This document shows, one piece after another, positions 1 to 64,000 of a stretch of DNA of 64,000 nucleotides. The DNA is from Candidatus Hermodarchaeum yapensis (GTDB lineage Archaea > Asgardarchaeota > Hermodarchaeia > Hermodarchaeales > Hermodarchaeaceae), in assembly GCA_016840405.1 (NCBI GenBank), contig JAEOSK010000002.1, positions 32,001 to 96,000 on the forward strand, read 5' to 3'. The first letter of the stretch is position 1. Each line of letters opens with the position of its first letter. The position numbers were made by a program, and so were the translations under genes. The notes under the pieces were generated by a model that saw only the letters and a list, made by a program, of their open reading frames with translations, was not told the origin of the DNA and searched no databases.

Positions 1-330
1 AATCACTTCGGTTCCCTGGCTAGGAACCATGGACTCAATGACTGCATAAGCCCAGGGACTCGGTTGCATCAGAGCAATTCCTTCGGGTTGATTTTCCTTT
101 AGCTGAGTTCTCACAATGACATTTCCTACCTTTGAGCTAACTTCAATGAAATTGCCCTCTTTGATACCTAATCGTTGTGCATCTCGAACTGAAATCGTAA
201 TACGGGCCGCCACTTTTTCATATTCTTTGGATAGGGTACCTTGACCAGCTTGGACTTCGTCAACTTCAAGTGTACGCGCAAGTAATAATCGTACTTCGAG
301 CTGTGGGTAGAGAAAATCACGTAACGCCAT
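1..330 (-). CDS. fwdD: Molybdopterin dinucleotide-binding protein, FwdD-like (runs off window edge)
   Basis: Not in ORF track; manual translation from ATG at 330: MALRDFLYPQLEVRLLLARTLEVDEVQ...SKEYEKVAARITISVRDAQRLGIKEGNFIEVSSKVGNVIVR...PEGIALMQPSPWA, matching the FwdD pattern. Confidence 0.7.
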   Translation of the reverse strand, partial: MALRDFLYPQLEVRLLLARTLEVDEVQAGQGTLSKEYEKVAARITISVRDAQRLGIKEGNFIEVSSKVGNVIVRTQLKENQPEGIALMQPSPWAYAVIESMVPSQGTEVI

Positions 331-370
331 CACTTGTCACACACCGAGTATATGGTACTATGCCTTCATA

Positions 371-518
371 TTTCTTATTTTTTGGCATGGGATAAAATTT
401 GAAAATAATAGAGCACCCTGTTGATGTTCGAATATCAGCTAAGATAACGGTACTAAGTTTCAAGAAGAGTAAGCGCTATTCCGAGAAAAAAGTTCAGTAA
501 GGCTAAGTATTGTGTGTA
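371..518 (+). repeat. Left-end repeat copy 1 (148 bp)
   Basis: Ungapped manual alignment to 1837-1984, about 120/148 identical. Confidence 0.9.
481..518 (+). repeat. 38-bp internal site copy 1
   Basis: CCGAGAAAAAAGTTCAGTAAGGCTAAGTATTGTGTGTA aligns with four other copies. Confidence 0.75.
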
Positions 519-597
519 AAGAAGCATCGATTATAGATTTTGCCAATAAAATAAATTGAAGTACGAATTCGAAAAAAGGGAGAATCACAGATTTTAA

Positions 598-1158
598 TCA
601 TTCATTCTTGCATGGATTCTTCGATTTTTCTCCCAATTTAAATTGTTTGATTTTATAGAACAACATGACCGCCAGTGCAACTAGGGTTGCTAATATACAA
701 AGATTACCAAGATTCCAAAAGATGATCACGAATTCGTTAATGGTAAAACGCCATCCCATAAATCCCCAAAGGCTTGAAGACCGGAAGGAGAGTCCAGCGA
801 AACCTCCAATTGAATACGACACAATAGCGAGAAATACTGATAAGATTATGATACCCTTTCCATATTCGGGGTTCTTCCTGTAAAGGTGGACGAAAATCAG
901 AATGGCTAGTTGTGCGCATAGGACATAACCGCCCACCATTATGATTAACTCATACGGAATATAGGAGATGCTTAAGATGATCTGGCGCAGAATTATGGAG
1001 ATGCGAAAGATGATCTGCTGTATGTGAAAGATGATCTGCTGCGGAATCATTCCTGAAACAACTATTATCCAGAGGATGGTGACGACACAGGCTAGGATGA
1101 GTGACATCAACACTATTTTTAGGAACTTGCGTTTTGCATTATTCATTCGACTTCCCAT
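598..1158 (-). CDS. Hypothetical membrane protein (~4 TM) with short internal QQIIF repeats
   Basis: ORF track; hydrophobic segments. Confidence 0.65.
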   Translation of the reverse strand: MGSRMNNAKRKFLKIVLMSLILACVVTILWIIVVSGMIPQQIIFHIQQIIFRISIILRQIILSISYIPYELIIMVGGYVLCAQLAILIFVHLYRKNPEYGKGIIILSVFLAIVSYSIGGFAGLSFRSSSLWGFMGWRFTINEFVIIFWNLGNLCILATLVALAVMLFYKIKQFKLGEKSKNPCKNE

Positions 1159-1159
1159 T

Positions 1160-1627
1160 TTATATCACTAACATTAACACAACAAATCCATCCGAGGATG
1201 CCGTAACCATATAGTTTTGGAGGATATGAAGAGTCAGCGTCATTTCAATCAATCTACTCCTCCACATATGTTTCTCGCTGTACCGATAGGGTTCGTTGTA
1301 CTCGCCGCCCTTGGCTTCCAACCAAAGCAGGTGGTGGTTCCAGCAATAGCAAAGCCTCCATTCAAACAGATCATAACCATCTTCAATCCTATAGTAACCA
1401 AGCGTGTAGGTTGTATTCCATATGGCACTCTTAATCGGAGCGTTGTACTTGTTTTTGATAGTAGACGGAAGAATATCTTGAGTCGAAACTAATACTCGAA
1501 AAGATTGTCTTTGTACTGAAGTAAAAGAAGCAAGTAGGTGCAGTATTATAATTACCGCGAATAGGTAAAGTTGTATGATTGGTGCTGTCTTGAATACCGC
1601 TTTATTCGGGTAGACAGCAGATTGCAC
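1160..1627 (-). CDS. Hypothetical protein, N-terminal hydrophobic helix, aromatic-rich
   Basis: ORF track; GGGGGAG upstream of GTG. Confidence 0.5.
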   Translation of the reverse strand: MQSAVYPNKAVFKTAPIIQLYLFAVIIILHLLASFTSVQRQSFRVLVSTQDILPSTIKNKYNAPIKSAIWNTTYTLGYYRIEDGYDLFEWRLCYCWNHHLLWLEAKGGEYNEPYRYSEKHMWRSRLIEMTLTLHILQNYMVTASSDGFVVLMLVI

Positions 1628-1706
1628 TTAACTCCCCTGAACATGAGAAGATAGCAATTCGAAGTACAAAAACACTCGTATTCACAGCTAGGAGCTAGAT
1701 GTTTTT

Positions 1707-1744
1707 CTGACGAAAAATTTTAGTAAGGCTTGGATTTGTAAGTT
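1707..1744 (+). repeat. 38-bp internal site copy 2
   Basis: CTGACGAAAAATTTTAGTAAGGCTTGGATTTGTAAGTT. Confidence 0.75.
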
Positions 1745-1804
1745 CAAACTAATTATTAGTTGATTAATTGAATTTGCTATACATTAGATGTAAACATATA
1801 ATTA

Positions 1805-1846
1805 CAGGAAAATATACCTCAATGTTGATTAAAATATTTCTTATTT
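1805..1846 (+). repeat. Right-end repeat copy 1 (42 bp)
   Basis: 36/42 identical, ungapped, to 8577-8618. Confidence 0.85.
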
Positions 1847-1984
1847 TTTGACAGAGCATAAGATATGAAAATAATAGAGTACCCTGTTGCTGTTCGAATA
1901 TCAGTTAAGAATACGGGACTATGTTTCGCGTAGAGTAAGCGCTATTCTGAGGAAAAATTTCAGTGAGCTCTGATTTTGTGAGTA
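1837..1984 (+). repeat. Left-end repeat copy 2, including 38-bp site copy 3 at 1947-1984
   Basis: Matches 371-518. Confidence 0.9.
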
Positions 1985-2304
1985 TTAAATCTTTTACACT
2001 CACAGGTTAACATAATAGAAAAACGAATAAAATAATCAAACTCTTAGGGAATACTCATCTTTAGTAAATATATGTCTGACTGAAACTCCTGCTGGTTCCT
2101 CCTTACTAAGGTCCAACGACTTGCAGTACTCTCTATTTGTTGAGTATTTTTTTGAATCCATCACACAACTCAGGGTTGCGGAGTATAACTCTGATTGTCG
2201 CAACTGAATCTGATAGATATTTGATTTCGTAGCGATTGGTTTTACGGAAAACCCTGGAAAGCATTTCGTAGTCTGGAGTATTACGCCATAAATACATGAG
2301 AACC

Positions 2305-2336
2305 AAAAAAAGAAAAGAAGGGAGGCCAAGCCTCCC
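2305..2336 (-). terminator. Hairpin plus U-tract after 2347..2835
   Basis: GGGAGGC-TTG-GCCTCCC followed by TTCTTTTCTTTTTTT on minus strand. Confidence 0.7.
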
Positions 2337-2346
2337 AAAAATGCAA

Positions 2347-2835
2347 TCACTCAGTTACAATAAGGGTTTCAATAAAGACCAGCACAGGTTCGTGTCCGAT
2401 ATAAAGCTCGACTCGCCAGTCATACTCGCCGGGTGTGAAGTAGTCCGCTTCGAAAATTATATAGTAAATGAACGCGTGATAAGGTCCTGGTAACTCTGGG
2501 TCATAGTAGTCTTTATCGTTGAAAACAAAGTGTTTGTTCTTAAGATCGATTTCCGTGTCGTCAATGAATAGCTTCGCTTCAAAAGGTCGCCATTCTGAGA
2601 GAAAATTACTCGGAATACCAAAGCAGCCGTGCCATACGTTACTTTGTTTACTAGCACTAATTTCCATACTAACCCACGGATGAATACGTTGGCCATGGCT
2701 CTCTATCCAATCTACAAACTCCCACGGACCATATTGTTTTGCTTGCACGGATTGTAGACAGGGGAGCACGCAGAACACGAGCAAACACACCAGACTTACT
2801 TTTAGCAACTGTTTCTGTTTCATTGAAATTTCCAC
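2347..2835 (-). CDS. Secreted hypothetical protein
   Basis: Signal peptide MKQKQLLKVSLVCLL...VQA; beta-rich mature part. Confidence 0.7.
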   Translation of the reverse strand: MEISMKQKQLLKVSLVCLLVFCVLPCLQSVQAKQYGPWEFVDWIESHGQRIHPWVSMEISASKQSNVWHGCFGIPSNFLSEWRPFEAKLFIDDTEIDLKNKHFVFNDKDYYDPELPGPYHAFIYYIIFEADYFTPGEYDWRVELYIGHEPVLVFIETLIVTE

Positions 2836-2948
2836 TCCAATTGTACGCCACTTCGTGGCGTCGAGTTAAAGTATGATATATATCGTATATAAGAGTTAGA
2901 GGTTTTTTTCTCTACACGCCGTTTTACTTAGATAAACATTTAACCATC

Positions 2949-2986
2949 AGATAAAAAAAGCCCAGTAAGGCTTGGGTTTATGAGTA
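2949..2986 (+). repeat. 38-bp internal site copy 4 (partial extra copy at 3041-3058)
   Basis: AGATAAAAAAAGCCCAGTAAGGCTTGGGTTTATGAGTA. Confidence 0.75.
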
Positions 2987-3106
2987 GTGTCTTTAGTGTT
3001 AGTGGCGATTTCTTCTTTCGCCACATAAGATGAGCGTTGCGTGATTCTGTGAGTAAAAGCATATCGGATGTCTTTGACCCACTTCTTTTAGTTTTTATTG
3101 GATTAT

Positions 3107-4063
3107 TCAAGGCTTCTTCCTGATAACCCCTGAGAAACCCATTAAGATTAATCCGATTAGGGAAATAAGCAAGGCTACCCCGGATAAAATGAGTGGAAGT
3201 GGATTCTCAGGCGTCATCCAGGGGTATCGAGGGCTTCCAGTGACCCCGGATAAATAGTATGTGAAGTAAAAAAATACTGCCAAGAGTATTCCCATTATGC
3301 ATACGGTGATACCACTCCACCGCATGATTGTACCAATTAGTGTAAAATCTCTTTTGAAGTAGAAATCTGACTCTATTGGTTCAAGTGAATGATAGAATCT
3401 TAGTATCCCTAAGACTGCTGCTCCAAATATGGACACAATTTGTAGTATTGGTAGAAAATAACCTAATGAGAATACAGATATTGGGAGAAAGTACCACGAA
3501 CCAAATGCAATTGTAAGGATACCTGCAATTATGAAAAAGGTAGTAGTAGTCTTTTGAATCGAATGGGATTTCGAATTAATTGGTATCTTCCTAAAAGCTA
3601 TTCCCCAGATTACCAAACCAAACCCGATTAGGAGATTAAGGGCTAAAAGCGTGTACAATTCGGAGAAAATGAAGATAATGAAAGCCGGTTGTGTAAGTAT
3701 TGTTGGCAACCAGAATTGGAAAGAAAGAAATAGTGCCGTAATTGTAATTCCTGTAAACAGGATAGAATAGCCAGTAACAAACAGGGCTATTTCAGACTGA
3801 TAAATTCTCCAATACCCCAAGAATGCGACCCCGATGAGAATTACACTTAGAAACTTCAGGAAAAAGATGACAATCCAGGTTCCTTGAGGTAACCCCATGT
3901 ATGCTCCTGCATTAAGAGAATAAGCAACAATTAGTAGGATCATTCCGATGATCCCAAGGTGAAAATAGACTCTTATCCGAGCCTCAGGCTGTTCAACAGG
4001 TTTTAGAGTTCGCTCTTTTGCACTTTCAATCGAAAATGTGATATTCGGCAAGAATTCCCGCAC
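3107..4063 (-). CDS. Multi-pass membrane hypothetical protein (~8 TM)
   Basis: ORF track; hydrophobic helices. Confidence 0.7.
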   Translation of the reverse strand: MREFLPNITFSIESAKERTLKPVEQPEARIRVYFHLGIIGMILLIVAYSLNAGAYMGLPQGTWIVIFFLKFLSVILIGVAFLGYWRIYQSEIALFVTGYSILFTGITITALFLSFQFWLPTILTQPAFIIFIFSELYTLLALNLLIGFGLVIWGIAFRKIPINSKSHSIQKTTTTFFIIAGILTIAFGSWYFLPISVFSLGYFLPILQIVSIFGAAVLGILRFYHSLEPIESDFYFKRDFTLIGTIMRWSGITVCIMGILLAVFFYFTYYLSGVTGSPRYPWMTPENPLPLILSGVALLISLIGLILMGFSGVIRKKP

Positions 4064-4131
4064 CCACAGGTTTGAAGGTGTATCGAATTAATAAGCGTTT
4101 AGAAAACAATCGTGAAGATCAAATTTCCCAA

Positions 4132-4169
4132 TTGATTAAAAAAATAAGAAAGGCCTGGTTTTGTGAGTA
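4132..4169 (+). repeat. 38-bp internal site copy 5
   Basis: TTGATTAAAAAAATAAGAAAGGCCTGGTTTTGTGAGTA. Confidence 0.65.
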
Positions 4170-4315
4170 AAAAGGCGTTAGTTATCCCAAGTTGACTATG
4201 AATTTTTTCCTCAGAGGGTTCTTCGCCCCCTTCATTACACTAATAAGGTGAATCTGAACCAGTAATGCTTGAGGGAATTGCCGGTAACGCCCCACACTAG
4301 GAGCTGACCGTCACC

Positions 4316-6274
4316 ATGGGGATGTCATACAAGAATCGTCTCCTCTTCTGTTCACTCATACTCATCTGCTTAATTGGCGCCACAAGTCTTTTTGCACCTG
4401 ACACTTCGGTAACGAGTCGGGCGGATTGGACCTATCCTAGTGGCTTCGACCCCCATGGTGGCCATATTGACCGATTGACTATGGTAGTTTATCCTTCAAA
4501 TGCGACATCGAGAGCTCTACAGGATTTGGAGGCGAACAATATCTATGCCTACGACGACAACGTCCCCCTTTCTTCCATCGATGAACTCGTAATGCAATCC
4601 AACATTGAGGTCAATACGGAACAGGGTACCGGCTTACTCTTATTCTCATTCCGCAATTGGTTCCCCGCAAACATTTCGGGGTATCGTCGTGCACTCGCTT
4701 ATGCACTAGATAAATACGTTGTATGTGAACGGTCAACCGATGGCTATGCATTGCCTATTGATGGGGTTATCCCTCTTGCCAACTCAACTTATTCGTATGA
4801 ATCCCAGATTACCGAGTATTTCTATAGTAAAGAAATTGTGAAAGCAAATGCTTCCTTGGAAGCTTGTGGTTTCCGCGATTTGGACGGTGACGGCTGGCGT
4901 GAATACGATGCAAACAACAACAGCCTATGGGACGCTGATATAGACGTTGATGATGGCAGTTGGGCTCACGATTTCTTATGGCTTCCCATATACGTATGGC
5001 TAGGTGACGATCCTGCTTTTCATGCTGCTGAAATACTGGTTGAAGGTATGGCAGAATGTGGGCTTCATGGAGCTGTTATTGAATGGGACCCATATACATA
5101 TACTGAGTGGCCCCCTGAGAAGGCCTGGTGTTCCATGTGGAATGGACCAATTTCTGAAGAGCCAAACTTCCTTTATTTATTACATACTGGTTCTTATACC
5201 AGTCAATACTTGGACTACAGTAATCCAGAGTATGATGTAAACGTCACTCTCATGTACGGGGCTTCAACGAAACTAGAGGTTCGAGACTGGGCCTGGAACT
5301 GTTCTCAGATTCTTCTCCAGGATATGCCAATCATCCCGTGCTATAACGATGTCATCACCCAAGCTTACTGGACCGATCTGTGGGAGGGCTATGTGAATAT
5401 GCTGGGGGTCAATCGGTTGGGGAATAATCCCTGGACCTTTACCCACCTCCGCCTTAAGGATGAAGCGGGTGGTCCATTTGGTCCCTACCCCACAGAATAC
5501 CTTTGTGCCCTTACTGAGGGGATGGATTCTACGAATATTCGAGTATCCAGCAGTCGTTACGCGGATCGGGTGTTTATGAATGTGTATAGTCGTTTATGGC
5601 AGATGGATCCCCTCACCTGGGAGGAAGTCCCTGACCTCGCATACGACTGGATGATTGAACCCACTGAGCCTTCCGGGGATATCCGCTTGGGACAGAAGTT
5701 CACCTTCCACCTTTATGAGAACGTAACCTGGCATGATGGGACGCTTTTCACTGCTCAGGATGTTGCATTCAGTTTTAATCATATTTGGAAAGGGATGAGT
5801 AGTTGGGAAGGCGGTTTCTATACAACTGACCCTGTCGATAATATCTATCGCATCGACACCCCTGACGATTATACTGTTGTCATTTACACCAACCAAACTG
5901 GATACTTGGAATTTTATAAAGGCACACATCACTATATCCTGCCAAAACATATTTGGGAACAACATCTATGGAATGGAACCGACTCTCTCATGGATTGGGA
6001 GCCTTCAACACCACAGGATTTGGTAGGAACTGGCCCGTTTCGTTGGGTGAATCGAGTTCCCGGTTCGTATATCGTGTTGGATCGCCATTATAACTGGCAT
6101 TTCACTGTTGATCAGTCTCTACGAACACCAATGATTCCATGGACTCTATACATATTCATTTCTCTGGGAATTATCATTGTTCTCATCCAGATCGGGATTC
6201 TCGGATATCTCCTCAATAAGCGAAGGGCGTCTAAGACCAAACATCAATATAACCAGAAAAAGGGTGACGCCTGA
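4316..6274 (+). CDS. ABC transporter solute-binding protein family 5 (DppA/OppA-like), C-terminal TM anchor
   Basis: FTFHLYENVTWHDGTLFTAQDVAFS, VGTGPF; signal peptide; TM plus basic tail. Confidence 0.85.
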   Translation: MGMSYKNRLLFCSLILICLIGATSLFAPDTSVTSRADWTYPSGFDPHGGHIDRLTMVVYPSNATSRALQDLEANNIYAYDDNVPLSSIDELVMQSNIEVNTEQGTGLLLFSFRNWFPANISGYRRALAYALDKYVVCERSTDGYALPIDGVIPLANSTYSYESQITEYFYSKEIVKANASLEACGFRDLDGDGWREYDANNNSLWDADIDVDDGSWAHDFLWLPIYVWLGDDPAFHAAEILVEGMAECGLHGAVIEWDPYTYTEWPPEKAWCSMWNGPISEEPNFLYLLHTGSYTSQYLDYSNPEYDVNVTLMYGASTKLEVRDWAWNCSQILLQDMPIIPCYNDVITQAYWTDLWEGYVNMLGVNRLGNNPWTFTHLRLKDEAGGPFGPYPTEYLCALTEGMDSTNIRVSSSRYADRVFMNVYSRLWQMDPLTWEEVPDLAYDWMIEPTEPSGDIRLGQKFTFHLYENVTWHDGTLFTAQDVAFSFNHIWKGMSSWEGGFYTTDPVDNIYRIDTPDDYTVVIYTNQTGYLEFYKGTHHYILPKHIWEQHLWNGTDSLMDWEPSTPQDLVGTGPFRWVNRVPGSYIVLDRHYNWHFTVDQSLRTPMIPWTLYIFISLGIIIVLIQIGILGYLLNKRRASKTKHQYNQKKGDA

Positions 6275-6275
6275 G

Positions 6276-8159
6276 ATGAGACACAAACCAAGAATAACCC
6301 TTTGGGTAGGTGTGGTTTTTTTTTGTATACTCATCTTCATTCAGGGCTGTTCCTCCCTCTCCTCACAACCCATTCCATCAAAGACGTGGACCTATCCCGA
6401 CGGTTATGACCCCCACGGCGGATACCTGGACCGGGTGACCTTCGTCGTCTATCCCCCCGAAGACGAACAACTGGGGCTCCAAGCCCTTCAGGCGAACATT
6501 ATCTATGCGTGGGACGAGCATGTCTCTGCCGAGAACATTACCGAGCTTGAAGCGGCACCCGGTGTGGAGGTTGCCACTGAACCCGGGGATTTGTATCGCA
6601 TGTTTGCGCTTGACTGTGGAACATTCCCCATGAATATTACCGGATACCGGCGAGCTATTGCTTTTGCCCTAGATAAATATGCTGTCGTTCAGGGGTCAAC
6701 AGATGGCCTTGGATTACCCCAAGATTGTGCAATTCCACGCGCTCTGACCAATTGGACCTATGAAAGTCAGCTCACTGAAACCTACTATGCACAAGATATC
6801 GTCAAAGCTAACGCCTCCTTGGAGGCAGCAGGTTTCCGAGACCTCACGAGTGACGGCTGGCGAGACTACGATGCGGATTTGAGTGGGACACTAACCTCTG
6901 GCGATAAGAATAGTCATGAAGTCGCGATCAGTTTTTTATATACAGGACATATTCCCTTGACCAATGCTATCACATTGGCAATAGAAGGATTGGCTAAGTG
7001 TGGTATTCGTGCTTATACCGTCCCTTGGGACCCTTACGATCCTATTGGACGATATTATGATGTAGGGACTCATACAATCAATCTTAAGGAATCCGGGGAT
7101 CTGTTTTTGTTGTATCACTTTTTCCATAGTTCCACAGGTGCCAACGAATGGTATTTTGGAGGCTGGAGGAACGACACTTACAATCAATACGCTGAGAACC
7201 TGATGGCTGCACGAACCAAAGAGGAGGTTCAGTACTGGACCTGGAAATGTCAGGAGATTCTTTGGTATGAACAGCCCATGATTGTCTGCTACAACGACGT
7301 CTTTACCAATGCTTATCGAACGGACATCTGGGAAGACTACATCAACATGCAAGGTCGGAACCGGATCGGGAACGGCTACAGCCTCGTGCACATCAAGCTC
7401 AAGGAAGAAGCAGGCGGTCCCTTCGGGTGTTTCCCTACCGAGTATATCATGAGCCTGAACGAAGGGCTAGATACGACCAACTATCTACGGAGCAATTCAG
7501 AATACACAAAAACGGTATTCCAGCTCGTCTACGAGAGACTTTGGACCTACTCACCCTATGATTGGACCCCCCAGCCGTCACTCGCCTATGCTTGGGAAAC
7601 GGAAGCTACTGTTGCCTCCGGGGATATCCAAGAGGGGGAGAAGTACACTTTCCATCTCTTTGAGAATGCCACCTGGCACGATGGAACTCCGGTCACTGCC
7701 GATGATGTGGCATTTAGTGTGTCACTGGGATTACAAGATCCGTACAACGCGGAAAACTATCAACACGTTTACAAGACCAACATTGTCGATAACATGACGA
7801 TTGAAATCTTCACCAACGCAACGGGCTTCTTCGAGTGGACACGGGCCACGGGTTTTACCGTCTATCCCGCACACATCTGGTCACTCCCATCTAGCATCTT
7901 CTCGTGGGTTCCAACCGTGCCTGAACTGGTGGGGTCCGGACCCTACATCTTCGCTGCCTATGTCCAAGGGCAATATGTGGTGTTGGACCGCAATCCTGAG
8001 TGGCACTTTGCTGTATCACAACCTCCACGCACTCCATGTCCTGTAACAGTTGATTGCTTTTGGTGTTATCCTTTGCTCTTGGGGATCATCATTATTCAAG
8101 TTTGCATCTTAGTGTATTTGGTTAATCGGCGTCGCAGTAGGGACGCTTCCAAGAAATGA
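6276..8159 (+). CDS. ABC solute-binding protein family 5, paralog of upstream gene
   Basis: TWHDGTPVTADDVAFS, VGSGPY; start moved to ATG 6276. Confidence 0.85.
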   Translation: MRHKPRITLWVGVVFFCILIFIQGCSSLSSQPIPSKTWTYPDGYDPHGGYLDRVTFVVYPPEDEQLGLQALQANIIYAWDEHVSAENITELEAAPGVEVATEPGDLYRMFALDCGTFPMNITGYRRAIAFALDKYAVVQGSTDGLGLPQDCAIPRALTNWTYESQLTETYYAQDIVKANASLEAAGFRDLTSDGWRDYDADLSGTLTSGDKNSHEVAISFLYTGHIPLTNAITLAIEGLAKCGIRAYTVPWDPYDPIGRYYDVGTHTINLKESGDLFLLYHFFHSSTGANEWYFGGWRNDTYNQYAENLMAARTKEEVQYWTWKCQEILWYEQPMIVCYNDVFTNAYRTDIWEDYINMQGRNRIGNGYSLVHIKLKEEAGGPFGCFPTEYIMSLNEGLDTTNYLRSNSEYTKTVFQLVYERLWTYSPYDWTPQPSLAYAWETEATVASGDIQEGEKYTFHLFENATWHDGTPVTADDVAFSVSLGLQDPYNAENYQHVYKTNIVDNMTIEIFTNATGFFEWTRATGFTVYPAHIWSLPSSIFSWVPTVPELVGSGPYIFAAYVQGQYVVLDRNPEWHFAVSQPPRTPCPVTVDCFWCYPLLLGIIIIQVCILVYLVNRRRSRDASKK

Positions 8160-8194
8160 CAAATCTAAACTTGTGTTTAATGGGAGTCGAGAGA

Positions 8195-8359
8195 TTATTT
8201 TAATTTATTGCGGTGGGGTTCGGCGTAAAAGTTCATGACGCAGCAGAAAGGGTGAAAGGTTTCAGAATGGGTAACGCCTTCGGGGATGAAATAGGATTTC
8301 CCGGGATTCAACTCATGGGTCATGCCACTGATGGTGAGTGTAAAGGAGCCTTCGACGGT
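8195..8359 (-). pseudogene. 3' remnant of cupin-domain gene
   Basis: TVEGSFTLTISGMTHELNPGKSYFIPEGVTHS...FYAEPHR*, preceded by in-frame stop, no start. Confidence 0.6.
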
Positions 8360-8548
8360 TCACGGGGCCCCCAGCTCACTTGCTGGAATCAGTATCAACG
8401 TCGTGTCTGGAAGAACGGTTAAGGAGAAAGAATTCAATTTTATTTATGGGATTGGAAAAGAGTGATGAACCGTACTGATAACGTGGTGATCGCACTGTTC
8501 ATTTCTGGCGTGTGTGTTGCGGTGGAGAATCACCATCAAACGGCTGAA

Positions 8549-8618
8549 AATATTCCTCAGGTGCAAGAATATACCTCAGGAAAATATACCTGAGTGGTTA
8601 TTGAAATGTTTCTTATTT
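8549..8618 (+). repeat. Right-end repeat copy 2 with three tandem AATATWCCTSAG sites
   Basis: Sites at 8549-8560, 8568-8579, 8583-8594; core 8609-8618. Confidence 0.8.
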
Positions 8619-8705
8619 CCATCACTCAATCACAAAGCATAATAAGCCAAAATTGGAAGCCAAGCCAGAGACAACACCTAGATTTCCATTCGGAGACGAC
8701 TTAAC

Positions 8706-9392
8706 GTGACTTATGCGTACGCCTATCGGCCCTTGAGGCCGTATATGACATATACGCTCATTCTCCTTAATACCTTCATTCATCTCATGCAATACGTCAT
8801 ACCAATGATAACCACAGTCTTTACCATGGTTCCCGCTAATATCATTGTGGGTCAAGCACTCATCACGTTGGTAACGAGTACTTTCCTTCATGCCGATTTT
8901 TTCCATCTTTTTATTAACATGTACTTTCTCTTCATCTTCGGAACCGTGGTCGAGGGAGAAATGCATCCTTTCTCCTACTTTGCTCTCTATCTCGTAGCCG
9001 GAATCTTCGGAAGCCTCGGACACGTCCTCATTACTGCAACTTTGGGAGTTATCTTTGATCCAATGGGTATTGGTATTGGTATTCCCGCTCTCGGTGCCTC
9101 TGGTGCCATTTTTGGTGTCATGGCGGCGTACGCCTACCTCCTCCCACGTCGTCCTCTTGGGGTCTATAGGGATGGTGGACGAACCACAGCCGCCTGGAGT
9201 ATTATCATCATCTATTTCTTCCTTGAACTCTTCCAGATGTTTCTCTCATTCGGAAGTGGCGTAGCCCATGGAGCTCATGTTTTCGGTTTTGTTGGGGGAT
9301 TCATCTTCGCTCTTTTCTATCGGTTTATTCGCATTCAAATGAATAAACGGAGACCTGAAGTCCAATATGATCCCTACGAATACTATGTGTGA
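8706..9392 (+). CDS. Rhomboid intramembrane serine protease
   Basis: FLHADFFHLFINM, GASGA, AHVFGFVGG. Confidence 0.92.
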   Translation: MTYAYAYRPLRPYMTYTLILLNTFIHLMQYVIPMITTVFTMVPANIIVGQALITLVTSTFLHADFFHLFINMYFLFIFGTVVEGEMHPFSYFALYLVAGIFGSLGHVLITATLGVIFDPMGIGIGIPALGASGAIFGVMAAYAYLLPRRPLGVYRDGGRTTAAWSIIIIYFFLELFQMFLSFGSGVAHGAHVFGFVGGFIFALFYRFIRIQMNKRRPEVQYDPYEYYV

Positions 9393-10081
9393 TTGAAGAA
9401 AAGAGAACGATGAAGTTGAGTAGCACGGTGGCTTTAATCCCTGTCCGTTTTCTTCCTGAAGCAAAACACCGTCTCGCAGAAAATTGGGATACAACAAGCC
9501 GTAGAACGCTTGTTCAAGCCATGCTTGCAGATGTTCTCAAAGCCTTAGAGTTTTCAAAAGCAATTGGTCAGCGTATAATCGTAACCGGCGATGATAACTT
9601 CTCCCCTATATATTCTCAAAATAACGTTGAAACATATAGAAGTACAGTTAAAGGACTTAATTCTGAGCTCATGGCCTACATTCAACTTCTGACAGAAAAT
9701 GGAGTTAAAGATGTCGTCATTATCTTGGCAGACTTACCATTACTCACCGATGTTGCATTGGACGAAATCGTTACGATTGGGAAGCGTACTCAAAGACCTG
9801 TGATTGCCCAAGACTGGAAAGGCACGGGAACAAACATTCTCTTCAGCCTCCTCCCACTTCCCATTGAATTATGCTTTGGAAATCAGAGTCTTCAAAACTT
9901 TAGAACTAGATTAGAAGAAGCGAATCTGATACCCATCATCTATCATTCAGTTGAATCCGCATTAGACATCGATGATGACTTAGCAATCGAACGATTCTTG
10001 TTCCTTTCTCGCCTTGACAAGAAACGACAACAAACACACACCTATCGTCTATTAGACCGTGAAGAAAAAAAGAGGAAGTAA
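9389..10081 (+). CDS. cofC: 2-phospho-L-lactate/PEP guanylyltransferase (F420 biosynthesis)
   Basis: ALIPV..AKHRL, AMLADVL, ADLPLL, GTGTN, LDIDD. Confidence 0.8.
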   Translation: MIEEKRTMKLSSTVALIPVRFLPEAKHRLAENWDTTSRRTLVQAMLADVLKALEFSKAIGQRIIVTGDDNFSPIYSQNNVETYRSTVKGLNSELMAYIQLLTENGVKDVVIILADLPLLTDVALDEIVTIGKRTQRPVIAQDWKGTGTNILFSLLPLPIELCFGNQSLQNFRTRLEEANLIPIIYHSVESALDIDDDLAIERFLFLSRLDKKRQQTHTYRLLDREEKKRK

Positions 10082-10105
10082 AGCAACGAAGATCAATTCG
10101 TCGCT

Positions 10106-11479
10106 TTACGAGGTTTTTGGTTTCACTGAAGTATCATATTTTGAAAAGTCTGGATCAATGTCAGTGAATTGAAGTACAAGTACAGCAAACACAAGGAAGA
10201 TTGCATACACTGGGCCCCACCAGAAAAATCCGAAGTTAACAGGAGGAGGTCCTGGATCGACCTGTAACACAAATAGGAACCAACCAAGAAACGTGGTTCC
10301 AACAGCTTGGAAAGCATTCAATGGCACTCCCTGAAATCCTTCATAGATTCCGGCTCGAGCTTCACCGGTTTCGAGTTCATTTTTGTGGGCAATATCGGCA
10401 AGAACGACATAACGCATCACATAAGTGACTGCGATACAACATGCCAGAGGAATGGCAAAGATAAGCACTTGATATACTACTGGTCCAAACATTGGTAGGC
10501 CTAGTACAGCTGTGAATGGTAGAATCGCGGCTAGAATTAGCAGTGCAGCCCTAAGGATACCTTTCTTGCTGAAGCGTTTGAATAGGAATGACAGAACAAA
10601 TGGAAAAGTCATGATGATGACAAGGAACGCAATCATGGGTACCATCAATTCTGCTAATCCAAGGCCCAACCCACTCTCAAGCATTAGCATAATGATTTGT
10701 GTAATTGTGATAATTGTAAAGGACCAGAATCCAACCACAAAAATCCATTTCACAAAATTGCGATTCTTGAGGACAGTTTTTGTTTCGGCAGCAATTGATC
10801 GTTCTATCACTTTTATTCCAGGACGTTCTCGTACAAAGAGCATAGCAGGTATGTATAATACAAAACACAGGAGACAGATGGTTACTAGGATACCTAATCC
10901 TATTGGAGTGAGTATACCAATTCCTGCGATGAATAGAAGGCTTGGGAGAAAACCTAGGACTATGCCCACTCCAGTGCCAATCCAAGTTGCTGTATTTTCC
11001 ATTGCTGCAACATTAGGTCGTTCATCGGGATCAGCAATCTCTGGAAGCCATGCTTGATAGGCGGTTACTAGAAAGGCATAGAAGAATTTGAATAAGGCTA
11101 ACGTCGTGAGATAATACGCAAAGTTGATGGCTTGCCAAGCTGGATCGCCTGGAGGGTTCGGGGAGGGTGGAATGAACCAATGGGGAATGAAGATAAGGAA
11201 TGCCGTGATGGCTAAGGCTGGTGCTCCAATCATGATGTAGGGGCGACGTCTACCAAAACGGCTTTTTGTTCTGTCACTTGCATATCCCATGAACCAGTGG
11301 CTGAGTCCAACAACGATAAATCCAAAGGCAGCTGCTAGCCCTGCGTAGAGTGGATTGAGTAGGAAATAGGCATAATAGACGTTTAATCCGGCGAAATCAA
11401 CGAAGGTCAATAGCAACGAAGAACCTGTACGTCCCATGCTATAGGAGACACGCTTTGGAATTGATAACAAGACATTCAC
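10106..11479 (-). CDS. MFS transporter, GPH/MelB-like
   Basis: GYASDRTKSRFGRRRPY; ~12 TM. Confidence 0.85.
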   Translation of the reverse strand: MNVLLSIPKRVSYSMGRTGSSLLLTFVDFAGLNVYYAYFLLNPLYAGLAAAFGFIVVGLSHWFMGYASDRTKSRFGRRRPYIMIGAPALAITAFLIFIPHWFIPPSPNPPGDPAWQAINFAYYLTTLALFKFFYAFLVTAYQAWLPEIADPDERPNVAAMENTATWIGTGVGIVLGFLPSLLFIAGIGILTPIGLGILVTICLLCFVLYIPAMLFVRERPGIKVIERSIAAETKTVLKNRNFVKWIFVVGFWSFTIITITQIIMLMLESGLGLGLAELMVPMIAFLVIIMTFPFVLSFLFKRFSKKGILRAALLILAAILPFTAVLGLPMFGPVVYQVLIFAIPLACCIAVTYVMRYVVLADIAHKNELETGEARAGIYEGFQGVPLNAFQAVGTTFLGWFLFVLQVDPGPPPVNFGFFWWGPVYAIFLVFAVLVLQFTDIDPDFSKYDTSVKPKTS

Positions 11480-11682
11480 ACATCCTAAAGAGATTCAGGA
11501 CAAGTCATACTAGCTGGAAAGTTCCATTTAAGATGCCACCCTTTACTTAGGCGAATACTTAACCATCAGTGAGTGAGACACGGAAAATCAATACGTTTAT
11601 TAGGTGGCTAGAAGGTCGTGGTTGCAGTTAGAGCGGGTGAGCAATAGCTACACGTCGTCTACATAAAACCACACTGAGGATT

Positions 11683-14397
11683 ATGACTATGACAGCGAAA
11701 TGGGTATATCTGTTCAGTGAAGGCAAAAAAGAAATGCGTGACCTCCTCGGCGGAAAAGGCGCAAATATTGCTGAAATGACCAATGCTGGGCTTCCTGTCC
11801 CTCCTGGATTTACGATCACAACTGAGGCATGTATAGCCTACTTTGCGAATAAGAAGCAATTCCCTGAAGGCATGTGGGAACAAGTATTGAACGCAATTGA
11901 GGTTTTAGAGAAGCATAGTGGGAAGAAACTGGGTGATCCAAAAAACCCCTTACTGGTTTCAGCACGTTCGGGTGCTCGAGTATCAATGCCCGGCATGATG
12001 GACACTGTTCTCAACATCGGATTCAACCCAAAGGTCTTGAAAGGATATGCTGAATTAACCGGTAATGAACGTGTCGCGTGGGATGCCTACCGTCGACTAG
12101 TCCAAATGTTTGGTAACATCGTAAAAGAGATTGATCGGCACAAGTTTGAAGTCATTCTTGATAAATACAAGGCGCAAACGATAGGTGGGCGGGATACAGA
12201 TCTCACAGTGAATATGCTCAAAGGCGTGGTTAAAGACTTCAAAGCACTATATGAGTATGAATTAGGGGAGAAGTTCCCAGATGACCCTCTTGAACAAATC
12301 CGTCAAGCCATCGCCGCGGTATTCAACTCCTGGTTCGGTGCTCCGGCAACCACTTATCGGAAAGCAGAAGGAATCCCCGAAGATTGGGGTACTGCAGTCA
12401 ATATTCAGACCATGGTGTTTGGTAACATGGGAGAAACCAGTGGCACAGGAGTCGCTTTCACGCGAAATCCTGCTACTGGCGAAAAGGAAGTATGGGGAGA
12501 ATACTTACTTAATGCCCAAGGTGAAGATGTCGTAGCTGGGATTCGAACACCCAAACCAATCTCTCAATTGCAGGGTGAAATGCCAGCGGTCTATAAGGAA
12601 TTCCTTAAAATCTCTGATCGGCTTGAACGTCATTATCATGACATGCAAGACATGGAATTCACTATAGAACGTACAAAATTATGGATGCTTCAAACCCGTA
12701 CAGGAAAACGGACAGCCCTAGCTGCAGTGAAAATCGCAGTGGATATGGTCAACGAGGGCCTTATAACAAAAGAGGAAGCTCTTCTGCGAGTTGACCCCAA
12801 TCAAATTGATCAATTCTTACACCCGCGGTTCGATCCTGTTGAGGTTGAAAAAGCAAAATTTGATGGAAGGTTGTTAGCTACTGGACTGAACGCATCACCT
12901 GGAGCCGCTACAGGCATCGCAATATTCGATGCCGATTTAGCTGAGGAAAAAGGTCAGGGAGGAGCGACTGTTATTCTTGTCCGCCCTGAAACCAATCCCG
13001 ATGATGTTCACGGAATGATTGAGTCCCAAGGAATCCTTACCCAGCGAGGTGGAATGACTTCACATGCCGCTGTTGTAGCACGGGGTTGGGGCAAAGCTTG
13101 CGTAGCAGGATGTGAAACTATCTCAATCGACCTAGATGCAAGGGCATTTCGAGTAGGCGACAAAGTCATTCGGGAAGGCGATTTCATATCTATTGATGGA
13201 TCAACAGGTGCTGTATTTGAAGGAAAAATCCCAACCATCGAGGCTAGTTTTGATGAAGAAAGTGACCTAGTAACTCTGCTTACATGGGCTGATGAAGTCC
13301 GCAAATTGGGTGTATGGACCAATGCTGACACACCAAATGATGCAGCACGAGCCCGTAGTTTTGGAGCAGAAGGTATCGGGCTTTGTCGAACTGAACATAT
13401 GTTCTTCGAAGAAGAACGGCGTCCAATCGTCGTGAAGATGATTATGTCTGATGACGAAACGGAACGACGGAAATTACTCAAGAAACTTCTTCCCTTCCAA
13501 CGTGAGGACTTTGAAGGCATCTTCAAGGCCATGGACGGATTACCCGTTATCATCCGGCTAATTGATCCACCGATGCATGAATTCCTTCCAACAAAGGACG
13601 AACTTGGGGAAGAAATTTGTCAACTCAAATTGGCGCTCAATAGCAATCCAACTCAAGTTAAACGAAAACGGTTAGAAAAGAAACTAGCTGAAGTAGAAGC
13701 CCTCCTAACCATTGTAGAATCTATGTGGGAAGTCAATCCTATGATGGGGCTTCGTGGATGCCGGGCAGGCATCATGTATCCCGGCCTGACAGAAATGCAG
13801 GTTCGTGCTATCTTCGAGGCTGCCTGCAATGTTGTCAAAGAAGGTGTCAAAGTCTATCCTGAAGTAATGATTCCCCTAGTCAGTCATGTTAATGAGCTAC
13901 GCCTCGAACGTGAGAAACTCGAAGGTGTCGCAAAAAGGGTTATGAAAGAGAAGAATTGTAAATTCGACTACAAATTTGGCCTAATGATAGAAACACCTCG
14001 TGCAGCCCTAACGGCCGATATCGTAGCTGAATCTGCTGATTTCTTTTCCTTTGGTACAAATGACCTAACTCAGATGACCTACGGTGTGAGCCGAGACGAC
14101 GCTGAAGGCAAATTCCTCCGACGATATGTTGACAAAAATATCTTACCGAACAATCCCTTCGAAATTCTTGACCGAGAAGGCGTGGGCGAACTCATGCGAA
14201 TCGCCATCCAAAAAGGTCGCGCAACAAATCGCAAACTCGAAATCGGAGGATGCGGTGAACACTTCGGAGAACCACACTCAATCGAGTTCTCACATATTGT
14301 TGGATTGAATTATGTCAGTGCATCACCCTTCCGTGTGCCAATCGCTCGATTAGCTGCCGCACAAGCCGCTCTTCAACATAAATATGGATTGAAATAA
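11683..14397 (+). CDS. ppdK: Pyruvate phosphate dikinase
   Basis: LLGGKGAN, PLLVSARSGARVSMPGMMDT, GGMTSHAAVVAR, FSFGTNDLTQ. Confidence 0.97.
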   Translation: MTMTAKWVYLFSEGKKEMRDLLGGKGANIAEMTNAGLPVPPGFTITTEACIAYFANKKQFPEGMWEQVLNAIEVLEKHSGKKLGDPKNPLLVSARSGARVSMPGMMDTVLNIGFNPKVLKGYAELTGNERVAWDAYRRLVQMFGNIVKEIDRHKFEVILDKYKAQTIGGRDTDLTVNMLKGVVKDFKALYEYELGEKFPDDPLEQIRQAIAAVFNSWFGAPATTYRKAEGIPEDWGTAVNIQTMVFGNMGETSGTGVAFTRNPATGEKEVWGEYLLNAQGEDVVAGIRTPKPISQLQGEMPAVYKEFLKISDRLERHYHDMQDMEFTIERTKLWMLQTRTGKRTALAAVKIAVDMVNEGLITKEEALLRVDPNQIDQFLHPRFDPVEVEKAKFDGRLLATGLNASPGAATGIAIFDADLAEEKGQGGATVILVRPETNPDDVHGMIESQGILTQRGGMTSHAAVVARGWGKACVAGCETISIDLDARAFRVGDKVIREGDFISIDGSTGAVFEGKIPTIEASFDEESDLVTLLTWADEVRKLGVWTNADTPNDAARARSFGAEGIGLCRTEHMFFEEERRPIVVKMIMSDDETERRKLLKKLLPFQREDFEGIFKAMDGLPVIIRLIDPPMHEFLPTKDELGEEICQLKLALNSNPTQVKRKRLEKKLAEVEALLTIVESMWEVNPMMGLRGCRAGIMYPGLTEMQVRAIFEAACNVVKEGVKVYPEVMIPLVSHVNELRLEREKLEGVAKRVMKEKNCKFDYKFGLMIETPRAALTADIVAESADFFSFGTNDLTQMTYGVSRDDAEGKFLRRYVDKNILPNNPFEILDREGVGELMRIAIQKGRATNRKLEIGGCGEHFGEPHSIEFSHIVGLNYVSASPFRVPIARLAAAQAALQHKYGLK

Positions 14398-14417
14398 CGC
14401 AAACGAAGTGAAACTCC

Positions 14418-15239
14418 GTGGATTCAAATCCACCACACATTCGACCAATGCGTGAAGAAGATTGGAGCTCATTGGACCAACTAGAAGCTGAAATATTTCC
14501 TGAAGACCGATTAAATGAGAAAGACTTTCAGCGCATACTAGTCACTCAACGTATGTTCGCCCTCGAATCAGAATCAAATCAGCTTATTGGCTACCTCTAT
14601 GTAGCTCCATTTGGAGACGACACCGGAATAATTGGACGTATTGGTGTCACAAAAAAACAGCAGAAAAAAGGACTAGGCAGTCAACTCATGCAATACGCTC
14701 TAAACTGGTTCCAAGAACATGGAGGAATTCGCAAAGTCATACTCAATACCCAAGACTTCAACATGGCCGCTCAAAAACTCTATACAAAATTCGGCTTTCG
14801 CACCGTAGGAACCACCTGGCACTACTTTGTACCCTTTAATACAATCCAACCTCAAGGTCGATATACATGCCAGGAAATCAGTAGCAAGGAAATTGACTCC
14901 ATAAGCACAATTTATCCCGAAACGATGCCAGCTAGCCAGATTCATAGGTGGCTCGAAAATGATCTCTTTGTATTTACTCTTAAAACAACAACAAAGAAGA
15001 TTATTGGTGCTTGTCGGTTCACACCAGACTTCCCAGGAGCTTATCCATTTAATTTAGAAGTCATTGAAGCGTTTGATGATTTCATTGAAGGAATTCGTGC
15101 CTTCAGTCTACCTTCTTATGATTATGTACGTGTCACCTTCGAAGATAATTTAGAGCTTGCGAAATTAATGGCGCATCGGAAGTACAAACTTCATCATCGA
15201 CTGTTTAAAATGGAATTGAACCTAGCTAAAAAAGAGTAG
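14418..15239 (+). CDS. GNAT N-acetyltransferase
   Basis: QKKGLGSQLM, NMAAQKLYTKFGF. Confidence 0.85.
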   Translation: MDSNPPHIRPMREEDWSSLDQLEAEIFPEDRLNEKDFQRILVTQRMFALESESNQLIGYLYVAPFGDDTGIIGRIGVTKKQQKKGLGSQLMQYALNWFQEHGGIRKVILNTQDFNMAAQKLYTKFGFRTVGTTWHYFVPFNTIQPQGRYTCQEISSKEIDSISTIYPETMPASQIHRWLENDLFVFTLKTTTKKIIGACRFTPDFPGAYPFNLEVIEAFDDFIEGIRAFSLPSYDYVRVTFEDNLELAKLMAHRKYKLHHRLFKMELNLAKKE

Positions 15240-15241
15240 AA

Positions 15242-15262
15242 AGTGGAGGCAGTGCCTCCACT
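15242..15262. terminator. Hairpin between convergent genes
   Basis: AGTGGAGGC-AGT-GCCTCCACT. Confidence 0.6.
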
Positions 15263-15269
15263 GCGAATT

Positions 15270-17153
15270 TTACTTCTGGTTGTTGCGTCGACGTCGTACA
15301 AGGAAAATGGCACCTAGACTGAGAAGTAGTCCAAGGGCGATAGCTTCGAGGGGGAATCCAGGAATTGGTGGGAATGGTGGTATTTCCGGTATTCCAACCG
15401 CGAAGACGCCATCTGAAATGTCTACTCCCGTCATGCCATAATCCATGGCTTGGACTCGAATGAGCGAGAGTGGACTAAATAGAAGACCTGTAACGTTCCA
15501 GCTTATGCTAGTATCTGTTAGTCCAGAGGCAATGGTTGACCATGAAGAACCGTTGTCAGGACTATACGAGACTGTATAACTATGGATGAGGTCGTTGTTT
15601 GGGTCGTACGCGGACCAAGAGATTGTTTCAACTCCAGTAGTATAGGTCTCGCCACCATTTGGAGAAAGGACTGTCACTACTGGAGCCCGGTTCTCACCTA
15701 GCCACTTGATCGTGTTCATGGCTAGAATATCATTGTCACTATCATAGTAGTTCATGTCCATATCACCATCCGCATCGCTGGAACTGTCGAAGGCATTGAA
15801 ATCAGTACCAATTACAATTCGTCCACGTTGATACTCTAAAGTCGCGAACACAGGAATCTCTGGAGCCGCTGTGTTGTTACTCCAATAGGATGTGCCATCA
15901 ATGTCAGTAATGATGACATCAACAGCCTCAGCTGGTTTTCTGACAATTGCATTACTCAAATAGAACTCGACTCTAGTTACACCTTGGGTAATCGGATGTG
16001 TGATGAGATTGCTATCTTCATAAGCAACCCAATAGGGTGTTGCCGCAATGTAATCATCAGTATCATTTAGAGAAACCAAATTCAATTCGAAATTAAACCC
16101 AAACTGTTCAGCGATTGGATCTACTTCAAAAGCATATGAACTATAATCCCCTATCAGAAGGAGACTACCACCTTGCGAAACGAAGTCTTCAATTATTGTC
16201 AATTCTCCACCAGTATAGACGTCATTGGGATAAGAGATTACTAAGACATCACTAGCATTCAGATAATCGCTTGTGAAGGTATCCATCTGAGAGACTGCAA
16301 ATCCTGCAGCCCGTAAATCTTCACGCCAACCCCAAAATTCCATGTCAATTTCATAGCCGTTTGAATGCGAATCATCAAAGACAACATGTCGATGAAGGCG
16401 AATGGCATTAGCAAGAATGGTTTCAAAGTTGGGTTCAACTGTGAAATAGTCATAACCGATCATAACGAAGTGGCCCTTACCGATCATATCATGCATAACG
16501 ACATAATCGCCAGCACTCACAACCTTCGTAATTGAGGTTGTTTCATCATAAGATACAGTCATGCTTTCCTCTGTCCACGACGCTGCCGCGCCTTGGCCAA
16601 GGGCGTCACTGGTATGTATCTTGTTCACCGTAACCCATCCAGGACCACCCGGGTCATACGCCGCGATGAAGCTGATAAACCCGGCAGACATCATGAGCCG
16701 TCCATTAACCCCAATCGCTCCAGATGGAGCAGAGTAACCATCACACGAAATGACAATGCCGCCTCTTTCAACGTAATCATGGAGAATGGGATCCCATGCC
16801 GCTCCAATCGTATCCATAGTAGTCATCGTACCCCATTCTTGCTCAGGAATCAAGAAGATATCATGGACCTTGAGAGCCTCTTCCAGATTATTCCAATCCG
16901 ACAGATTTGTCCAAGTGAAATCCGGGCCATAGGTGTTAGTAATGACATCACGGGTTCGAAAGACCTCACCACTACCGTTGTTATCTGCGAATTCTATATA
17001 TGCTAAGATGCTGGGACCGTCCGGTGAAGGAACCGGCGGAGCGAACGCAGTCGAAAGTGTCGATTCTGAGGCAGTCACTGGGAAACCAAGAGGTGTTAAT
17101 AAAACAAAGAATGAAGCTAGTAAAACAAAACAAAGGATTTTCGAAATTTTCAT
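15270..17153 (-). CDS. Cell-surface protein with DUF4350/GIFT-like domains, Ig-like domain and PGF-CTERM-like tail
   Basis: VVFDDSH..DVLVISYP..FVSQGGSLLLIGD; SPNGGE; IPGFPL-TM-RRRR. Confidence 0.7.
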   Translation of the reverse strand: MKISKILCFVLLASFFVLLTPLGFPVTASESTLSTAFAPPVPSPDGPSILAYIEFADNNGSGEVFRTRDVITNTYGPDFTWTNLSDWNNLEEALKVHDIFLIPEQEWGTMTTMDTIGAAWDPILHDYVERGGIVISCDGYSAPSGAIGVNGRLMMSAGFISFIAAYDPGGPGWVTVNKIHTSDALGQGAAASWTEESMTVSYDETTSITKVVSAGDYVVMHDMIGKGHFVMIGYDYFTVEPNFETILANAIRLHRHVVFDDSHSNGYEIDMEFWGWREDLRAAGFAVSQMDTFTSDYLNASDVLVISYPNDVYTGGELTIIEDFVSQGGSLLLIGDYSSYAFEVDPIAEQFGFNFELNLVSLNDTDDYIAATPYWVAYEDSNLITHPITQGVTRVEFYLSNAIVRKPAEAVDVIITDIDGTSYWSNNTAAPEIPVFATLEYQRGRIVIGTDFNAFDSSSDADGDMDMNYYDSDNDILAMNTIKWLGENRAPVVTVLSPNGGETYTTGVETISWSAYDPNNDLIHSYTVSYSPDNGSSWSTIASGLTDTSISWNVTGLLFSPLSLIRVQAMDYGMTGVDISDGVFAVGIPEIPPFPPIPGFPLEAIALGLLLSLGAIFLVRRRRNNQK

Positions 17154-17424
17154 ATTATATCCCCTAATGTTGACCTGCAAATGATGTGAAGCCTTCTCAA
17201 AGGTCGAAGAATCACAAACCTCCCATCAAAACCGCAAGTCAAACCTGCTTAATATGCACGGAACGAGGTTATTTAAACATAAGTGTAGGGTACCCGGAAC
17301 TAAACACCAATCAAATGCAGGTCTATTGAATAGTTGAGACTTCCAAATGGCGTTTAAGGGTATGCTTATAATGGCGTCTTAACATAGAGTCAGCAAATTT
17401 CCTTTTTTGGGAATTAATTGGTAG

Positions 17425-19095
17425 ATGATAATGGTTTCAAAGAAAGGTGTAAACTCAAAGATACTTACAGGGCTATGCCTATGTCTCCTTCTTACCTTGC
17501 TTTCCGGAACAGCATTAGTAACTGCGGCGTCATTCCCGGTTGTTTTAAATCCCGGATTTGAAGCCCCTGGTGCAGGGCCACCTGTCTTTCCGAATAACTG
17601 GGTTTTCACTACAACGCTCGATCCACCTGATGATTTCCTTTGGCTGTATCCAACAGGATTTCCCCATACTGGAGCAGAATCAGCAGGTATCATGGTGAAC
17701 TCACCCAACGGAGCAGAACCTGGTGACCATGCCGAGTGGAGTCAATTAGCTGTAATCCCAGTGTATCCTAGTACCACGTATAACCTCTCAGCCTGGGTGT
17801 TCATGACAACCCCTCCAAACCTGTTCGTTGATATTGGTGTAATTTGGGAAGACAGCGGTGGTACCCCGCTTGGGACAGCATTCACAGCACCCGTCAATGT
17901 TCCCCAAGCAGCCTGGTTCGAACTCTACCACATCGCAACATCACCCGCTGGAACCGCCCAAGTAACAATTGTCTTACGGGCTACGCTAATTGGTGGTGAT
18001 GCCATTACCTGGGGAGATATCTTCTTTGACGATGTTGCATTCTACCCTCTAGGAGACTCTAGCTTGGGTGGAAATACTCCAGGTGATCATGGCAACTATT
18101 TCGATCCAGATGCTGATCCCTATAACGAGATGCTGCAAGTCAACGTTACTGCAACTAACGAAGGATTAACCCAAATCAATTTCACCCTTGCTGCATATGG
18201 CACAGCAGATGACAGTACTGACATCGCAGAAGTCGACTTGATTTACGATCAAAATGCGAATGGCCTCTATGATAGTGGGACTGAATCTATCTTGGATAGT
18301 GGCGTCTATGCTTCTGACAATGGTACTCTCCAATTAGATTCAGGTCATACCGTCCCACAAGGGCAAAGCCATGCTTTCTTGATTGTGTATCAATTGACTT
18401 TCACAGCGACTGCCGGAGAAACCTTCCAGTTCAACGTCACGCAAATCCGTGCCTTAGGACAAACCTCTGGATTAACCTTGAATCTTCCAGGTCCGCCATA
18501 TACGTCTGCAGTCAAGACAATGGTGGGAAGTGTCGTTGCCTCAGTTGGTGATAACTCTCCTGGCAATCATGATTGGGCTCCCAATGGAATAACTCCGAAC
18601 GTGTTACTCCAACTCGACTTATTTGCCATTGGGGAAGACTTCACTGTTGAAGGCATTACCCTCTCATTTACTAGGGGCGACACAGCTCACGTAATTGCCG
18701 TACTAATCATCTTGGATGTTGATGGTAATGGAGAATATGATGCCACTGATGAACTGGTGGGAACAGGTCTGGGTCAAGCAACACAGACAATTACCCTTGA
18801 TCCTACAGTATTAGTCAGCCAAGGGGAAACGGAGCATTTCCTTATCGCACTTACTATGGCAACTACTGCTGTAGAAGGAGCAACCTATTCAGTGGATGTC
18901 ACCGACGTTGATGTTGTTGGCGCTATCGATTCGAGCACACAAGTAGTCAGCCTCCCAATAAGATCCTCAACGAAAACGATAATTGCACCGCCTCCGTTAC
19001 CCTTCGATCCGCTATTGCTAATCCTTGGCATTGTGATACTAATCCTCGTCATACTCGTCATTGTGTTACTTATTCGCCGACGTAGAAGTGGCTAA
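17425..19095 (+). CDS. Cell-surface protein, carbohydrate-binding-module-like N-terminus, two repeats with Ca-loop motifs, C-terminal anchor
   Basis: NPGFE...FFDDV; DQNANG and DVDGNG; PPP-TM-RRRR. Confidence 0.7.
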   Translation: MIMVSKKGVNSKILTGLCLCLLLTLLSGTALVTAASFPVVLNPGFEAPGAGPPVFPNNWVFTTTLDPPDDFLWLYPTGFPHTGAESAGIMVNSPNGAEPGDHAEWSQLAVIPVYPSTTYNLSAWVFMTTPPNLFVDIGVIWEDSGGTPLGTAFTAPVNVPQAAWFELYHIATSPAGTAQVTIVLRATLIGGDAITWGDIFFDDVAFYPLGDSSLGGNTPGDHGNYFDPDADPYNEMLQVNVTATNEGLTQINFTLAAYGTADDSTDIAEVDLIYDQNANGLYDSGTESILDSGVYASDNGTLQLDSGHTVPQGQSHAFLIVYQLTFTATAGETFQFNVTQIRALGQTSGLTLNLPGPPYTSAVKTMVGSVVASVGDNSPGNHDWAPNGITPNVLLQLDLFAIGEDFTVEGITLSFTRGDTAHVIAVLIILDVDGNGEYDATDELVGTGLGQATQTITLDPTVLVSQGETEHFLIALTMATTAVEGATYSVDVTDVDVVGAIDSSTQVVSLPIRSSTKTIIAPPPLPFDPLLLILGIVILILVILVIVLLIRRRRSG

Positions 19096-19130
19096 TAGCA
19101 CAAATTCAACCTACAAATCTCTGGTAGAAT

Positions 19131-19164
19131 AAGGGGCTCCCAAGGAGCCCTTTCTCTTCTTTTT
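19131..19164 (+). terminator. Hairpin plus pyrimidine tract
   Basis: GGGCTCC-CAA-GGAGCCC then TTTCTCTTCTTTTT. Confidence 0.7.
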
Positions 19165-19320
19165 CTTGAAAGCCCTTGTAAAAGCGACTCATTTGTAATC
19201 GTACATCTCGGTAAAGCCGTGTTAGTTCAAAACCACATTTTTTCCATACTGATATCAACGTAGATAAGGCTAAAATAGAGCCTTACATCCCAGTGTAACC
19301 AATTCATGCACTGTAGGTAG

Positions 19321-20655
19321 ATGACGAAAATGTCACCACATGATGATCTCCCAATAGAAAGTCAACCCAATGCACTCCCCGACGAAATCGATCCAGAGAA
19401 ATATGTCATTGCGACCTACTACTTTGGTGCGCCCATTGGATTACCCATCAAAGATATTTGTGAAATGGCAGCTGTTGAGCAAAGCACTGGAACCTGGGTG
19501 CTGGTTCCAGGCGAAACTCCACAAATGCGGAAAAAATATGTCGCCAAAGTCATTGGCATCTATGAAGGACCATACCCCGAATATAGTCAACCCAAAGATG
19601 TCACCCACCGCCACTACATTGTCCAAGTCGCCTTTCCATGGGTGAATTTCGGGCAACAAATCCCCATGCTCCTCTCAACTGTTGTGGGAAATATCAGCAT
19701 GGGTGGACGCGTGAAGGTTCTGGACCTTCGATTTCCGAAAAGCTGGCTGAAAGGGTTCCAAGGTCCAAAGTTTGGCACAAAGGGTGTGTTCAAAGTCCTT
19801 GGAGTGAAAGGTCGACCCCTGTTGAACAATATGATTAAACCTTGCACTGGTTATCCTCCCAAGGTCGGTGCCAAGCTTCTCTATGAAGCGGCACGGGGTG
19901 GTGCGGATATCATCAAGGATGACGAACTCATCGCTGATCCCGTGTTTAATCGCATCACTGAGCGCCTCCCCTTGTACATGGATGCAATCGATAAGGCGAA
20001 CTCTGAGAAGGACGAAAAAACCCTATACACCATCAACATTACGGACCGAATTCCGAAACTTATGGAAAATGCTGAAGCGGCCCTCGAACATGGAGCCAAC
20101 GCCTTGATGATTAATTACCTTGCTGTCGGATATAGTGCCGTCAGGCAAGTCACAGATGATCCCAGTATCAATGTACCCGTCCTAGGACACATGGACATTG
20201 CTGGGGCCCTCAGTTATTCCCCAATCAGTGGTCTCTCAACTCAGTTAGTCATTGGAAAACTCCCTCGACTCGCGGGTATCGATATTGAAGTGTTCCCTGC
20301 ACCCTATGGCAAAGCACCACTGCTTAAACAACGGTATATCGAAATGGCTCGAGCGATGAATTATCCTTTACAACACATTAAACCGACTATGCCCATGCCC
20401 AGTGGTGGAATAACACCCGGACACGTACCCATGGTGGTGGAGGATCTCGGCTTAGAAATCATGATAGGAACCGGTGGCGGTATCCATGCCTACCCCGCAG
20501 AACACGGAGGGCCCTCAGCTGGAGCCAAGGCATTCCGCCAAGCCATCGATGCCACGGTTAAAGGTATCACATTGAAAGACTACGCAGAAGACCATTCGGA
20601 ATTGAAAGTTGCACTTGACAAATGGGGCGCTGGGAAAACTGGGTTCGAAATGTAG
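19321..20655 (+). CDS. RuBisCO-like protein (form IV)
   Basis: EQSTGTW, GPKFG, IKPC (not IKPK), DIIKDDE, PSGG, GGGIHA. Confidence 0.88.
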   Translation: MTKMSPHDDLPIESQPNALPDEIDPEKYVIATYYFGAPIGLPIKDICEMAAVEQSTGTWVLVPGETPQMRKKYVAKVIGIYEGPYPEYSQPKDVTHRHYIVQVAFPWVNFGQQIPMLLSTVVGNISMGGRVKVLDLRFPKSWLKGFQGPKFGTKGVFKVLGVKGRPLLNNMIKPCTGYPPKVGAKLLYEAARGGADIIKDDELIADPVFNRITERLPLYMDAIDKANSEKDEKTLYTINITDRIPKLMENAEAALEHGANALMINYLAVGYSAVRQVTDDPSINVPVLGHMDIAGALSYSPISGLSTQLVIGKLPRLAGIDIEVFPAPYGKAPLLKQRYIEMARAMNYPLQHIKPTMPMPSGGITPGHVPMVVEDLGLEIMIGTGGGIHAYPAEHGGPSAGAKAFRQAIDATVKGITLKDYAEDHSELKVALDKWGAGKTGFEM

Positions 20656-20827
20656 GAGAACATCACTCCCACTGTTGACCCACTACACTTGATTCGAAAC
20701 GCACTCATCAGGTTGACAATTTTTATTGGCAACGTGGTTAACGGTCGAAAACCGCACTTTCCGGTATAGATGAGTATATCTAATACTACTTCGGCAGGAT
20801 ACCTGCCTTGAGTTAATCAAGGAACTG

Positions 20828-22264
20828 GTGATATCAATGAAAGATTCCCATGCAATTCTTTTAACGATACTCTTAGCTTCGCAATTCTTCATTTTACCAG
20901 CAGCAATAGCTAGTCAGTCACCATTTACGCAAATTCCCGTGCCCCTCGGCTTGGCGCAAGATGGTGCCAACGAATTCGGCACGAATATCCGCGTCACGGA
21001 TGGCACCTCACCTTACACAGATCAAGTTGAGCCAACCATGGCAATAACGAGTGATGGACGCATACTCGTAGGTTGGAAAGAAGCTGAATCCCATGACGGA
21101 CCTGGTCGCCGTGTAGGGTTCGCCTATTCCCTCGATGGCGGAATCACCTACACTCCAAATATTCTGATGACCCGGATGGATGACAATAACTTCCAATCGG
21201 ACCCTTGGTTGGAAGCCGATGCTGATGATAATGTCTATTTTGTGTGGATTGAATTCAATGACATTGTTAACAACTACGACCCTGAAGGGGTCGGAGTAGC
21301 AAAAACTACAGATGGTGGTGAAACTTGGGGAACTCCTGTGAATGCAGCAGACACCACATATTTCGATGACAAAGAAACAGCATGTATCGATTCCAATGGA
21401 AACATATACATTGTCTGGGATCACATTGAAATCGATTCCGACTACATCGAACAGAGTTGGGATTTACGATTTACTAAATCCATTGATGGTGGAGCCTCAT
21501 TCACGCCAACAACAACACCGGCTGAACCATGGATCCCTTACCTCCACTGCACCTCCAACGATTCACTTTACATGACCTATGTAAATGGCACATCGGATAC
21601 CGCACCACTTACACAGATTTTCTTCACCCGATCCGATGACCAAGGAACTACTTGGACACCTGGTGTCCTTGTCAATCCTCCATATATTTCGTTAAACCTC
21701 ATTACAGTAGTGCGAAGTGATAGTTCACAAAACGTCTATGTCGCCTACAGCGCTGGTCTCGACACTAGCCCACAATATCATGAAATCTATGTCATCAAAT
21801 CCATTGATGGCGGTCGGACATGGAATACTGCTGTGCAAGTCAATGATGACTACACAGGGATGCAGCGAATGGTGGAAATGTACATCACTGATGATGACAC
21901 CATCCACATGGCGTGGCTGGATGCCCGGTTGGGCGAATGGAACATCTACTACAGCTATTCCAGCGATGGTGGAGCCACCTTTTCCGATGACGAACGCATC
22001 TCCGATGTGGGGTTTCCGCTCACCTTCACACGTCCAGGTGATTACTTCTGCCTACGCCCTGCCCCGAATGGGGATATGTGCATAGTCTGGACTGATGGTC
22101 GCAACGGCTTAAACCACGACATCTACTTCGCTCGACAAGGTCTCGTTCTTGCCCCTGTAATGCAGTTTCCTGCTGAATGGCTACTAATCATTGTGGCCGT
22201 AGCTGTAGTTGTCGTTGTCATCATTATCGTTGTGTGGCTTATGTTGAGACGAAAAGGCGAGTAA
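20828..22264 (+). CDS. Surface sialidase-like/BNR (Asp-box) repeat protein
   Basis: Repeated SxDGGxTF/W; signal peptide; TM plus RRK. Confidence 0.85.
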   Translation: MISMKDSHAILLTILLASQFFILPAAIASQSPFTQIPVPLGLAQDGANEFGTNIRVTDGTSPYTDQVEPTMAITSDGRILVGWKEAESHDGPGRRVGFAYSLDGGITYTPNILMTRMDDNNFQSDPWLEADADDNVYFVWIEFNDIVNNYDPEGVGVAKTTDGGETWGTPVNAADTTYFDDKETACIDSNGNIYIVWDHIEIDSDYIEQSWDLRFTKSIDGGASFTPTTTPAEPWIPYLHCTSNDSLYMTYVNGTSDTAPLTQIFFTRSDDQGTTWTPGVLVNPPYISLNLITVVRSDSSQNVYVAYSAGLDTSPQYHEIYVIKSIDGGRTWNTAVQVNDDYTGMQRMVEMYITDDDTIHMAWLDARLGEWNIYYSYSSDGGATFSDDERISDVGFPLTFTRPGDYFCLRPAPNGDMCIVWTDGRNGLNHDIYFARQGLVLAPVMQFPAEWLLIIVAVAVVVVVIIIVVWLMLRRKGE

Positions 22265-22391
22265 TAGTGAAAAACAGAGATTGTGGAAATTCCATAATCC
22301 TTCTCTTCTTCTTCTTTTTTCCTTGTATTTCGGAGTCCTTTTATTTTCTCTAATTCAAAGATTGCTAGGATTTCGATAAAAGGTTCTGTCA

Positions 22392-23069
22392 ATGGCGAAA
22401 AGCGGATTTCAGATTAGCCGGGTCAACCGATCACGATCAGATGCTAAGCGAACCTACGACCGGTATAGTCGATGGTATGATTGGATTAGCGGTTCGTTTG
22501 AAAGGAAATACGCCGAAGTTGGCGTTGCACAATTAGCGGTTCAACATGGAGAACATATTCTAGAGATCGGATACGGTACTGGTCATATGCTAATAACTGT
22601 AGCAAAACAAGTGGGATCCACTGGCAAGGTCGTTGGGATAGATATCTCGAAGGGTATGTATGATATAGCCCTCAAACGAGTTCAAAAGTCGGGTGTTACT
22701 GACCGTGTCAAGATTGTCTGTGGGGATGCTGTAATCTTACCCTTTGAGTCCAACACGTTTGATGTAGTCTTCATGAGCTTCACACTGGAGCTGTTTGATA
22801 CACCTGACATTCCTCGACTCTTGTTTGAGTGTCAACGAGTGTTACGGAAGGGTGGGCGAATGGGTGTTGTTTCACTTTCGAAGAAAGGATCCGAAGGCGT
22901 CGTCACAAGAATCTATGAAAAATTGCATTCGCTGTTTCCAAAATGGGTTGATTGTCGCCCCATCTATCTCGCCCATATTTTGAATGAAAATGGGTTTCAA
23001 GTTGTAAAGGAAAGTATGCAATTTATGTTTGGCTTAAACGTTGAAATCGTTGTAGTGACGAATCCTTAA
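22392..23069 (+). CDS. Class I SAM methyltransferase, UbiE-like
   Basis: ILEIGYGTG, GIDIS, GDA..LPF..FD. Confidence 0.85.
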   Translation: MAKSGFQISRVNRSRSDAKRTYDRYSRWYDWISGSFERKYAEVGVAQLAVQHGEHILEIGYGTGHMLITVAKQVGSTGKVVGIDISKGMYDIALKRVQKSGVTDRVKIVCGDAVILPFESNTFDVVFMSFTLELFDTPDIPRLLFECQRVLRKGGRMGVVSLSKKGSEGVVTRIYEKLHSLFPKWVDCRPIYLAHILNENGFQVVKESMQFMFGLNVEIVVVTNP

Positions 23070-23126
23070 ACCCAAAGTATGTTTGCCTCGAACGCTTTAG
23101 AGATATGACATTCTGATTGTATTAAT

Positions 23127-23609
23127 ATGGCTCTGACTCCTATTCCCCATGAGAGATGTTCTTCAATGACTCAAACTAAGGAACAGATACTACAAGTTGC
23201 TAAGGACTTTGATGATGTGATTGAAACCCAAGATATTGAACGGATTTTACCTTTCTTTGCAAAAGACTGTAGTATCGAACTATTTGGTATAACTTTACAC
23301 GGACATGAAGGTGCTCGAAAATGGTTAGATTGGATGTTTCACCATCTAACTGAAATTTCCTTTGAGCCAATTAGTATAATGGTGGATGACAACGTGTTTT
23401 TCGAAGAATTCATCGTTCAAGGCAAATTACAGGATGGTCGTACAGTGCAATCCAAACAGGCAGAACTCCTTGTGTATGAAAACCTGTTAGTGAAATCGCT
23501 GCGGTTATACTTTGATCGCCTGGATTTTGCTGAAGCGGTGTCATCAAGTTGGATCAATCGAAAGATTATCCATAAGATCATCAAAGAATCCACCAAGGGT
23601 CTTGAATAA
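23127..23609 (+). CDS. SnoaL/NTF2-like protein
   Basis: ILPFFAKDC..GHEG..LRLYFD. Confidence 0.75.
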   Translation: MALTPIPHERCSSMTQTKEQILQVAKDFDDVIETQDIERILPFFAKDCSIELFGITLHGHEGARKWLDWMFHHLTEISFEPISIMVDDNVFFEEFIVQGKLQDGRTVQSKQAELLVYENLLVKSLRLYFDRLDFAEAVSSSWINRKIIHKIIKESTKGLE

Positions 23610-23623
23610 AGAGGGAACCGATT

Positions 23624-24241
23624 ATGGAGCAGGAAGAACAAGCAATTCAAGACACTCTCAAATCAACACGAAAGCTACTGATTGCTTTTATCGGATTAAG
23701 CGTGTTTGCGTTTTTACTGGTGTTCATTGCGGTTGAGTTGTTTTTGAATACGGCTTTTGTTTTGTTAGTGTTTGGCGTTAATGGGCCTTGGCCACCTGAA
23801 TTATTTCCAACCTTCACTCTAACGCAGTTTCATGACATTGGAATTGTACTCGCCTCCGTGGGACTGGTGCTTCTGTATTTACCTATCACCTTGACTCTAG
23901 TGATAGTTGAACAATCTGAAACACGGCCAACTCGCATTCGAAGTCGAGTGATACACCTATTTAGTCATTCAGATTTCTTCAAGATTGTTGGTTTTCTCGG
24001 ACTTTTTCTCGCTGCAGGAGGAATATGGTTTTGCATGCATCAAGCCTTTCTCTTTCAGGGTGAATGGCTGAAAGGCACACTGCTCTTCAACAATTACATC
24101 TTCTTGAGTTTGGAAATCTCGCCGATGATTCTTCACCTTTTTGGGAATTTATTAGTACTTGGTGGACTCGGTACAATTGTTCTCATCAGTTCTGTAAAGC
24201 TAATCTTAGGACTCTTAGCACAGATGGGACGGCTCAGATAA
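23624..24241 (+). CDS. Membrane hypothetical protein
   Basis: 4 TM; similar to downstream gene. Confidence 0.65.
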   Translation: MEQEEQAIQDTLKSTRKLLIAFIGLSVFAFLLVFIAVELFLNTAFVLLVFGVNGPWPPELFPTFTLTQFHDIGIVLASVGLVLLYLPITLTLVIVEQSETRPTRIRSRVIHLFSHSDFFKIVGFLGLFLAAGGIWFCMHQAFLFQGEWLKGTLLFNNYIFLSLEISPMILHLFGNLLVLGGLGTIVLISSVKLILGLLAQMGRLR

Positions 24242-24858
24242 TGAATGAACAACAACCTAACAAACAGGAACGTTGGATAGATCGGGTTCGATTCGTCGAA
24301 CACGATTGGGTTTTCTATTCTGCAGCTTTCATTCCATTCTTTATCATCGCCTTTGCTGTTTGGATTTGTTTGGATGAAGCCATCTTTGCCCTCCGTTACC
24401 GCATTGTTATCCAATGGTCCCTATTTCCCATTCTCCGAATATTTCCAGATACCTGGCATTACATTGGCATAGCCTTTTTCGTGATTGGTCTAATCATAAT
24501 GGGATTCACGTTTTCTCTACAACGCGCTCCGTCAAATGAAACGTCTCAGACCCGGAAACAACAAGAATGGTTCCGCGTCATCAGCCGATTTCGTCACTGG
24601 CTCAGTGAAAGTCATTTACTTGTAATTCTTGGTATCCTTGGAATGAGTTGTTTGACTATCGCACTGGTTGCCATGCGATACGCCTTCATCTCCCAACTCG
24701 CCTGTTCAGCAGTTAGTCCAGGAATTCCTTGCTTCACAAATCTCTTCGGACTTATTATCATCGAATCCCTATTCTTACATCAGATTGCCGATGTTCTCGT
24801 TGCCATCGGACTAGCCCTAATATTTATCGTGCTCATACGCGAACGATCTGAAGACTGA
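24241..24858 (+). CDS. Membrane hypothetical protein, tandem paralog
   Basis: ATG overlaps previous stop; shared HxIGI and LHxxxxxLVxxGL motifs. Confidence 0.65.
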   Translation: MNEQQPNKQERWIDRVRFVEHDWVFYSAAFIPFFIIAFAVWICLDEAIFALRYRIVIQWSLFPILRIFPDTWHYIGIAFFVIGLIIMGFTFSLQRAPSNETSQTRKQQEWFRVISRFRHWLSESHLLVILGILGMSCLTIALVAMRYAFISQLACSAVSPGIPCFTNLFGLIIIESLFLHQIADVLVAIGLALIFIVLIRERSED

Positions 24859-24895
24859 CCAACATCAAAAATCAAAGAATGGTTTTATTTCGTTG

Positions 24896-25270
24896 CTAAG
24901 AAATCAATGTTTCAATACCACGTAAACGAAGGTAGCTAGCCTGAAACCTTAGCTCTGCTGCCAATTGCGTATCGCCGATCCGCTCATAAATTTTGGCGAT
25001 GCGCTCCAACGCGTCAGCTGCTTGAGAAAAATCTTCTGTACTCAAACTTTGCTGGACCTGCATTTCAAAGCATGCCAGCGCTTGATCTTCATATTTCCGG
25101 GGGGAGCGATTCACCTTATGAGCAATTTTGGCAGCCCGTTGATAGAAAACACCAGCTGTGTAAAAATCTTGTAAATTCTTCCGTTTTCGCGCCTCGCGGA
25201 TATACCCGCGGATTTTCGCGGCATACAGTTCAGTGCTCAAGCTCTCCACAGCCTGGCCCACGGTAGTCAC
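24896..25270 (-). CDS. Helical TPR/SNAP-like repeat protein
   Basis: AGVFYQRAAKI, AADALERIAKIYERIGD. Confidence 0.55.
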   Translation of the reverse strand: MTTVGQAVESLSTELYAAKIRGYIREARKRKNLQDFYTAGVFYQRAAKIAHKVNRSPRKYEDQALACFEMQVQQSLSTEDFSQAADALERIAKIYERIGDTQLAAELRFQASYLRLRGIETLIS

Positions 25271-25472
25271 TACCGTGCCCTACCCAGATATATACACTCT
25301 CAGAACCCGCATAAGTGTTTCTTTTACAGGTTTTACTGGGGATAAGTGAATCCACAAGTTTGTTTTAGCAAACTCTATTCCTTCGTTTATTTAGTACCTC
25401 GTCGCCCGGCTCGCATGACGAGGTAAATTACGAGTTTGAAGGCGACGAAGAACAGTGTCAAAAGATAGCTGG

Positions 25473-25943
25473 TCAGGTCTTAAGTTGCGTAGCAATTTTC
25501 TTTCCGAAATCTTTGGATTTGGGCAACTCTCCATCTGTGACTGGTCCTTTCATTCCGTCGACCCGTATGGACAGGCCCGAAGTGATTAGCTTCAATTTGG
25601 GAACTTTTTCGTTTATTCTCTTCTCCATCTTTTTCACAGATTTTTCGAAGTCTTCTCCTAGATAAGTGTCGAAAAGAGCAACCCATTTCGCCTTTGTGTC
25701 AAGTTTGCCCAGTTTATCAATAAACTTCTTGATACCCCTAACAGGTCCCCCAAAATGTGTTGGTGACCCGATGACTATTGCATCATAATCTGCTGCCTCT
25801 TTGGGATCGGTATCCTTGACATCACTGATAGTAGTTTCTATTCCCTCGACTTCACTTACCCCTTCCATAATCTTTTCCGCTACAAGCTTTGTGTTACCAT
25901 ATTTCGTATCATAAACGATAATAGTTCTTATCATTTCGTTCAC
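25473..25943 (-). CDS. Flavodoxin-like protein
   Basis: VYDTKYGNT, IVIGSPT. Confidence 0.88.
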   Translation of the reverse strand: MNEMIRTIIVYDTKYGNTKLVAEKIMEGVSEVEGIETTISDVKDTDPKEAADYDAIVIGSPTHFGGPVRGIKKFIDKLGKLDTKAKWVALFDTYLGEDFEKSVKKMEKRINEKVPKLKLITSGLSIRVDGMKGPVTDGELPKSKDFGKKIATQLKT

Positions 25944-26104
25944 CAGCCATTTTAGCAGTATTCCACGTTTTTTTAACTTGTTGTTTGTTTTGGCTTAAAC
26001 TCGGCCTGTCATGATTTGACTTCATAACACAAATACCCATAGTAAAAACTGTGTCTTCGGAAAAAAAGGAAAAAGGGTAGGGTGAGTGCCTTACACGCAC
26101 CTGA

Positions 26105-27028
26105 TTAGGGGTGTCGCCGGAAGTAGAGGATGACGAGGACGATGATGACGATCAGCTCAATAGCACTGACAGCAATCAACGGCAGCGTAAAGTCCAGTGG
26201 TGGAGGTGGTGGTTCAGTTGGTTCAGGTGGTTCAGGGGGCGGAGGTGGAGGAACAACGTAGTCATATATTGCCACATTATCAATGGCCTGACCAGTTAGA
26301 CCGGCAAAGATGAAGTAACCCGATGGGATAGTAATTTGTTCCTGTTGAGACATGCGGAGAGTTCCGTTGATATATACATTGAAATACCCAGTTGAGTTTC
26401 GTGTCACATCGAAGTGGGTCCAGCAATTGTTCCATGAATACGAAGGTGGTCCAACATCATAGCTTCCAAGACTTGTATGTTCAGTTCCAACAAGTCTCCA
26501 GAAGTCAATCGTTGGCTGGTAATAATATTCGCCTATATTATGTGTGATCATCACAAAGCAGTAACTGTAATTCATACCTGGACCTGGGATTGTTGAAATT
26601 TCCTGTGCTGGATTATAGTGATCAGCAATTAAGTGAACCACGCACTCCGCACCAGGAGTATCGACTACAAACAGGTCGAAGCTCCAGGTGCCATAATTCA
26701 CTGAGTGATTCAAGTACGCTAAATTCATGTATTGTAGGTCCCAGGTGGTTTCTGATCCGTTGACCCTCAAAGTCTTATCAGCAGCAGTGAAATTACCGAC
26801 ACCAGCATCATAGTACCTGTAATCCGTTCTATTGTACAATATTCCGAAAGTATCCCAGCCATCGTAATTCATGTCATTGAAATTGTCTGTGATGAGTTCT
26901 GTTGCTTTAACCGGGTCTTGTAATGGAAGTTGTAAAGATAGTACCAACAGAAGAGCGATGGCGACAAGAAGAGTTGTCAATCTTCTGTGCTTCACGAACA
27001 ATTTAGATATCTCCTTTTTTTTCTCCAA
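26105..27028 (-). CDS. Surface beta-sandwich (LamG/ConA-like) protein, Pro linker plus TM
   Basis: GTWSFD, WTHFDVTR..FNVYING, AIDNV. Confidence 0.7.
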   Translation of the reverse strand: MEKKKEISKLFVKHRRLTTLLVAIALLLVLSLQLPLQDPVKATELITDNFNDMNYDGWDTFGILYNRTDYRYYDAGVGNFTAADKTLRVNGSETTWDLQYMNLAYLNHSVNYGTWSFDLFVVDTPGAECVVHLIADHYNPAQEISTIPGPGMNYSYCFVMITHNIGEYYYQPTIDFWRLVGTEHTSLGSYDVGPPSYSWNNCWTHFDVTRNSTGYFNVYINGTLRMSQQEQITIPSGYFIFAGLTGQAIDNVAIYDYVVPPPPPPEPPEPTEPPPPPLDFTLPLIAVSAIELIVIIVLVILYFRRHP

Positions 27029-27161
27029 ATCCTCCTCAAGGGAAGGATTGTATCCACACTATTCTCATGAACCCTATAAATCTGATTTTATTACTAAATT
27101 TGCACTTTGATTATTTTGAAAAAAGGGAGGGGTGTAGGGCGTTTGCCCTACGACCACCTGC

Positions 27162-28058
27162 TTATGAGCGTCGTCTGAGGTAGAAGATGACTAGCACAAT
27201 TATGATGATGAGTTCGATGGTGCCGATTGCTATCATGAGTGTTGTGTTGTTAGGTGGTGGTGGGGGCGTTTCGGGTGTTTCGGGTGTTTCGGGGGGCGGA
27301 TGTGGAACGATGTAATCAAATATTGCCACGTTATCAATGGCCCAACCACTCTGGGCTTCAAAGGCGAAGTAACCAGATATGGGAAAAACAGCGTCTTGTA
27401 CTGAGATGCAGTGAGTTCCATTAAGATAGATGTTGAAATACCCGGTGGAATTTCGGGTTATATCGAAGTGATTCCAGCAATTTGACCAAGTAGCCGTGCC
27501 TGGCAAAACCGCATGTTGCCCCTCAAGAGTGTAAGTACCGTCATAGCATCGTTCAAGGGTAATCGTAGGCTGATAATAGTGTGATCCTAGATTCCGCGTG
27601 TATATCCAAATTTCGTAACTGTAATTCTTGTATGGACCCGGAATATTGGACCAACCTTCTATGGGATTATAGGAATCGCCAATTAATTGAACGAAACACC
27701 AACCCAGTGTATTGTTGAATACAAACACATCGAAGCTCCATGTGCCATAGCAAATTGAGCTATTTATGTACGCCATACTCAAGTAGTGAAAGGTCTCATT
27801 TTCTGAGGGTCCAATGACCTTCAATGTTTGATCAGCAGCAGAAAAATTACCAACACCATCAGGAAAATACTCCATAAATGCAATTTTATTAAGAAATCTT
27901 CCGTAGGTATCCCAGCCCATATAGTCCATGTCATTGAAGGTATCCGCAATCACATCCGTTGCCCGCACCGCATCAGAGAACGGCAACAGCATCGACATCG
28001 CCCAGAGCACAGCTATTACAACTAGCAGACCACTCAACTTTCTCTGTTTTTTCATCAA
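27162..28058 (-). CDS. Tandem paralog of LamG-like surface protein
   Basis: High visible identity with 26105..27028. Confidence 0.7.
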   Translation of the reverse strand: MMKKQRKLSGLLVVIAVLWAMSMLLPFSDAVRATDVIADTFNDMDYMGWDTYGRFLNKIAFMEYFPDGVGNFSAADQTLKVIGPSENETFHYLSMAYINSSICYGTWSFDVFVFNNTLGWCFVQLIGDSYNPIEGWSNIPGPYKNYSYEIWIYTRNLGSHYYQPTITLERCYDGTYTLEGQHAVLPGTATWSNCWNHFDITRNSTGYFNIYLNGTHCISVQDAVFPISGYFAFEAQSGWAIDNVAIFDYIVPHPPPETPETPETPPPPPNNTTLMIAIGTIELIIIIVLVIFYLRRRS

Positions 28059-28155
28059 ATTCGGACTCTCCTAGACTTACTCCTACACCCTTCCGCCCAG
28101 GAAGGGTTGGACGCCCTCCCTTATCCTTCGAACCTTAAAAATTCGATTTTTCGAT

Positions 28156-28221
28156 AAAACGTGAGGTTTAGTATTTCTTATTAATGGAAAACCGTAGATT
28201 AGTAAATTTGAACGCCAGATG
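28156..28221 (+). repeat. Family-B element fragment F
   Basis: AAAACGTGAGGTTTAGTATTTCTTA resembles 30806-30830; AAATTTGAACGCCAGATG exact with 32125-32142. Confidence 0.7.
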
Positions 28222-28549
28222 ACTTTCTAAATAAGTATGGTATCTTTTGGCTTCTTCATAATTGGAGACTCCCGGATTGTTTTTTGGTGAAGTATAGGTG
28301 GGGCTCAGGGTTCCTTTAGCAAAAATAGAAACTGGCTCATTTTCATTATGAGGATCTCATTCTACCAGAAAAGATTTCGATAGCACTGTGAGAAGACGAT
28401 TATGTATTCCGTTTTGGAGCTTAAGCCATGAGAACGGTCCTGCCAGATGAGTTCCTCAGTGGGAATCTCGGGGTCTAAGTAGCACTCGGGGTACCATGTC
28501 GTGGTACATCAGCTTGAACCACACCCAAACGAAGGCGTCTGCGAGCTGA

Positions 28550-30007
28550 TTATCCGCCTTTCACGCCTTTGGCTATGCGGTCGCCGATTTCCTTATCGAT
28601 GTTGCGCCAGTATTCAAAGGCCCGCTGCAGAACGGGTTCGGACACGCCGTTTTGCAAATGCCCCACCACATTGGACACCAGCCGGTCGCGCTGCGCATCG
28701 TCCATGACCTTGCGCACCAGTGTGCCAGGTTGACCGAAATCGTCGTCGTCCTTGCGTTTGGTGTAGGCGGCACGGATGAACTCGCCGCTGGCACTCCAGA
28801 TGGCCACCTCGGGATACCGCTCAGGGTCGGCTTTGGGGCCGCCTTTTGAGTTGGGCGTATAGACAGGATCTGAGACGTTGTCAATCCGCATGGCCCCGCC
28901 CTTGCTGTAGTTGTGCACTGGTACTTTGGGTCGGTTGACTGGAATCTGCTTGTAGTTGACACCTAGACGAGCCCGGTGGGCGTCAGCATATGAAACCAGA
29001 CGGGCGAGCAGCATTTTATCCGGGCTCGGACCGATTCCGGGGACGAGGTTGTTCGGCCCGAACGCCGCCTGCTCAATCTCAGCGTGAAAATCGCTCGGAT
29101 TACGGTCCAGCGTCAGCTGGCCCACTTCGTGTACCGGGTAATCTCCGTGGGGCCACACCTTGGTCAGGTCGAAGGGGTTGAATCGGTAAGTCTCGGCCTC
29201 TTTGAAGGGCATGATCTGGACTTTCAGGGTCCAACTGGGGTAATCCCCCCGCTTGATCGCCTCGAACAGATCGCGGCGGTGGTAATCGGCATCAACACCG
29301 GCAATCCGGTCGGCCTCTTCCTGGGTGAGGAAGTCAATGCCCTGGTTTGTCTTGAAGTGATACTTCACCCAGTATCGCTCGCCTTTGGCATTGACCCACA
29401 TAAATGTGTGGCTCGAGTAGCCGTTCATGTGCCGATAGCTTTTGGGGACTCCACGATCACTCATCAAGATGGTGACTTGATGGGCCGTCTCGGGTGAAAG
29501 CGTCCAGAAGTCCCACTGCATGTCGTTATCACGCAGGCCGCTGTCCGCACGGCGCTTCTGGGAGTGGATGAAGTGCTGGAACTTCATAGGATCACGTACG
29601 AAGAAAACAGGGGTGTTGTTTCCCACCATGTCATAATTGCCTTCTGTGGTGTAAAACTTCAGCGCAAAGCCGCGTACATCCCGCCAGGTATCGGGACTGC
29701 CGCTTTCGCCAGCTACAGTGGAGAATCGGGCCAACACCTCGGTCTTCGTGCCCGGTTGGAACACGGCTGCCTTTGTATAAGTACTGACGTCCTTGGTCAC
29801 CTCAAAGTATCCGAAGGCCCCGGAACCCTTTGCGTGGGGCTGGCGGTCTGGAATCATCTCCCTGTTAAAGTTGGCCATCTGCTCCATCAAGTAGTGGTCC
29901 TGCAGCAGAATTGGGCCATCAGGCCCTACGGTAAGAGAAAACTCATCGCTGGCTACTGGGATCCCGGCATCTGTTGTTGTGGGTTTTAGTCTTTTTTTCT
30001 TTGCCAA
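28550..30007 (-). CDS. katE: Monofunctional heme catalase (small subunit)
   Basis: [31 protein letters not shown]; GC visibly above flanks. Confidence 0.95.
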
Positions 30008-30106
30008 TACTTAATCCTCCAAAATTTGATTGATTAGTAATAGTGCTATTCGACTTTAAAATTCATTACTTCTTCTTAATCGGCAAAGGTTTTTACTTTC
30101 TAATTA

Positions 30107-30151
30107 TTAGCACTGACAAACCTAACCAGAAAAGGGTGATGTTTTGTGTGC
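30107..30151 (+). repeat. Family-B element fragment E
   Basis: Resembles 30784-30828. Confidence 0.6.
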
Positions 30152-30286
30152 TCCATGCTTGAACAGTTCATCAATAATTAGACTTAAATAAGATGTCTTG
30201 TTTAAGCTCTTCCTTGAGGGATAGGTTTCTGGTAATTAAGAAATCTATCAGGAAGATATTCAGGTATTAAAAAAAGGTTGGTCAAA

Positions 30287-30583
30287 ATGAAGTATATCGC
30301 CTATTGGGAGGCTGACATGGAAAAATTAGATGCGCTTGTGAAGAAAAATGCAGAACTTATAGCGATTTACGAAAAAGGCACCGATAAGTATCCTAAGGTC
30401 AAATATGGCCCTTACAACATTATTAGCGAAAGTGGAAATCGAGGGTTTGTAATCCTTGATGTCGATGATCCCCATCAATTAGTTCGATGGAACCTTCATT
30501 ACGCTGGCTTATCTGAGTGGACCTTCGTTCCGATTTATAGTACTGCAAAAACCACCGATGTTTATTTGAAAGAGATGAAGTAA
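30287..30583 (+). CDS. DUF3303-like small protein
   Basis: MKYIAYWE..GFVILDVDD..W..WTFVP. Confidence 0.65.
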   Translation: MKYIAYWEADMEKLDALVKKNAELIAIYEKGTDKYPKVKYGPYNIISESGNRGFVILDVDDPHQLVRWNLHYAGLSEWTFVPIYSTAKTTDVYLKEMK

Positions 30584-30691
30584 ATCCCCAAAAAACGAAA
30601 CGCAATGGAATTAATACCTCCACATCTCCTAGAAGATAGATTAACTACTACTCAGTCCTTTGAATTAGGTCAATAGTCTATAAACAACAAA

Positions 30692-30925
30692 AGGAAAAGA
30701 GGATCTTTTTACCCCAGAACTACCACGTGTTAATGTGTTTATGACCTAACACGTAAAGGTTGGAATTCATCCAACAACGCGTGTTAGCTTGACTAACTAA
30801 ACCGGAAAACGGTGATGTTTAGTGTTTCTAACACGTGTTAGCTTTTCCGTCAAGATGAATAGATGAGTGTTTCCAAACTCTCCCAAATTCAGGACAAGTA
30901 CATCGCAAATAAACTTTAAACGTTC
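30692..30925 (+). repeat. Family-B element copy A
   Basis: TCTTTTTACCCCAGAACTACCACGTGTT, CTAACACG hairpin, palindrome CTAACACGTGTTAG 30828-30841, TAAACTTTAAACGTTC. Confidence 0.85.
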
Positions 30926-30947
30926 AGCGAGGGTGTTTAAAGGTGAA

Positions 30948-31019
30948 ATGATCGACGTACAGCTTCTTAAACAGTTTTTTCTAGACCCACAATTTGCTCC
31001 CTAGTCATACAGAAATTAT
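30948..31019 (+). pseudogene. 5' stub homologous to recombinase-like stub at 32183
   Basis: MIDVQLLKQFFLDPQFAP*SYRNY aligns ungapped with MTEALLLEEFLLNPNRTENTRERY; same upstream motif. Confidence 0.5.
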
Positions 31020-31075
31020 ATCTAACACAAACATTATATTAAGCACAACCACTATGTATAACATGGTGAAAATAA

Positions 31076-31318
31076 GTGACGACGATTTCCATTAAAGAGG
31101 ATACAAGAAAACATCTCCTCAAAATTGCAGCTGATCTTCAGCGGCAACAAGGTCGAAGAGTCGACTTTGATGCCACTATTAAGCATTTAATCCACTTTTT
31201 TGAGCACCAGAAAAAAGATATAGCTTCGTGGGAGTCATTTACAACACCAGAGCCTGGACTAGATTTTGATGAACTTTATCAACTACTGATACAGGAGCGA
31301 CTCAAAGACAATGGCTAA
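31076..31318 (+). CDS. vapB: VapB-like antitoxin
   Basis: MTTISIKEDT..L..VDFD..I..L; overlaps PIN gene. Confidence 0.7.
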   Translation: MTTISIKEDTRKHLLKIAADLQRQQGRRVDFDATIKHLIHFFEHQKKDIASWESFTTPEPGLDFDELYQLLIQERLKDNG

Positions 31319-31736
31319 AGAAACTAAGCCTGCAGTCTTCGTTCTTGATGGTGGTGTCCTAATCGCACTGGCTACAGGAGAAAAAAGAACAGAAGATTTA
31401 GCTCAGGAAATTGCAGCAGGAAACAGCCTATTTGCTTGTACTGAACTAGCAATGAGTGAACTAGCTTACATTATCTGTAGGAAAGCAGGGTGGGAAACAG
31501 CATCAAAAAAAGTAAAGAGCCTTATTAAATCAGCTACTATCCAAACAATTCCTGCTTCGTCATTGTGGCAACTTTCAGCGCAACTAAAGTGCAAGGCTGC
31601 TATTGCACTTCCTGATTGTTTCACCATTGCTGCAGCCCAGATCCTCAAGGGTGCTGCACTTTTTGTACGAAAAGAAAAGGAATTAAAAAAAGCCATTGAC
31701 CACAGATTAGTACCCAACATCCTACAATTTCTGTAA
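31311..31736 (+). CDS. vapC: PIN-domain toxin
   Basis: VLDGGVLI, SELAY, LPDCFTIAAA. Confidence 0.8.
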   Translation: MAKETKPAVFVLDGGVLIALATGEKRTEDLAQEIAAGNSLFACTELAMSELAYIICRKAGWETASKKVKSLIKSATIQTIPASSLWQLSAQLKCKAAIALPDCFTIAAAQILKGAALFVRKEKELKKAIDHRLVPNILQFL

Positions 31737-31966
31737 TTACAATTCAATGGAACAACGCATGAATGTCAGCTATAATCCTAGTTAATGAAATCTTCAATTG
31801 TGTTTCCACCTTTGACTTTAGTCCATTCTATCCTAATTGTTCTAAATATGATAATATGCTAAAAAATACTGTCTAATGCAGGTGGAGCTATCTTTAGTTA
31901 CATCTATGTCTTCGAACTGTGACATAGTGAAAGTTCTCAACCTGTGCTAATATCTTGATTACTAAT

Positions 31967-32160
31967 GGGGGTCTTTTTATCCCAGAGCTACCACGTGTTG
32001 CCATGGTAGTTACTAACACGTGATAGAGCTTACGAGGCCTAACAACAACGTGTTAGCCCTAAAAGCCTTATACACGGAAAGTCGTAGGAAAGTGTTTCTT
32101 ATCCTTGCAAAACAGTGTAAAAGAAAATTTGAACGCCAGATGTATAAACTTTAAACGTTC
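31967..32160 (+). repeat. Family-B element copy B
   Basis: Closely similar to 34820-34947; shares start and end motifs with copy A. Confidence 0.9.
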
Positions 32161-32182
32161 TGCTAGAATGTTTTACTGTGCC

Positions 32183-32356
32183 ATGACTGAGGCACTGCTT
32201 CTCGAAGAATTCCTTCTCAACCCGAACCGTACAGAGAACACGAGGGAACGTTATAAACGGGTCCTCCGCGAGTTCATCAAGTTTTTTCCTTCTAAGCTAG
32301 TGAAGGAAATTACGGGAAAAGACGTTCTAGAATACCTCTACACCAAGCCTGAAGGG
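32183..32356 (+). pseudogene. Truncated tyrosine recombinase N-terminal (SAM-like) domain
   Basis: EEFL..RTENTRERYKRVLREFIKF...EITGKDVLEYL fits Xer/integrase N-terminus; no catalytic domain follows. Confidence 0.6.
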
Positions 32357-33040
32357 TCCTTTGGCTCCTGGTGGTTACCCTGCTTTGGGTTTTCGTGGTG
32401 TTTGCGATTGTGTGGGGTGCTAGGTCTGCAGTTCCTTGGTTCAGGGTTGTATGGGTGTTGTTCGTGATTTAGCATTGCTTGTCGCGGCATTTTTTATTTT
32501 TGCATATAATCTAATTGATATCGAAGACACAATCTACATCCAGTTCTTCATACTCCCTTTCCTCGCACTCCCTCTAGCTGTATTGCTTCCAGCTTTGCCC
32601 CTTGTCTTTATTTTCTTTGGAAATCAACGACAGCTTCTTGGTAAAATTTAGCAAAATTCTCTATCTTCAGGGTGTGGGTAGTCCTTATTGTGAGGTTGCT
32701 TTGAGCATGCTTTCGACGGTGTGGATGGATTGTTCATGCAGGTGAGCAGCGAGGTTTATTTGAAGGAAAAGCTTGTTCGATGGATTAGTCAATTAATTAA
32801 AAGTTGTGTATTGGGTGGGGAAACACGCCTAAGCGCCGTCCTTGATGTCTCTCTTGGTTTTCTTCTTCCACCACCGGGTTCGGTAAGCAAAGTACCAGAC
32901 TCCCAGCCAAGTGACACCAAAGAACAGCAAATTCCTCGATCGCCTCGAGAAGGCCCGGCAATTCGGGTTCCGACAATGTTTGGATTTGATTAAGGAAAGG
33001 ATTATGGAATGAATTGTTCTACCAGTAATCTTTCTCTTAC

Positions 33041-33877
33041 TCAGCCTGCAGGATTCCAGCTGAGGGCGAAGACACCAGCGAAAACGAGGAAGACGCCGCC
33101 AATCAAGGTGAAGCGGGGAATCATTGTTAACACGCCAGATACGATAAGGACGGCACCCGCCCTTACTCTATCCTTGGAGGTAATGCTATGGTAACCTATA
33201 GCTGGCAAGATCATTCCTATACATAGAGTAAAAATGAACGTTACCATAAAGGAGTCCCAAATCCCCAAGGAAAAAGGCCATTGCAAAGGGTCTGCCAAAC
33301 GGGCTACCACGCTGATGTAAAGCAAGACAAGGGTGAGAATACTGAGGACGATTCCAGCTAGGGCAAGTGCCCGAGCCGTATCATCCCTCCCCATATTAGT
33401 TCCCTTTGTCAGATTACTACTGATAAGGGGAGTTGACGTTGGAGCGGGTGGTGCAGAGGAAGTAGGTAGCTTCACTGGCTTTTCATTTAAAACCCATTTT
33501 AAGATGAGTATGCCAGCGATTAGGATGGAGAAGCCGCCAATGAAAAATAATGTTAGCGCGCCACAAATGATGAAGGTGGCACTATTTACATTTTTATCCT
33601 TGGGTGTAATACTTTGCATTACTAGGTAGGGAAGGATCACTCCGAAGAAGAGGCCACTAACAAGTAATATCAAAACCATCTGTGAACCGTACATCAAAAC
33701 GAGGAAGGAACTTGGCAAAAGCATGACAGCGTAAACGCCGATAAGACCAGGAAAATTAATCACCACTATGTTGATGGTGATTCCAGCCATGACGAAGTTC
33801 CTAGCCATGTCTTCTATGCCCAGACAATTCACCCTCGTTGAGGTCTCCCTTAATAACCATTTAATGAACGTTCCCAA
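33041..33877 (-). CDS. Membrane protein with internal tandem duplication (probable start 33808)
   Basis: Two units AR..AGI..GxILP..SITxKD..IGG..AG. Confidence 0.7.
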   Translation of the reverse strand: MGTFIKWLLRETSTRVNCLGIEDMARNFVMAGITINIVVINFPGLIGVYAVMLLPSSFLVLMYGSQMVLILLVSGLFFGVILPYLVMQSITPKDKNVNSATFIICGALTLFFIGGFSILIAGILILKWVLNEKPVKLPTSSAPPAPTSTPLISSNLTKGTNMGRDDTARALALAGIVLSILTLVLLYISVVARLADPLQWPFSLGIWDSFMVTFIFTLCIGMILPAIGYHSITSKDRVRAGAVLIVSGVLTMIPRFTLIGGVFLVFAGVFALSWNPAG

Positions 33878-34122
33878 GGAGTTCTCATCGAATGGCCTTA
33901 TTTAAATCCTTATTAAGCCAACCGGAAAGTTATGAAGGTTGTATGACTAGCTGATATGCATCATACAAGTCAAGGATACCCCAACCACGATGCACGTTAA
34001 ATGATACAGAATCATAGTGGTTGAGTGTTGGAAGGCTGCCTGGTGTCGTCATCTCTGAGAATTGTTCTAGAATTAGCTAAACTGGCTGCATCGAAATCTG
34101 CTACAAATACCGTTATTCCATG

Positions 34123-34608
34123 CTAAGAGCTGTCGACGATACGTGTCTCCATATCCACGATTTCTTCAGGTTGCTTTGACAGCGAAGGCATAACCTGGGT
34201 TTTACCCTGAACCCACCAATCCAACGTTACCATACTTGCCAGCACTACACCGGTTAGGGTGGCACCCCGAGCTGCTTCGGCTGCTTGAGCGGGATCAAGG
34301 TGAGAAAACAACAACATAGGATTCCAATTAAGGAAGAGCAGCAGCGGAGTCAAAAAAATCAGCCAAAATGACAGACCAAACAACCAACACCATTTGACCC
34401 GACGGTACGCACACACTTTACAGGCAACACCGTTGAAACGGAAGAATCCAATTGTCCTATACCACGTTGGTTTGATTCGCACAAGGCATTTTTCGCAAAA
34501 TAGGTGCCCGCATAAGGCACACCGATCATAGGCCAACTCTTCGGAATGAAGGGAACATTGACTACCCTTGGGAAATGCCTCTACATGGATTTGGCTTTCA
34601 CGGAACAA
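34123..34608 (-). CDS. B-box-like zinc-finger membrane protein
   Basis: CSLH..RCALCGHLFCEKC..CKVC then two TM. Confidence 0.6.
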   Translation of the reverse strand: MFRESQIHVEAFPKGSQCSLHSEELAYDRCALCGHLFCEKCLVRIKPTWYRTIGFFRFNGVACKVCAYRRVKWCWLFGLSFWLIFLTPLLLFLNWNPMLLFSHLDPAQAAEAARGATLTGVVLASMVTLDWWVQGKTQVMPSLSKQPEEIVDMETRIVDSS

Positions 34609-34811
34609 AAACGCAGCCGTTATGCTTCAATCCTATCTTGATAGACTTTAAAATAATAAGACCAGATTATCCAAAGGCGCCCCTTTTCTTCGTAAAGAGT
34701 AATCTCTTCAGTTTCCATGACTATCCCTCAATGAAATTTACCACAATCGACCATAAAAACCTTGATATGGGACTTCCTAGGTTTGAACGGATGTTTATCA
34801 TTTGTTTGTGG

Positions 34812-34952
34812 GGAAAAAGAGGGTCTTTTTATTCCAGTTACCACGTGTTAGGTGGTAGTGACTAACACTTGATAGGGCTTGCGACGCCTTACAACTACGT
34901 GTTAGCCCTGAAAGTCTTATTCACGGAAAGTCGTAGGAAGGTGTTTCCAAAC
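34812..34952 (+). repeat. Family-B element copy C
   Basis: Matches copy B and the 5' and 3' parts of copy A. Confidence 0.9.
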
Positions 34953-35114
34953 ATCCTCAAAGGCATAATAGGTACCTAGCTGCTTTGTTGAAGTATTCTG
35001 CCTGCTAGGTTCAAGGGCTGATCGCGGTTTCATTTCTGGAGATTTTTAACTCGAGCAATTCAATTTTAGACTTTGGAATAATTATCCTATAAAACGATAT
35101 AACAATATTTTAAT

Positions 35115-36017
35115 ATGAGAACATCATCTCATATATTGAGAATCAGAATAGGCTTGGAGTTGAGTTTATTGAGTAATAAGATATCGGTTTTGTGGAATCG
35201 GATTCCCATTATTATTCAAGCATTAATTTTGATGTTATCTGTTACCATGATTGGAACCTTATCATGGTCGCTATTATTAATCCTTACACCATTTCCTTGG
35301 ACTATCCTCATCATGGGTGGCATATTATTTGGCTTTGTTCTCTTTTTTAGTGGTCGTTGGGGTCATAAAGCTACACAGGAGTTTAGATGGACCAATTTTC
35401 GATTAGTCAAGCTGCCATCAAGTGTTTGGCTTTGGAGTATTGTAGCCATAATACTCTTCGTAGTCATTTCGCAAGCAATGCTTGTAGTAACTTTCAGGCT
35501 TATCCCATTTCCTTCTGAGTTATTCACCATCTATAATCTCGAAGGAGTGCCAGTTTGGGTGGCTTGGCCATTTGTGTTCATGGCCGCAATGGTTGCAGGG
35601 ATCTGTGAAGAAATTGGTTTTCGAGGATATGGACAGGTTCCCCTTGAAAAACGGTACGATCAAAAGTTAGCAATCGCATTTGTTTCAATTACATTCATAA
35701 TCTTCCATCTTAACCAAGCATGGTTACCTCCGATTTTTATTCACGGTCTAATACTAAGTGTGTTCTTGGGTTATCTTGCCTATCTATCTGGCTCATTAAT
35801 TCCCGTAATGATCGCCCATACCAGTATGGATGTCTTTCTATTCTCGTATTGGTGGAGTGACCTTCTTGGAACATTTATTGAGCTACCAATTTACATTACA
35901 GGAATTGATATCAGCTTCATATTCTGGACATCAATCCTGATAATATCAACGATATTATTTCTTTGGACAATGCAAAAGCTCAATGTCATTCGCCAACAGA
36001 AGCGCCAAAAACGGTAA
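35115..36017 (+). CDS. CPBP/CAAX (Abi) intramembrane metalloprotease
   Basis: EEIGFRG, FIIFH, IAH..D. Confidence 0.88.
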   Translation: MRTSSHILRIRIGLELSLLSNKISVLWNRIPIIIQALILMLSVTMIGTLSWSLLLILTPFPWTILIMGGILFGFVLFFSGRWGHKATQEFRWTNFRLVKLPSSVWLWSIVAIILFVVISQAMLVVTFRLIPFPSELFTIYNLEGVPVWVAWPFVFMAAMVAGICEEIGFRGYGQVPLEKRYDQKLAIAFVSITFIIFHLNQAWLPPIFIHGLILSVFLGYLAYLSGSLIPVMIAHTSMDVFLFSYWWSDLLGTFIELPIYITGIDISFIFWTSILIISTILFLWTMQKLNVIRQQKRQKR

Positions 36018-36075
36018 TTTTTAGTGTTTCTAACACGTGTTAGCTTTTCCTTCAAGGTGTTAGTATGAGTGGTTC
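36007..36075 (+). repeat. Family-B element fragment D
   Basis: Close match to 30806-30873 including CTAACACGTGTTAG; contains the CAAX gene stop codon. Confidence 0.85.
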
Positions 36076-36159
36076 TTAATGAAATAAAACTAGAGGCTGG
36101 ACTGTTGAATGGCCCATACGTGAAAAGTAATTTAAATTTCTAACAAGAAATGCTATTTC

Positions 36160-36366
36160 ATGTCAAACAATATTCCTATGGAGAAAGCTATTGAATTATG
36201 CAAAGAGTACCGGGAGAAGCATAAGGTTCGTATGTTCAGCCAATGTTGGGGCTGCCTGAAATATTCAAAAGAAGAACCCACTAAAATGTGCTTTTACGAT
36301 GAAAACAATCCTATAGAAAATCGTGGATGTAAATTTGTCAACAAACTGTTTGACAAATCAGAGTGA
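36160..36366 (+). CDS. Small Cys-containing hypothetical protein
   Basis: QCWGC..C..RGCKFVN. Confidence 0.6.
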   Translation: MSNNIPMEKAIELCKEYREKHKVRMFSQCWGCLKYSKEEPTKMCFYDENNPIENRGCKFVNKLFDKSE

Positions 36367-36421
36367 AGTGCACCCAGGTTTTATGGATTGGCAGACTTCA
36401 GAATCATAATATTGAAGTCAA

Positions 36422-36688
36422 TTACACTTCAGTTGGTTTTTCTTTTTCCCGTGGACCAAAACTGAAATCCATTGTTGCAAAGAAGCCAACGATAATTACA
36501 CTTACGATAGCCAGTGAAACAAGGAAAATTGCCCAATTCTTGTATGGTCCTAAGATATACACGTCTGCCACGAACCACAGATATAGGATAAGAAAGATAA
36601 ACCAAATGATACAAACAGCAAAAGTACCGAATATTCGTTTTTTCAACCCTGCAAAAATGCCTCCCATCTGTGGTCTTTCGCTAGCCAT
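36422..36688 (-). CDS. Small 2-TM hypothetical protein
   Basis: ORF track. Confidence 0.6.
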   Translation of the reverse strand: MASERPQMGGIFAGLKKRIFGTFAVCIIWFIFLILYLWFVADVYILGPYKNWAIFLVSLAIVSVIIVGFFATMDFSFGPREKEKPTEV

Positions 36689-36901
36689 TTAAAATCAATC
36701 CCAATAGTTTAAGCTCGCTTGATGTTTTCTTTAAAACTAACGTGAAAAGATATGGATTCAGGTAGTAACCTCTTGTGTTTCGGTATCCTTTTGATGTACT
36801 CAGGCTACCAAATCTAGGGTAGTTCTAGCGAAAATTATCTATGAGGTTGGAGAAAATCTCACTTGATACTTCTCCTGAACTGGATAAGTAATAAAACACT
36901 A

Positions 36902-37918
36902 CTATTTTCGGGCGATGTCGAGGTCCATTGGTCCCAGAAGCGTATCCATATTTCGTGAGTGGACGGATTTGAATCCAGCTCTCTTCATAGAATCTGCAAC
37001 GTATCCTCTTTCAATTCCGGCTTCATGTCCCATTAAAGCCATTGATAATAGTCCTAAGATGACCGGTTCAGGTTTTGTTCGCTCGTGGGTGTGGGCAAAA
37101 GGATAAAGAGAAACGAAGACACCGCCTGGATTAAGGCTCTCATAGACTTTTTTCACAATATAGTCAATGTCAAATGCAAATTGGAGTACACCTGACGCCC
37201 AGACCAGATCGTATCCTTCACCTATTGAATCCTGGTTGAAGTCTCCAACAAGGATCTCCATCCGGTCCTCCATTCCATATTCCCTAATGTACGCCTTGGC
37301 TTTCCGAGCGACTGGTGGCAGATCAAAGTTTATTGCCTTCATATTAGGGTGTTCAGCAACTATTGCCATCCCAATAAGCCCGGGACCGCCACCCAGATCC
37401 AACATCTTCTGGAATGACGGGAACTCCGGTAGTTCCAACACGATCTTCACTGCTTCCTGAGTGTAGCCCGCTCGTTCCGCGTCAGCCATCATGACGACTC
37501 CTTGAGCCACCGCCTCTTCAGAGAATGGCGGCGTTTCCGGTTGCGGTAGAGGACCTTCTTTAACCAGTTTGGTGAGATTTTCAAATACCTGCGCGTCGGG
37601 CTGCAAAAAGGGTAGAATCCGACCCAAATATGTTGGACCGCCTTCAATTAGAAAGGTTTGAGCTATAGACGAGTTTTTGTAAAGTCCCTTCGTTTTTTCT
37701 AAAAGGTCAATTGCTGCCAATCCGTCGAGGAACAGTCTCGTGTTCGTCGGATCAGTGTTCAGAGTCTTAGCCACAGCATCAGCTGATTTTGGTTTGGAAA
37801 GCTCGTTGAACACCTTGAGTTCAATGCTCGTCAACAACAACTTCAACTTGATTGGTGCAATGAGAATCTCGTAGAGGTCTCCATAACCAAGCTTAACTTC
37901 AGGTAGTATTTTCTCCAT
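36902..37918 (-). CDS. O-methyltransferase type 2 with dimerisation domain
   Basis: IELKVF, LDLGGGPG, FDLP, GDF. Confidence 0.88.
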   Translation of the reverse strand: MEKILPEVKLGYGDLYEILIAPIKLKLLLTSIELKVFNELSKPKSADAVAKTLNTDPTNTRLFLDGLAAIDLLEKTKGLYKNSSIAQTFLIEGGPTYLGRILPFLQPDAQVFENLTKLVKEGPLPQPETPPFSEEAVAQGVVMMADAERAGYTQEAVKIVLELPEFPSFQKMLDLGGGPGLIGMAIVAEHPNMKAINFDLPPVARKAKAYIREYGMEDRMEILVGDFNQDSIGEGYDLVWASGVLQFAFDIDYIVKKVYESLNPGGVFVSLYPFAHTHERTKPEPVILGLLSMALMGHEAGIERGYVADSMKRAGFKSVHSRNMDTLLGPMDLDIARK

Positions 37919-38023
37919 ACTACATCCCTTCCCTTGCAAAGGTGTTCAGTGATATGTAATAATAATAATCTTCTCTTTTTTTTACTCAATCAATTTGTAT
38001 TCCGACGATTGAAGTATCATATG

Positions 38024-38881
38024 TCAGGGGAGAAAGGGATTTCTTAGAGGAAACATGACAAAATAGGGATACAAGCCGACCCACGAGAGGATAAGAATGG
38101 TGATGAGGGCGCATAGGGGAATCAAAAAATAATCCGTGTGCCGTGGGCTCAATGCCTCGACAATCGTAGTTACGCTCGAAACAACAAAGATTGGGGTTAT
38201 AAGCGTGAAGATGCTGAAAGACTCAAAGATATGCCCGAGGATGAGCCAGTAAATCCCTAGTAGAATGAAGGTAAATAGTAGACTGAATAAAAACATGATG
38301 AGGCTGCCTTCAAGGCTCTTTTCAGTAACCACATTGAATTTGTGTCTACCATACCTGCGACCGATCAGGTTGGCAAAGCCATTGCCACCAGCCAATGGTC
38401 CCATGATGAGGAAAGCAGTTGGGATGAACATATCGAACTGTGGAGTACCCATGATGTCGAGAGGAACATACCAGAGATACAAGGCTGCGAAAATCATGAA
38501 GAGGATGTAGAGCAGGGGTCCTTTGAGGAGTCCCACTGAATCCCCTTCACGGGATAGGGTACGAACGAATCCTTCATTTTGTGCATAACCTAACGTAGTG
38601 GTAATGAAAAGGAGTAGAAAGAGGGTGGGTACAGCTGCTGCCATGTATCGGCTTAAGTACGTGCTTGCAAAGAATAGACAGCAGATTAGGAAGGTGGGGC
38701 CTGCAAAGATGTAGAAGACTTTTTGGGATACATGAAGAGGGATGGATCCTCGTTGATGGAGCATATCAATGATGCGGATTAGGACGAGGAGGAGAACAAA
38801 GGTTACGAGTGCGATGATAAAATCCCAAGTCCAATCCGGGATGCTATATACAGCGAGGGGATTAACCATATGCACAACCAA
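38024..38881 (-). CDS. Phytol/dolichol kinase-like membrane protein (divergent)
   Basis: GPLLY, GRRYG, KSLEGS. Confidence 0.75.
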   Translation of the reverse strand: MVVHMVNPLAVYSIPDWTWDFIIALVTFVLLLVLIRIIDMLHQRGSIPLHVSQKVFYIFAGPTFLICCLFFASTYLSRYMAAAVPTLFLLLFITTTLGYAQNEGFVRTLSREGDSVGLLKGPLLYILFMIFAALYLWYVPLDIMGTPQFDMFIPTAFLIMGPLAGGNGFANLIGRRYGRHKFNVVTEKSLEGSLIMFLFSLLFTFILLGIYWLILGHIFESFSIFTLITPIFVVSSVTTIVEALSPRHTDYFLIPLCALITILILSWVGLYPYFVMFPLRNPFLP

Positions 38882-38993
38882 ACATGACGCTAAACAACTT
38901 AGTAATGAAGCTTACGATTAATGCAAATCAGATATTATCGAGTTTGCATCTCGACAGACACTGTTTTAGCTTCTAGGTGAACGAAGGAAATAC

Positions 38994-39497
38994 ATGAGCG
39001 AATCTATCATAATTCGGAGATATCAAGATAATGACCTGGTAGCCTGTCGGGATCTTTGGAGGGAATTGACAGAATGGCATCGTGAAATCTATGAAGACTC
39101 AACAATCGGCGGCGATCAACCTGAATTATATTTTGATAAACACTTAGCCACGGTTGGAACAAACTGCCTATGGGTTGCTGAACACCAATCCCAGGTCATT
39201 GGCCTTGTGGGGCTCGAAACACGAGATGAAGAGCTATTCATCGAACCGTTAGTAGTCGCATCGGATCATCGGGGAAAAGGCGTTGGTTCCCAATTACTAG
39301 AGAAGGCAAAACTCGAAGCCAAACAACAGGGTGCAAAAAGCCTTAGCGTGAGACCCGTGACGCGAAACCAACGGGTTATCCAATTCTTGTTCAAGCAGGG
39401 TTTTCAGACTCTCGGGCATATCCAGCTATTCATCGACTTTACACAATCTGAATGGAAAACAGGACCCAAATTGTATGGTTGTAATTTTAAGTTTTGA
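38994..39497 (+). CDS. GNAT acetyltransferase
   Basis: HRGKGVGSQLL. Confidence 0.85.
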   Translation: MSESIIIRRYQDNDLVACRDLWRELTEWHREIYEDSTIGGDQPELYFDKHLATVGTNCLWVAEHQSQVIGLVGLETRDEELFIEPLVVASDHRGKGVGSQLLEKAKLEAKQQGAKSLSVRPVTRNQRVIQFLFKQGFQTLGHIQLFIDFTQSEWKTGPKLYGCNFKF

Positions 39498-39527
39498 CAT
39501 CATCATAGTGGGTAGGAGTAATAGATC

Positions 39528-39845
39528 ATGATTAGTCGAATTTGGCATGGGTGGACAACGCTTGAGAAAGCCGACTCCTATGAGGTGCTTCTTAAGAATG
39601 AAATTTTCATAGGTATTCAAGAGCGTCAGATACATGGCTACCGGGGAATTCAACTCTTACGTCGAACTCACAAAACTGAGGTGGAATTCATTACCATCAT
39701 GTGGTTCGATTCCCTTGATTCAGTGCGAACTTTTGCCGGTGAAGACTATGAAACTGCTGTAGTTCCTCCCAAAGCTAGAGAACTGCTTTCCCGATTTGAT
39801 GCCCGTTCACAGCACTATGAAGTTAGAGCAGAATCAATGCTCTAA
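39528..39845 (+). CDS. ABM-fold (antibiotic biosynthesis monooxygenase-like) protein
   Basis: MISRIWHGWT..EFITIMWFDS..FAGEDYE. Confidence 0.8.
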   Translation: MISRIWHGWTTLEKADSYEVLLKNEIFIGIQERQIHGYRGIQLLRRTHKTEVEFITIMWFDSLDSVRTFAGEDYETAVVPPKARELLSRFDARSQHYEVRAESML

Positions 39846-40085
39846 CATCTGAAAACCTTCTATGCACTCTCAGCTTGGCTGATACTTTGTGCCTGAATTG
39901 TTTTTTCAACGTGAATTGTTGATTATTGGCATCATAGTCTTTTAGGAGAAGGCCGGACCCGTCGCTCGTCAACTGAGTGTAGATATACAGCGGCCTCAAG
40001 CTTTGAGAATGTTGAATAATTGTTCAATGAAATTCAGAAGATGGATGCACCTCGTTCTAATCATGAGCAATAATCTGAGTGGTTA

Positions 40086-40514
40086 ATGGCAATTCTTTTG
40101 GCTTACCGGTTCCTTGTTATCTCTCGTGATATTATGTCGGGTGACCCAAAAGACCATGTGGTAGATAACCTCATGGGCTGTGCGGCGTCCTTGTGTGCCT
40201 ATAATATGGTCACGGATTTGAATAGGAAACTAGCGTTATTACAGCAAATCAATAAGGAATATGGTGCTCTGACCAACAAGCTCGAATCTGATAACATTAC
40301 GATGACTGATTTGGATATTGCTGCTCCCGTTGCGAAGGAAAAAGTCTCTACTGAAATCCAGCGACGGGAGGCTTTTGGTTTGGATACAGAAGCTGCTGAA
40401 CGGTTGCAAAAAATGTGTCCGTCGAAAGTGGATCAAATCATCAATTTCTTAAAAGAAAAACGCATGCTAGAAATCATCACATCTTTCTCCTTCAAGGAAC
40501 CACCTAAAGAATAA
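40086..40514 (+). CDS. Hypothetical protein
   Basis: ORF track. Confidence 0.5.
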   Translation: MAILLAYRFLVISRDIMSGDPKDHVVDNLMGCAASLCAYNMVTDLNRKLALLQQINKEYGALTNKLESDNITMTDLDIAAPVAKEKVSTEIQRREAFGLDTEAAERLQKMCPSKVDQIINFLKEKRMLEIITSFSFKEPPKE

Positions 40515-40668
40515 CAAGACGCCTACTAGCCATTGGTTGTATCCATTTGATTCTCACAGCAATTGCTAGTCATGAATTTAAGTAAAGTTAAGTCACATAG
40601 AACCAGCAGACAATCAACGGAGAAATGACACCGTAAAACGTTGACTTCCACGAGCTTGTGGTGGTGTT

Positions 40669-41748
40669 ATGATAAAGACCCAAATATGTGATATGCTTGA
40701 AATTGACTATCCAATTGTTCAAGCCGCAATGGGGCCCTTTGATACGAAAGATCTTGCTATAGCTGTGGCTTCTGCGGGAGGATTTGGGATGGTGAGTCAT
40801 CCTGCTCCTCGGCTTGAAGACGGGCTTTTTGAAGCTATTCAAAATGAAGATGCTAAACAGAAGGCGATTGAGAATGTAAAAGAGCATATGATGGCAGCAA
40901 TCTGTGAAGTAGGAGAAAAAGCTCAAGGATCTTTTGGAGTTAATTTTCGTGTGGCTCCGGAGCAGCCTGATGTTCCTTTTTTGTTGGATGCACTTCTTGA
41001 GGAGCGGGATAGAAATTCCAATCTGCAAAAGAAGCTCAAGATGGTGCTCTGCTCTGCTGGTGATCCGACTCAGCTACATTTGAAAAAAATTCAGGAAGCG
41101 GGGATGCTTCGGTTTCATACCGTTCCAAGCGTTTACCATGCAAAGAAGGCAGAGAAATCGGGTGTCGATGGTTTGATTGTCACGGGGTATGAGGCAGGAG
41201 GTCACGTTGCATATGAGCCAATTCATACCTTTGTGGCGGTACCAGAGGTGGTTAAAGAAGTCAACGTGCCCGTGATTGGAGGTGGGGGTGTGTGTGATGG
41301 GAAGGGACTTGTTGCCATGCTAGCCTTTGGCGCGTTAGGCATCTATGTGGGAACGCGGTTTATCGTTACCAAAGAATGTGAATTCAACGATAAAGTAAAA
41401 GAGGAAATTATTGCGGCTTCCATTAAATTTCCGAAAAAAGCGGCAACGATTGTCACTCAAGGTGTATATGGCCCCCTTCGGCACCTGAAGAACAAATATT
41501 CACTTGAATTGTTTGAGCTTACTCAGAAGATGCAACGAGGTGAAATCTCAATGATGGATGTGTTGCTCTTCGAGACGGAAGGCACATACCGGGCCAAGGG
41601 TCCTGAAGGAAATATCGAAGATGGTGCTATCTGGGCTGGACAGGCATCTCTCCGAATTCATGAAATGCTCACCTGTAAGGAGTTGATTTCTGAAATCATG
41701 AATGAAGCCAAGCAAATCATGAACAACTTCGCCAAAACATACGTGTAG
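40669..41748 (+). CDS. Nitronate monooxygenase/FabK family flavoprotein
   Basis: YPIVQAAM, GYEAGGH, GGGVCDG, VGTRF, WAGQ. Confidence 0.88.
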   Translation: MIKTQICDMLEIDYPIVQAAMGPFDTKDLAIAVASAGGFGMVSHPAPRLEDGLFEAIQNEDAKQKAIENVKEHMMAAICEVGEKAQGSFGVNFRVAPEQPDVPFLLDALLEERDRNSNLQKKLKMVLCSAGDPTQLHLKKIQEAGMLRFHTVPSVYHAKKAEKSGVDGLIVTGYEAGGHVAYEPIHTFVAVPEVVKEVNVPVIGGGGVCDGKGLVAMLAFGALGIYVGTRFIVTKECEFNDKVKEEIIAASIKFPKKAATIVTQGVYGPLRHLKNKYSLELFELTQKMQRGEISMMDVLLFETEGTYRAKGPEGNIEDGAIWAGQASLRIHEMLTCKELISEIMNEAKQIMNNFAKTYV

Positions 41749-41762
41749 GATGTGAGAGTACA

Positions 41763-42239
41763 ATGACAAGAAAACGCATTGAAATTACAACTGGTTTTGT
41801 GCAAGCGGATTATAATTTCTGGGTTGGCAAATATATGGACAAATTCTATGATGGGCTCGAATCCAAGCAGGTACTGGGAAATAGATGTCCGACGTGTAAC
41901 AGAGTGTTCGTGCCTCCCAGGAAGGTCTGTGGAAACTGTTTCAAAACCATAGATTTGAGTAATAACTGGGTCAAACTGAAAGATACTGGAACGTTACGCA
42001 ATTTCACAACAACAAGGATTGCAGTATCTGAAGCAGGCAAGAAAAAAACTTCTGAAGCGATTCCAATTGGAATGGTCCAATTCGATGGAAGTGATACATC
42101 AGTTGTCTATCCTCTTCTTGATGTTCAAGAAAAAGACCTGACGATTGGTTTGAAGGTTCAGGTTGTCTGGAATGATGAGTTGAAAGGGCATCCCAGGGAC
42201 ATTAAGGGTTTTAGAATGCTCAAGGGGGGAGAAAGGTGA
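41763..42239 (+). CDS. DUF35 Zn-ribbon/OB-fold protein
   Basis: RCPTC..VPPR..CGNC. Confidence 0.88.
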   Translation: MTRKRIEITTGFVQADYNFWVGKYMDKFYDGLESKQVLGNRCPTCNRVFVPPRKVCGNCFKTIDLSNNWVKLKDTGTLRNFTTTRIAVSEAGKKKTSEAIPIGMVQFDGSDTSVVYPLLDVQEKDLTIGLKVQVVWNDELKGHPRDIKGFRMLKGGER

Positions 42240-43384
42240 ACAAGGTAGGTATTGTGGGTTACTATCAGGTTCCGCCTGCGCTGGATCATAACATGGGTCG
42301 TTATGAACTGATTTTCCAAGCCGTTAGGGGTGCGCTCGATAATGTGGGTTTGAAACACAAAGATGTTACCTCCGTGGTGAGTGCTACTAATGACTACTAT
42401 GACGGACGAACCATCTCGAATTGCTTCACAGTGGAAGCCGGTGGAGGGTACATGAAAGATGAAACCAAGGTCGAAATGGACGGAGCTTTTGCAGTTCATT
42501 ATGGAATGCTCCGAGCGTTAACAGGACATCACAAGTTAGTCCTCGTTTGGGGTGGAAGCATGTCCTCCTGCTATCCCTATAGTTCGTCCACACTGCTTTC
42601 GACAGATCCCACCTTTGAACGTCCTCTCGAATTGATTAACGATATGACTGCTGGGGCGTTTCAGATGCGAGCTTACATGAACCACTTCAACGTGTCTGCT
42701 GAAGACATTGCTCAAGTTGCAGTAAAGAATCGGAGGAATGCCACTTCAAATGAGCTAGCTTTACCTGAATCCCAGTTACCAGCAGCAACGACCGAAATGA
42801 TTCTGAAAGCCGATGTACTCAGTTCACCAGTCACAGAACTAATGTATTCTCATCCCTGTGACGGTGCGGCGTGCATCATCTTAGCTCCAGAACAGCAGGC
42901 CTTGAAGATTCGTGATGATCCCGTGTGGATTACCGGAGTGGGCTATTCGCAAGAAGCCTATTATCTAGGTGATCGAGACCTCACACAAAGCCAATCAATG
43001 AAAAATGCTGCGCAAATGGCGTATAAAATGGCGGGAGTGAAAGACCCGAAAAAGGAGACTGATGTCGCCGAAGTATTTGAGCACTTTGCCCACGAAGAGA
43101 TGATTTTCTCTGAAGCATTGGGATTCTGTAAACCTGGAGAAGGGGCATCATTGTCAACTGAAATTGGCGGAGAATTACCCATTAATCCCTCAGGTGGTGC
43201 GATGAGCGGAAATACTCCTTGTGCCACGGGTATGATTCGGCTGATTGAAGCAGCGAAGCAAATTCATGGTGACGCTTCGGAGCATCAGGTGAAAGATGTC
43301 CACCGTGTTGTGGCCTCGGGTCAAATTGGCTTATGTGCCCAGAATAATATTCTCTTTGTGTTGGAAAGAGGTGGACGGAAATGA
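42236..43384 (+). CDS. SCP-x-type thiolase-like protein, Ltp4-like
   Basis: DYYDGRTIS, KVEMDGAFA, DGAA, INPSGG. Confidence 0.8.
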   Translation: MNKVGIVGYYQVPPALDHNMGRYELIFQAVRGALDNVGLKHKDVTSVVSATNDYYDGRTISNCFTVEAGGGYMKDETKVEMDGAFAVHYGMLRALTGHHKLVLVWGGSMSSCYPYSSSTLLSTDPTFERPLELINDMTAGAFQMRAYMNHFNVSAEDIAQVAVKNRRNATSNELALPESQLPAATTEMILKADVLSSPVTELMYSHPCDGAACIILAPEQQALKIRDDPVWITGVGYSQEAYYLGDRDLTQSQSMKNAAQMAYKMAGVKDPKKETDVAEVFEHFAHEEMIFSEALGFCKPGEGASLSTEIGGELPINPSGGAMSGNTPCATGMIRLIEAAKQIHGDASEHQVKDVHRVVASGQIGLCAQNNILFVLERGGRK

Positions 43385-44622
43385 GTAAGCAACAAGCGGC
43401 GATAGTGAGTGCGGGTTTCTGTGAACATGCTTCCAAACGTTCCGATGTGAATATGGCTGAAATGGCCAACGAAGCGATCCAGGATTGTCTGAATAATGCG
43501 AATATTGAGATGGATGCGGTTGATGCCATCGTGATGGGAAATATGCCTGCCTTTGAGGGAGCGAATCTACCAGAGTTATGGATGACAGATTGGGTGGGTG
43601 CCCGTGACAAGCCACTTATCCGAGTAACCACTGGGGGCACCACGGGAGGGTCGGTTGCGATTGCTGGATACTATCATGTTGCTGCAGGACTTCCGGGGAT
43701 AGAAACCGTGTTGGCTGTTGCCTTTGAGCAACAATCCTGTGGGAATACCAGTGTTGGTTTGTCATCTGTAGCATTAGGTGAAATTTCCATTGTGAACGCT
43801 TTGGGTTTACCCGCTGAGAGTGCCATGCGTATCTTTGGTGCTGGGGCAGCAATTGGTATTGCCTCCTATCAAGCCATCAACTATATGAAACGAAGTGGTT
43901 GCACCGAAGAAGACCTTGCCCGCGTTGTGGTGCAAAATCGCCGAAACGCTGCCAAGAACTGGTGGACCCACCTTAAGATGCCAGACTATACTATCGAACA
44001 GGTCATGGCTACACCCTACGTATCTTATCCCCTCAGATTTGGCATGGTGACTCCAGCATCTGATGGTGCTTGTGCAGTGCTCTTTACCAGAGAAGAAATC
44101 GCCAAAGACACGGTTGATATTCCTGCCTATGTCAATGGAGTATCCAGTGTAGCGAATGAAACCGGCATCGTAGGTTATGCCGCTGCAGGAGCAGGACAGC
44201 TAGATCCCTGCGAACAACTGGGTGCCGTGGAATCAGCGAAACTCGCATATTCGCAAGCGGGAATCTCATTTCCAGAAAAGGAAATTGATTACGCAGAAGT
44301 CTATTCACCGTTTCCCAATCAAGAACTAATGTGGCTAGAAAGATTGGGACTATTCAAGGAAAACACTGCCCACCTGCGATATCGCGATGGAACAACTGCT
44401 CCAAACGGCGAGTTACCCGTAAACTGTTCTGGGGGCGTCAATTCAACCAACGCAATCGGCGCTTCCGGATTAGAGCGAGTTGCTGAAGCCGCATTACAAA
44501 TCATGGGGAAAGCAGAAAATCAGGTTCCCAAAACGGTTCATACATCGATTGGCCATGGTTGGGGTGGCTGCATTAACTTCGTAACACTGACAGTACTCAG
44601 TGATCAACCACGACGAAAATGA
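43381..44622 (+). CDS. SCP-x-type thiolase-like protein, Ltp3-like
   Basis: RVTTGGTTGGS, SDGACA, VNCSGGV..NAIGASG. Confidence 0.8.
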   Translation: MSKQQAAIVSAGFCEHASKRSDVNMAEMANEAIQDCLNNANIEMDAVDAIVMGNMPAFEGANLPELWMTDWVGARDKPLIRVTTGGTTGGSVAIAGYYHVAAGLPGIETVLAVAFEQQSCGNTSVGLSSVALGEISIVNALGLPAESAMRIFGAGAAIGIASYQAINYMKRSGCTEEDLARVVVQNRRNAAKNWWTHLKMPDYTIEQVMATPYVSYPLRFGMVTPASDGACAVLFTREEIAKDTVDIPAYVNGVSSVANETGIVGYAAAGAGQLDPCEQLGAVESAKLAYSQAGISFPEKEIDYAEVYSPFPNQELMWLERLGLFKENTAHLRYRDGTTAPNGELPVNCSGGVNSTNAIGASGLERVAEAALQIMGKAENQVPKTVHTSIGHGWGGCINFVTLTVLSDQPRRK

Positions 44623-44635
44623 AGGACGGAATAAA

Positions 44636-45148
44636 ATGGTGAAACTGGAATATCTCAAAAAAGAGTATGAAAAAACACGACAAATGCCCGGGAAATGGCC
44701 TCTCTCATCGTACCGCTACAAATTCAACATCACCCATTTCCAACCCTTTCTTAAGGCATTGAAGGAGAAACGGTTAATCGGATTGAAATGTCGAAGCTGC
44801 AACACTGTAAGTTTTCCACCCAAACTCGTGTGTGGGAAGTGTCTTGTCCAACCCGATCAATGGGTGGCACTACGTGACACAGGCATGGTTGCCACCTTCA
44901 CAGCGAACTACATGAAAGATGAAACCACAGGAGAACTGCAGTCATTCCCAGTTATTGCAATCCAGCAAGATGGGGCCGACACAACATTCCTAACCCAACT
45001 GAATCCGGCTGTCAAATTCGAGGATGTGTATGTAGGTATGCCGGTGAAGGTCAAATGGAAAAACCAACCAGAAGGCAATCTCGGTGACATCGAATACTAT
45101 GATGTTATAGACGATGCTACCAAGAAAATGAAATTACAAAACGAGTAA
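44636..45148 (+). CDS. DUF35 Zn-ribbon/OB-fold protein
   Basis: KCRSC..FPP..CGKC, GMPVKVKW. Confidence 0.88.
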   Translation: MVKLEYLKKEYEKTRQMPGKWPLSSYRYKFNITHFQPFLKALKEKRLIGLKCRSCNTVSFPPKLVCGKCLVQPDQWVALRDTGMVATFTANYMKDETTGELQSFPVIAIQQDGADTTFLTQLNPAVKFEDVYVGMPVKVKWKNQPEGNLGDIEYYDVIDDATKKMKLQNE

Positions 45149-45197
45149 CTATTATTGACAATCATCCAACTCATGATCGCATTTGGAGGAAAGAACC

Positions 45198-46757
45198 ATG
45201 ACAATAGGAGAATTAGTTGAAAAACAGGCTCAACAATATTCCGATAAAATCTTCCTCTACTGGCAAGATGAAACAGTGACTTATACTCAATTGAATGCGC
45301 TTACCAATAAGGTTGCAAATATGCTCCACAGCCTAGGTATTCGTAAGGGAGATGTCGTCAGCGTTTTACTTCCCAACATGCCAGAATACGTCTATCTCTA
45401 CTTGGGCATCCCCAAACTTGGTGCAATCGTGGGACCAGTCAATGCCCTTTTCAAAGCACGAGAAATTCAATTTGTAGTGGGGCATTCTGAAGCCAAGGTC
45501 CTAGTTACGATTCCACGTTTTATGGACATTGTAAGCACTATTCAGAAAGACCTACCTTGTTTAGAACATGTCATTGTCATAGATGAATCGAGTCAAGAAG
45601 CTCTAAGTTACCACGACCTAATGGAAAAAGCCGCAGCAACCACTCCACCAACAGTATCCATAGATGAAAAAGAGGATCCCGCTGCTATTCTGTACACCTC
45701 GGGAACCACTGGGTTTCCCAAGGGTGTATTGCAGACCCATTTCAATATCAAACGGAATGCCCAGATGATCATTGATCATCTGGGAGTAGACGCCAATGAA
45801 GATCATCGATTCATGCTTATTTTACCTCTCTTTCATGTGAATGCTCAAATTGTCACCGTCATGTCTCCTCTCACCCTTGGCGCAAGCACCATACTCACAC
45901 CAGGTTTTTCCGCAAAAACCCATTGGGAAACTGTCGCGAAATATCGCGCAACCACCTTTAGTGCTGTTCCAACCATACTTTCAATCCTTTTGCGAATGCC
46001 CCATGAAGGTTTAGACCTGTCCTCCATTAAATGGATTATCTGTGGTGCTGCCCCACTTCCCATTGAGATCATGAAAGCTTTCGAATCAACCTTCCATTGC
46101 AGCGTTGTCGAAGGATATGGGCTCACAGAAGGAACCTGCGCCTCCTCCTGTAACCCGCTCCCCACAGAAACCGAAGATAGACGCAAAGTTGGCAGCATTG
46201 GCGTTGCTTTACCTGATACCAAAATGAAAATCGTTGATGATTCAGGGAATGATGTTCCAGCAAAGGGAACAGGTGAAATCATCTGCAAAGGCGATAACGT
46301 TATGAAAGGCTACTTCAAGAACCCTGAAGCGAATGCTGAGACTCTCAAAGATGGATGGTTATACACTGGAGACCTGGGCTATGTGGATAACGATGGGTTC
46401 TTCTACATTGTGGGTCGGAAGAAGGATTTGATTATTCGCGGGGGCGAGAACATCTATCCAAGGGAAGTCGAAGAGGTGCTCTACGCATACCCGGGGGTCA
46501 CAGAAGCTGCTGTTATCGGTGTCTTTGATGAAATCTATGGCGAAGTTCCTAAAGCTTTCATCGTGATGAAAGAAGCCTACGAAGCATCAGAGGACCAGAT
46601 CCTTCAACATTGTCTAGAGAATCTCGCTGACTTCAAAGTTCCTCAATATGTGGAGTTTCGCTCAGAATTACCCAAGAATCCTACCGGAAAGATTATGAAA
46701 ACCCCACTCCGCGAAGAAGAAGCTGAGAAATTACAAGAAACAAACCCGTCGGACTGA
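45198..46757 (+). CDS. Long-chain acyl-CoA synthetase (FadD-like)
   Basis: YTSGTTGFPKG, GYGLTE, TGD, GRKKD, TGKI. Confidence 0.92.
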   Translation: MTIGELVEKQAQQYSDKIFLYWQDETVTYTQLNALTNKVANMLHSLGIRKGDVVSVLLPNMPEYVYLYLGIPKLGAIVGPVNALFKAREIQFVVGHSEAKVLVTIPRFMDIVSTIQKDLPCLEHVIVIDESSQEALSYHDLMEKAAATTPPTVSIDEKEDPAAILYTSGTTGFPKGVLQTHFNIKRNAQMIIDHLGVDANEDHRFMLILPLFHVNAQIVTVMSPLTLGASTILTPGFSAKTHWETVAKYRATTFSAVPTILSILLRMPHEGLDLSSIKWIICGAAPLPIEIMKAFESTFHCSVVEGYGLTEGTCASSCNPLPTETEDRRKVGSIGVALPDTKMKIVDDSGNDVPAKGTGEIICKGDNVMKGYFKNPEANAETLKDGWLYTGDLGYVDNDGFFYIVGRKKDLIIRGGENIYPREVEEVLYAYPGVTEAAVIGVFDEIYGEVPKAFIVMKEAYEASEDQILQHCLENLADFKVPQYVEFRSELPKNPTGKIMKTPLREEEAEKLQETNPSD

Positions 46758-46862
46758 CTTATCAAAATATCCACGAGTACAATGTCAGATATTTTATTCA
46801 AAGAATTTCCACCTAATATCCAACCATATGCCATGCGTTCATGTTCGTAAGAAGGGGCTTTA

Positions 46863-47603
46863 CTAAACCGAAATCAGATCATGGAGTAAGTCAACCAGCT
46901 GAGGATAGGTTGCTACAGTATAATCATACAAGTCTTCAGATACAGCTAGGGTGGGCTCTTCTGGGTGTTCTGCCTGGTGCCAAGTGCTATAGATGTATTT
47001 GATGCCTAATTGACGACAGGCACCATCATGACGAATGCTATCGCCAATATGAATGGTCCTGTTTGGTGGAACCTTAAGTTTGTCAAGTGACAACTGAAAG
47101 GGCTTCAAATCTGCTTTGAGGGCTCCTGCTTTTTCTGAGGTCATAATGGTGTCAAAGAAGTGTCGAATCTTTAACTGGTCTAGATAACCTTCAATCATCT
47201 CTTGATACCAGTTAGAAACAACAGCCAGTTTCAATCCTTGATCTCGAATCCATTGAAGTGCTTCACGGGTTCCAGGGAAGCACGTGACTTTTGTGCGGAG
47301 ATATTCCCAGCCTTCTCCTTCAATTTCCCGAAGTTGGTCAACGGGGAAATCTTTGTATCCCATAAGGTCGACTATGTGTTTCAGGAAGGGTGTCACTTCA
47401 GAAAAAGGTTTGATTGGTGCCGCGATGTATTCGTATTCACTTTTTACGAGCACTTTATCCTTGGCTTTATTGAAATCGTCATACGGGCCTAGCACTCCAA
47501 TTTCTTGGAGTCTAGGCCAGATGCATTCGCGGTTCATGTCTTCGATGACTAAATCGCTAGCGAGGGTTCGACCATGATCAAAGAAGATGGCTTCGATTGG
47601 AAT
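46863..47603 (-). CDS. HAD-family hydrolase (extended 5' of ORF-track start)
   Basis: Motif I AIFFDHGRTL upstream of track start; VSN, K, HIGDS..D. Confidence 0.8.
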   Translation of the reverse strand: MPIEAIFFDHGRTLASDLVIEDMNRECIWPRLQEIGVLGPYDDFNKAKDKVLVKSEYEYIAAPIKPFSEVTPFLKHIVDLMGYKDFPVDQLREIEGEGWEYLRTKVTCFPGTREALQWIRDQGLKLAVVSNWYQEMIEGYLDQLKIRHFFDTIMTSEKAGALKADLKPFQLSLDKLKVPPNRTIHIGDSIRHDGACRQLGIKYIYSTWHQAEHPEEPTLAVSEDLYDYTVATYPQLVDLLHDLISV

Positions 47604-47693
47604 GAGGGCTCTCTCCTATGGTTGTATAATGGCGAGGTGTATGGTCTATGGGTTTTTGAAGGTTTTCTGAATGGAAAGATTTAAAACCTACTG

Positions 47694-47707
47694 AGTATAA
47701 TTATACT
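47694..47707. promoter_or_regulatory. Palindromic operator candidate downstream of TATA-like TTTAAA (47680)
   Basis: Perfect palindrome AGTATAATTATACT before AbrB-like gene. Confidence 0.45.
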
Positions 47708-47745
47708 AATGATTATACTGGATATAATTTACATAAATTTACAGC

Positions 47746-48015
47746 GTGATTAGAATGTCAAAAGAAAAACTTCCCGAATCTCCTGAACCGGCTGAACCCA
47801 TGGTTCATCATCGGCCACCCCGTCATGTGCGAAAGAAAGTACGTATTATTGTGAAGGGCTACATGCGCCCCGATGGTTCGTCATATCATGTTGTCATTCC
47901 TAAACGGATCCGAGAGATGATGAAGCTCGAGGGTGGAGAATACTTCTTGATGGCAGCTAGCCCCATGCGGGATGAAATTCGTCTCAAGAAGGTTGAACTC
48001 TTCGAAGAAGAATAA
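47746..48015 (+). CDS. AbrB/MazE/SpoVT family DNA-binding protein
   Basis: SYHVVIPKRIREMMKLEGG. Confidence 0.75.
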   Translation: MIRMSKEKLPESPEPAEPMVHHRPPRHVRKKVRIIVKGYMRPDGSSYHVVIPKRIREMMKLEGGEYFLMAASPMRDEIRLKKVELFEEE

Positions 48016-48251
48016 CTTCTCTCGATTTGTTGTGCCTAATATGAGGTGTCGTTCAGTTAGGTTTCTGTTTGAGTAAATTTTCTACTCGTCGTATTTAGTA
48101 GATGTTTAATTAAGGAAAAGGATTGGTATCTCTTTCTATTTATCACGATATTGTATAGATAATAATTGTATCAAATTCTTCCCTTCCTCAGAGTATTTGT
48201 ACTTGTTACAATTCTATCCAATGACTATCACTTGGATTGTGCTGTTTCACC

Positions 48252-50228
48252 ATGACTGAAGATCGATCAAATTCAGTATTCCCTCAAGCCTCTAAGGAAT
48301 TGGAGCGAAGTGTCTACACGGCACTAAAGACCTATTCCAATGTCCATCGGGGTTCGGGTCATAACTCCATGGTGACTACAGCGCTGTTTGAGGGTGCCAG
48401 GGATGTTATTCTTGAATGCATGAATTTGGAGAAGGAGCAGCATATGATCGTGTTTGGATCTCCAATGCGGTTGGATTCACTGGAACGGCATTTTGATTCT
48501 ACGCAAATTCAGAGGGTTTCAAGTCGTGATATCGGTCTGCCATTGGGGATTGGGGCACTGGCTATTGAACGCAGAGCGTTGCCGAAAGGTGCTTTACTTC
48601 AGATGGGTGGGGGAACTGTCAACATGGTGTATTCCAAGTCCGTCATCTGGGCTAATCCTCCCGCAAGATTTGAGGCAGGGACACCTAGTATTATCAATGC
48701 TATTGCCCTTGCCAAGGGGCTTCAGCTTATCAGGCGTTTCGGTAGAAACACTTTCAAAATACAAGGGAGTCCGGTTTCAACTTCGCAAGAACTTCTGTAT
48801 AAGGATGAATTTGAAGGATTCTCTGGGAAGGAATTGCTCCAAAAACTGAGATTGTCACTTGTTGGTCATGATGTTCGTGTACCAACTGTTGAAGGTGAAC
48901 AACCGTATAGTAATCTGGATAATGCTGCCAGTACACCGACATTTGAGCCAATTTGGCAAGTGGCCAAGCAAATTCTTTGGCAGCCTCACAATTTCCACAT
49001 AGATCTCGTTTCAAAGGTGAAAGAAATTTGTGCGGAATTCTTGGGAGCACCACTTAACGATTATGATGTTTTGTTTACTTCCAATACAACCGAAGCCATC
49101 AATATTGTAGCACAATTCCTCGTTCGCGACCAGGATGATGGTTCAACACCAGTAATTCTAACAACCTTGCAGGAACACAACTCGAATGAACTTCCTTGGA
49201 GGTATATCTCAGGGGTTTCAGTCAATCGAGTTTCCATAGATGATGAAGGTTTTCTGAACCTGGATGAACTTGAACGCATGCTACGGGAATACAACCAGCT
49301 ACACCGATATGATGCGAAAAGGATTCGAATTGTAGCGGTGAGTGGAGCATCCAATGTTATTGGATCAATATTTGACGTTCAAGCCATAAGCCAGCTTGTC
49401 CATCAGTATGGGGCACGGCTTTTAGTTGATGGGGCACAAGTGGTCGCCCATCGTCACATTTCTTTGAGTGAACTCGACATTGATTACTTTGCCTTTTCTG
49501 GCCACAAAGTGTATGCGCCTTTCGGGAGTGGAGCTTTGGTTGTGAAGAAGGAACTTATCAATCTCCAATCAGATGATGTTTCGAAAATTAAGATGTCCGG
49601 TGAAGAAAATGTGGTTGGCATCGCTACTCTGGGCAAGGCGATTATTCTTCTGCAACGAATCGGCATGGAGACGATTGAGGAGTGGGAGCGAATGTTAACT
49701 CATCGTATGCTACAAGGTCTTGCTCAGTTACCTGATGTTGAAGTATTTGGGGTTAGAAATCCCCAATCCCCGAGATTCAGTCAACGTGGCGGGATAATTG
49801 CAATTAGCTTGAAAAAAGTGCCACATAATCTCGTTGCAAAAGAGCTTGCTGAATTGGGTGGAATTGGCATTCGGAATGGCTGTTTCTGTGCCCATTTACT
49901 CGTCCAACGCATTTTAAGAATTCACCCAGTCAGAATTTTTGCTACAAGGATTTTCTTTCGTGTACTCCCAAAACTCACCAATCTTTTACTGCCCGGTTTA
50001 ATCCGAGTGAGTTTCGGCGTAGAGAATAATGAAAATGATGTAGATCACTTCATTCAGACCTTGAGGTTAATCGATCAAACAACACGTTCACGTGCAAATA
50101 GACTCGTTGCATCGACTAATAATGGAACGATTTTCTTACCTGTTTCGCAAACTCAAAATCGAATGATTGCCTTTACCGAAAATATTGTGAAGACAGTCTA
50201 TTCGTTTGACAACGGCATAATTGTGTAG
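48252..50228 (+). CDS. Class V PLP enzyme (SufS-like) with extra N-terminal partial duplicate
   Basis: LDNAAST, EHNSN, VDGAQ, SGHK, RNGCFCA. Confidence 0.85.
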   Translation: MTEDRSNSVFPQASKELERSVYTALKTYSNVHRGSGHNSMVTTALFEGARDVILECMNLEKEQHMIVFGSPMRLDSLERHFDSTQIQRVSSRDIGLPLGIGALAIERRALPKGALLQMGGGTVNMVYSKSVIWANPPARFEAGTPSIINAIALAKGLQLIRRFGRNTFKIQGSPVSTSQELLYKDEFEGFSGKELLQKLRLSLVGHDVRVPTVEGEQPYSNLDNAASTPTFEPIWQVAKQILWQPHNFHIDLVSKVKEICAEFLGAPLNDYDVLFTSNTTEAINIVAQFLVRDQDDGSTPVILTTLQEHNSNELPWRYISGVSVNRVSIDDEGFLNLDELERMLREYNQLHRYDAKRIRIVAVSGASNVIGSIFDVQAISQLVHQYGARLLVDGAQVVAHRHISLSELDIDYFAFSGHKVYAPFGSGALVVKKELINLQSDDVSKIKMSGEENVVGIATLGKAIILLQRIGMETIEEWERMLTHRMLQGLAQLPDVEVFGVRNPQSPRFSQRGGIIAISLKKVPHNLVAKELAELGGIGIRNGCFCAHLLVQRILRIHPVRIFATRIFFRVLPKLTNLLLPGLIRVSFGVENNENDVDHFIQTLRLIDQTTRSRANRLVASTNNGTIFLPVSQTQNRMIAFTENIVKTVYSFDNGIIV

Positions 50229-50605
50229 TTGACTTGGTGAAGACCTCGCATGGCTCGGATGCGACTGATAAATTCTAAAACGCTTTCGGCTTCACCTTCG
50301 GTGATGAATACTTCTAAGCAATAGGATTCACCTAAATGTAGATGCATGTTGCCTGACACTATGTGATTAAAGTTGTGACGGAGTCGGGTTAATCGCTCAT
50401 CCACTCCCGGCAGTTCGTGGGCAGTGATGGCTGTGATGGTGGCAGTAACCCGACCGTGCTCAAATTTGCTTAGCTCAAATTCTGAAATGGTGGATCGGAC
50501 CGCGTCACGGATTGCTTCTGATCGACTCGAATATCCTCGTTGTTTCATGAATTTGTCCAACTGTTTTAATAACTCTGCAGTGAGAGATATGCTGACAATA
50601 GGCAT
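50198..50605 (-). CDS. nikR: Nickel-responsive regulator
   Basis: RHH SRSEAIRDAVR; H, HxH, C ligands. Confidence 0.85.
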   Translation of the reverse strand: MPIVSISLTAELLKQLDKFMKQRGYSSRSEAIRDAVRSTISEFELSKFEHGRVTATITAITAHELPGVDERLTRLRHNFNHIVSGNMHLHLGESYCLEVFITEGEAESVLEFISRIRAMRGLHQVNYTIMPLSNE

Positions 50606-50727
50606 GAATTCACCTTATTAAATTACGTCGTTAATATTAATAAAATTTATTATAAATTGGCATTAGATTAGCACTAAGCTAATAAATACCTAATTCTTTC
50701 CTCTCTCAACAACAATAGTCTGATTAC

Positions 50728-52707
50728 TTGAAGGGATTGAGTTTGCACGGACCAAATGAAGAAAATGGCTGTAGCACCTGTGAAATGGATTATTCACAAG
50801 TCATAACACGCGGGTCTTTGTGGAGTGATCGACGGTTTCTCATCATTCTTGTTTCTGTTATCCTGTTTAGTTTTGGTCTTGTTTTCGAACTTCTCCTTGG
50901 TCTACCAGGGGTTTCACTGAACCTATTTTTCTTTACAGCGTGTATTGCTGGATTCTACATCGCTAAAGCTGGAATTTCAGGTCTCATCTTCCGTCATCAA
51001 TTAAACATTGCATTCTTGATGACCATTGCTGCGGTTGCGAGTTTTCTCATCGGTCATCCAGCAGAGGGTGCCGCAGTGATGATGCTTTACTTCATTGCGG
51101 AATTTCTCGAAAGTAAGGCTAAGGAGAAAGCTCAGCGATCAGTTGCATCGCTTATGAAACTTGCTCCTGAAATGGCGACGGTAAAACAGGCTGGAAAAGA
51201 GGTCAATGTGCATGTTCATGACGTTGAAGTCGATGAGATTGTGGTTGTACGTCCAGGTGAAAAAATCCCTCTAGATGGCGCTGTGAGTAGCGGTACTTCG
51301 AGTGTGAATCAAGCCCCTATTACGGGCGAGTCTATTCCCGTGAGGAAACAAGTCAACGATGAAGTGTATGCAGGAACCATCAATAATGAAGGCTTCCTTG
51401 AGGTTCGGGTTACACGGCTTTCTGATGAAACGGTGCTCTCAAGAATCTTGACCTTGGTTGAAGAGGCGCAGAAGGAGAAATCAACTACTGAGCATTTCAT
51501 CGACAAGGTTGCTAAATATTATACACCGACGATTGTCTTGCTTGCTTTACTCGTGGTAGTAATTCCTCCTTTGTTATTTGGTGTTCCGTGGTTTGAATGG
51601 GTGTACCGTGGACTTGTTCTCTTGGTTATCTCTTGTCCATGTGCTTTTGCGATATCGACTCCTGTGGCGATGGTGTCAGCCCTCACTAGCGCAACCAGGA
51701 ATGGTGTGTTGATTAAGGGAAGTCGGTATGTTGAGGAATTGGGGAATGTGAAAGTTGTGGCGTTTGATAAAACTGCTACATTGACTGAGGGGCAGCTAGT
51801 GGTGACTGATATTGTTTCTGTGAATGGATCCACCAAAGAGGTCCTCGAAATTGCGGCTTCATTAGAAACGTTTTCTGAGCATCCCATTAGTCAGGCAATC
51901 GTTGAGAAGCTTGCAAACCCAGGCGGGGAAGTTCTGCCTGTGAAGAATTTTAGTGCGATACCCGGCCGTGGTGTCTCAGGAACGATAGATGGGGAGGAGT
52001 TCTTTGTGGGAAGTGAACGATTATTCACTGAGCACGGGATTACATTTTCACGGGAACTGGTTAATCGACTTGAACGTGAGGGCAAAACAGTGGTGCTTGT
52101 AGGCACAGAAAGCGAAGTGATTGGTGTTATTGCGGTTCAAGATATTGTGCGTCAGTCTGCGGTTGTAGCAATCTCAGTGTTGAAGAAAATGGGGATCTCG
52201 CCTGTCATGTTAACTGGGGATAATGAAGAAATAGCAAGGGCTATTGCGTCTGAGGTGGGTATTGAGGAAGTCTATGCAGAGCTGTTACCCGGGGATAAGG
52301 TGAAGGTCATCAAGGCATTACAAGAGAGATATGGATCGATTGCAATGGTAGGTGATGGCATTAATGATGCACCTGCTTTAGCGACAGCTGATGTTGGTAT
52401 TGCGATGGGTGCTATTGGCAGTGATGCGGCTATTGATACGGCAGATATCGCATTAATGCAAGACGATCTTTCGAGCTTACCCTATTTATTCCGGTTAAGT
52501 AGAAAGACTCGTGGCATCGTTCGACAAAATGTCGTTACCTCATTAGTTGTGAAATTCAGTCTTGCAGTACTCACATTCCCTGGACTCATATCGTTATGGG
52601 TTGCCGTTGCGGTTGGTGACATGGGCTTATCCTTAGCAGTGGTTCTTAACGCCATGCGTCTGTCAAGAATTCGAACGGACATCAATGGCTCAGAGTTATT
52701 GGATTAG
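50728..52707 (+). CDS. Heavy-metal P1B ATPase (ZntA/CadA-like)
   Basis: TGES, CPC, DKTATLT, SEHP, TGD, GDGINDAPAL. Confidence 0.92.
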   Translation: MKGLSLHGPNEENGCSTCEMDYSQVITRGSLWSDRRFLIILVSVILFSFGLVFELLLGLPGVSLNLFFFTACIAGFYIAKAGISGLIFRHQLNIAFLMTIAAVASFLIGHPAEGAAVMMLYFIAEFLESKAKEKAQRSVASLMKLAPEMATVKQAGKEVNVHVHDVEVDEIVVVRPGEKIPLDGAVSSGTSSVNQAPITGESIPVRKQVNDEVYAGTINNEGFLEVRVTRLSDETVLSRILTLVEEAQKEKSTTEHFIDKVAKYYTPTIVLLALLVVVIPPLLFGVPWFEWVYRGLVLLVISCPCAFAISTPVAMVSALTSATRNGVLIKGSRYVEELGNVKVVAFDKTATLTEGQLVVTDIVSVNGSTKEVLEIAASLETFSEHPISQAIVEKLANPGGEVLPVKNFSAIPGRGVSGTIDGEEFFVGSERLFTEHGITFSRELVNRLEREGKTVVLVGTESEVIGVIAVQDIVRQSAVVAISVLKKMGISPVMLTGDNEEIARAIASEVGIEEVYAELLPGDKVKVIKALQERYGSIAMVGDGINDAPALATADVGIAMGAIGSDAAIDTADIALMQDDLSSLPYLFRLSRKTRGIVRQNVVTSLVVKFSLAVLTFPGLISLWVAVAVGDMGLSLAVVLNAMRLSRIRTDINGSELLD

Positions 52708-53342
52708 GATTTACCAAAGGAGCTTTTGTACTCTTGAAGGAGCTTTTCATCGACTTCTAGATCTTGAAAAATAACTGGGGCGATTTCTTTCACAAGTCGA
52801 AGCATTTCATTGGCAATTGCTCGTATTTCAAATTGGGCGGTTTGATGCAATCGGAGAGGGAAGAAGGATTCGAGGAGGGTTCGGCCATTGAAGGTGGCAA
52901 TGATTGCAGTCTCGGAACCCATTGGAGCTAGATATCGGGCATCTTCCATGGGTACACCACGCCGGTAATATTCGCGGTAGAGTGTCTCTGCAGCCTTTTG
53001 CAGTTTTTCTGGGTCTTCGGCAGCTTCAAGTACGGACTTTGGGAGAATGAGCTCTTTGATTTTGGTACGTCGAAATGATTTCTGCAAATAACTGGCAATG
53101 CGGTGGCGCACAAATTGATGGGTGAAGACGCGGGAAACACCTGTGATTTCAAAGGTGAAGACAGCGTGTTCTAGCACAGAGGTATGACCCATTTTGATGA
53201 CCTTTCGCAGGAATGTCTCCCAACCGCCACTTGGAATTTTTCGGTCAAGCTCTTCCCAAGTTTCCAATACGTTTGAATACCGACCAATCTTCGCACACAG
53301 TTGATCGGGATTTTCAGTGTGAGAAAGAATTGTGACTTTCAC
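52704..53342 (-). CDS. thyX: FAD-dependent thymidylate synthase
   Basis: HTSVLEH, HQFVRHRIAS..SFR, EDARY, AQFEIR; start set to GTG 53342. Confidence 0.92.
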   Translation of the reverse strand: MKVTILSHTENPDQLCAKIGRYSNVLETWEELDRKIPSGGWETFLRKVIKMGHTSVLEHAVFTFEITGVSRVFTHQFVRHRIASYLQKSFRRTKIKELILPKSVLEAAEDPEKLQKAAETLYREYYRRGVPMEDARYLAPMGSETAIIATFNGRTLLESFFPLRLHQTAQFEIRAIANEMLRLVKEIAPVIFQDLEVDEKLLQEYKSSFGKS

Positions 53343-53461
53343 GAGCTGCAACTCCGAATTGGAGGGATAGTACTGACTAGCTTGGATATATCTTTTCGCC
53401 GATAATACACGCTTATATCTCCGATATCCCCTCAAATTACTAGCAACGTGTATTACTTTAA

Positions 53462-54022
53462 ATGTGGACACACATGATTGAATTTCTCGTGCTTTTCATT
53501 TTCATGGGGATTTGTATCTGCATCGCCGCAATGGCAAGATTGGGTCGAAGTGATTTGGAGGAAAGCAGGACTGTGAGTTATCGTCCAACACGTTCGAGGT
53601 CACGTCCAAGCAGTTCGAGTTCTTTTAATCGTTATAAACGGTCTCAAACGCGAACTAGGGATCAAAGCTCTAGTCCAATTGGAGGGACTTGTTTAGATTG
53701 TGGGGCAGTCTTTAAAGAAGAAACTTCTCTGCAGTGTCCGAATTGTGGAGCTGACCGACAGCGTTGTCCTATTTGTCAGCGGTTTGTCACAGCTAACCAA
53801 GATTTGTTGGCTTGTCCGCATTGTAAAGCAATTGGTCATGCAAATGAAATGGAGTTGTGGGTTCATGAGGAGCGAGTTTGTCCATATTGTGGGAGGAAAC
53901 TTGGCACCCTTGATTTACAGGAGCCGAAAAGACGTCCCAAAAAGCGAACAAGAACACGTCGTACCAAGCGAACGAAAAAATCGACGAAAAAAGTTACTAA
54001 AAAGCTAACTAAAAAGAAATAA
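53462..54022 (+). CDS. Membrane-anchored zinc-ribbon plus RING-like protein with basic tail
   Basis: CPIC..CPHC..H..W..CPYC. Confidence 0.65.
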   Translation: MWTHMIEFLVLFIFMGICICIAAMARLGRSDLEESRTVSYRPTRSRSRPSSSSSFNRYKRSQTRTRDQSSSPIGGTCLDCGAVFKEETSLQCPNCGADRQRCPICQRFVTANQDLLACPHCKAIGHANEMELWVHEERVCPYCGRKLGTLDLQEPKRRPKKRTRTRRTKRTKKSTKKVTKKLTKKK

Positions 54023-54029
54023 GATTCTT

Positions 54030-55046
54030 TTATGGAATTCCAGGTACTTTAGGGAATGGGGAACATTCCCAGATATGGGGGATGCCACAGATATACCGTG
54101 TTAGTCGCTCCATACCAATACCAAATCCTGCTGAAGGAGGAATGCCTTCTTCTAGCATGTCAATATACCATCCATATTTTTGAGGGTCGTCACCAGTTTC
54201 CCGCATGCGCCGTGTGACTCCCTCAACCGTATATTCTCGCTCACCCCCACTGGAGATTTCTCCGTAACCTTCAGGTAACAGCAGATCCATTGAACGTACT
54301 ACTCCGGGTCGATCGTCATCGACAAGGTAAAAGAAACCACGGGATGTGTATGGGTAGTCAGTAATCCAGAATGGTGTGTTAAAGAAGAGTGAGAGATGGT
54401 GTTCTGCTATCCAAGGAATCTCTGCTTTAGGATCTAAATCAAATCCCTCATCAGCGAGAATTTTTAGGGCTTCAGTGAATGTGATTCGTGGGAGGTGCCG
54501 GGGAGGTAAGTGAAGGGTGCGTCCAAGCTGTTCTAGCTGCGTTTTGCACTCCTTATGGACTGAATTGATGGCCTCGTACAGTAATCGGTCTCCAAGCGCC
54601 ATCACTTCGTCACATGAGGTATTGGCCATTTCTAAATCGAGTTGATAGAACTCAGCAAGGTGACGACCCGTACTCTTACTTGCTGATGGCTCCAGCCGGA
54701 CGTTGGGAGAAAATGAATAAACGCGGGGGTAACTCGCCATCGCCATTTGTTTGTACAAAATCATGCTGGTCATCAGCACGTACATCTTCCCATAGAAGGG
54801 AACCACAACGGTGCCAGCCCCACGAATACCTGGATCGGTAACGGGACCAATAATTGGCGCCAACACTTCCATGAACCCTTTACTATCAAGGAAGCGACGA
54901 CATGCTCGAGATATTTGATGCTGCACCTGTAGGATTGCTCGAGCTCGCGGAGTACGGATCGACCGGTATCGGAATCGAACACCGCTTTCCACGTCTTTTG
55001 CTACTTCGCTTGAGAGCCGACGACGCGGAATTGGTTCCAATACCAT
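54030..55046 (-). CDS. asnA: Archaeal asparagine synthetase (AsnRS catalytic-core paralog)
   Basis: TDP, SMILYKQ, SPNVRLE, RHLAEFYQLD, PSAGFGIGMERL; no anticodon domain. Confidence 0.88.
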   Translation of the reverse strand: MVLEPIPRRRLSSEVAKDVESGVRFRYRSIRTPRARAILQVQHQISRACRRFLDSKGFMEVLAPIIGPVTDPGIRGAGTVVVPFYGKMYVLMTSMILYKQMAMASYPRVYSFSPNVRLEPSASKSTGRHLAEFYQLDLEMANTSCDEVMALGDRLLYEAINSVHKECKTQLEQLGRTLHLPPRHLPRITFTEALKILADEGFDLDPKAEIPWIAEHHLSLFFNTPFWITDYPYTSRGFFYLVDDDRPGVVRSMDLLLPEGYGEISSGGEREYTVEGVTRRMRETGDDPQKYGWYIDMLEEGIPPSAGFGIGMERLTRYICGIPHIWECSPFPKVPGIP

Positions 55047-55154
55047 GTTGACGCACCCAAGGTATCTACAGATGGTCTAACCATATTATCTTTTTGCTAA
55101 CGGCAATGGCAAAAAGACAAAATATAACAATAATTATATATCATAATTGTCTAT

Positions 55155-55607
55155 TTGATAATTATGATTGATAAACAGGATTTCAAGATACTAAACGAAT
55201 TGCAGCAAGATGCCAGTCAATCTGTACTCAGCATATCCCGTAAAGTGAAAATGCCCCGCTCGACAGTGCAACATCGAATAGAAAGGATGAAAGCAAATCA
55301 GATTATAAAGCGAGTTGTAGCACTTCCTGATTATGCAAAAATTGGGTTACCAGTTACCGCTTTTGTGTTGGTGAATTTTCATCCCACAAGTGGACTCTCT
55401 CAACAGGACGTAGCTCAATCGATTGCTAAGCTAGAAAATGTGGTTGAAGTACACGTGGTTGCTGGTCAATGGGATATAATTCTGAAAGCCCGGGGGGCAT
55501 CATTGAAAGAGATTGGTGAACTGGTGGTAAATCAGCTTCGCGAAATTCCTGGTGTAGGTCAGACCGTAACGTCGGGTAGTTTCTTCGTTATCAAAGAAGA
55601 TCCGTAG
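55155..55607 (+). CDS. Lrp/AsnC family regulator
   Basis: D..IL.ELQ.D HTH, PDYAKIG, VAGQWD. Confidence 0.9.
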   Translation: MIIMIDKQDFKILNELQQDASQSVLSISRKVKMPRSTVQHRIERMKANQIIKRVVALPDYAKIGLPVTAFVLVNFHPTSGLSQQDVAQSIAKLENVVEVHVVAGQWDIILKARGASLKEIGELVVNQLREIPGVGQTVTSGSFFVIKEDP

Positions 55608-55610
55608 TCA

Positions 55611-56096
55611 TTAGATTTTTTTGAGAAGTGGTCGGAGTTTTGTGTATCTATCATCAGTAGCAATGGTTTCACTCAGAGTGTCTTCAAGGGCTTGATCGAG
55701 GGCTTGTTTAAGCTGTTGTTGGGCTTCTTTTTCTTTTCCGAGTTCTATAAGGGCCCAGGCATGGTTGAGGTAGATGGTAGGTGAGGGATTGGGGAGTTTG
55801 GCGGCTTTTGCATAGCATTTTTCGCCTTCTTCCCAATTACTTTGAAGGAGGTAGAGGTGGCCAAGATTGTTCCAGTTTTGAACATTCTTGGGGTCGAGGT
55901 CTGTGGCTTGTTTAGCAGCTTCAGTGGCTTGTTCGATTTCTCCGCTTTGTTTATGGATGTTGGCAAGAAGACTCCATGCATCGACGTTCTTTTTATCAAG
56001 GTCTATGAGTTCTTTTGTCAGTTTTTCTGCTCGTTCATAGTCGGAGTCACTGAGGGCAATTACTGCCCGTTGAAAAAGGTCACTTTCTTTACCCAT
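55611..56096 (-). CDS. TPR protein
   Basis: AWSLLA, DPKN..WNNLG. Confidence 0.85.
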   Translation of the reverse strand: MGKESDLFQRAVIALSDSDYERAEKLTKELIDLDKKNVDAWSLLANIHKQSGEIEQATEAAKQATDLDPKNVQNWNNLGHLYLLQSNWEEGEKCYAKAAKLPNPSPTIYLNHAWALIELGKEKEAQQQLKQALDQALEDTLSETIATDDRYTKLRPLLKKI

Positions 56097-56172
56097 ATGC
56101 CAACACCAATCCGTATAACCTCCGGTATCGTACCTCTAAAATGCTTCTTTCAGCTTGCTTCAGTGGCTTGGA

Positions 56173-56568
56173 TTATCCGGATTCTTCATCCGGTTCATTG
56201 CGGATCCTCATTCTACGGATTCGATTTCGTTGTGATTCATGGCTCCTATCATATCGACGTTTGAATTCGTGCTTCATAACCGTGTGCATTACGAAATACG
56301 TTAATCCCAACATCAAGCCGACGCCTAGTGATACCCAAAATATGATTGATGTAATTAATAGCAATCCCATGGCGAGTTGTTGATTTCCTGTTAGACTGGC
56401 AACTGTTGTTACACCGTAGAGAATACCTATGAAAATTGCTAGTCCTATGATGATTAGAATGATTGCGCGAGTTCTCGATTGTGGTTGAGGTCGATCTTGT
56501 TGGTGGGTTGCTCCCTTTCGGGGCGCTGGAAATATCCGAGTTGAGCTATGCATTAGGTTTCTCTCCAA
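56173..56568 (-). CDS. 2-TM hypothetical protein
   Basis: ORF track. Confidence 0.6.
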   Translation of the reverse strand: MERNLMHSSTRIFPAPRKGATHQQDRPQPQSRTRAIILIIIGLAIFIGILYGVTTVASLTGNQQLAMGLLLITSIIFWVSLGVGLMLGLTYFVMHTVMKHEFKRRYDRSHESQRNRIRRMRIRNEPDEESG

Positions 56569-56735
56569 AAACTGGATATCTTCACAGAGTACCTTTAGAT
56601 AAAATGTTTTGGTTCACAAACCAATGGAAAACACTTCAATGCTGTAAAACTCCTCAAATTTTCTTGCACACAAACCTTATCAGAGAATAGCATGCAGAGG
56701 GTAGGAGGCTTCTTTGAAGGAGGCTTGCAGAAATC

Positions 56736-57044
56736 ATGTCAATGATGGAATACGTTAAACCCTTAACCTATTATGGTGCTATTATCGCTATTATCGTTGG
56801 GTTTGTCGAAATCGTGTTTGCGATTTTCTCATGGTCTTTCATTACCATTGTACTTGCTGTTCTTGCCATTGTTTCTGGATTCCTTGTTTTTTCACGGTAT
56901 TATCCGCTCCTTGACAAGGCACCAAGTGACACTGCTATTTGGCTAATCATATTTGGTATCCTTTCGTGGTCAGCTATTGGTGGTATTCTGATCTTTATTG
57001 CCGGACTCTTCCTCATCATCGAGAAGGAAAGTGAAAAAGGATAA
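56736..57044 (+). CDS. Small 4-TM protein
   Basis: IGGILIFIAG; GGAGG upstream. Confidence 0.65.
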   Translation: MSMMEYVKPLTYYGAIIAIIVGFVEIVFAIFSWSFITIVLAVLAIVSGFLVFSRYYPLLDKAPSDTAIWLIIFGILSWSAIGGILIFIAGLFLIIEKESEKG

Positions 57045-57206
57045 TCAAGGCAGGGGTTTCCAATTCGAGGAACTAGCGATTTGAATCGCAAGTTCCTTTG
57101 CTTCATTTTTTTTCAGATTCGCCACCTAGGAAATGTGTTTTAAGGTTATAATGGTTACTTTGAATACTGGAGTGTAGTAGCCATAGATATCATAGACACC
57201 GCACGG

Positions 57207-57533
57207 TTGCTCATGCGATGTGGATCCATTCTTGGGATTGTGTTAGGTGTATTATCAACGTTATTTTGGGGGAATCTTATCTTTGTTCGGTCTCTAGCAC
57301 CGGTATTTTCAGTGAACCTCTTTGAACTATTTTTGCTACTGGTTAGTATTGGTGCAATAATTTCCTGCTACTACCTCTACACTCGGTTTCCCCCAAGAAT
57401 TGAAAACGACCCTAGCAACACAGGCTTGGTATTAGTGGGATTAGGGATATTTGTAGCAATAGGGTCTTGGGGCATTGCTGGACTGCTTCTTGTAATAAGT
57501 GGGATTCTCATCTTAATTGATGAAACAAGTTAA
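57207..57533 (+). CDS. Small 4-TM protein, probable paralog
   Basis: Shared layout and PSxT motif. Confidence 0.6.
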   Translation: MLMRCGSILGIVLGVLSTLFWGNLIFVRSLAPVFSVNLFELFLLLVSIGAIISCYYLYTRFPPRIENDPSNTGLVLVGLGIFVAIGSWGIAGLLLVISGILILIDETS

Positions 57534-57556
57534 TCCTAAGAATTCTTTAAGTAAAA

Positions 57557-58645
57557 TTAGAAGTTAAGTTTGCCTTCCATTATCACGGCTGTGGGACCGA
57601 TACTGACAATCGCATCATTCAAGGTATGGTCATAGACCAGATTACTCTGGCTTCGTCCGCCGATGTAGGTGTTATCACCAAGACCTAAGGTTATGGTACC
57701 AGGGATGAGGGTATCGGTGTGTTGACCGAAAGTCGTTGAGCCACGTGGATTAATTCCAAAGGCTAGTCGCGTTAACCGGTCTTTTACTTCAGTCCCAGCA
57801 TGTAGTGCTTGTTCTATGGTCTTGGCTCCTTTGAGAACTCGGGTATGTGTTAGCTGGCCCTTTTTGAAATCTAATCGGAGATTTTGGATGGTTTCACCTA
57901 GATAGGCTCTGGGAAGATTGAATATCACAGAACCTTCAGCACTGGATTCATCGATTGGAATGGTGATGGTTCCCGCAGGTAATTGGGCGAAGACGTTCTT
58001 GTTTTGTATATCTGCTTGGTCGATAATTCCGTCATCGATACGTGGTTTTCCTCGAGTTCGAAATCGTAAATCGGTTCCTTCGCTGGAACTGAGATGAATT
58101 TCACGATATTTGCTGAGGAGACTTTCGAAACGTTGACCTAATTCGACAATTTCGCCTTGGTTTGCGGAAAGGGCTCGGTTACTTTCGTTCATCAGATTTG
58201 ATTGGGAGATACCATATGTCTTTGCAGCTTTTTCAGTAAATCCCGTAGTTCTTACGAAAAGTGTACGAACTTGGCTAAAGAAAGCTGTTCCGAGTAAACG
58301 TGTAATTTGGCTGGTGACACCCAAGACTTTGCTTTTATCAGCGCTTTTGTAAATACCGGGGTCTTCAGGACCATCAAGTACAATTAGCACATTGCTTTTT
58401 GATACACCACTGAGCCAATGGTCAATTGGTGTGTTGACTGCTTCTTGGGGAGCTTTCTTTAACACGTGAGTCACTGAACTTTCTGATGTTACGCTGAGAA
58501 CGGCAGCAGCTCCATGAAGCTGGGCTTGTTCCACTATCTCTTGTGCTAGATCAAAGGAATGATCCCAAGTATGTACCCAAACGCGTTCCTGATCACGAAT
58601 TCGTAAAGCATCCTGGACAATCTGACGCGCAAAGCTTGTTGACAT
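57557..58645 (-). CDS. Peptidase M29-like protein, apparently lacking metal ligands
   Basis: GTDLRF, DDG, LPAG, FGIN, LGLGDN..GG..S. Confidence 0.7.
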   Translation of the reverse strand: MSTSFARQIVQDALRIRDQERVWVHTWDHSFDLAQEIVEQAQLHGAAAVLSVTSESSVTHVLKKAPQEAVNTPIDHWLSGVSKSNVLIVLDGPEDPGIYKSADKSKVLGVTSQITRLLGTAFFSQVRTLFVRTTGFTEKAAKTYGISQSNLMNESNRALSANQGEIVELGQRFESLLSKYREIHLSSSEGTDLRFRTRGKPRIDDGIIDQADIQNKNVFAQLPAGTITIPIDESSAEGSVIFNLPRAYLGETIQNLRLDFKKGQLTHTRVLKGAKTIEQALHAGTEVKDRLTRLAFGINPRGSTTFGQHTDTLIPGTITLGLGDNTYIGGRSQSNLVYDHTLNDAIVSIGPTAVIMEGKLNF

Positions 58646-58827
58646 TCTTATGAGCTTCCCATTTGATATTGTATCTCGTGAATGAAAGCCTAAATTCATT
58701 TAAGGCTTCATGAAGAACCTGTACTTTTAAGGATGGGATGAATCGTGGAGTTTAAATAAGTTATTAAAATTCTCTAATCGAGGTTCCAGTCAGTAACCGA
58801 GAACCAAGGTTTTAAGACTGGGCAACA

Positions 58828-58988
58828 TCGCCGGAACGGCGAGTAGGTCCTGTGGACCAGTCGATCCAAATCGATGGAATGAAGCGGGAAGGTCCATCCT
58901 TCAGGGTAGAGTAGTTCACACTGTCTTGATTTTCCAACAAGAGAACTTGGGTTCAGTTACACTGAACCCTCTCTTTTGTTTTTATTTT
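58828..58988 (+). ncRNA. Candidate structured RNA or leader with terminator
   Basis: Six hairpins in ~140 nt, TATA-like TTTTAAG at 58810, terminal GGGTTCAG/CTGAACCC plus T-tract. Confidence 0.4.
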
Positions 58989-59020
58989 AGAAAGTGTATA
59001 GAGATATATGCGTGAGTTCA

Positions 59021-59128
59021 TTGACTAAAGATCCTCTCCTAAATCCCAAACGACCCTACCTGAATCCCCATGATTGGCGGATTACTTACTTACCGGATGA
59101 TGACTCAGTCATCGACCTCGACCAATAG
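59021..59128 (+). CDS. Possible 35-aa small protein
   Basis: TTG start after GTGAG; MTKDPLLNPKRPYLNPHDWRITYLPDDDSVIDLDQ*. Confidence 0.25.
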   Translation: MTKDPLLNPKRPYLNPHDWRITYLPDDDSVIDLDQ

Positions 59129-59256
59129 GCATTCAGCCTGTCCATTTCACATCGTTTCTCAAATTTGAGGAGAGGGGGAGCACAGGGAATCTCAGGCACA
59201 TCTCCCCCAAAACCATAACATGTAAAAAGAAACCAAAACTCGCGACGCTTGCAGAG

Positions 59257-59964
59257 GTGACCTTCATCTTGAGGGTAGCACGTCTGCAATATGTCCTGAT
59301 ATTGGTGTTTCTACTCTTTGTGAGCGTTAGCTTATGCAAACCCGTACACGCTAGTGATGGATTCTGGGTTCGAAAAGACTACGATTACACAGGAATCTTT
59401 CAATCTCTTGGTGGGTTTGAAGAGTGGAACTTTAATACATCGAGAGGTCCCGATGACCGTTGGGTCATTAACCTTACTATTAGTGGGTACGGCTTTAGCC
59501 CAATAACTGTGCTCGTATGTAATCAACTCGGGTATGATCAATGGAAACAGACGGGGTCCACTAATCAATGTGCATTTGTAGAAGCTGTGATGTTAACGCT
59601 TGATGTGGCAGTTAATCTAACTCAGCAGAGCAATTGGTTTTTTGTACTCAATAACACTGGTGCGGTCACTCTTTTCTATACTCTTTTTATCACTCACTTT
59701 AAGTGGTATACTGAACTTCCCCCAACTGCGTAAACAGATACTTTCTCGTTTTTTGGGGCCTTCTTAGGTTACCTAATTATTCTAGGCATTATTTGTTTCA
59801 GAATCATTCCGTGTTTACGTAATTGCAGTTGTATTGGTCGATTGCGTCGTAGTTCAAGGAAGAAATACGAAGGTTCAGAAATCCACTATCACTACTATTT
59901 TGTAGGGCAACTGGATTCATTTCCCGCTCATCAAATCCATGATGATGAGGAAGATGAATGGTGA
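59257..59964 (+). pseudogene. Type I membrane protein interrupted by in-frame TAA at 59731-59733
   Basis: Same frame continues 76 aa with TM, Cys/basic and acidic tail. Confidence 0.6.
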
Positions 59965-60095
59965 GTCTTCATGAAATGCTCTGAAATCTTGGCTATTCTG
60001 GAACGAAGTAAAATGCAATAAGCACCAATCCAATTAAAAGCCAACACAGAAAATAAATACTAAGGGTACTACTGAGCCCAAAGGAGCACTCGCCT

Positions 60096-61229
60096 ATGAG
60101 CAAACCCACATATATCTTCAAAGTTCCAGTTGCCGGTGATGGAGCAGTTGGAAAAACAAGTCTTATTGTTCGTTACACACAAGGGACCTTCACTGATACT
60201 TACAAAATGACAATCGGAACATCCTTTGCGGTAAAAACTGTGGACTTGGACAGTGTGATGGTTAAACTCCAAATCTGGGACCTAGCTGGACAACCACACT
60301 TTGGTGGAGTACGCCCCTTATTCTATCAGGGTTCTACTGGCGTTATTTACGTGTTCAGCGTAATCGATCGGTCATCCTTTGAACACTTGGTTGGGTGGCT
60401 CGAAGAGGCCCGAAAGAATGCAGGGAATGTGCCCGGTATTTTAATTGGAAATAAAACGGATTTGTTGGAACAACGAGAAGTTTCGCGTGAAGAGGCTGAA
60501 GCCTACGCTGCACAAGCTGGGTTGAAGTATATTGAGACGAGTGCGAAACTAGATGAGAACGTAGGGGATGCGTTTCAGCAGGTAGCAGTTACGATTATTC
60601 AAACGAAATGGCCGGAGTGGGGAGAGGTCGTGGAAGAACCAGTCCCTGCAGAACCTGAACCCGCCGTTAAAGCTCCAGCTGAGCCAGAGCTGGAGATTGA
60701 ACCAACTGAAGAACCCGCAGTTCCCGTTGAAGAACCGACTCCTGAGGAGCTATTAGTCGTAGAGGCAGAAATACCTGAAGCAACGTTTCCAGAACCAGAA
60801 ATACCCGAACCCATTCCTGTACCAGAATCTGAACCGTGGGTGGAAGAGGAGCCTGTTCCCCTTGACGAACCGGTTCCAATTGAAGAACCTGCTCCAACAA
60901 TTGAAAGTGTTGAACCCATTGAGCCAATAGAACCGCCGGTATCTGAGGAACCAACGATTACTCCTGCTGAATCTGTTCCTGTGGAAACACCACGTGAAGA
61001 AGCAGATATCGTTGTTGAGCATAAGGCTGAATCAAGTCTAGTAGAGTTTATCGGGGTTGATCCCCACTCACTCCAGGATGATGATTTTGAAAAACGAGCC
61101 GTGCACGCCATGAACCGTTTGGGTGTAAGTGAAGTCGGTGTATTGGGCACTTTTTTGCGAAGTCTTATCCGTCAAGGTCAACGTGATGTGGTAATTGAGA
61201 GTCTAGAAAGCCTTCAAGAAGAACGCTAG
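60096..61229 (+). CDS. Rab-like small GTPase with Pro/Glu-rich linker and C-terminal domain
   Basis: GDGAVGKT, TIG, WDLAGQ, NKTD, ETSAK. Confidence 0.93.
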   Translation: MSKPTYIFKVPVAGDGAVGKTSLIVRYTQGTFTDTYKMTIGTSFAVKTVDLDSVMVKLQIWDLAGQPHFGGVRPLFYQGSTGVIYVFSVIDRSSFEHLVGWLEEARKNAGNVPGILIGNKTDLLEQREVSREEAEAYAAQAGLKYIETSAKLDENVGDAFQQVAVTIIQTKWPEWGEVVEEPVPAEPEPAVKAPAEPELEIEPTEEPAVPVEEPTPEELLVVEAEIPEATFPEPEIPEPIPVPESEPWVEEEPVPLDEPVPIEEPAPTIESVEPIEPIEPPVSEEPTITPAESVPVETPREEADIVVEHKAESSLVEFIGVDPHSLQDDDFEKRAVHAMNRLGVSEVGVLGTFLRSLIRQGQRDVVIESLESLQEER

Positions 61230-61286
61230 CACTATCGGTTCATCATAGAGTGTTTGCCTTGAATTTGTTGGAAAGCAAAGTAGACA

Positions 61287-61700
61287 CTATCGACCTTGTT
61301 GGCGCGCTGCTAGTGCGGCAATGAAAAGCAACTGGGCAACGAGGATCATAATCGGATAGGTGATGGGGTCCCAATACCCATGGTCAGCAGTCACTAATAT
61401 GAGGCCGACTTCGTCAACTGCTAATCCCAGTCCTAATCCCAGAAAGAAGGCTCCAAATACTTGGGAATGACGGCTTTCCCAATAGAGTCCGATAAAGGCT
61501 CCCATGGTCATTAGGATAAGTCCCCAGAGGATATGGTGATAATGGTAGATGCCGGTTTCAATGCCAATACCGGGGGCAATCACCACGGTAATGAGCCGGG
61601 AGGCAACAATTGCAATGATATACCACACCAAAGTTATAGAGGTAATTTGAGCAATGGTCGCTGTTTTGAATCTCTCTGAAATTCTTTTTCTCGGACTCAT
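61287..61700 (-). CDS. Membrane protein (HYHH..WG, GLAVDE family)
   Basis: 4 TM; start set to ATG 61700. Confidence 0.7.
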   Translation of the reverse strand: MSPRKRISERFKTATIAQITSITLVWYIIAIVASRLITVVIAPGIGIETGIYHYHHILWGLILMTMGAFIGLYWESRHSQVFGAFFLGLGLGLAVDEVGLILVTADHGYWDPITYPIMILVAQLLFIAALAARQQGR

Positions 61701-61868
61701 GTCATTATCACTCCATAAAAGAAATGAGTTAGAGCTTAGTGTTGTTGGGTTCTCTGTTAAATAGCTTCGCCCCAAGATATGATGTTCAACTTCTAGAAGA
61801 CCAAGTGAGAAGTTATTTATGGAAGCGTGTTCGTTAGGTAGCGCTATCACTTTCTGAGCGGATATGCA

Positions 61869-62270
61869 ATGTTGTTTCTTACTCCTGAACAGATTGAGTT
61901 TATCTTCACTTTTGCAATTGAATTATTTGTGGCGACCTTAGCATTCTTCCTGTCTGGTCGGCTATTGTCAGGCGTGAATGCAAAATTCACAGATGCTATT
62001 TTCGTAGCCTTTTTGGGCCTACTACTCAAGTTTGCAATTGACTTTACGATTGGTATGGTACTGGTTCCCGGTCTCAATGAAATCGTGGTCTTTGCATGGA
62101 GTATTGTTTCATTGCTCGCCGCCTTTATTGTATGGATGTTATTGGTTCAACACTTCTTTGATTGTACATTCGTGCGAGGTCTTTTCATAGTGCTGATTGC
62201 ATTCATTCTGATTTTCGCCATCGACTTCGCTGTCTATTACATATTCTCAATCATTTTCCCTGGGCCATAA
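61869..62270 (+). CDS. Membrane hypothetical protein
   Basis: 4 TM, HFFDC. Confidence 0.65.
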   Translation: MLFLTPEQIEFIFTFAIELFVATLAFFLSGRLLSGVNAKFTDAIFVAFLGLLLKFAIDFTIGMVLVPGLNEIVVFAWSIVSLLAAFIVWMLLVQHFFDCTFVRGLFIVLIAFILIFAIDFAVYYIFSIIFPGP

Positions 62271-62408
62271 CGCGTTGCAGCATTGATTAGTTCGATTCAA
62301 AACTTAACTCATTCATATCATGACCGGAGAATTTATAGTTAAAAGGTATGACCGCAAATAAAAGAGGAGCTATTCGAGATTTCTCCACTCTATAGAGAAG
62401 TGTAAAAA

Positions 62409-63104
62409 ATGACAAAGCAATTAACGATGCCTGTTTACAAGCCTTGGTTTAAAGGGCCTGTTACGTATACTGACTCAGACATGGTTCAGGTAATCTTCAC
62501 ACCTACCGCTGAGAGCTACAAACGCATTCTTCCGAAACCTCTAGCCCCTGGGCTATTGGGGGGTGCCTATATTGCTAACTTCAGAAATTCCCAATTTGGG
62601 GATTTGTGGGAAGCTGGAATCGTAGTACAGTGCACGTATAAAGAACATTTCGGGGTGTATTCAGTTATTCAAATAACTGACAATGAAGCTTCCTCGATTG
62701 CACACCGTGAAATCTGGGGATTCCCTTCGAAACTTGGGAAAATAAAGTGTTCCCGAAAAGATGATCGATTCAAAGCGTCCGTTAAACGAGGGAAAGACAC
62801 TCTAATGAAGCTTGATATCAAGCTTGAAGGTCCTGGAGAATGGATTGACACTGGCTCAACAATTAATCTCAAACTCATACCAAGTGTCGATGGAGAAGGG
62901 TATGATGTTAATCAGCTCATTGCAGCAGATTTGCACACCACAGTTCATGAGGGTCTTGCTGGTGAAGGAAAACTAGCACTTGGTAGCACTGAACAGGATC
63001 CATTAGCTGATCTGGTCCAACTCGAAAATGTGGTGGCGGGAACATGGTTTAAGATTGATATGCATTTACCCTTTGGAAAAGTGATTGGCGAAGCTGAATT
63101 ATAA
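62409..63104 (+). CDS. Acetoacetate decarboxylase family protein
   Basis: LPKPL, REIWGFPSK, LKLIPSVDG. Confidence 0.8.
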   Translation: MTKQLTMPVYKPWFKGPVTYTDSDMVQVIFTPTAESYKRILPKPLAPGLLGGAYIANFRNSQFGDLWEAGIVVQCTYKEHFGVYSVIQITDNEASSIAHREIWGFPSKLGKIKCSRKDDRFKASVKRGKDTLMKLDIKLEGPGEWIDTGSTINLKLIPSVDGEGYDVNQLIAADLHTTVHEGLAGEGKLALGSTEQDPLADLVQLENVVAGTWFKIDMHLPFGKVIGEAEL

Positions 63105-63174
63105 TCTTAACTGAAAAATTTGGCATAGTATTCGAAAAATTAGGGGAATATCTCAGATAAAATCTGTCGCGTGA

Positions 63175-63999
63175 TTATTTTGCTATGGCTTTGCCTTCCA
63201 GTAATTGTTTAATATGTGAAGCGAAAGGATCATCTTCGATTTTGAGTATAATTGCATCACTGTGGTTTACATGTAACTCCTTTTTATCACCTATTTTGAT
63301 AGGTGTGTCAGGGTCAAGTTCCGCGTTGACAGAGTTGGTTCCACCAACATCAGCGTAGACGTGGTAGTAGCGTCCAGTGAAAACAACGCTTTCAATCGTG
63401 CTAGGTATTACGTTAAAGGGTTCTGTGGGTCTACGGACTTTGAAATCTTCAGGGCGTATAGCCACATAGACCTCTTCGCCTTTTCTTAAGGAGACGTCTT
63501 TGCTTGTTGTTCGTCCCTTAAGTTCTAAACCCCAAGGTGTCTCTATTACTGGCTTTCCACTATCGGTTTGTTTGATAGTTCCAGGGATGAAGGTACAGGA
63601 TCCTATGAAGTCCGCAACAAAGAGATTATGAGGTTCTTCATATATTTCTCGAGGAGAATCTACCTGCATTATTTTGCCAAGTTGCATTACGGCTATTCGA
63701 TCAGAGATGCTCAAAGCTTCTTCTTGGTCATGGGTTACGTAAATGGTTGTTATCCCGAATTCTTTTTGAATGCGTTTTATTTCGTGGCGCATTTCCAAAC
63801 GGAGCTTTGCGTCCAAATTACTTAATGGCTCATCAAGCAGAAGTACTGTAGGTTCGATAACTAATGCTCGAGCCAATGCGACACGCTGTTGTTGACCACC
63901 ACTTAATTGGAAAGGAGTTCGACCAGCTAAACCACCAAGTCTTACTAATTCAAGGATATCTTCAACCTTTTTTCTTATTGTCACTTTGGGAATTTTCCG
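63175..63999 (-). CDS. ABC transporter ATP-binding protein, PotA/FbpC-like with TOBE (5' part outside window)
   Basis: LSGGQQQRVALARAL, LLLDEPLSNLD, VTHDQEEA. Confidence 0.92.
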   Translation of the reverse strand, partial: RKIPKVTIRKKVEDILELVRLGGLAGRTPFQLSGGQQQRVALARALVIEPTVLLLDEPLSNLDAKLRLEMRHEIKRIQKEFGITTIYVTHDQEEALSISDRIAVMQLGKIMQVDSPREIYEEPHNLFVADFIGSCTFIPGTIKQTDSGKPVIETPWGLELKGRTTSKDVSLRKGEEVYVAIRPEDFKVRRPTEPFNVIPSTIESVVFTGRYYHVYADVGGTNSVNAELDPDTPIKIGDKKELHVNHSDAIILKIEDDPFASHIKQLLEGKAIAK

Positions 64000-64000
64000 G

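What the first reader, a model, noticed from the sequence alone, without database searches (positions are those of the whole stretch)
371..8618. Two non-autonomous units stacked in tandem at one non-tRNA site
Seen: core TTTCTTATTT at 371, 1837 and 8609. Sequence right of core 1 matches that right of core 2 (about 120/148, ungapped). Sequence left of core 2 matches that left of core 3 (36/42). Outside cores 1 and 3 the similarity stops. This is the attL / junction / attR geometry expected from serial site-specific integration, here between the divergent fwdD-like and rhomboid genes. Inference: a recombinase supplied in trans, since none is encoded inside.
Basis: partly seen in the sequence, partly recalled or inferred. 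Interest (0 to 1): 0.8.

Follow-up and report, generated by a model that had tools for sequence, protein, structure and literature searches.

The report
Two integrase-less inserts stacked in Asgard genome
An Asgard (Promethearchaeota) archaeon carries 8.2 kb of strain-specific genes inserted as two stacked units between two neighbouring genes, bounded by three copies of a 10-base site with matching arms, the scar pattern of serial site-specific integration; no recombinase gene lies inside and movement itself has not been seen.

Summary
The core TTTCTTATTT stands at 371, 1837 and 8609. The sequence right of cores 1 and 2 matches (151 nt, 81%; BLAST 134 nt, 85%), and so does the sequence left of cores 2 and 3 (36/42).

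Ten congeneric genomes have the fwdD-like and rhomboid genes only about 135-155 nt apart. The window's left flank, one core and right flank align colinearly with that spacer, so 381-8618 is an insertion with attL / attP-like junction / attR geometry. Two other congeners carry different inserts in the same spacer. In the two nearest relatives the contigs end there.

The cargo is five orphan genes (two clearly membrane proteins), two solute-binding paralogs and a small ORF; no recombinase or transposase was detected. The arms are absent from 14 congeners. One more left-arm copy lies inside another 1.8-kb insert on contig C57, which has a different 12-nt flanking repeat.

Best reading (about 0.55): two non-autonomous integrative units joined by a recombinase acting in trans, like bacterial CIME accretion and the short AT-rich att elements of Atabeyarchaeia. 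No excision junction, free circle or partner integrase was found. Short-homology insertion at a hotspot remains a live rival.

Two other first-stage notes of this scan cover the same stretch (38-nt repeat array). Interest is moderate.

The parts
1..333 (-). 5' part of the FwdD-like (molybdopterin-binding) gene; left host flank
   Evidence: Pfam PF01568, NCBIfam FwdD. It is 66-90% identical to congeners at the DNA level.
334..370 (.). Host left arm (B) between the fwdD start codon and core 1
   Evidence: Colinear with the spacer of ten congeners.
371..380 (+). Core 1 (attL core)
   Evidence: A Logan contig of run X4 ends exactly at 380.
381..518 (+). Right-of-core arm (P'), copy 1; includes the gene-upstream element D2a at 471-524
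   Evidence: 81-85% identical to 1847-1984; D2 profile hit.
598..1158 (-). Unit 1 cargo: orphan membrane protein, 186 aa
   Evidence: No Pfam, PHROG or NCBIfam match. Homologs at 87%, 71% and 68% identity occur only in metagenome or MAG contigs. Among the 18 other genomes of the order there are only two weak partial matches, 37% and 50% identity.
1160..1627 (-). Unit 1 cargo: 155-aa orphan ORF of doubtful coding status; 1161-1610 is missing in a ~93% identical variant
   Evidence: Joint 1160->1611 in contigs of runs X6, X7 and X8; no family hit.
1779..1836 (+). Left-of-core arm (P), copy at the right end of unit 1; one 12-mer AATATWCCTSAG-like site at 1811-1822
1837..1846 (+). Core 2, the attP-like junction between the units
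   Evidence: An X4 contig (1654-1984, no differences) bridges it.
1847..1984 (+). Right-of-core arm (P'), copy 2; includes D2c at 1937-1990
1973..2072 (-). Copy of a ~100-nt hairpin-bearing element that precedes the HtrA-like protease gene in the genus
   Evidence: 84-95% identical in 9 congeners and twice on own contig C63; it abuts the HtrA start codon there.
2036..4063 (-). Unit 2, low-GC half: orphan ORFs 2036-2350, 2347-2835 and 3107-4063 (the last a 318-aa polytopic membrane protein), separated by D2d (2942-2991)
   Evidence: No family hits. The only homolog of the 318-aa protein is 68% identical and metagenomic; none was found in the order. GC 0.391, in the lowest 1.7% of genome windows.
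4123..4175 (+). D2e; its - strand holds an inverted 13-nt copy of core plus TTT (4139-4151), at the switch of gene orientation and GC
4316..8159 (+). Unit 2, host-like half: two tandem SBP_bac_5 paralogs (4316-6274 and 6177-8159; 42% identical) with C-terminal membrane anchors
   Evidence: Paralogs lie on own contigs C49 and C64 and in congeners at 67-72% DNA identity. GC 0.475.
8213..8422 (+). Small ORF and region that also follows the SBP paralogs at other loci
   Evidence: tblastx to C49:2800-2963; DNA match in G005:C214 reaching 8317.
8549..8594 (+). Three tandem 12-mers AATATWCCTSAG (8549, 8568, 8583) inside the left-of-core arm
   Evidence: Only 5 exact copies in the genome, 3 of them here; one-mismatch copies sit beside core 2 and beside the C57 arm copy.
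8551..8608 (+). Left-of-core arm (P), copy at the right end of unit 2
8609..8618 (+). Core 3 (attR core)
   Evidence: An X7 contig (8147-8700, no differences) bridges it; X4 and X6 contigs break at 8638/8639.
8619..8705 (+). Host right arm (B') with the genus-conserved spacer motif at 8634-8646
   Evidence: Colinear with congeners. The motif is locus-specific, not genome-wide.
8706..9392 (+). Rhomboid protease gene; right host flank
   Evidence: Pfam PF01694; congeners.

Best explanation
Window 381-8618 is foreign DNA that entered the 140-nt spacer between the divergent fwdD-like and rhomboid genes by conservative recombination at a 10-nt AT-rich core.

Two related circular units each carried an attP made of a ~60-nt left arm, the core and a ~140-nt right arm. 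The left arm holds one to three AATATWCCTSAG sites. One unit recombined with the chromosomal core and the other with one of the resulting hybrid sites. The result is: host/core/right arm, unit 1 (1.46 kb), left arm/core/right arm, unit 2 (6.8 kb), left arm/core/host.

Neither unit encodes a recombinase. The enzyme must come from elsewhere: an unbinned autonomous relative, the second tyrosine recombinase of the genome, or the host Xer-type enzyme.

Shown: the geometry, the empty sites, the strain-specific cargo, and the absence of any detectable recombinase gene inside. Inferred: that a site-specific recombinase did it, that the units were circles, and that they can still move. Further inference: the right arm carries a gene-upstream element (D2) that points out of the unit toward fwdD. 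This may replace the promoter context that the insertion displaced, and would explain why this arm is kept.
For: Geometry and significance of cores and arms.

Empty site: G001, G003, G004, G006, G007, G008, G010, G011, G013 and G014 have only ~135-155 nt between the two genes. The reconstructed site (310-380 + 8619-8760) aligns colinearly with eight of them, and the core falls on a T-rich stretch present once; the spacers of G001 and G007 were read directly.

Recurrent use of the spacer: G009 has a 631-nt insert between perfect 24-nt repeats (L041:4581-4604 and 5212-5235). G012 has a 1.9-kb insert between diverged repeats of the same local motif. G002 and G005 contigs end 17-21 nt before the core position.

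Arms are specific to this genome: no match in 14 congeners.

Foreignness: unit 1 has GC 0.378 (0.9th percentile) and unit 2's left half 0.391 (1.7th percentile), against a genome value of 0.447. The 318-aa cargo protein has no relative in the 18 other genomes of the order, and the 186-aa protein has only weak partial matches there, 37% and 50% identity.

No recombinase or transposase in the cargo, and no terminal inverted repeats at the unit ends.

Clustered 12-mers in the left arm resemble arm-type binding sites.

Precedents: Asgard integrated elements of 1.3-40 kb with an 11-bp AT-rich att motif, and a 2.6-kb circularisable sub-element (PMC11529989); the CIME definition and tandem accretion (PMC5704250).
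Against: No recombinase is linked to the site. The genome holds only two PF00589 genes: a Xer-like gene on C16 and a 343-aa gene on the 5.3-kb contig C53, which shows no att-like sequence. No serine recombinase was found.

An attP-type pattern found only chance AT-rich hits in viral and metagenome collections.

Contig depths of the units (18-27) equal those of the flanks (18-31) in run X4, so there is no sign of abundant free circles or of many empty cells.

The third left-arm+core copy (C57:36116-36180) is not at an element boundary. It lies 216 nt inside a 1.8-kb insert whose flanking repeat is a different 12-mer.

Inserts in G009 and G012 use neighbouring but different repeats, which a single fixed-core recombinase does not predict.

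The arms are only 81-86% alike, so the events may be old and the units dead.
Confidence: 0.55

Rival explanations
1. Short-homology (Campbell-type or illegitimate) insertion at a fragile promoter spacer. Circular or linear DNA pieces that happened to share 10-24 nt with the spacer were captured by the host's own recombination or repair. No dedicated recombinase or att site is involved.
For: Flanking repeats differ from insert to insert: 10 nt here, 24 nt in G009, diverged in G012, and 12 nt on C57. All lie between divergent genes. No integrase is linked to the site.
Against: Two different units share both arms over 60 and 140 nt and use the identical core, and the middle junction is a clean left arm/core/right arm. 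Chance microhomology does not predict conserved arms or clustered 12-mers.
Confidence: 0.2
2. The cores and arms are one tier of a larger cassette-shuffling system. The same DNA-binding or recombination protein would recognise the 12-mers, the core and the 38-50 nt D2 elements, and would move promoter-bearing gene cassettes among a few intergenic hotspots of this genus.
For: D2 occurs only in this region (5 copies) and on C63 (4 copies). In congeners it separates different accessory genes upstream of the conserved HtrA-CAAX pair, and some of those genes are 84-92% identical across species. D2e carries an inverted 13-nt copy of core+TTT. The start of D2 resembles the reverse complement of the 12-mer.
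Against: D2 always lies 49-138 nt upstream of a start codon in sense orientation, which fits a promoter or leader element just as well. The arms form no folded attC-like hairpin, with z-scores from +0.7 to -1.9. No recombinase lies beside the arrays; the Xer-like gene is 16-17 kb away in G012 and G014.
Confidence: 0.12
3. Target-specific transposition: a transposon family that duplicates a 10-nt target and prefers this sequence inserted twice, the second time into the duplicated target.
For: Three identical 10-nt repeats would also arise this way.
Against: There are no terminal inverted repeats and no transposase inside. The ends are asymmetric and long. The genome shows no Y1 transposase, and its ~30 TnpB-like genes lie elsewhere.
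Confidence: 0.05
4. The segment is ancestral. It was lost precisely in the other species, or it grew in place by duplication of the spacer.
For: G000, G002 and G005 form the nearest group, and the state of the site in G002 and G005 is unknown. Parsimony alone therefore allows one loss.
Against: Low GC and orphan cargo; the two units share no genes; the arms are absent from all congeners. A precise loss between cores would itself be an excision.
Confidence: 0.05

Closest known systems
CIMEs (cis-mobilisable elements) and tandem accretion at ICE/IME att sites in Streptococcus and other bacteria (PMC5704250)
   Same: Elements that keep attL and attR but have no integration genes. They are stacked head to tail at one chromosomal site by site-specific recombination, and the recombinase is supplied by a related element.
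   Different: CIMEs are bacterial, usually sit at the 3' end of a tRNA or protein gene, and have a known partner ICE or IME. Here the host is an Asgard archaeon, the site is a promoter spacer between divergent genes, and no partner was found.
Integrated MGEs of Atabeyarchaeia (Yucahu-i, mini-Yucahu-i, iMGE-xvi; PMC11529989)
   Same: Asgard hosts, elements of 1.3-40 kb, and a short (11-bp) AT-rich att motif repeated at both ends. A small sub-element for which the paper lists no integrase can circularise.
   Different: Those elements were shown to excise and circularise by reads, and the larger ones carry tyrosine integrases. There is no sequence similarity to them, and tandem stacking of two integrase-less units was not reported there.
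   Same: Integrase-less elements stacked in tandem at one non-tRNA site by a host-encoded tyrosine recombinase.
   Different: The site here is not a 28-bp dif-like imperfect palindrome, and nothing links the Xer-like gene on C16 to it.
Integron gene cassettes
   Same: Small mobile units without a recombinase, inserted one after another at one site. The left-of-core sequence is conserved from unit to unit.
   Different: There is no adjacent integron integrase and no folded attC. The conserved sequence also extends 140 nt to the right of the core, and the units hold several genes in both orientations.

Membership tests
Non-autonomous integrative element (CIME-like) in tandem accretion | Direct repeats of an att core at both ends and at the junction, with element-type arms on the inner sides | tested here: met
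Non-autonomous integrative element (CIME-like) in tandem accretion | An unoccupied site with a single core in related genomes | tested here: met
   Ten congeners
Non-autonomous integrative element (CIME-like) in tandem accretion | No integration or transfer genes inside | tested here: met
   Pfam, PHROGs and NCBIfam on all ORFs
Non-autonomous integrative element (CIME-like) in tandem accretion | A partner element or recombinase with the same att specificity | tested here: not met
   Two PF00589 genes, neither linked to the site; no attP found in the collections. The MAG is 86% complete, so absence is not shown.
Non-autonomous integrative element (CIME-like) in tandem accretion | Excision to a circle and restoration of the empty site | tested here: inconclusive
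   Only Logan contigs were available. No joint 380->8619 or circle joint is listed. Contigs break at 380 and at 8638/8639.
Integron cassette array | attC sites that fold as imperfect hairpins in single-stranded DNA | tested here: not met
   z-scores from +0.7 to -1.9 for both strands of the arms
Integron cassette array | An integron integrase with attI next to the array | tested here: not met
   None within the window flanks or on C63
IMEX (Xer-exploiting element) | Integration at a dif-like site of two inverted ~11-nt arms around a short spacer | tested here: not met
   No inverted symmetry around the core
DDE transposon / MITE | Terminal inverted repeats next to the target duplication; many dispersed copies | tested here: not met
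   No inverted repeats at the unit ends; arms occur at 2-3 loci only
IS200/IS605-type element or PATE | Subterminal hairpins, no target duplication, Y1 transposase in the genome | tested here: not met
   a 10-nt repeat is present

The most novel reading that the evidence does not exclude
The 10-nt core, the clustered 12-mers and the D2 elements are sites of one so far unknown recombination system of this Promethearchaeota genus. The system would capture and reshuffle promoter-bearing gene cassettes at a few spacers between divergent genes. It would be an archaeal counterpart of integrons, working without attC hairpins and without an adjacent integrase.
Probability: 0.12. Interest if true: 0.8.

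Novelty: new variant of a known kind. Interest (0 to 1): 0.45.

Why it matters
Mobile elements of Asgard archaea are known from only a few genomes, and almost all described ones carry their own integrase or sit at tRNA genes. This locus shows that small integrase-less units can pile up at a promoter spacer. It also shows that the same spacer has been hit independently in at least three species, which points to recurrent insertion hotspots as a route for accessory genes (membrane and surface proteins, solute-binding proteins) into these genomes. The locus offers a concrete pair of junctions that can be tested by reads or PCR. It does not by itself reveal a new mechanism.

Tried and rejected
1. 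Paralogy between the units as a sign of gene duplication: none, apart from the two SBP genes.

2. Rfam on 1-10000: no match at E <= 1.

3. Arms in the genus: none.

4. attP-type pattern in viral and metagenome contigs: 11 hits, all chance matches of 22-38 nt in AT-rich contigs.

5. C53 integrase contig: no att-like sequence.

6. The 18-nt match of core plus arm start at C39:100076-100093: it is the start-codon region of a gene that is colinear in G005, G002 and G001, so it is not an att scar.

7. The 16-nt match at C49:8703-8718: not followed, and within chance for AT-rich words.

8. Aloposons (PMC8813620): unrelated. They have giant genes and use tRNA sites.

9. The 186-aa cargo protein in genome contigs and viral contigs: no relatives.

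The contigs holding the 87% and 68% homologs (P0004, P0002) could therefore not be inspected.

11. Read laying on Logan contigs: no contig joins 380 to 8619 and none shows a circle junction. Parts without cover in X7 and X8 say nothing. Depth figures are per contig and too coarse to detect a minority form.

12. Right flank in G002 and G005: not assembled.

13. Spacer motif at 8634-8646 as a genome-wide promoter consensus: rejected; it is locus-specific.
Full report
OBSERVATION. The 10-nt core stands at 371, 1837 and 8609 on the + strand, and once on the - strand at 4142. That is 4 copies against 0.43 expected in the window. The whole 2.7-Mb genome holds 19 copies on both strands. To the right of cores 1 and 2, 151 nt match at 81% without gaps; BLAST gives 134 nt at 85%, E 7e-38 against the genome. 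To the left of cores 2 and 3, 42 nt match at 86%. Outside core 1 there is no similarity. Outside core 3 there is only a weak 17/24 look-alike after a short gap.

HOST AND FLANKS. The window is contig C39:32001-96000 of a 77-contig, 86%-complete MAG. Ras/Roc GTPase and longin genes on C63, and the record titles of congeners, 'Promethearchaeota archaeon', place it in the Asgard archaea. The left flank is a FwdD-like gene on the - strand. The right flank is a rhomboid protease gene followed by cofC on the + strand.

EMPTY SITES. Ten of the 14 other species of the genus have the two flank genes divergent and only about 135-155 nt apart: G001, G003, G004, G006, G007, G008, G010, G011, G013 and G014. 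Joining window 310-380 to 8619-8760 gives a spacer that aligns end to end with eight of them. The spacers of G001 and G007 were read directly and show the same layout. The core falls on a T-rich stretch that occurs once in each. A strongly conserved, locus-specific motif (window 8634-8646) follows about 15 nt later.

The segment 381-8618 is therefore an insertion relative to the genus. Strictly, a single precise loss in the other species is an alternative, because the state of the site in the nearest relatives is unknown. In G002 and G005 (90% identical in fwdD) the contigs end 17-21 nt before the core position, and the right flank is not assembled.

THE SPACER IS HIT REPEATEDLY. G009 has a 631-nt insert with a 56-aa basic ORF between perfect 24-nt repeats of the conserved spacer motif (L041:4581-4604 and 5212-5235). 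G012 has a 1.9-kb insert with a 413-aa ORF between diverged repeats of the same motif. Three species thus carry three different inserts in one 140-nt spacer.

CONTENT. Unit 1 (381-1836) holds a 186-aa membrane protein and a doubtful 155-aa ORF. Unit 2 (1847-8608) has two halves. The left half holds three - strand orphan ORFs, one of them a 318-aa polytopic membrane protein. The right half, on the + strand, holds two SBP_bac_5 paralogs (42% identical, with C-terminal anchors) and a small ORF that also follows SBP paralogs at other loci.

Nothing matches a recombinase, transposase, replication or virion family in Pfam, PHROGs or NCBIfam. The two units share no genes. There are no terminal inverted repeats.

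Unit 1 has GC 0.378 and the left half of unit 2 has 0.391. These are the 0.9th and 1.7th percentiles of genome windows. The SBP half is host-like at 0.475.

The 186-aa and 318-aa proteins have relatives only in a few metagenome or MAG contigs, at 87% and 68% identity. Among the 18 other genomes of the order, the 318-aa protein has no relative and the 186-aa protein has only two weak partial matches, 37% and 50% identity.

THE ARMS. Both arms are absent from the 14 congeners. In the own genome the right-of-core arm occurs only at cores 1 and 2.

The left-of-core arm occurs at cores 2 and 3 and once more on C57 (36116-36180, 79% over 67 nt). It carries a 12-mer, AATATWCCTSAG, that has five exact copies in the genome. 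Three of these are clustered at 8549-8594, and one-mismatch copies lie beside core 2 and in the C57 copy.

The arms do not fold better than shuffles as single strands, with z-scores from +0.7 to -1.9. They are therefore neither attC-like nor a structured RNA, and Rfam finds nothing.

THE C57 COPY COMPLICATES THE PICTURE. It lies inside a 1.8-kb segment with two orphan ORFs. That segment is missing in G005 (90% identical flanks), and several more congeners (for example G001, G007, G009, G011) have only a short gap there. It again sits between divergent genes. However, the segment is flanked by a different 12-nt repeat (L036:6604-6615 and 8398-8409), and the arm+core sits 216 nt inside its right end. 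The arm+core module therefore travels with inserted DNA, but it is not always the boundary.

A SECOND LAYER OF REPEATS. A 38-50 nt element (D2) occurs five times in 471-4175 and four times on C63, and nowhere else in the genome. It forms the distal part of both right-of-core arms.

In congeners D2 lies between different accessory genes upstream of a conserved HtrA-CAAX gene pair. Some of those accessory genes are 84-92% identical in protein across species, whereas the conserved CAAX protease is only about 57% identical. D2 always lies 49-138 nt upstream of a start codon in sense orientation, so I read it as a promoter or leader element.

D2 is related to the 3' end of a ~100-nt hairpin-bearing element that precedes HtrA and is 84-95% identical across the genus. 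One copy of that element sits in unit 2 at 1973-2072.

In D2e the - strand reads core+TTT (4139-4151), exactly where gene orientation and GC switch. Unit 2 is therefore probably composite.

POPULATION DATA. Six runs hold 90% or more of the stretch's sampled words. Only Logan contigs could be laid. Contigs bridge core 2 (X4, 1654-1984) and core 3 (X7, 8147-8700) without differences, so those two junctions are not assembly artefacts; no listed contig bridges core 1.

No contig joins 380 to 8619 and none shows a circle junction. One X4 contig ends exactly at 380, and X4 and X6 contigs break at 8638/8639. This is at most a weak hint of a second form sharing the flanks. Contig depths of units and flanks are alike.

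A ~93% identical variant of unit 1 that lacks 1161-1610 occurs in three runs. Unit-1-like DNA therefore exists in related strains, in a context I could not see.

RECOMBINASE. The genome has two PF00589 genes: a 314-aa Xer-like gene on C16 and a 343-aa gene on the 5.3-kb contig C53. C53 has no att-like sequence. No serine recombinase and no Y1 transposase was found, and about 30 TnpB-like genes lie elsewhere.

READING. The host/core/arm, arm/core/arm, arm/core/host layout has conserved arms on two units with different cargo, and the genus shows a single-core empty site. This is what serial conservative site-specific integration of two related circles gives. It is what bacterial CIME accretion looks like (PMC5704250). 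Short AT-rich att motifs and a small circularisable sub-element for which the paper lists no integrase are documented in Asgard archaea (PMC11529989). I put this reading at 0.55.

The differing repeats at the G009, G012 and C57 inserts keep short-homology capture at hotspots alive (0.2). A wider cassette system that uses D2 and the 12-mers is possible but unproven (0.12). Transposition, or ancestral presence with loss in relatives, is unlikely (0.05 each).

VERDICT. Mobility and the trans-acting enzyme remain inferences. It is a new variant of a known kind and of moderate interest.

Noticed in passing
window 1973-2072 (-); L035 (own C63) 5947-6045 and 6377-6475; G010, G012, G014 and others: A ~100-nt element with a 6-bp-stem hairpin is 84-95% identical across species whose genes are only ~70% identical. 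It abuts the start codon of the HtrA-like protease gene in at least four species, and extra copies precede other ORFs. It may be a conserved regulatory leader or promoter.
   Followed up: partly
window 471-524, 1700-1750, 1937-1990, 2942-2991, 4123-4175; L035 9-45, 1193-1240, 1924-1957, 4142-4187: The 38-50 nt D2 element is restricted to two regions of the genome. In congeners it separates species-specific accessory genes (ADH, GNAT, ACR3/ArsR and others) upstream of a conserved HtrA-CAAX pair. It always lies 49-138 nt upstream of a start codon.
   Followed up: partly
L036 (own C57:28000-44000) 6604-8409: A 1.8-kb insert with two orphan ORFs lies between a 4Fe-4S gene and a 642-aa gene. It is absent in G005, and other congeners have only a short gap there. 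It is flanked by a 12-nt direct repeat and contains a copy of the left-of-core arm plus core.
   Followed up: partly
L041 (G009:C121) 4581-5235; L029 (G012:C41) ~1700-3540: Independent inserts (631 nt with a 56-aa basic ORF; 1.9 kb with a 413-aa ORF) lie in the same fwdD-rhomboid spacer and are flanked by repeats of the conserved spacer motif.
   Followed up: partly
window 4316-6274 and 6177-8159: In the two SBP_bac_5 paralogs the N-terminal third matches the later part of the family profiles and the C-terminal third matches the beginning (Pfam and NCBIfam coordinates). This suggests a circularly permuted solute-binding fold with a C-terminal membrane anchor. No ABC permease or ATPase genes lie nearby.
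   Followed up: no
window 1161-1610: A 450-nt presence/absence polymorphism removes the 155-aa ORF in a ~93% identical variant seen in three runs from different studies.
   Followed up: no
own genome, many contigs: There are about 30 TnpB-like (PF07282) genes, but no Y1 transposase and no serine recombinase was detected in the 86%-complete MAG.
   Followed up: no
own C39:100076-100093 (4 kb beyond the window end): An 18-nt exact match to core plus arm start lies on the - strand. It is the first six codons of a conserved 354-aa gene and is colinear in relatives, so it is probably chance or an old capture.
   Followed up: yes
G012:C82:20881-21372 and G014:C12:27555-28043: The Xer-like recombinase gene lies 16-17 kb from the variable D2 region upstream of HtrA in two congeners. 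No link has been shown.
   Followed up: no

Follow-up and report, generated by a model that had tools for sequence, protein, structure and literature searches.

The window, the whole 64,000-nucleotide stretch of Candidatus Hermodarchaeum yapensis DNA analysed here, carries at its fwdD-rhomboid locus an 8.2-kb island that is absent from 10 of 12 relatives and holds a six-site satellite of a gene-cassette array. Its features, in window coordinates, are:

368-518, plus strand: island left arm, copy 1, with the direct-repeat core TTTCTTATTT at 371-380
491-530, plus strand: site 1, type A left half, with an eroded core TGTGTGTA at 511-518, closing the island left arm (37.5 bits)
519-1736, minus strand: cassette 1, encoding a membrane protein of 186 aa (598-1158), plus an ORF of 155 aa (1160-1627)
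1717-1756, plus strand: site 2, type A left half, with an eroded core TGTAAGTT at 1737-1744, right flank gone
1834-1984, plus strand: island left arm, copy 2 (85% identity over 134 bp), with its core at 1837-1846
1957-2004, plus strand: site 3, core intact at 1977-1984, followed by a class C cassette start
1985-2978, minus strand: cassette 2, containing a 104-aa ORF (2036-2350) and a 162-aa ORF (2347-2835)
2959-2998, plus strand: site 4, type A left half, with the core TATGAGTA at 2979-2986, right flank gone
2987-3047, plus strand: remnant of a cassette tail; in strains L132 and L134 the corresponding cassette stands before the same 318/270-aa cassette
3028-3067, plus strand: site 5, type B, previously called partial, core intact at 3048-3055, class 1 right flank (49.8 bits)
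3056-4161, minus strand: cassette encoding a polytopic membrane protein of 318 aa (3107-4063), with a site-to-site homologue in the htrA array of conspecific strains
4142-4181, plus strand: site 6, eroded type A left half, core intact at 4162-4169, eroded class 2 right flank
4316-8159, plus strand: two SBP_bac_5 genes, inside the island and past the last cassette site
8546-8618, plus strand: island right arm, with its core at 8609-8618

The island is bounded by 10-bp direct repeats and a right-arm segment (1779-1846) precedes the second left arm; the core is present three times, and joining position 380 to 8619 recreates the fwdD-rhomboid spacing of the relatives (62-65 bp). The proposal in the initial annotation that the sites are nested in an integrative element fits the repeats and the patchy presence of the island, but no integrase was found within it or on either flank and the nesting is incidental; searching the relatives for the island arms gave no match, nor did a look-up of the rhomboid's identity. 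The cargo between the sites lies on the minus strand and is hydrophobic (5, 1, 1, 1 and 7 TM-like segments), as had been described, with no Pfam family over cut-off, but this does not extend to the arrays of relatives, where cargo occupies both strands (50 minus, 31 plus). The 162-aa ORF has a signal-peptide-like N-terminus and the 186-aa protein is 37% identical to a portion of a cassette gene from another genome, whilst the cassette at 3056-4161 matches its counterpart in the L132 and L134 htrA arrays from site to site at 78.5% identity over 1,088 bp. The class C start at site 3 has ~88 bp in common with htrA arrays (83-94% identity) and includes a 28-bp imperfect 11-6-11 palindrome (1977-2004).

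All five direct copies reported for the window (481, 1707, 1947, 2949 and 4132) were recovered as a single 39-nt family with 64-77% identity to the reference copy, that at 2949 being ~1 nt off in register, and the supposedly partial copy at 3041 is indeed a site but a complete sixth one, with a second left-half type. They share one orientation and sit between real-looking genes, so that their description as intergenic stands except for a 56-aa ORF (2940-3110), the sole ORF overlap, which touches two copies. A matrix built from the five window copies detected four held-out copies on contig C63 of the same genome at 47.7, 41.9, 38.0 and 22.2 bits, against a top match of 18.6 bits for five column-shuffled matrices. 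Within this genome the motif is limited to the window cluster and a larger array beside htrA on C63; motif clusters occur in 10 of 14 genomes of the same Hermodarchaeia genus and none was found outside it. The main platform of the system is this sedentary array at htrA, not the window island, and the gene packets of the system have a median size of 1.2 kb.

Each cassette has a semi-conserved start of ~20 nt, belonging to one of several classes, and a conserved end of type A or B (~25 nt plus an A-tract), and each site extends ~20 nt beyond the core into semi-conserved right-flank classes. The core TGTGAGTA, set in a TTT-GTGAGT-AAAA frame, lies at all junctions and any end joins any start: all 12 combinations of left type and right class were present among 98 unique junctions. 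Linkage among 77 junctions gave 40 pairs with the left flank alone in common, 61 with the right flank alone and seven with both; linkage on the left persists as far as position -1 (0.93 vs 0.64), and that on the right begins at +8 (0.74 vs 0.45). These values place the exchange point at the invariant core and not at the variable 8-nt centre originally proposed. That centre follows a strong consensus, GCTTGGRT for type A, moves with the left-hand cassette and is ruled out as a spacer by the flank linkage. Nor are the flanks inverted arms of a tyrosine-recombinase core site; the arms are poorly symmetric, unlike those of typical core sites, which counts against the explanation favoured below. 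The RYYYAAC...GTTRRRY pair of attC spans none of 77 sites on either strand, hairpin folding of array and re-circularised junctions gave mean z values of -0.3 to +0.1 on both strands, RNAalifold predicted no pairs on 55 sites, and there was no Rfam or tRNA match that would indicate a structured RNA.

The initial annotation had read the blocks as a cassette exchange platform without attC, and this was supported by shuffling at the sites both across and within species. Neither observation that the annotation had set against its reading was made: the sites are limited to arrays, with neighbouring genes in all four orientations, and block content does change at these borders. The same cassettes recur in different orders, rejoined at the core, and ArsR-Acr3, alcohol dehydrogenase, esterase and SnoaL-like pairs take varying positions behind the same CAAX-protease/htrA anchor. 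Strain L133 and contig C63 are identical over 10,677 bp and 99.9% identical over 4,156 bp, with one additional 1,749-bp packet in L133 lying exactly between two sites; the same site is where L132 and L134 diverge, and one MAG contains two htrA starts with different first cassettes.

The main array starts at an anchor site 8-10 nt ahead of the htrA start codon, which has only ~10 nt in common with cassette sites and is joined to at least five different cassette starts. In 12 of the 14 genomes of the genus a palindrome, TCACA-N3-TGTGA, precedes htrA and is repeated between hsp20 and the gene of a PadR/HTH regulator. The anchor is the right half of this palindrome, a probable heat-shock-repressor operator; the repressor may therefore, speculatively, gate insertion at the anchor. 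We rejected the anchor as a chromosomal dif since the centre of the palindrome is 3 nt and it recurs at hsp20.

No recombinase gene adjoins any array, no integrase lies on either side of the htrA array and none co-occurs with arrays. XerA was the only recombinase found across the genus, and in five genomes it lies 10-19 kb from the anchor; the surroundings of xerA yielded no conserved dif, and the candidacy of XerA is weakened by a different conserved 11-6-11 dif-like palindrome elsewhere in the genus. IntI (TIGR02249) remained below cut-off in five genomes (86-91% complete), the matches being XerA or tRNA-type integrases. Serine recombinases, Y1 transposase (IS200/605), Cas1 and reverse transcriptase were discarded, their cognate enzymes not being found in the genomes searched (PF07508 in 0/15, PF00239 in 0/6, PF01797 in 0/6, PF01867 in 0/5 and PF00078 in 0/5), as was IS110, which is patchy (2/5 genomes) and does not carry the site. 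The SSV-type integrase (PF16795) was likewise not found in the genomes searched, IMG/VR gave no match to a viral carrier, and no related autonomous element encoding a matching integrase turned up in the searched MAGs, which are incomplete assemblies, or in IMG/VR. Our best guess is that a tyrosine recombinase catalyses the exchange in trans, for which host XerA is a tentative candidate, an integrase encoded by some visiting or unassembled element a rather doubtful one and an unrecognised recombinase an unlikely one.

Like sedentary chromosomal integrons and CALINs, archaeal ones included (Ghaly et al., 2022; PMC9668308), the system consists of mobile cassettes arrayed at a fixed insertion site, in which co-oriented sites separate cassettes of 1-3 genes, first cassettes vary behind a fixed anchor, order is shuffled, the distal end is eroded and satellites lack an integrase. 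Unlike them it has no RYYYAAC...GTTRRRY pair, hairpin or IntI, two neighbouring cassettes each contribute part of its asymmetric site, its cargo lies on both strands and its anchor abuts htrA rather than an integrase gene. Acinetobacter Xer/pdif dif modules (PMC6449649) and archaeal XerA/dif (PMC2958812) resemble it in having accessory modules bounded by short sites, an unlinked recombinase and host Xer as candidate, and the class C start matches an 11-6-11 palindrome at 9 of 11 positions. However, class C alone fits, the general consensus having no such 28-bp palindrome; the exchange point lies left of the 11-6-11 spacer, with +8 and +9, which would belong to the left arm, moving with the right cassette, and the genus conserves a different dif-like site. 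One deletion junction is compatible with exchange at the Xer 6-bp spacer. The short central block between T-rich and A-rich flanks also recalls the circular-intermediate junction of Tn916/Tn1549 (PMC5871717), as a resemblance only: the ends of Tn1549 are inverted over 11 bp, its crossover is variable (5-7 nt) and its integration targets are random AT-rich sites (PMC5871717), whereas the centre here is invariant and no such integrase is present.

We read the window cluster as a partly decayed branch of an integron-like shuffling system that spans the genus but has neither integron sites nor the integron enzyme. We think it rather likely that these sites join the gene cassettes of a system confined to one Hermodarchaeia genus and catalysed in trans, the window cluster being an eroding satellite. 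Excision and insertion of cassettes, probably in circular form, would take place through site-specific exchange at the core, where GTGAGT would form the 6-bp overlap, a tyrosine recombinase supplied in trans performing the exchange. That the sites merely serve, ahead of cargo genes, to bind the heat-shock repressor or some other transcription factor, with no role in recombination, is highly improbable. The full palindrome at htrA and hsp20 would suit such a role, but cassette sites carry only the half-site, are confined to arrays, and keep their orientation whatever the genes beside them (25 minus/minus, 10 plus/minus, seven plus/plus and three minus/plus); they also match strain-level indel breakpoints, and junction linkage, strain indels and the uniform site orientation largely refute this reading.

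Shuffling driven by homology, in which the repeats are portable terminator or operator modules and RadA recombination or slippage swaps cassettes, would be comparable to what has been proposed for T4 PeSLs. The core matches the operator half-site, one window site scores as a minus-strand terminator, and the G000/L133 deletion may reflect slippage or homologous recombination, because the A-run length points to a crossover on the right-hand side of the core, inside ~19 bp of identity (the junction fits a stretch of 19-30 bp), which also counts against the favoured explanation. We nevertheless regard this as quite improbable, since anchor, type A and type B left halves with 8-10 bp alone in common join every right class at the core, and homology of that length is too short for RadA. 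Tandem accretion as in ICE/IME/CIME is unlikely, but less so: the operator half-site would be attB, small elements whose attP arms are related would stack via a helper integrase and internal junctions would be chimeric attI, not a shuffling platform. Such accretion at one att site is documented (PMC5704250), with an integrase in trans and left/right-arm chimeric junctions formed through a short direct-repeat core; here too differing arms meet through a short core common to all junctions, the island at 368-8618 with its three 10-bp cores directly fits the pattern, and class C, at the anchor in 4/9 junctions (P-C enriched, chi-square p = 0.03), could be native htrA flank. The units, however, are single-gene-sized, are common to and reordered across the species of the genus, and are gained and lost internally; none contains an integrase, even as a remnant, and the searches yielded no autonomous member.

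Returning to cassettes exchanged in trans, we can envisage, tentatively, a third kind of cassette platform independent of integrons and dif modules, in which XerA or an unrecognised Asgard recombinase would act on asymmetric, unstructured sites, a heat-shock operator would be co-opted as insertion site, stress would derepress htrA and open the array, and islands would carry satellites as mobile integrons do. Overlap of the insertion site with a stress operator would be a counterpart, reached along another path, to the SOS control of integrons, and use of such asymmetric sites by XerA or a new recombinase would widen the known chemistry of cassette capture. We found no paper describing this cassette system in the literature searched (mostly non-subscription). 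It offers Asgard archaea a route for gene gain and reordering that is invisible to integron finders and evident at strain level, and it defines a small testable substrate (the anchor, two end types and several start classes) with a short list of candidate enzymes.

The window satellite may have been seeded from htrA-type cassettes, have moved with or into the island and now be eroding. Core mismatches affect 3/6 window cores and 15/66 elsewhere, a difference that is not significant (p = 0.16), and the satellite is identical in the two other assemblies carrying it, which counts against the favoured explanation. What the window adds is that the system reaches secondary loci inside islands; further satellites occur in G014 and G006.

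All five direct copies reported in the initial annotation are present in the window sequence and belong to one repeat family, and its 'partial' copy at 3041 is likewise a site, but a complete one of type B (core 3048–3055); this brings the window total to six sites, whose cores lie at 511, 1737, 1977, 2979, 3048 and 4162. Scanning with a matrix, as the annotation had proposed, the first version being built from five window copies alone, yielded four further copies (22–48 bits) on contig C63 of the same genome, which carries an array at htrA, against a best score of 18.6 bits in 2.7 Mb for shuffled control matrices. After iteration the left halves comprised two types, A (TTCAGTAAGGCTTGGRTT) and B (TGTGAGCGTTGCGTGATTC), the core TGTGAGTA was invariant and the right flanks fell into several classes, with a consensus around the core of TTT-GTGAGT-AAAA. 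The site-bearing block has a GC content of 38%, compared with 45% in the core genes flanking it.

In relatives, 53 site-to-site segments of 69–7,016 bp (median 1,181 bp) carried recurring gene families, which were reordered from one relative to another behind the same CAAX-protease/htrA genes. When 77 junctions were compared in pairs, the left flank alone was common to 40 pairs, the right alone to 61 and both to 7, and identity tracked the left cassette through position −1 and its right-hand neighbour starting at +8. This switch in linkage places the exchange inside TGTGAGTA or at its border, and every left type was found joined to every right class. The conspecific strain L133 was 100% identical to contig C63 across one stretch of 10,677 bp and 99.9% identical across another of 4,156 bp, and had one additional 1,749-bp cassette between two sites, whilst the strains L132 and L134 carried other cassettes from that site onward; both the reordering across relatives and this strain-level cassette show blocks varying at site boundaries, as had been anticipated. 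The A-run at the junction on C63 suggests that the deletion relative to L133 involved a crossover to the right of the core, inside a stretch of about 19 identical bp. The genes on either side of the sites occur in all four combinations of direction, so the sites have no fixed position relative to transcription starts, which speaks strongly against the regulatory reading that the annotation had set against its own. The repeats are real, and the comparative data show, with high probability, that they act as cassette joints. A 28-bp segment (82% identical) occurs upstream of a cassette gene (window 2923–2950) and between core genes (11542–11569); it probably serves as a promoter and suggests that cassettes bring promoters of their own.

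The main array begins at an anchor, TTACTCACA-TTT-TGTGAGTAA, which lies 8–10 nt ahead of the htrA start codon and has the core as its right half. At least five different cassette starts follow the anchor among different genomes, and one MAG contains two versions, with different first cassettes. Of 14 genomes of the genus, 12 contain the anchor palindrome, which in most cases separates a weak HSP20 match from a PadR/HTH_20 regulator gene. A similar palindrome, and no cassette site, accompanies a more distantly related htrA (69% identical). In Pyrococcus, the repressor Phr binds a palindrome before hsp20 (PMC10746257). By analogy, we infer that the anchor is a heat-shock operator older than the array and co-opted as its target. 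Divergent hsp20-like and PadR/HTH_20 genes surround a TCACA-N3-TGTGA palindrome at locus L162:4618–5933 (near 29262 on contig C28 of the window's genome), which together with htrA forms a probable Phr-like heat-shock regulon. The class C cassette start (window 1977–2072) has hsp20-promoter-like spacing and an extra operator half-site, and may therefore be htrA's own native promoter, travelling as a cassette start; an exact bacterial XerD arm (ATTTAACATAA) is present in some class C copies (locus L060), possibly by chance.

The window cluster is a satellite of this cassette system. In 10 of 12 relatives fwdD lies next to a rhomboid gene, the other two holding unrelated inserts, and the gap between the two genes is an insertion hot spot; the inserts are a 413-aa gene in genome G012 and about 620 bp in G009 (L205:2070–3311 and L206). 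In the window, TTTCTTATTT at 371, 1837 and 8609 marks the island bounds, and excising 381–8618 in silico gives a fwdD–rhomboid spacing of 65 bp versus 62–65 bp in relatives, which defines an island of 8.2 kb made up of two units in tandem. The proposed nesting in an integrative element stands in that this island surrounds the cluster, but the island contains no integrase. Both units start with a shared 134-bp arm (85% identical between them); each arm terminates in a cassette site, after which the cassettes differ. Cassette 3056–4161 aligns from site to site with a cassette in the htrA arrays of L132 and L134 (78.5% identity over 1,088 bp), and just ahead of it a 61-bp remnant corresponds to the tail of the preceding cassette in those arrays; the class C start at 1985–2072 is common to many htrA arrays. 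Half of the cores and two right flanks of the cluster are eroded, and it is unchanged in two other assemblies. Genomes G014 and G006 also hold satellites, at core-gene loci. A second family of co-oriented ends (window 28156–36075), with an RTTTCTWA-like core, resembles the island core at 371/1837/8609; 22 bp of such an end abut a cassette core in G007 (L036:1932–1953). In the window's genome, at 36116–36180 of contig C57 (L186), the right arm of the island recurs as a third copy (79% over 67 bp) that has no left arm to match.

The consensus TTT-GTGAGT-AAAA would suit a homology-dependent tyrosine recombinase with a 6-bp overlap. The window's genome encodes two tyrosine recombinases, XerA, which scores above the NF040815 cut-off, and, on another contig, an integrase next to a tRNA gene; XerA is the sole one found across the genus. 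In five genomes its distance from the anchor is 10–19 kb, a proximity that may be simple synteny, and the conservation in the genus of a different, 11-6-11 dif-like palindrome counts against XerA as the cassette enzyme; that palindrome, sitting between divergent genes, may itself be an operator. Palindromes of this kind (TTTCGAATAA-ACTGGT-TTAAACGTAA type) occur at C68:2093 and C33:41724 (L177) in the window's genome, and the C68 type, a candidate chromosomal dif or operator, recurs in about 11 same-genus genomes between TrmB-like and oxidoreductase-like genes. At the presumed position of the dif-specificity motif, assigned by eye, the genus XerA has a conserved S-P-L (L004:1117–2061); the motif is XKX in other archaeal XerA (PMC2958812). 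Searches of 5–15 genomes (72–91% complete) were negative for IntI, serine recombinase, Y1 transposase, Cas1 and reverse transcriptase, and showed IS110 to be patchily distributed. With a putative catalytic mechanism included, the full statement is moderately probable.

In how it works the array is like a sedentary integron with CALIN-like satellites (PMC9668308), but it tests negative for all three integron features, attC, hairpin and IntI. The shuffling of cassettes at the sites supports the cassette platform without attC described in the initial annotation. Its sites also test negative as Xer dif modules (PMC6449649; PMC2958812). Tandem accretion of CIMEs (PMC5704250) resembles the array and fits the outer island well; the inner units, by contrast, have the size of genes and differ in order from species to species. 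Our literature search found no published description of this Hermodarchaeia array of site-specific cassettes. The motif was absent from an IMG/VR search. A pattern search found it in 9 of 14 same-genus and none of 46 other genomes; a profile model found clusters in 10 of the 14 and, outside the genus, single weak matches only (E at least 0.001). Motif-bearing sequences are labelled Hermodarchaeota or Promethearchaeota, and HtrA proteins that are 96% identical are labelled Hermodarchaeia.
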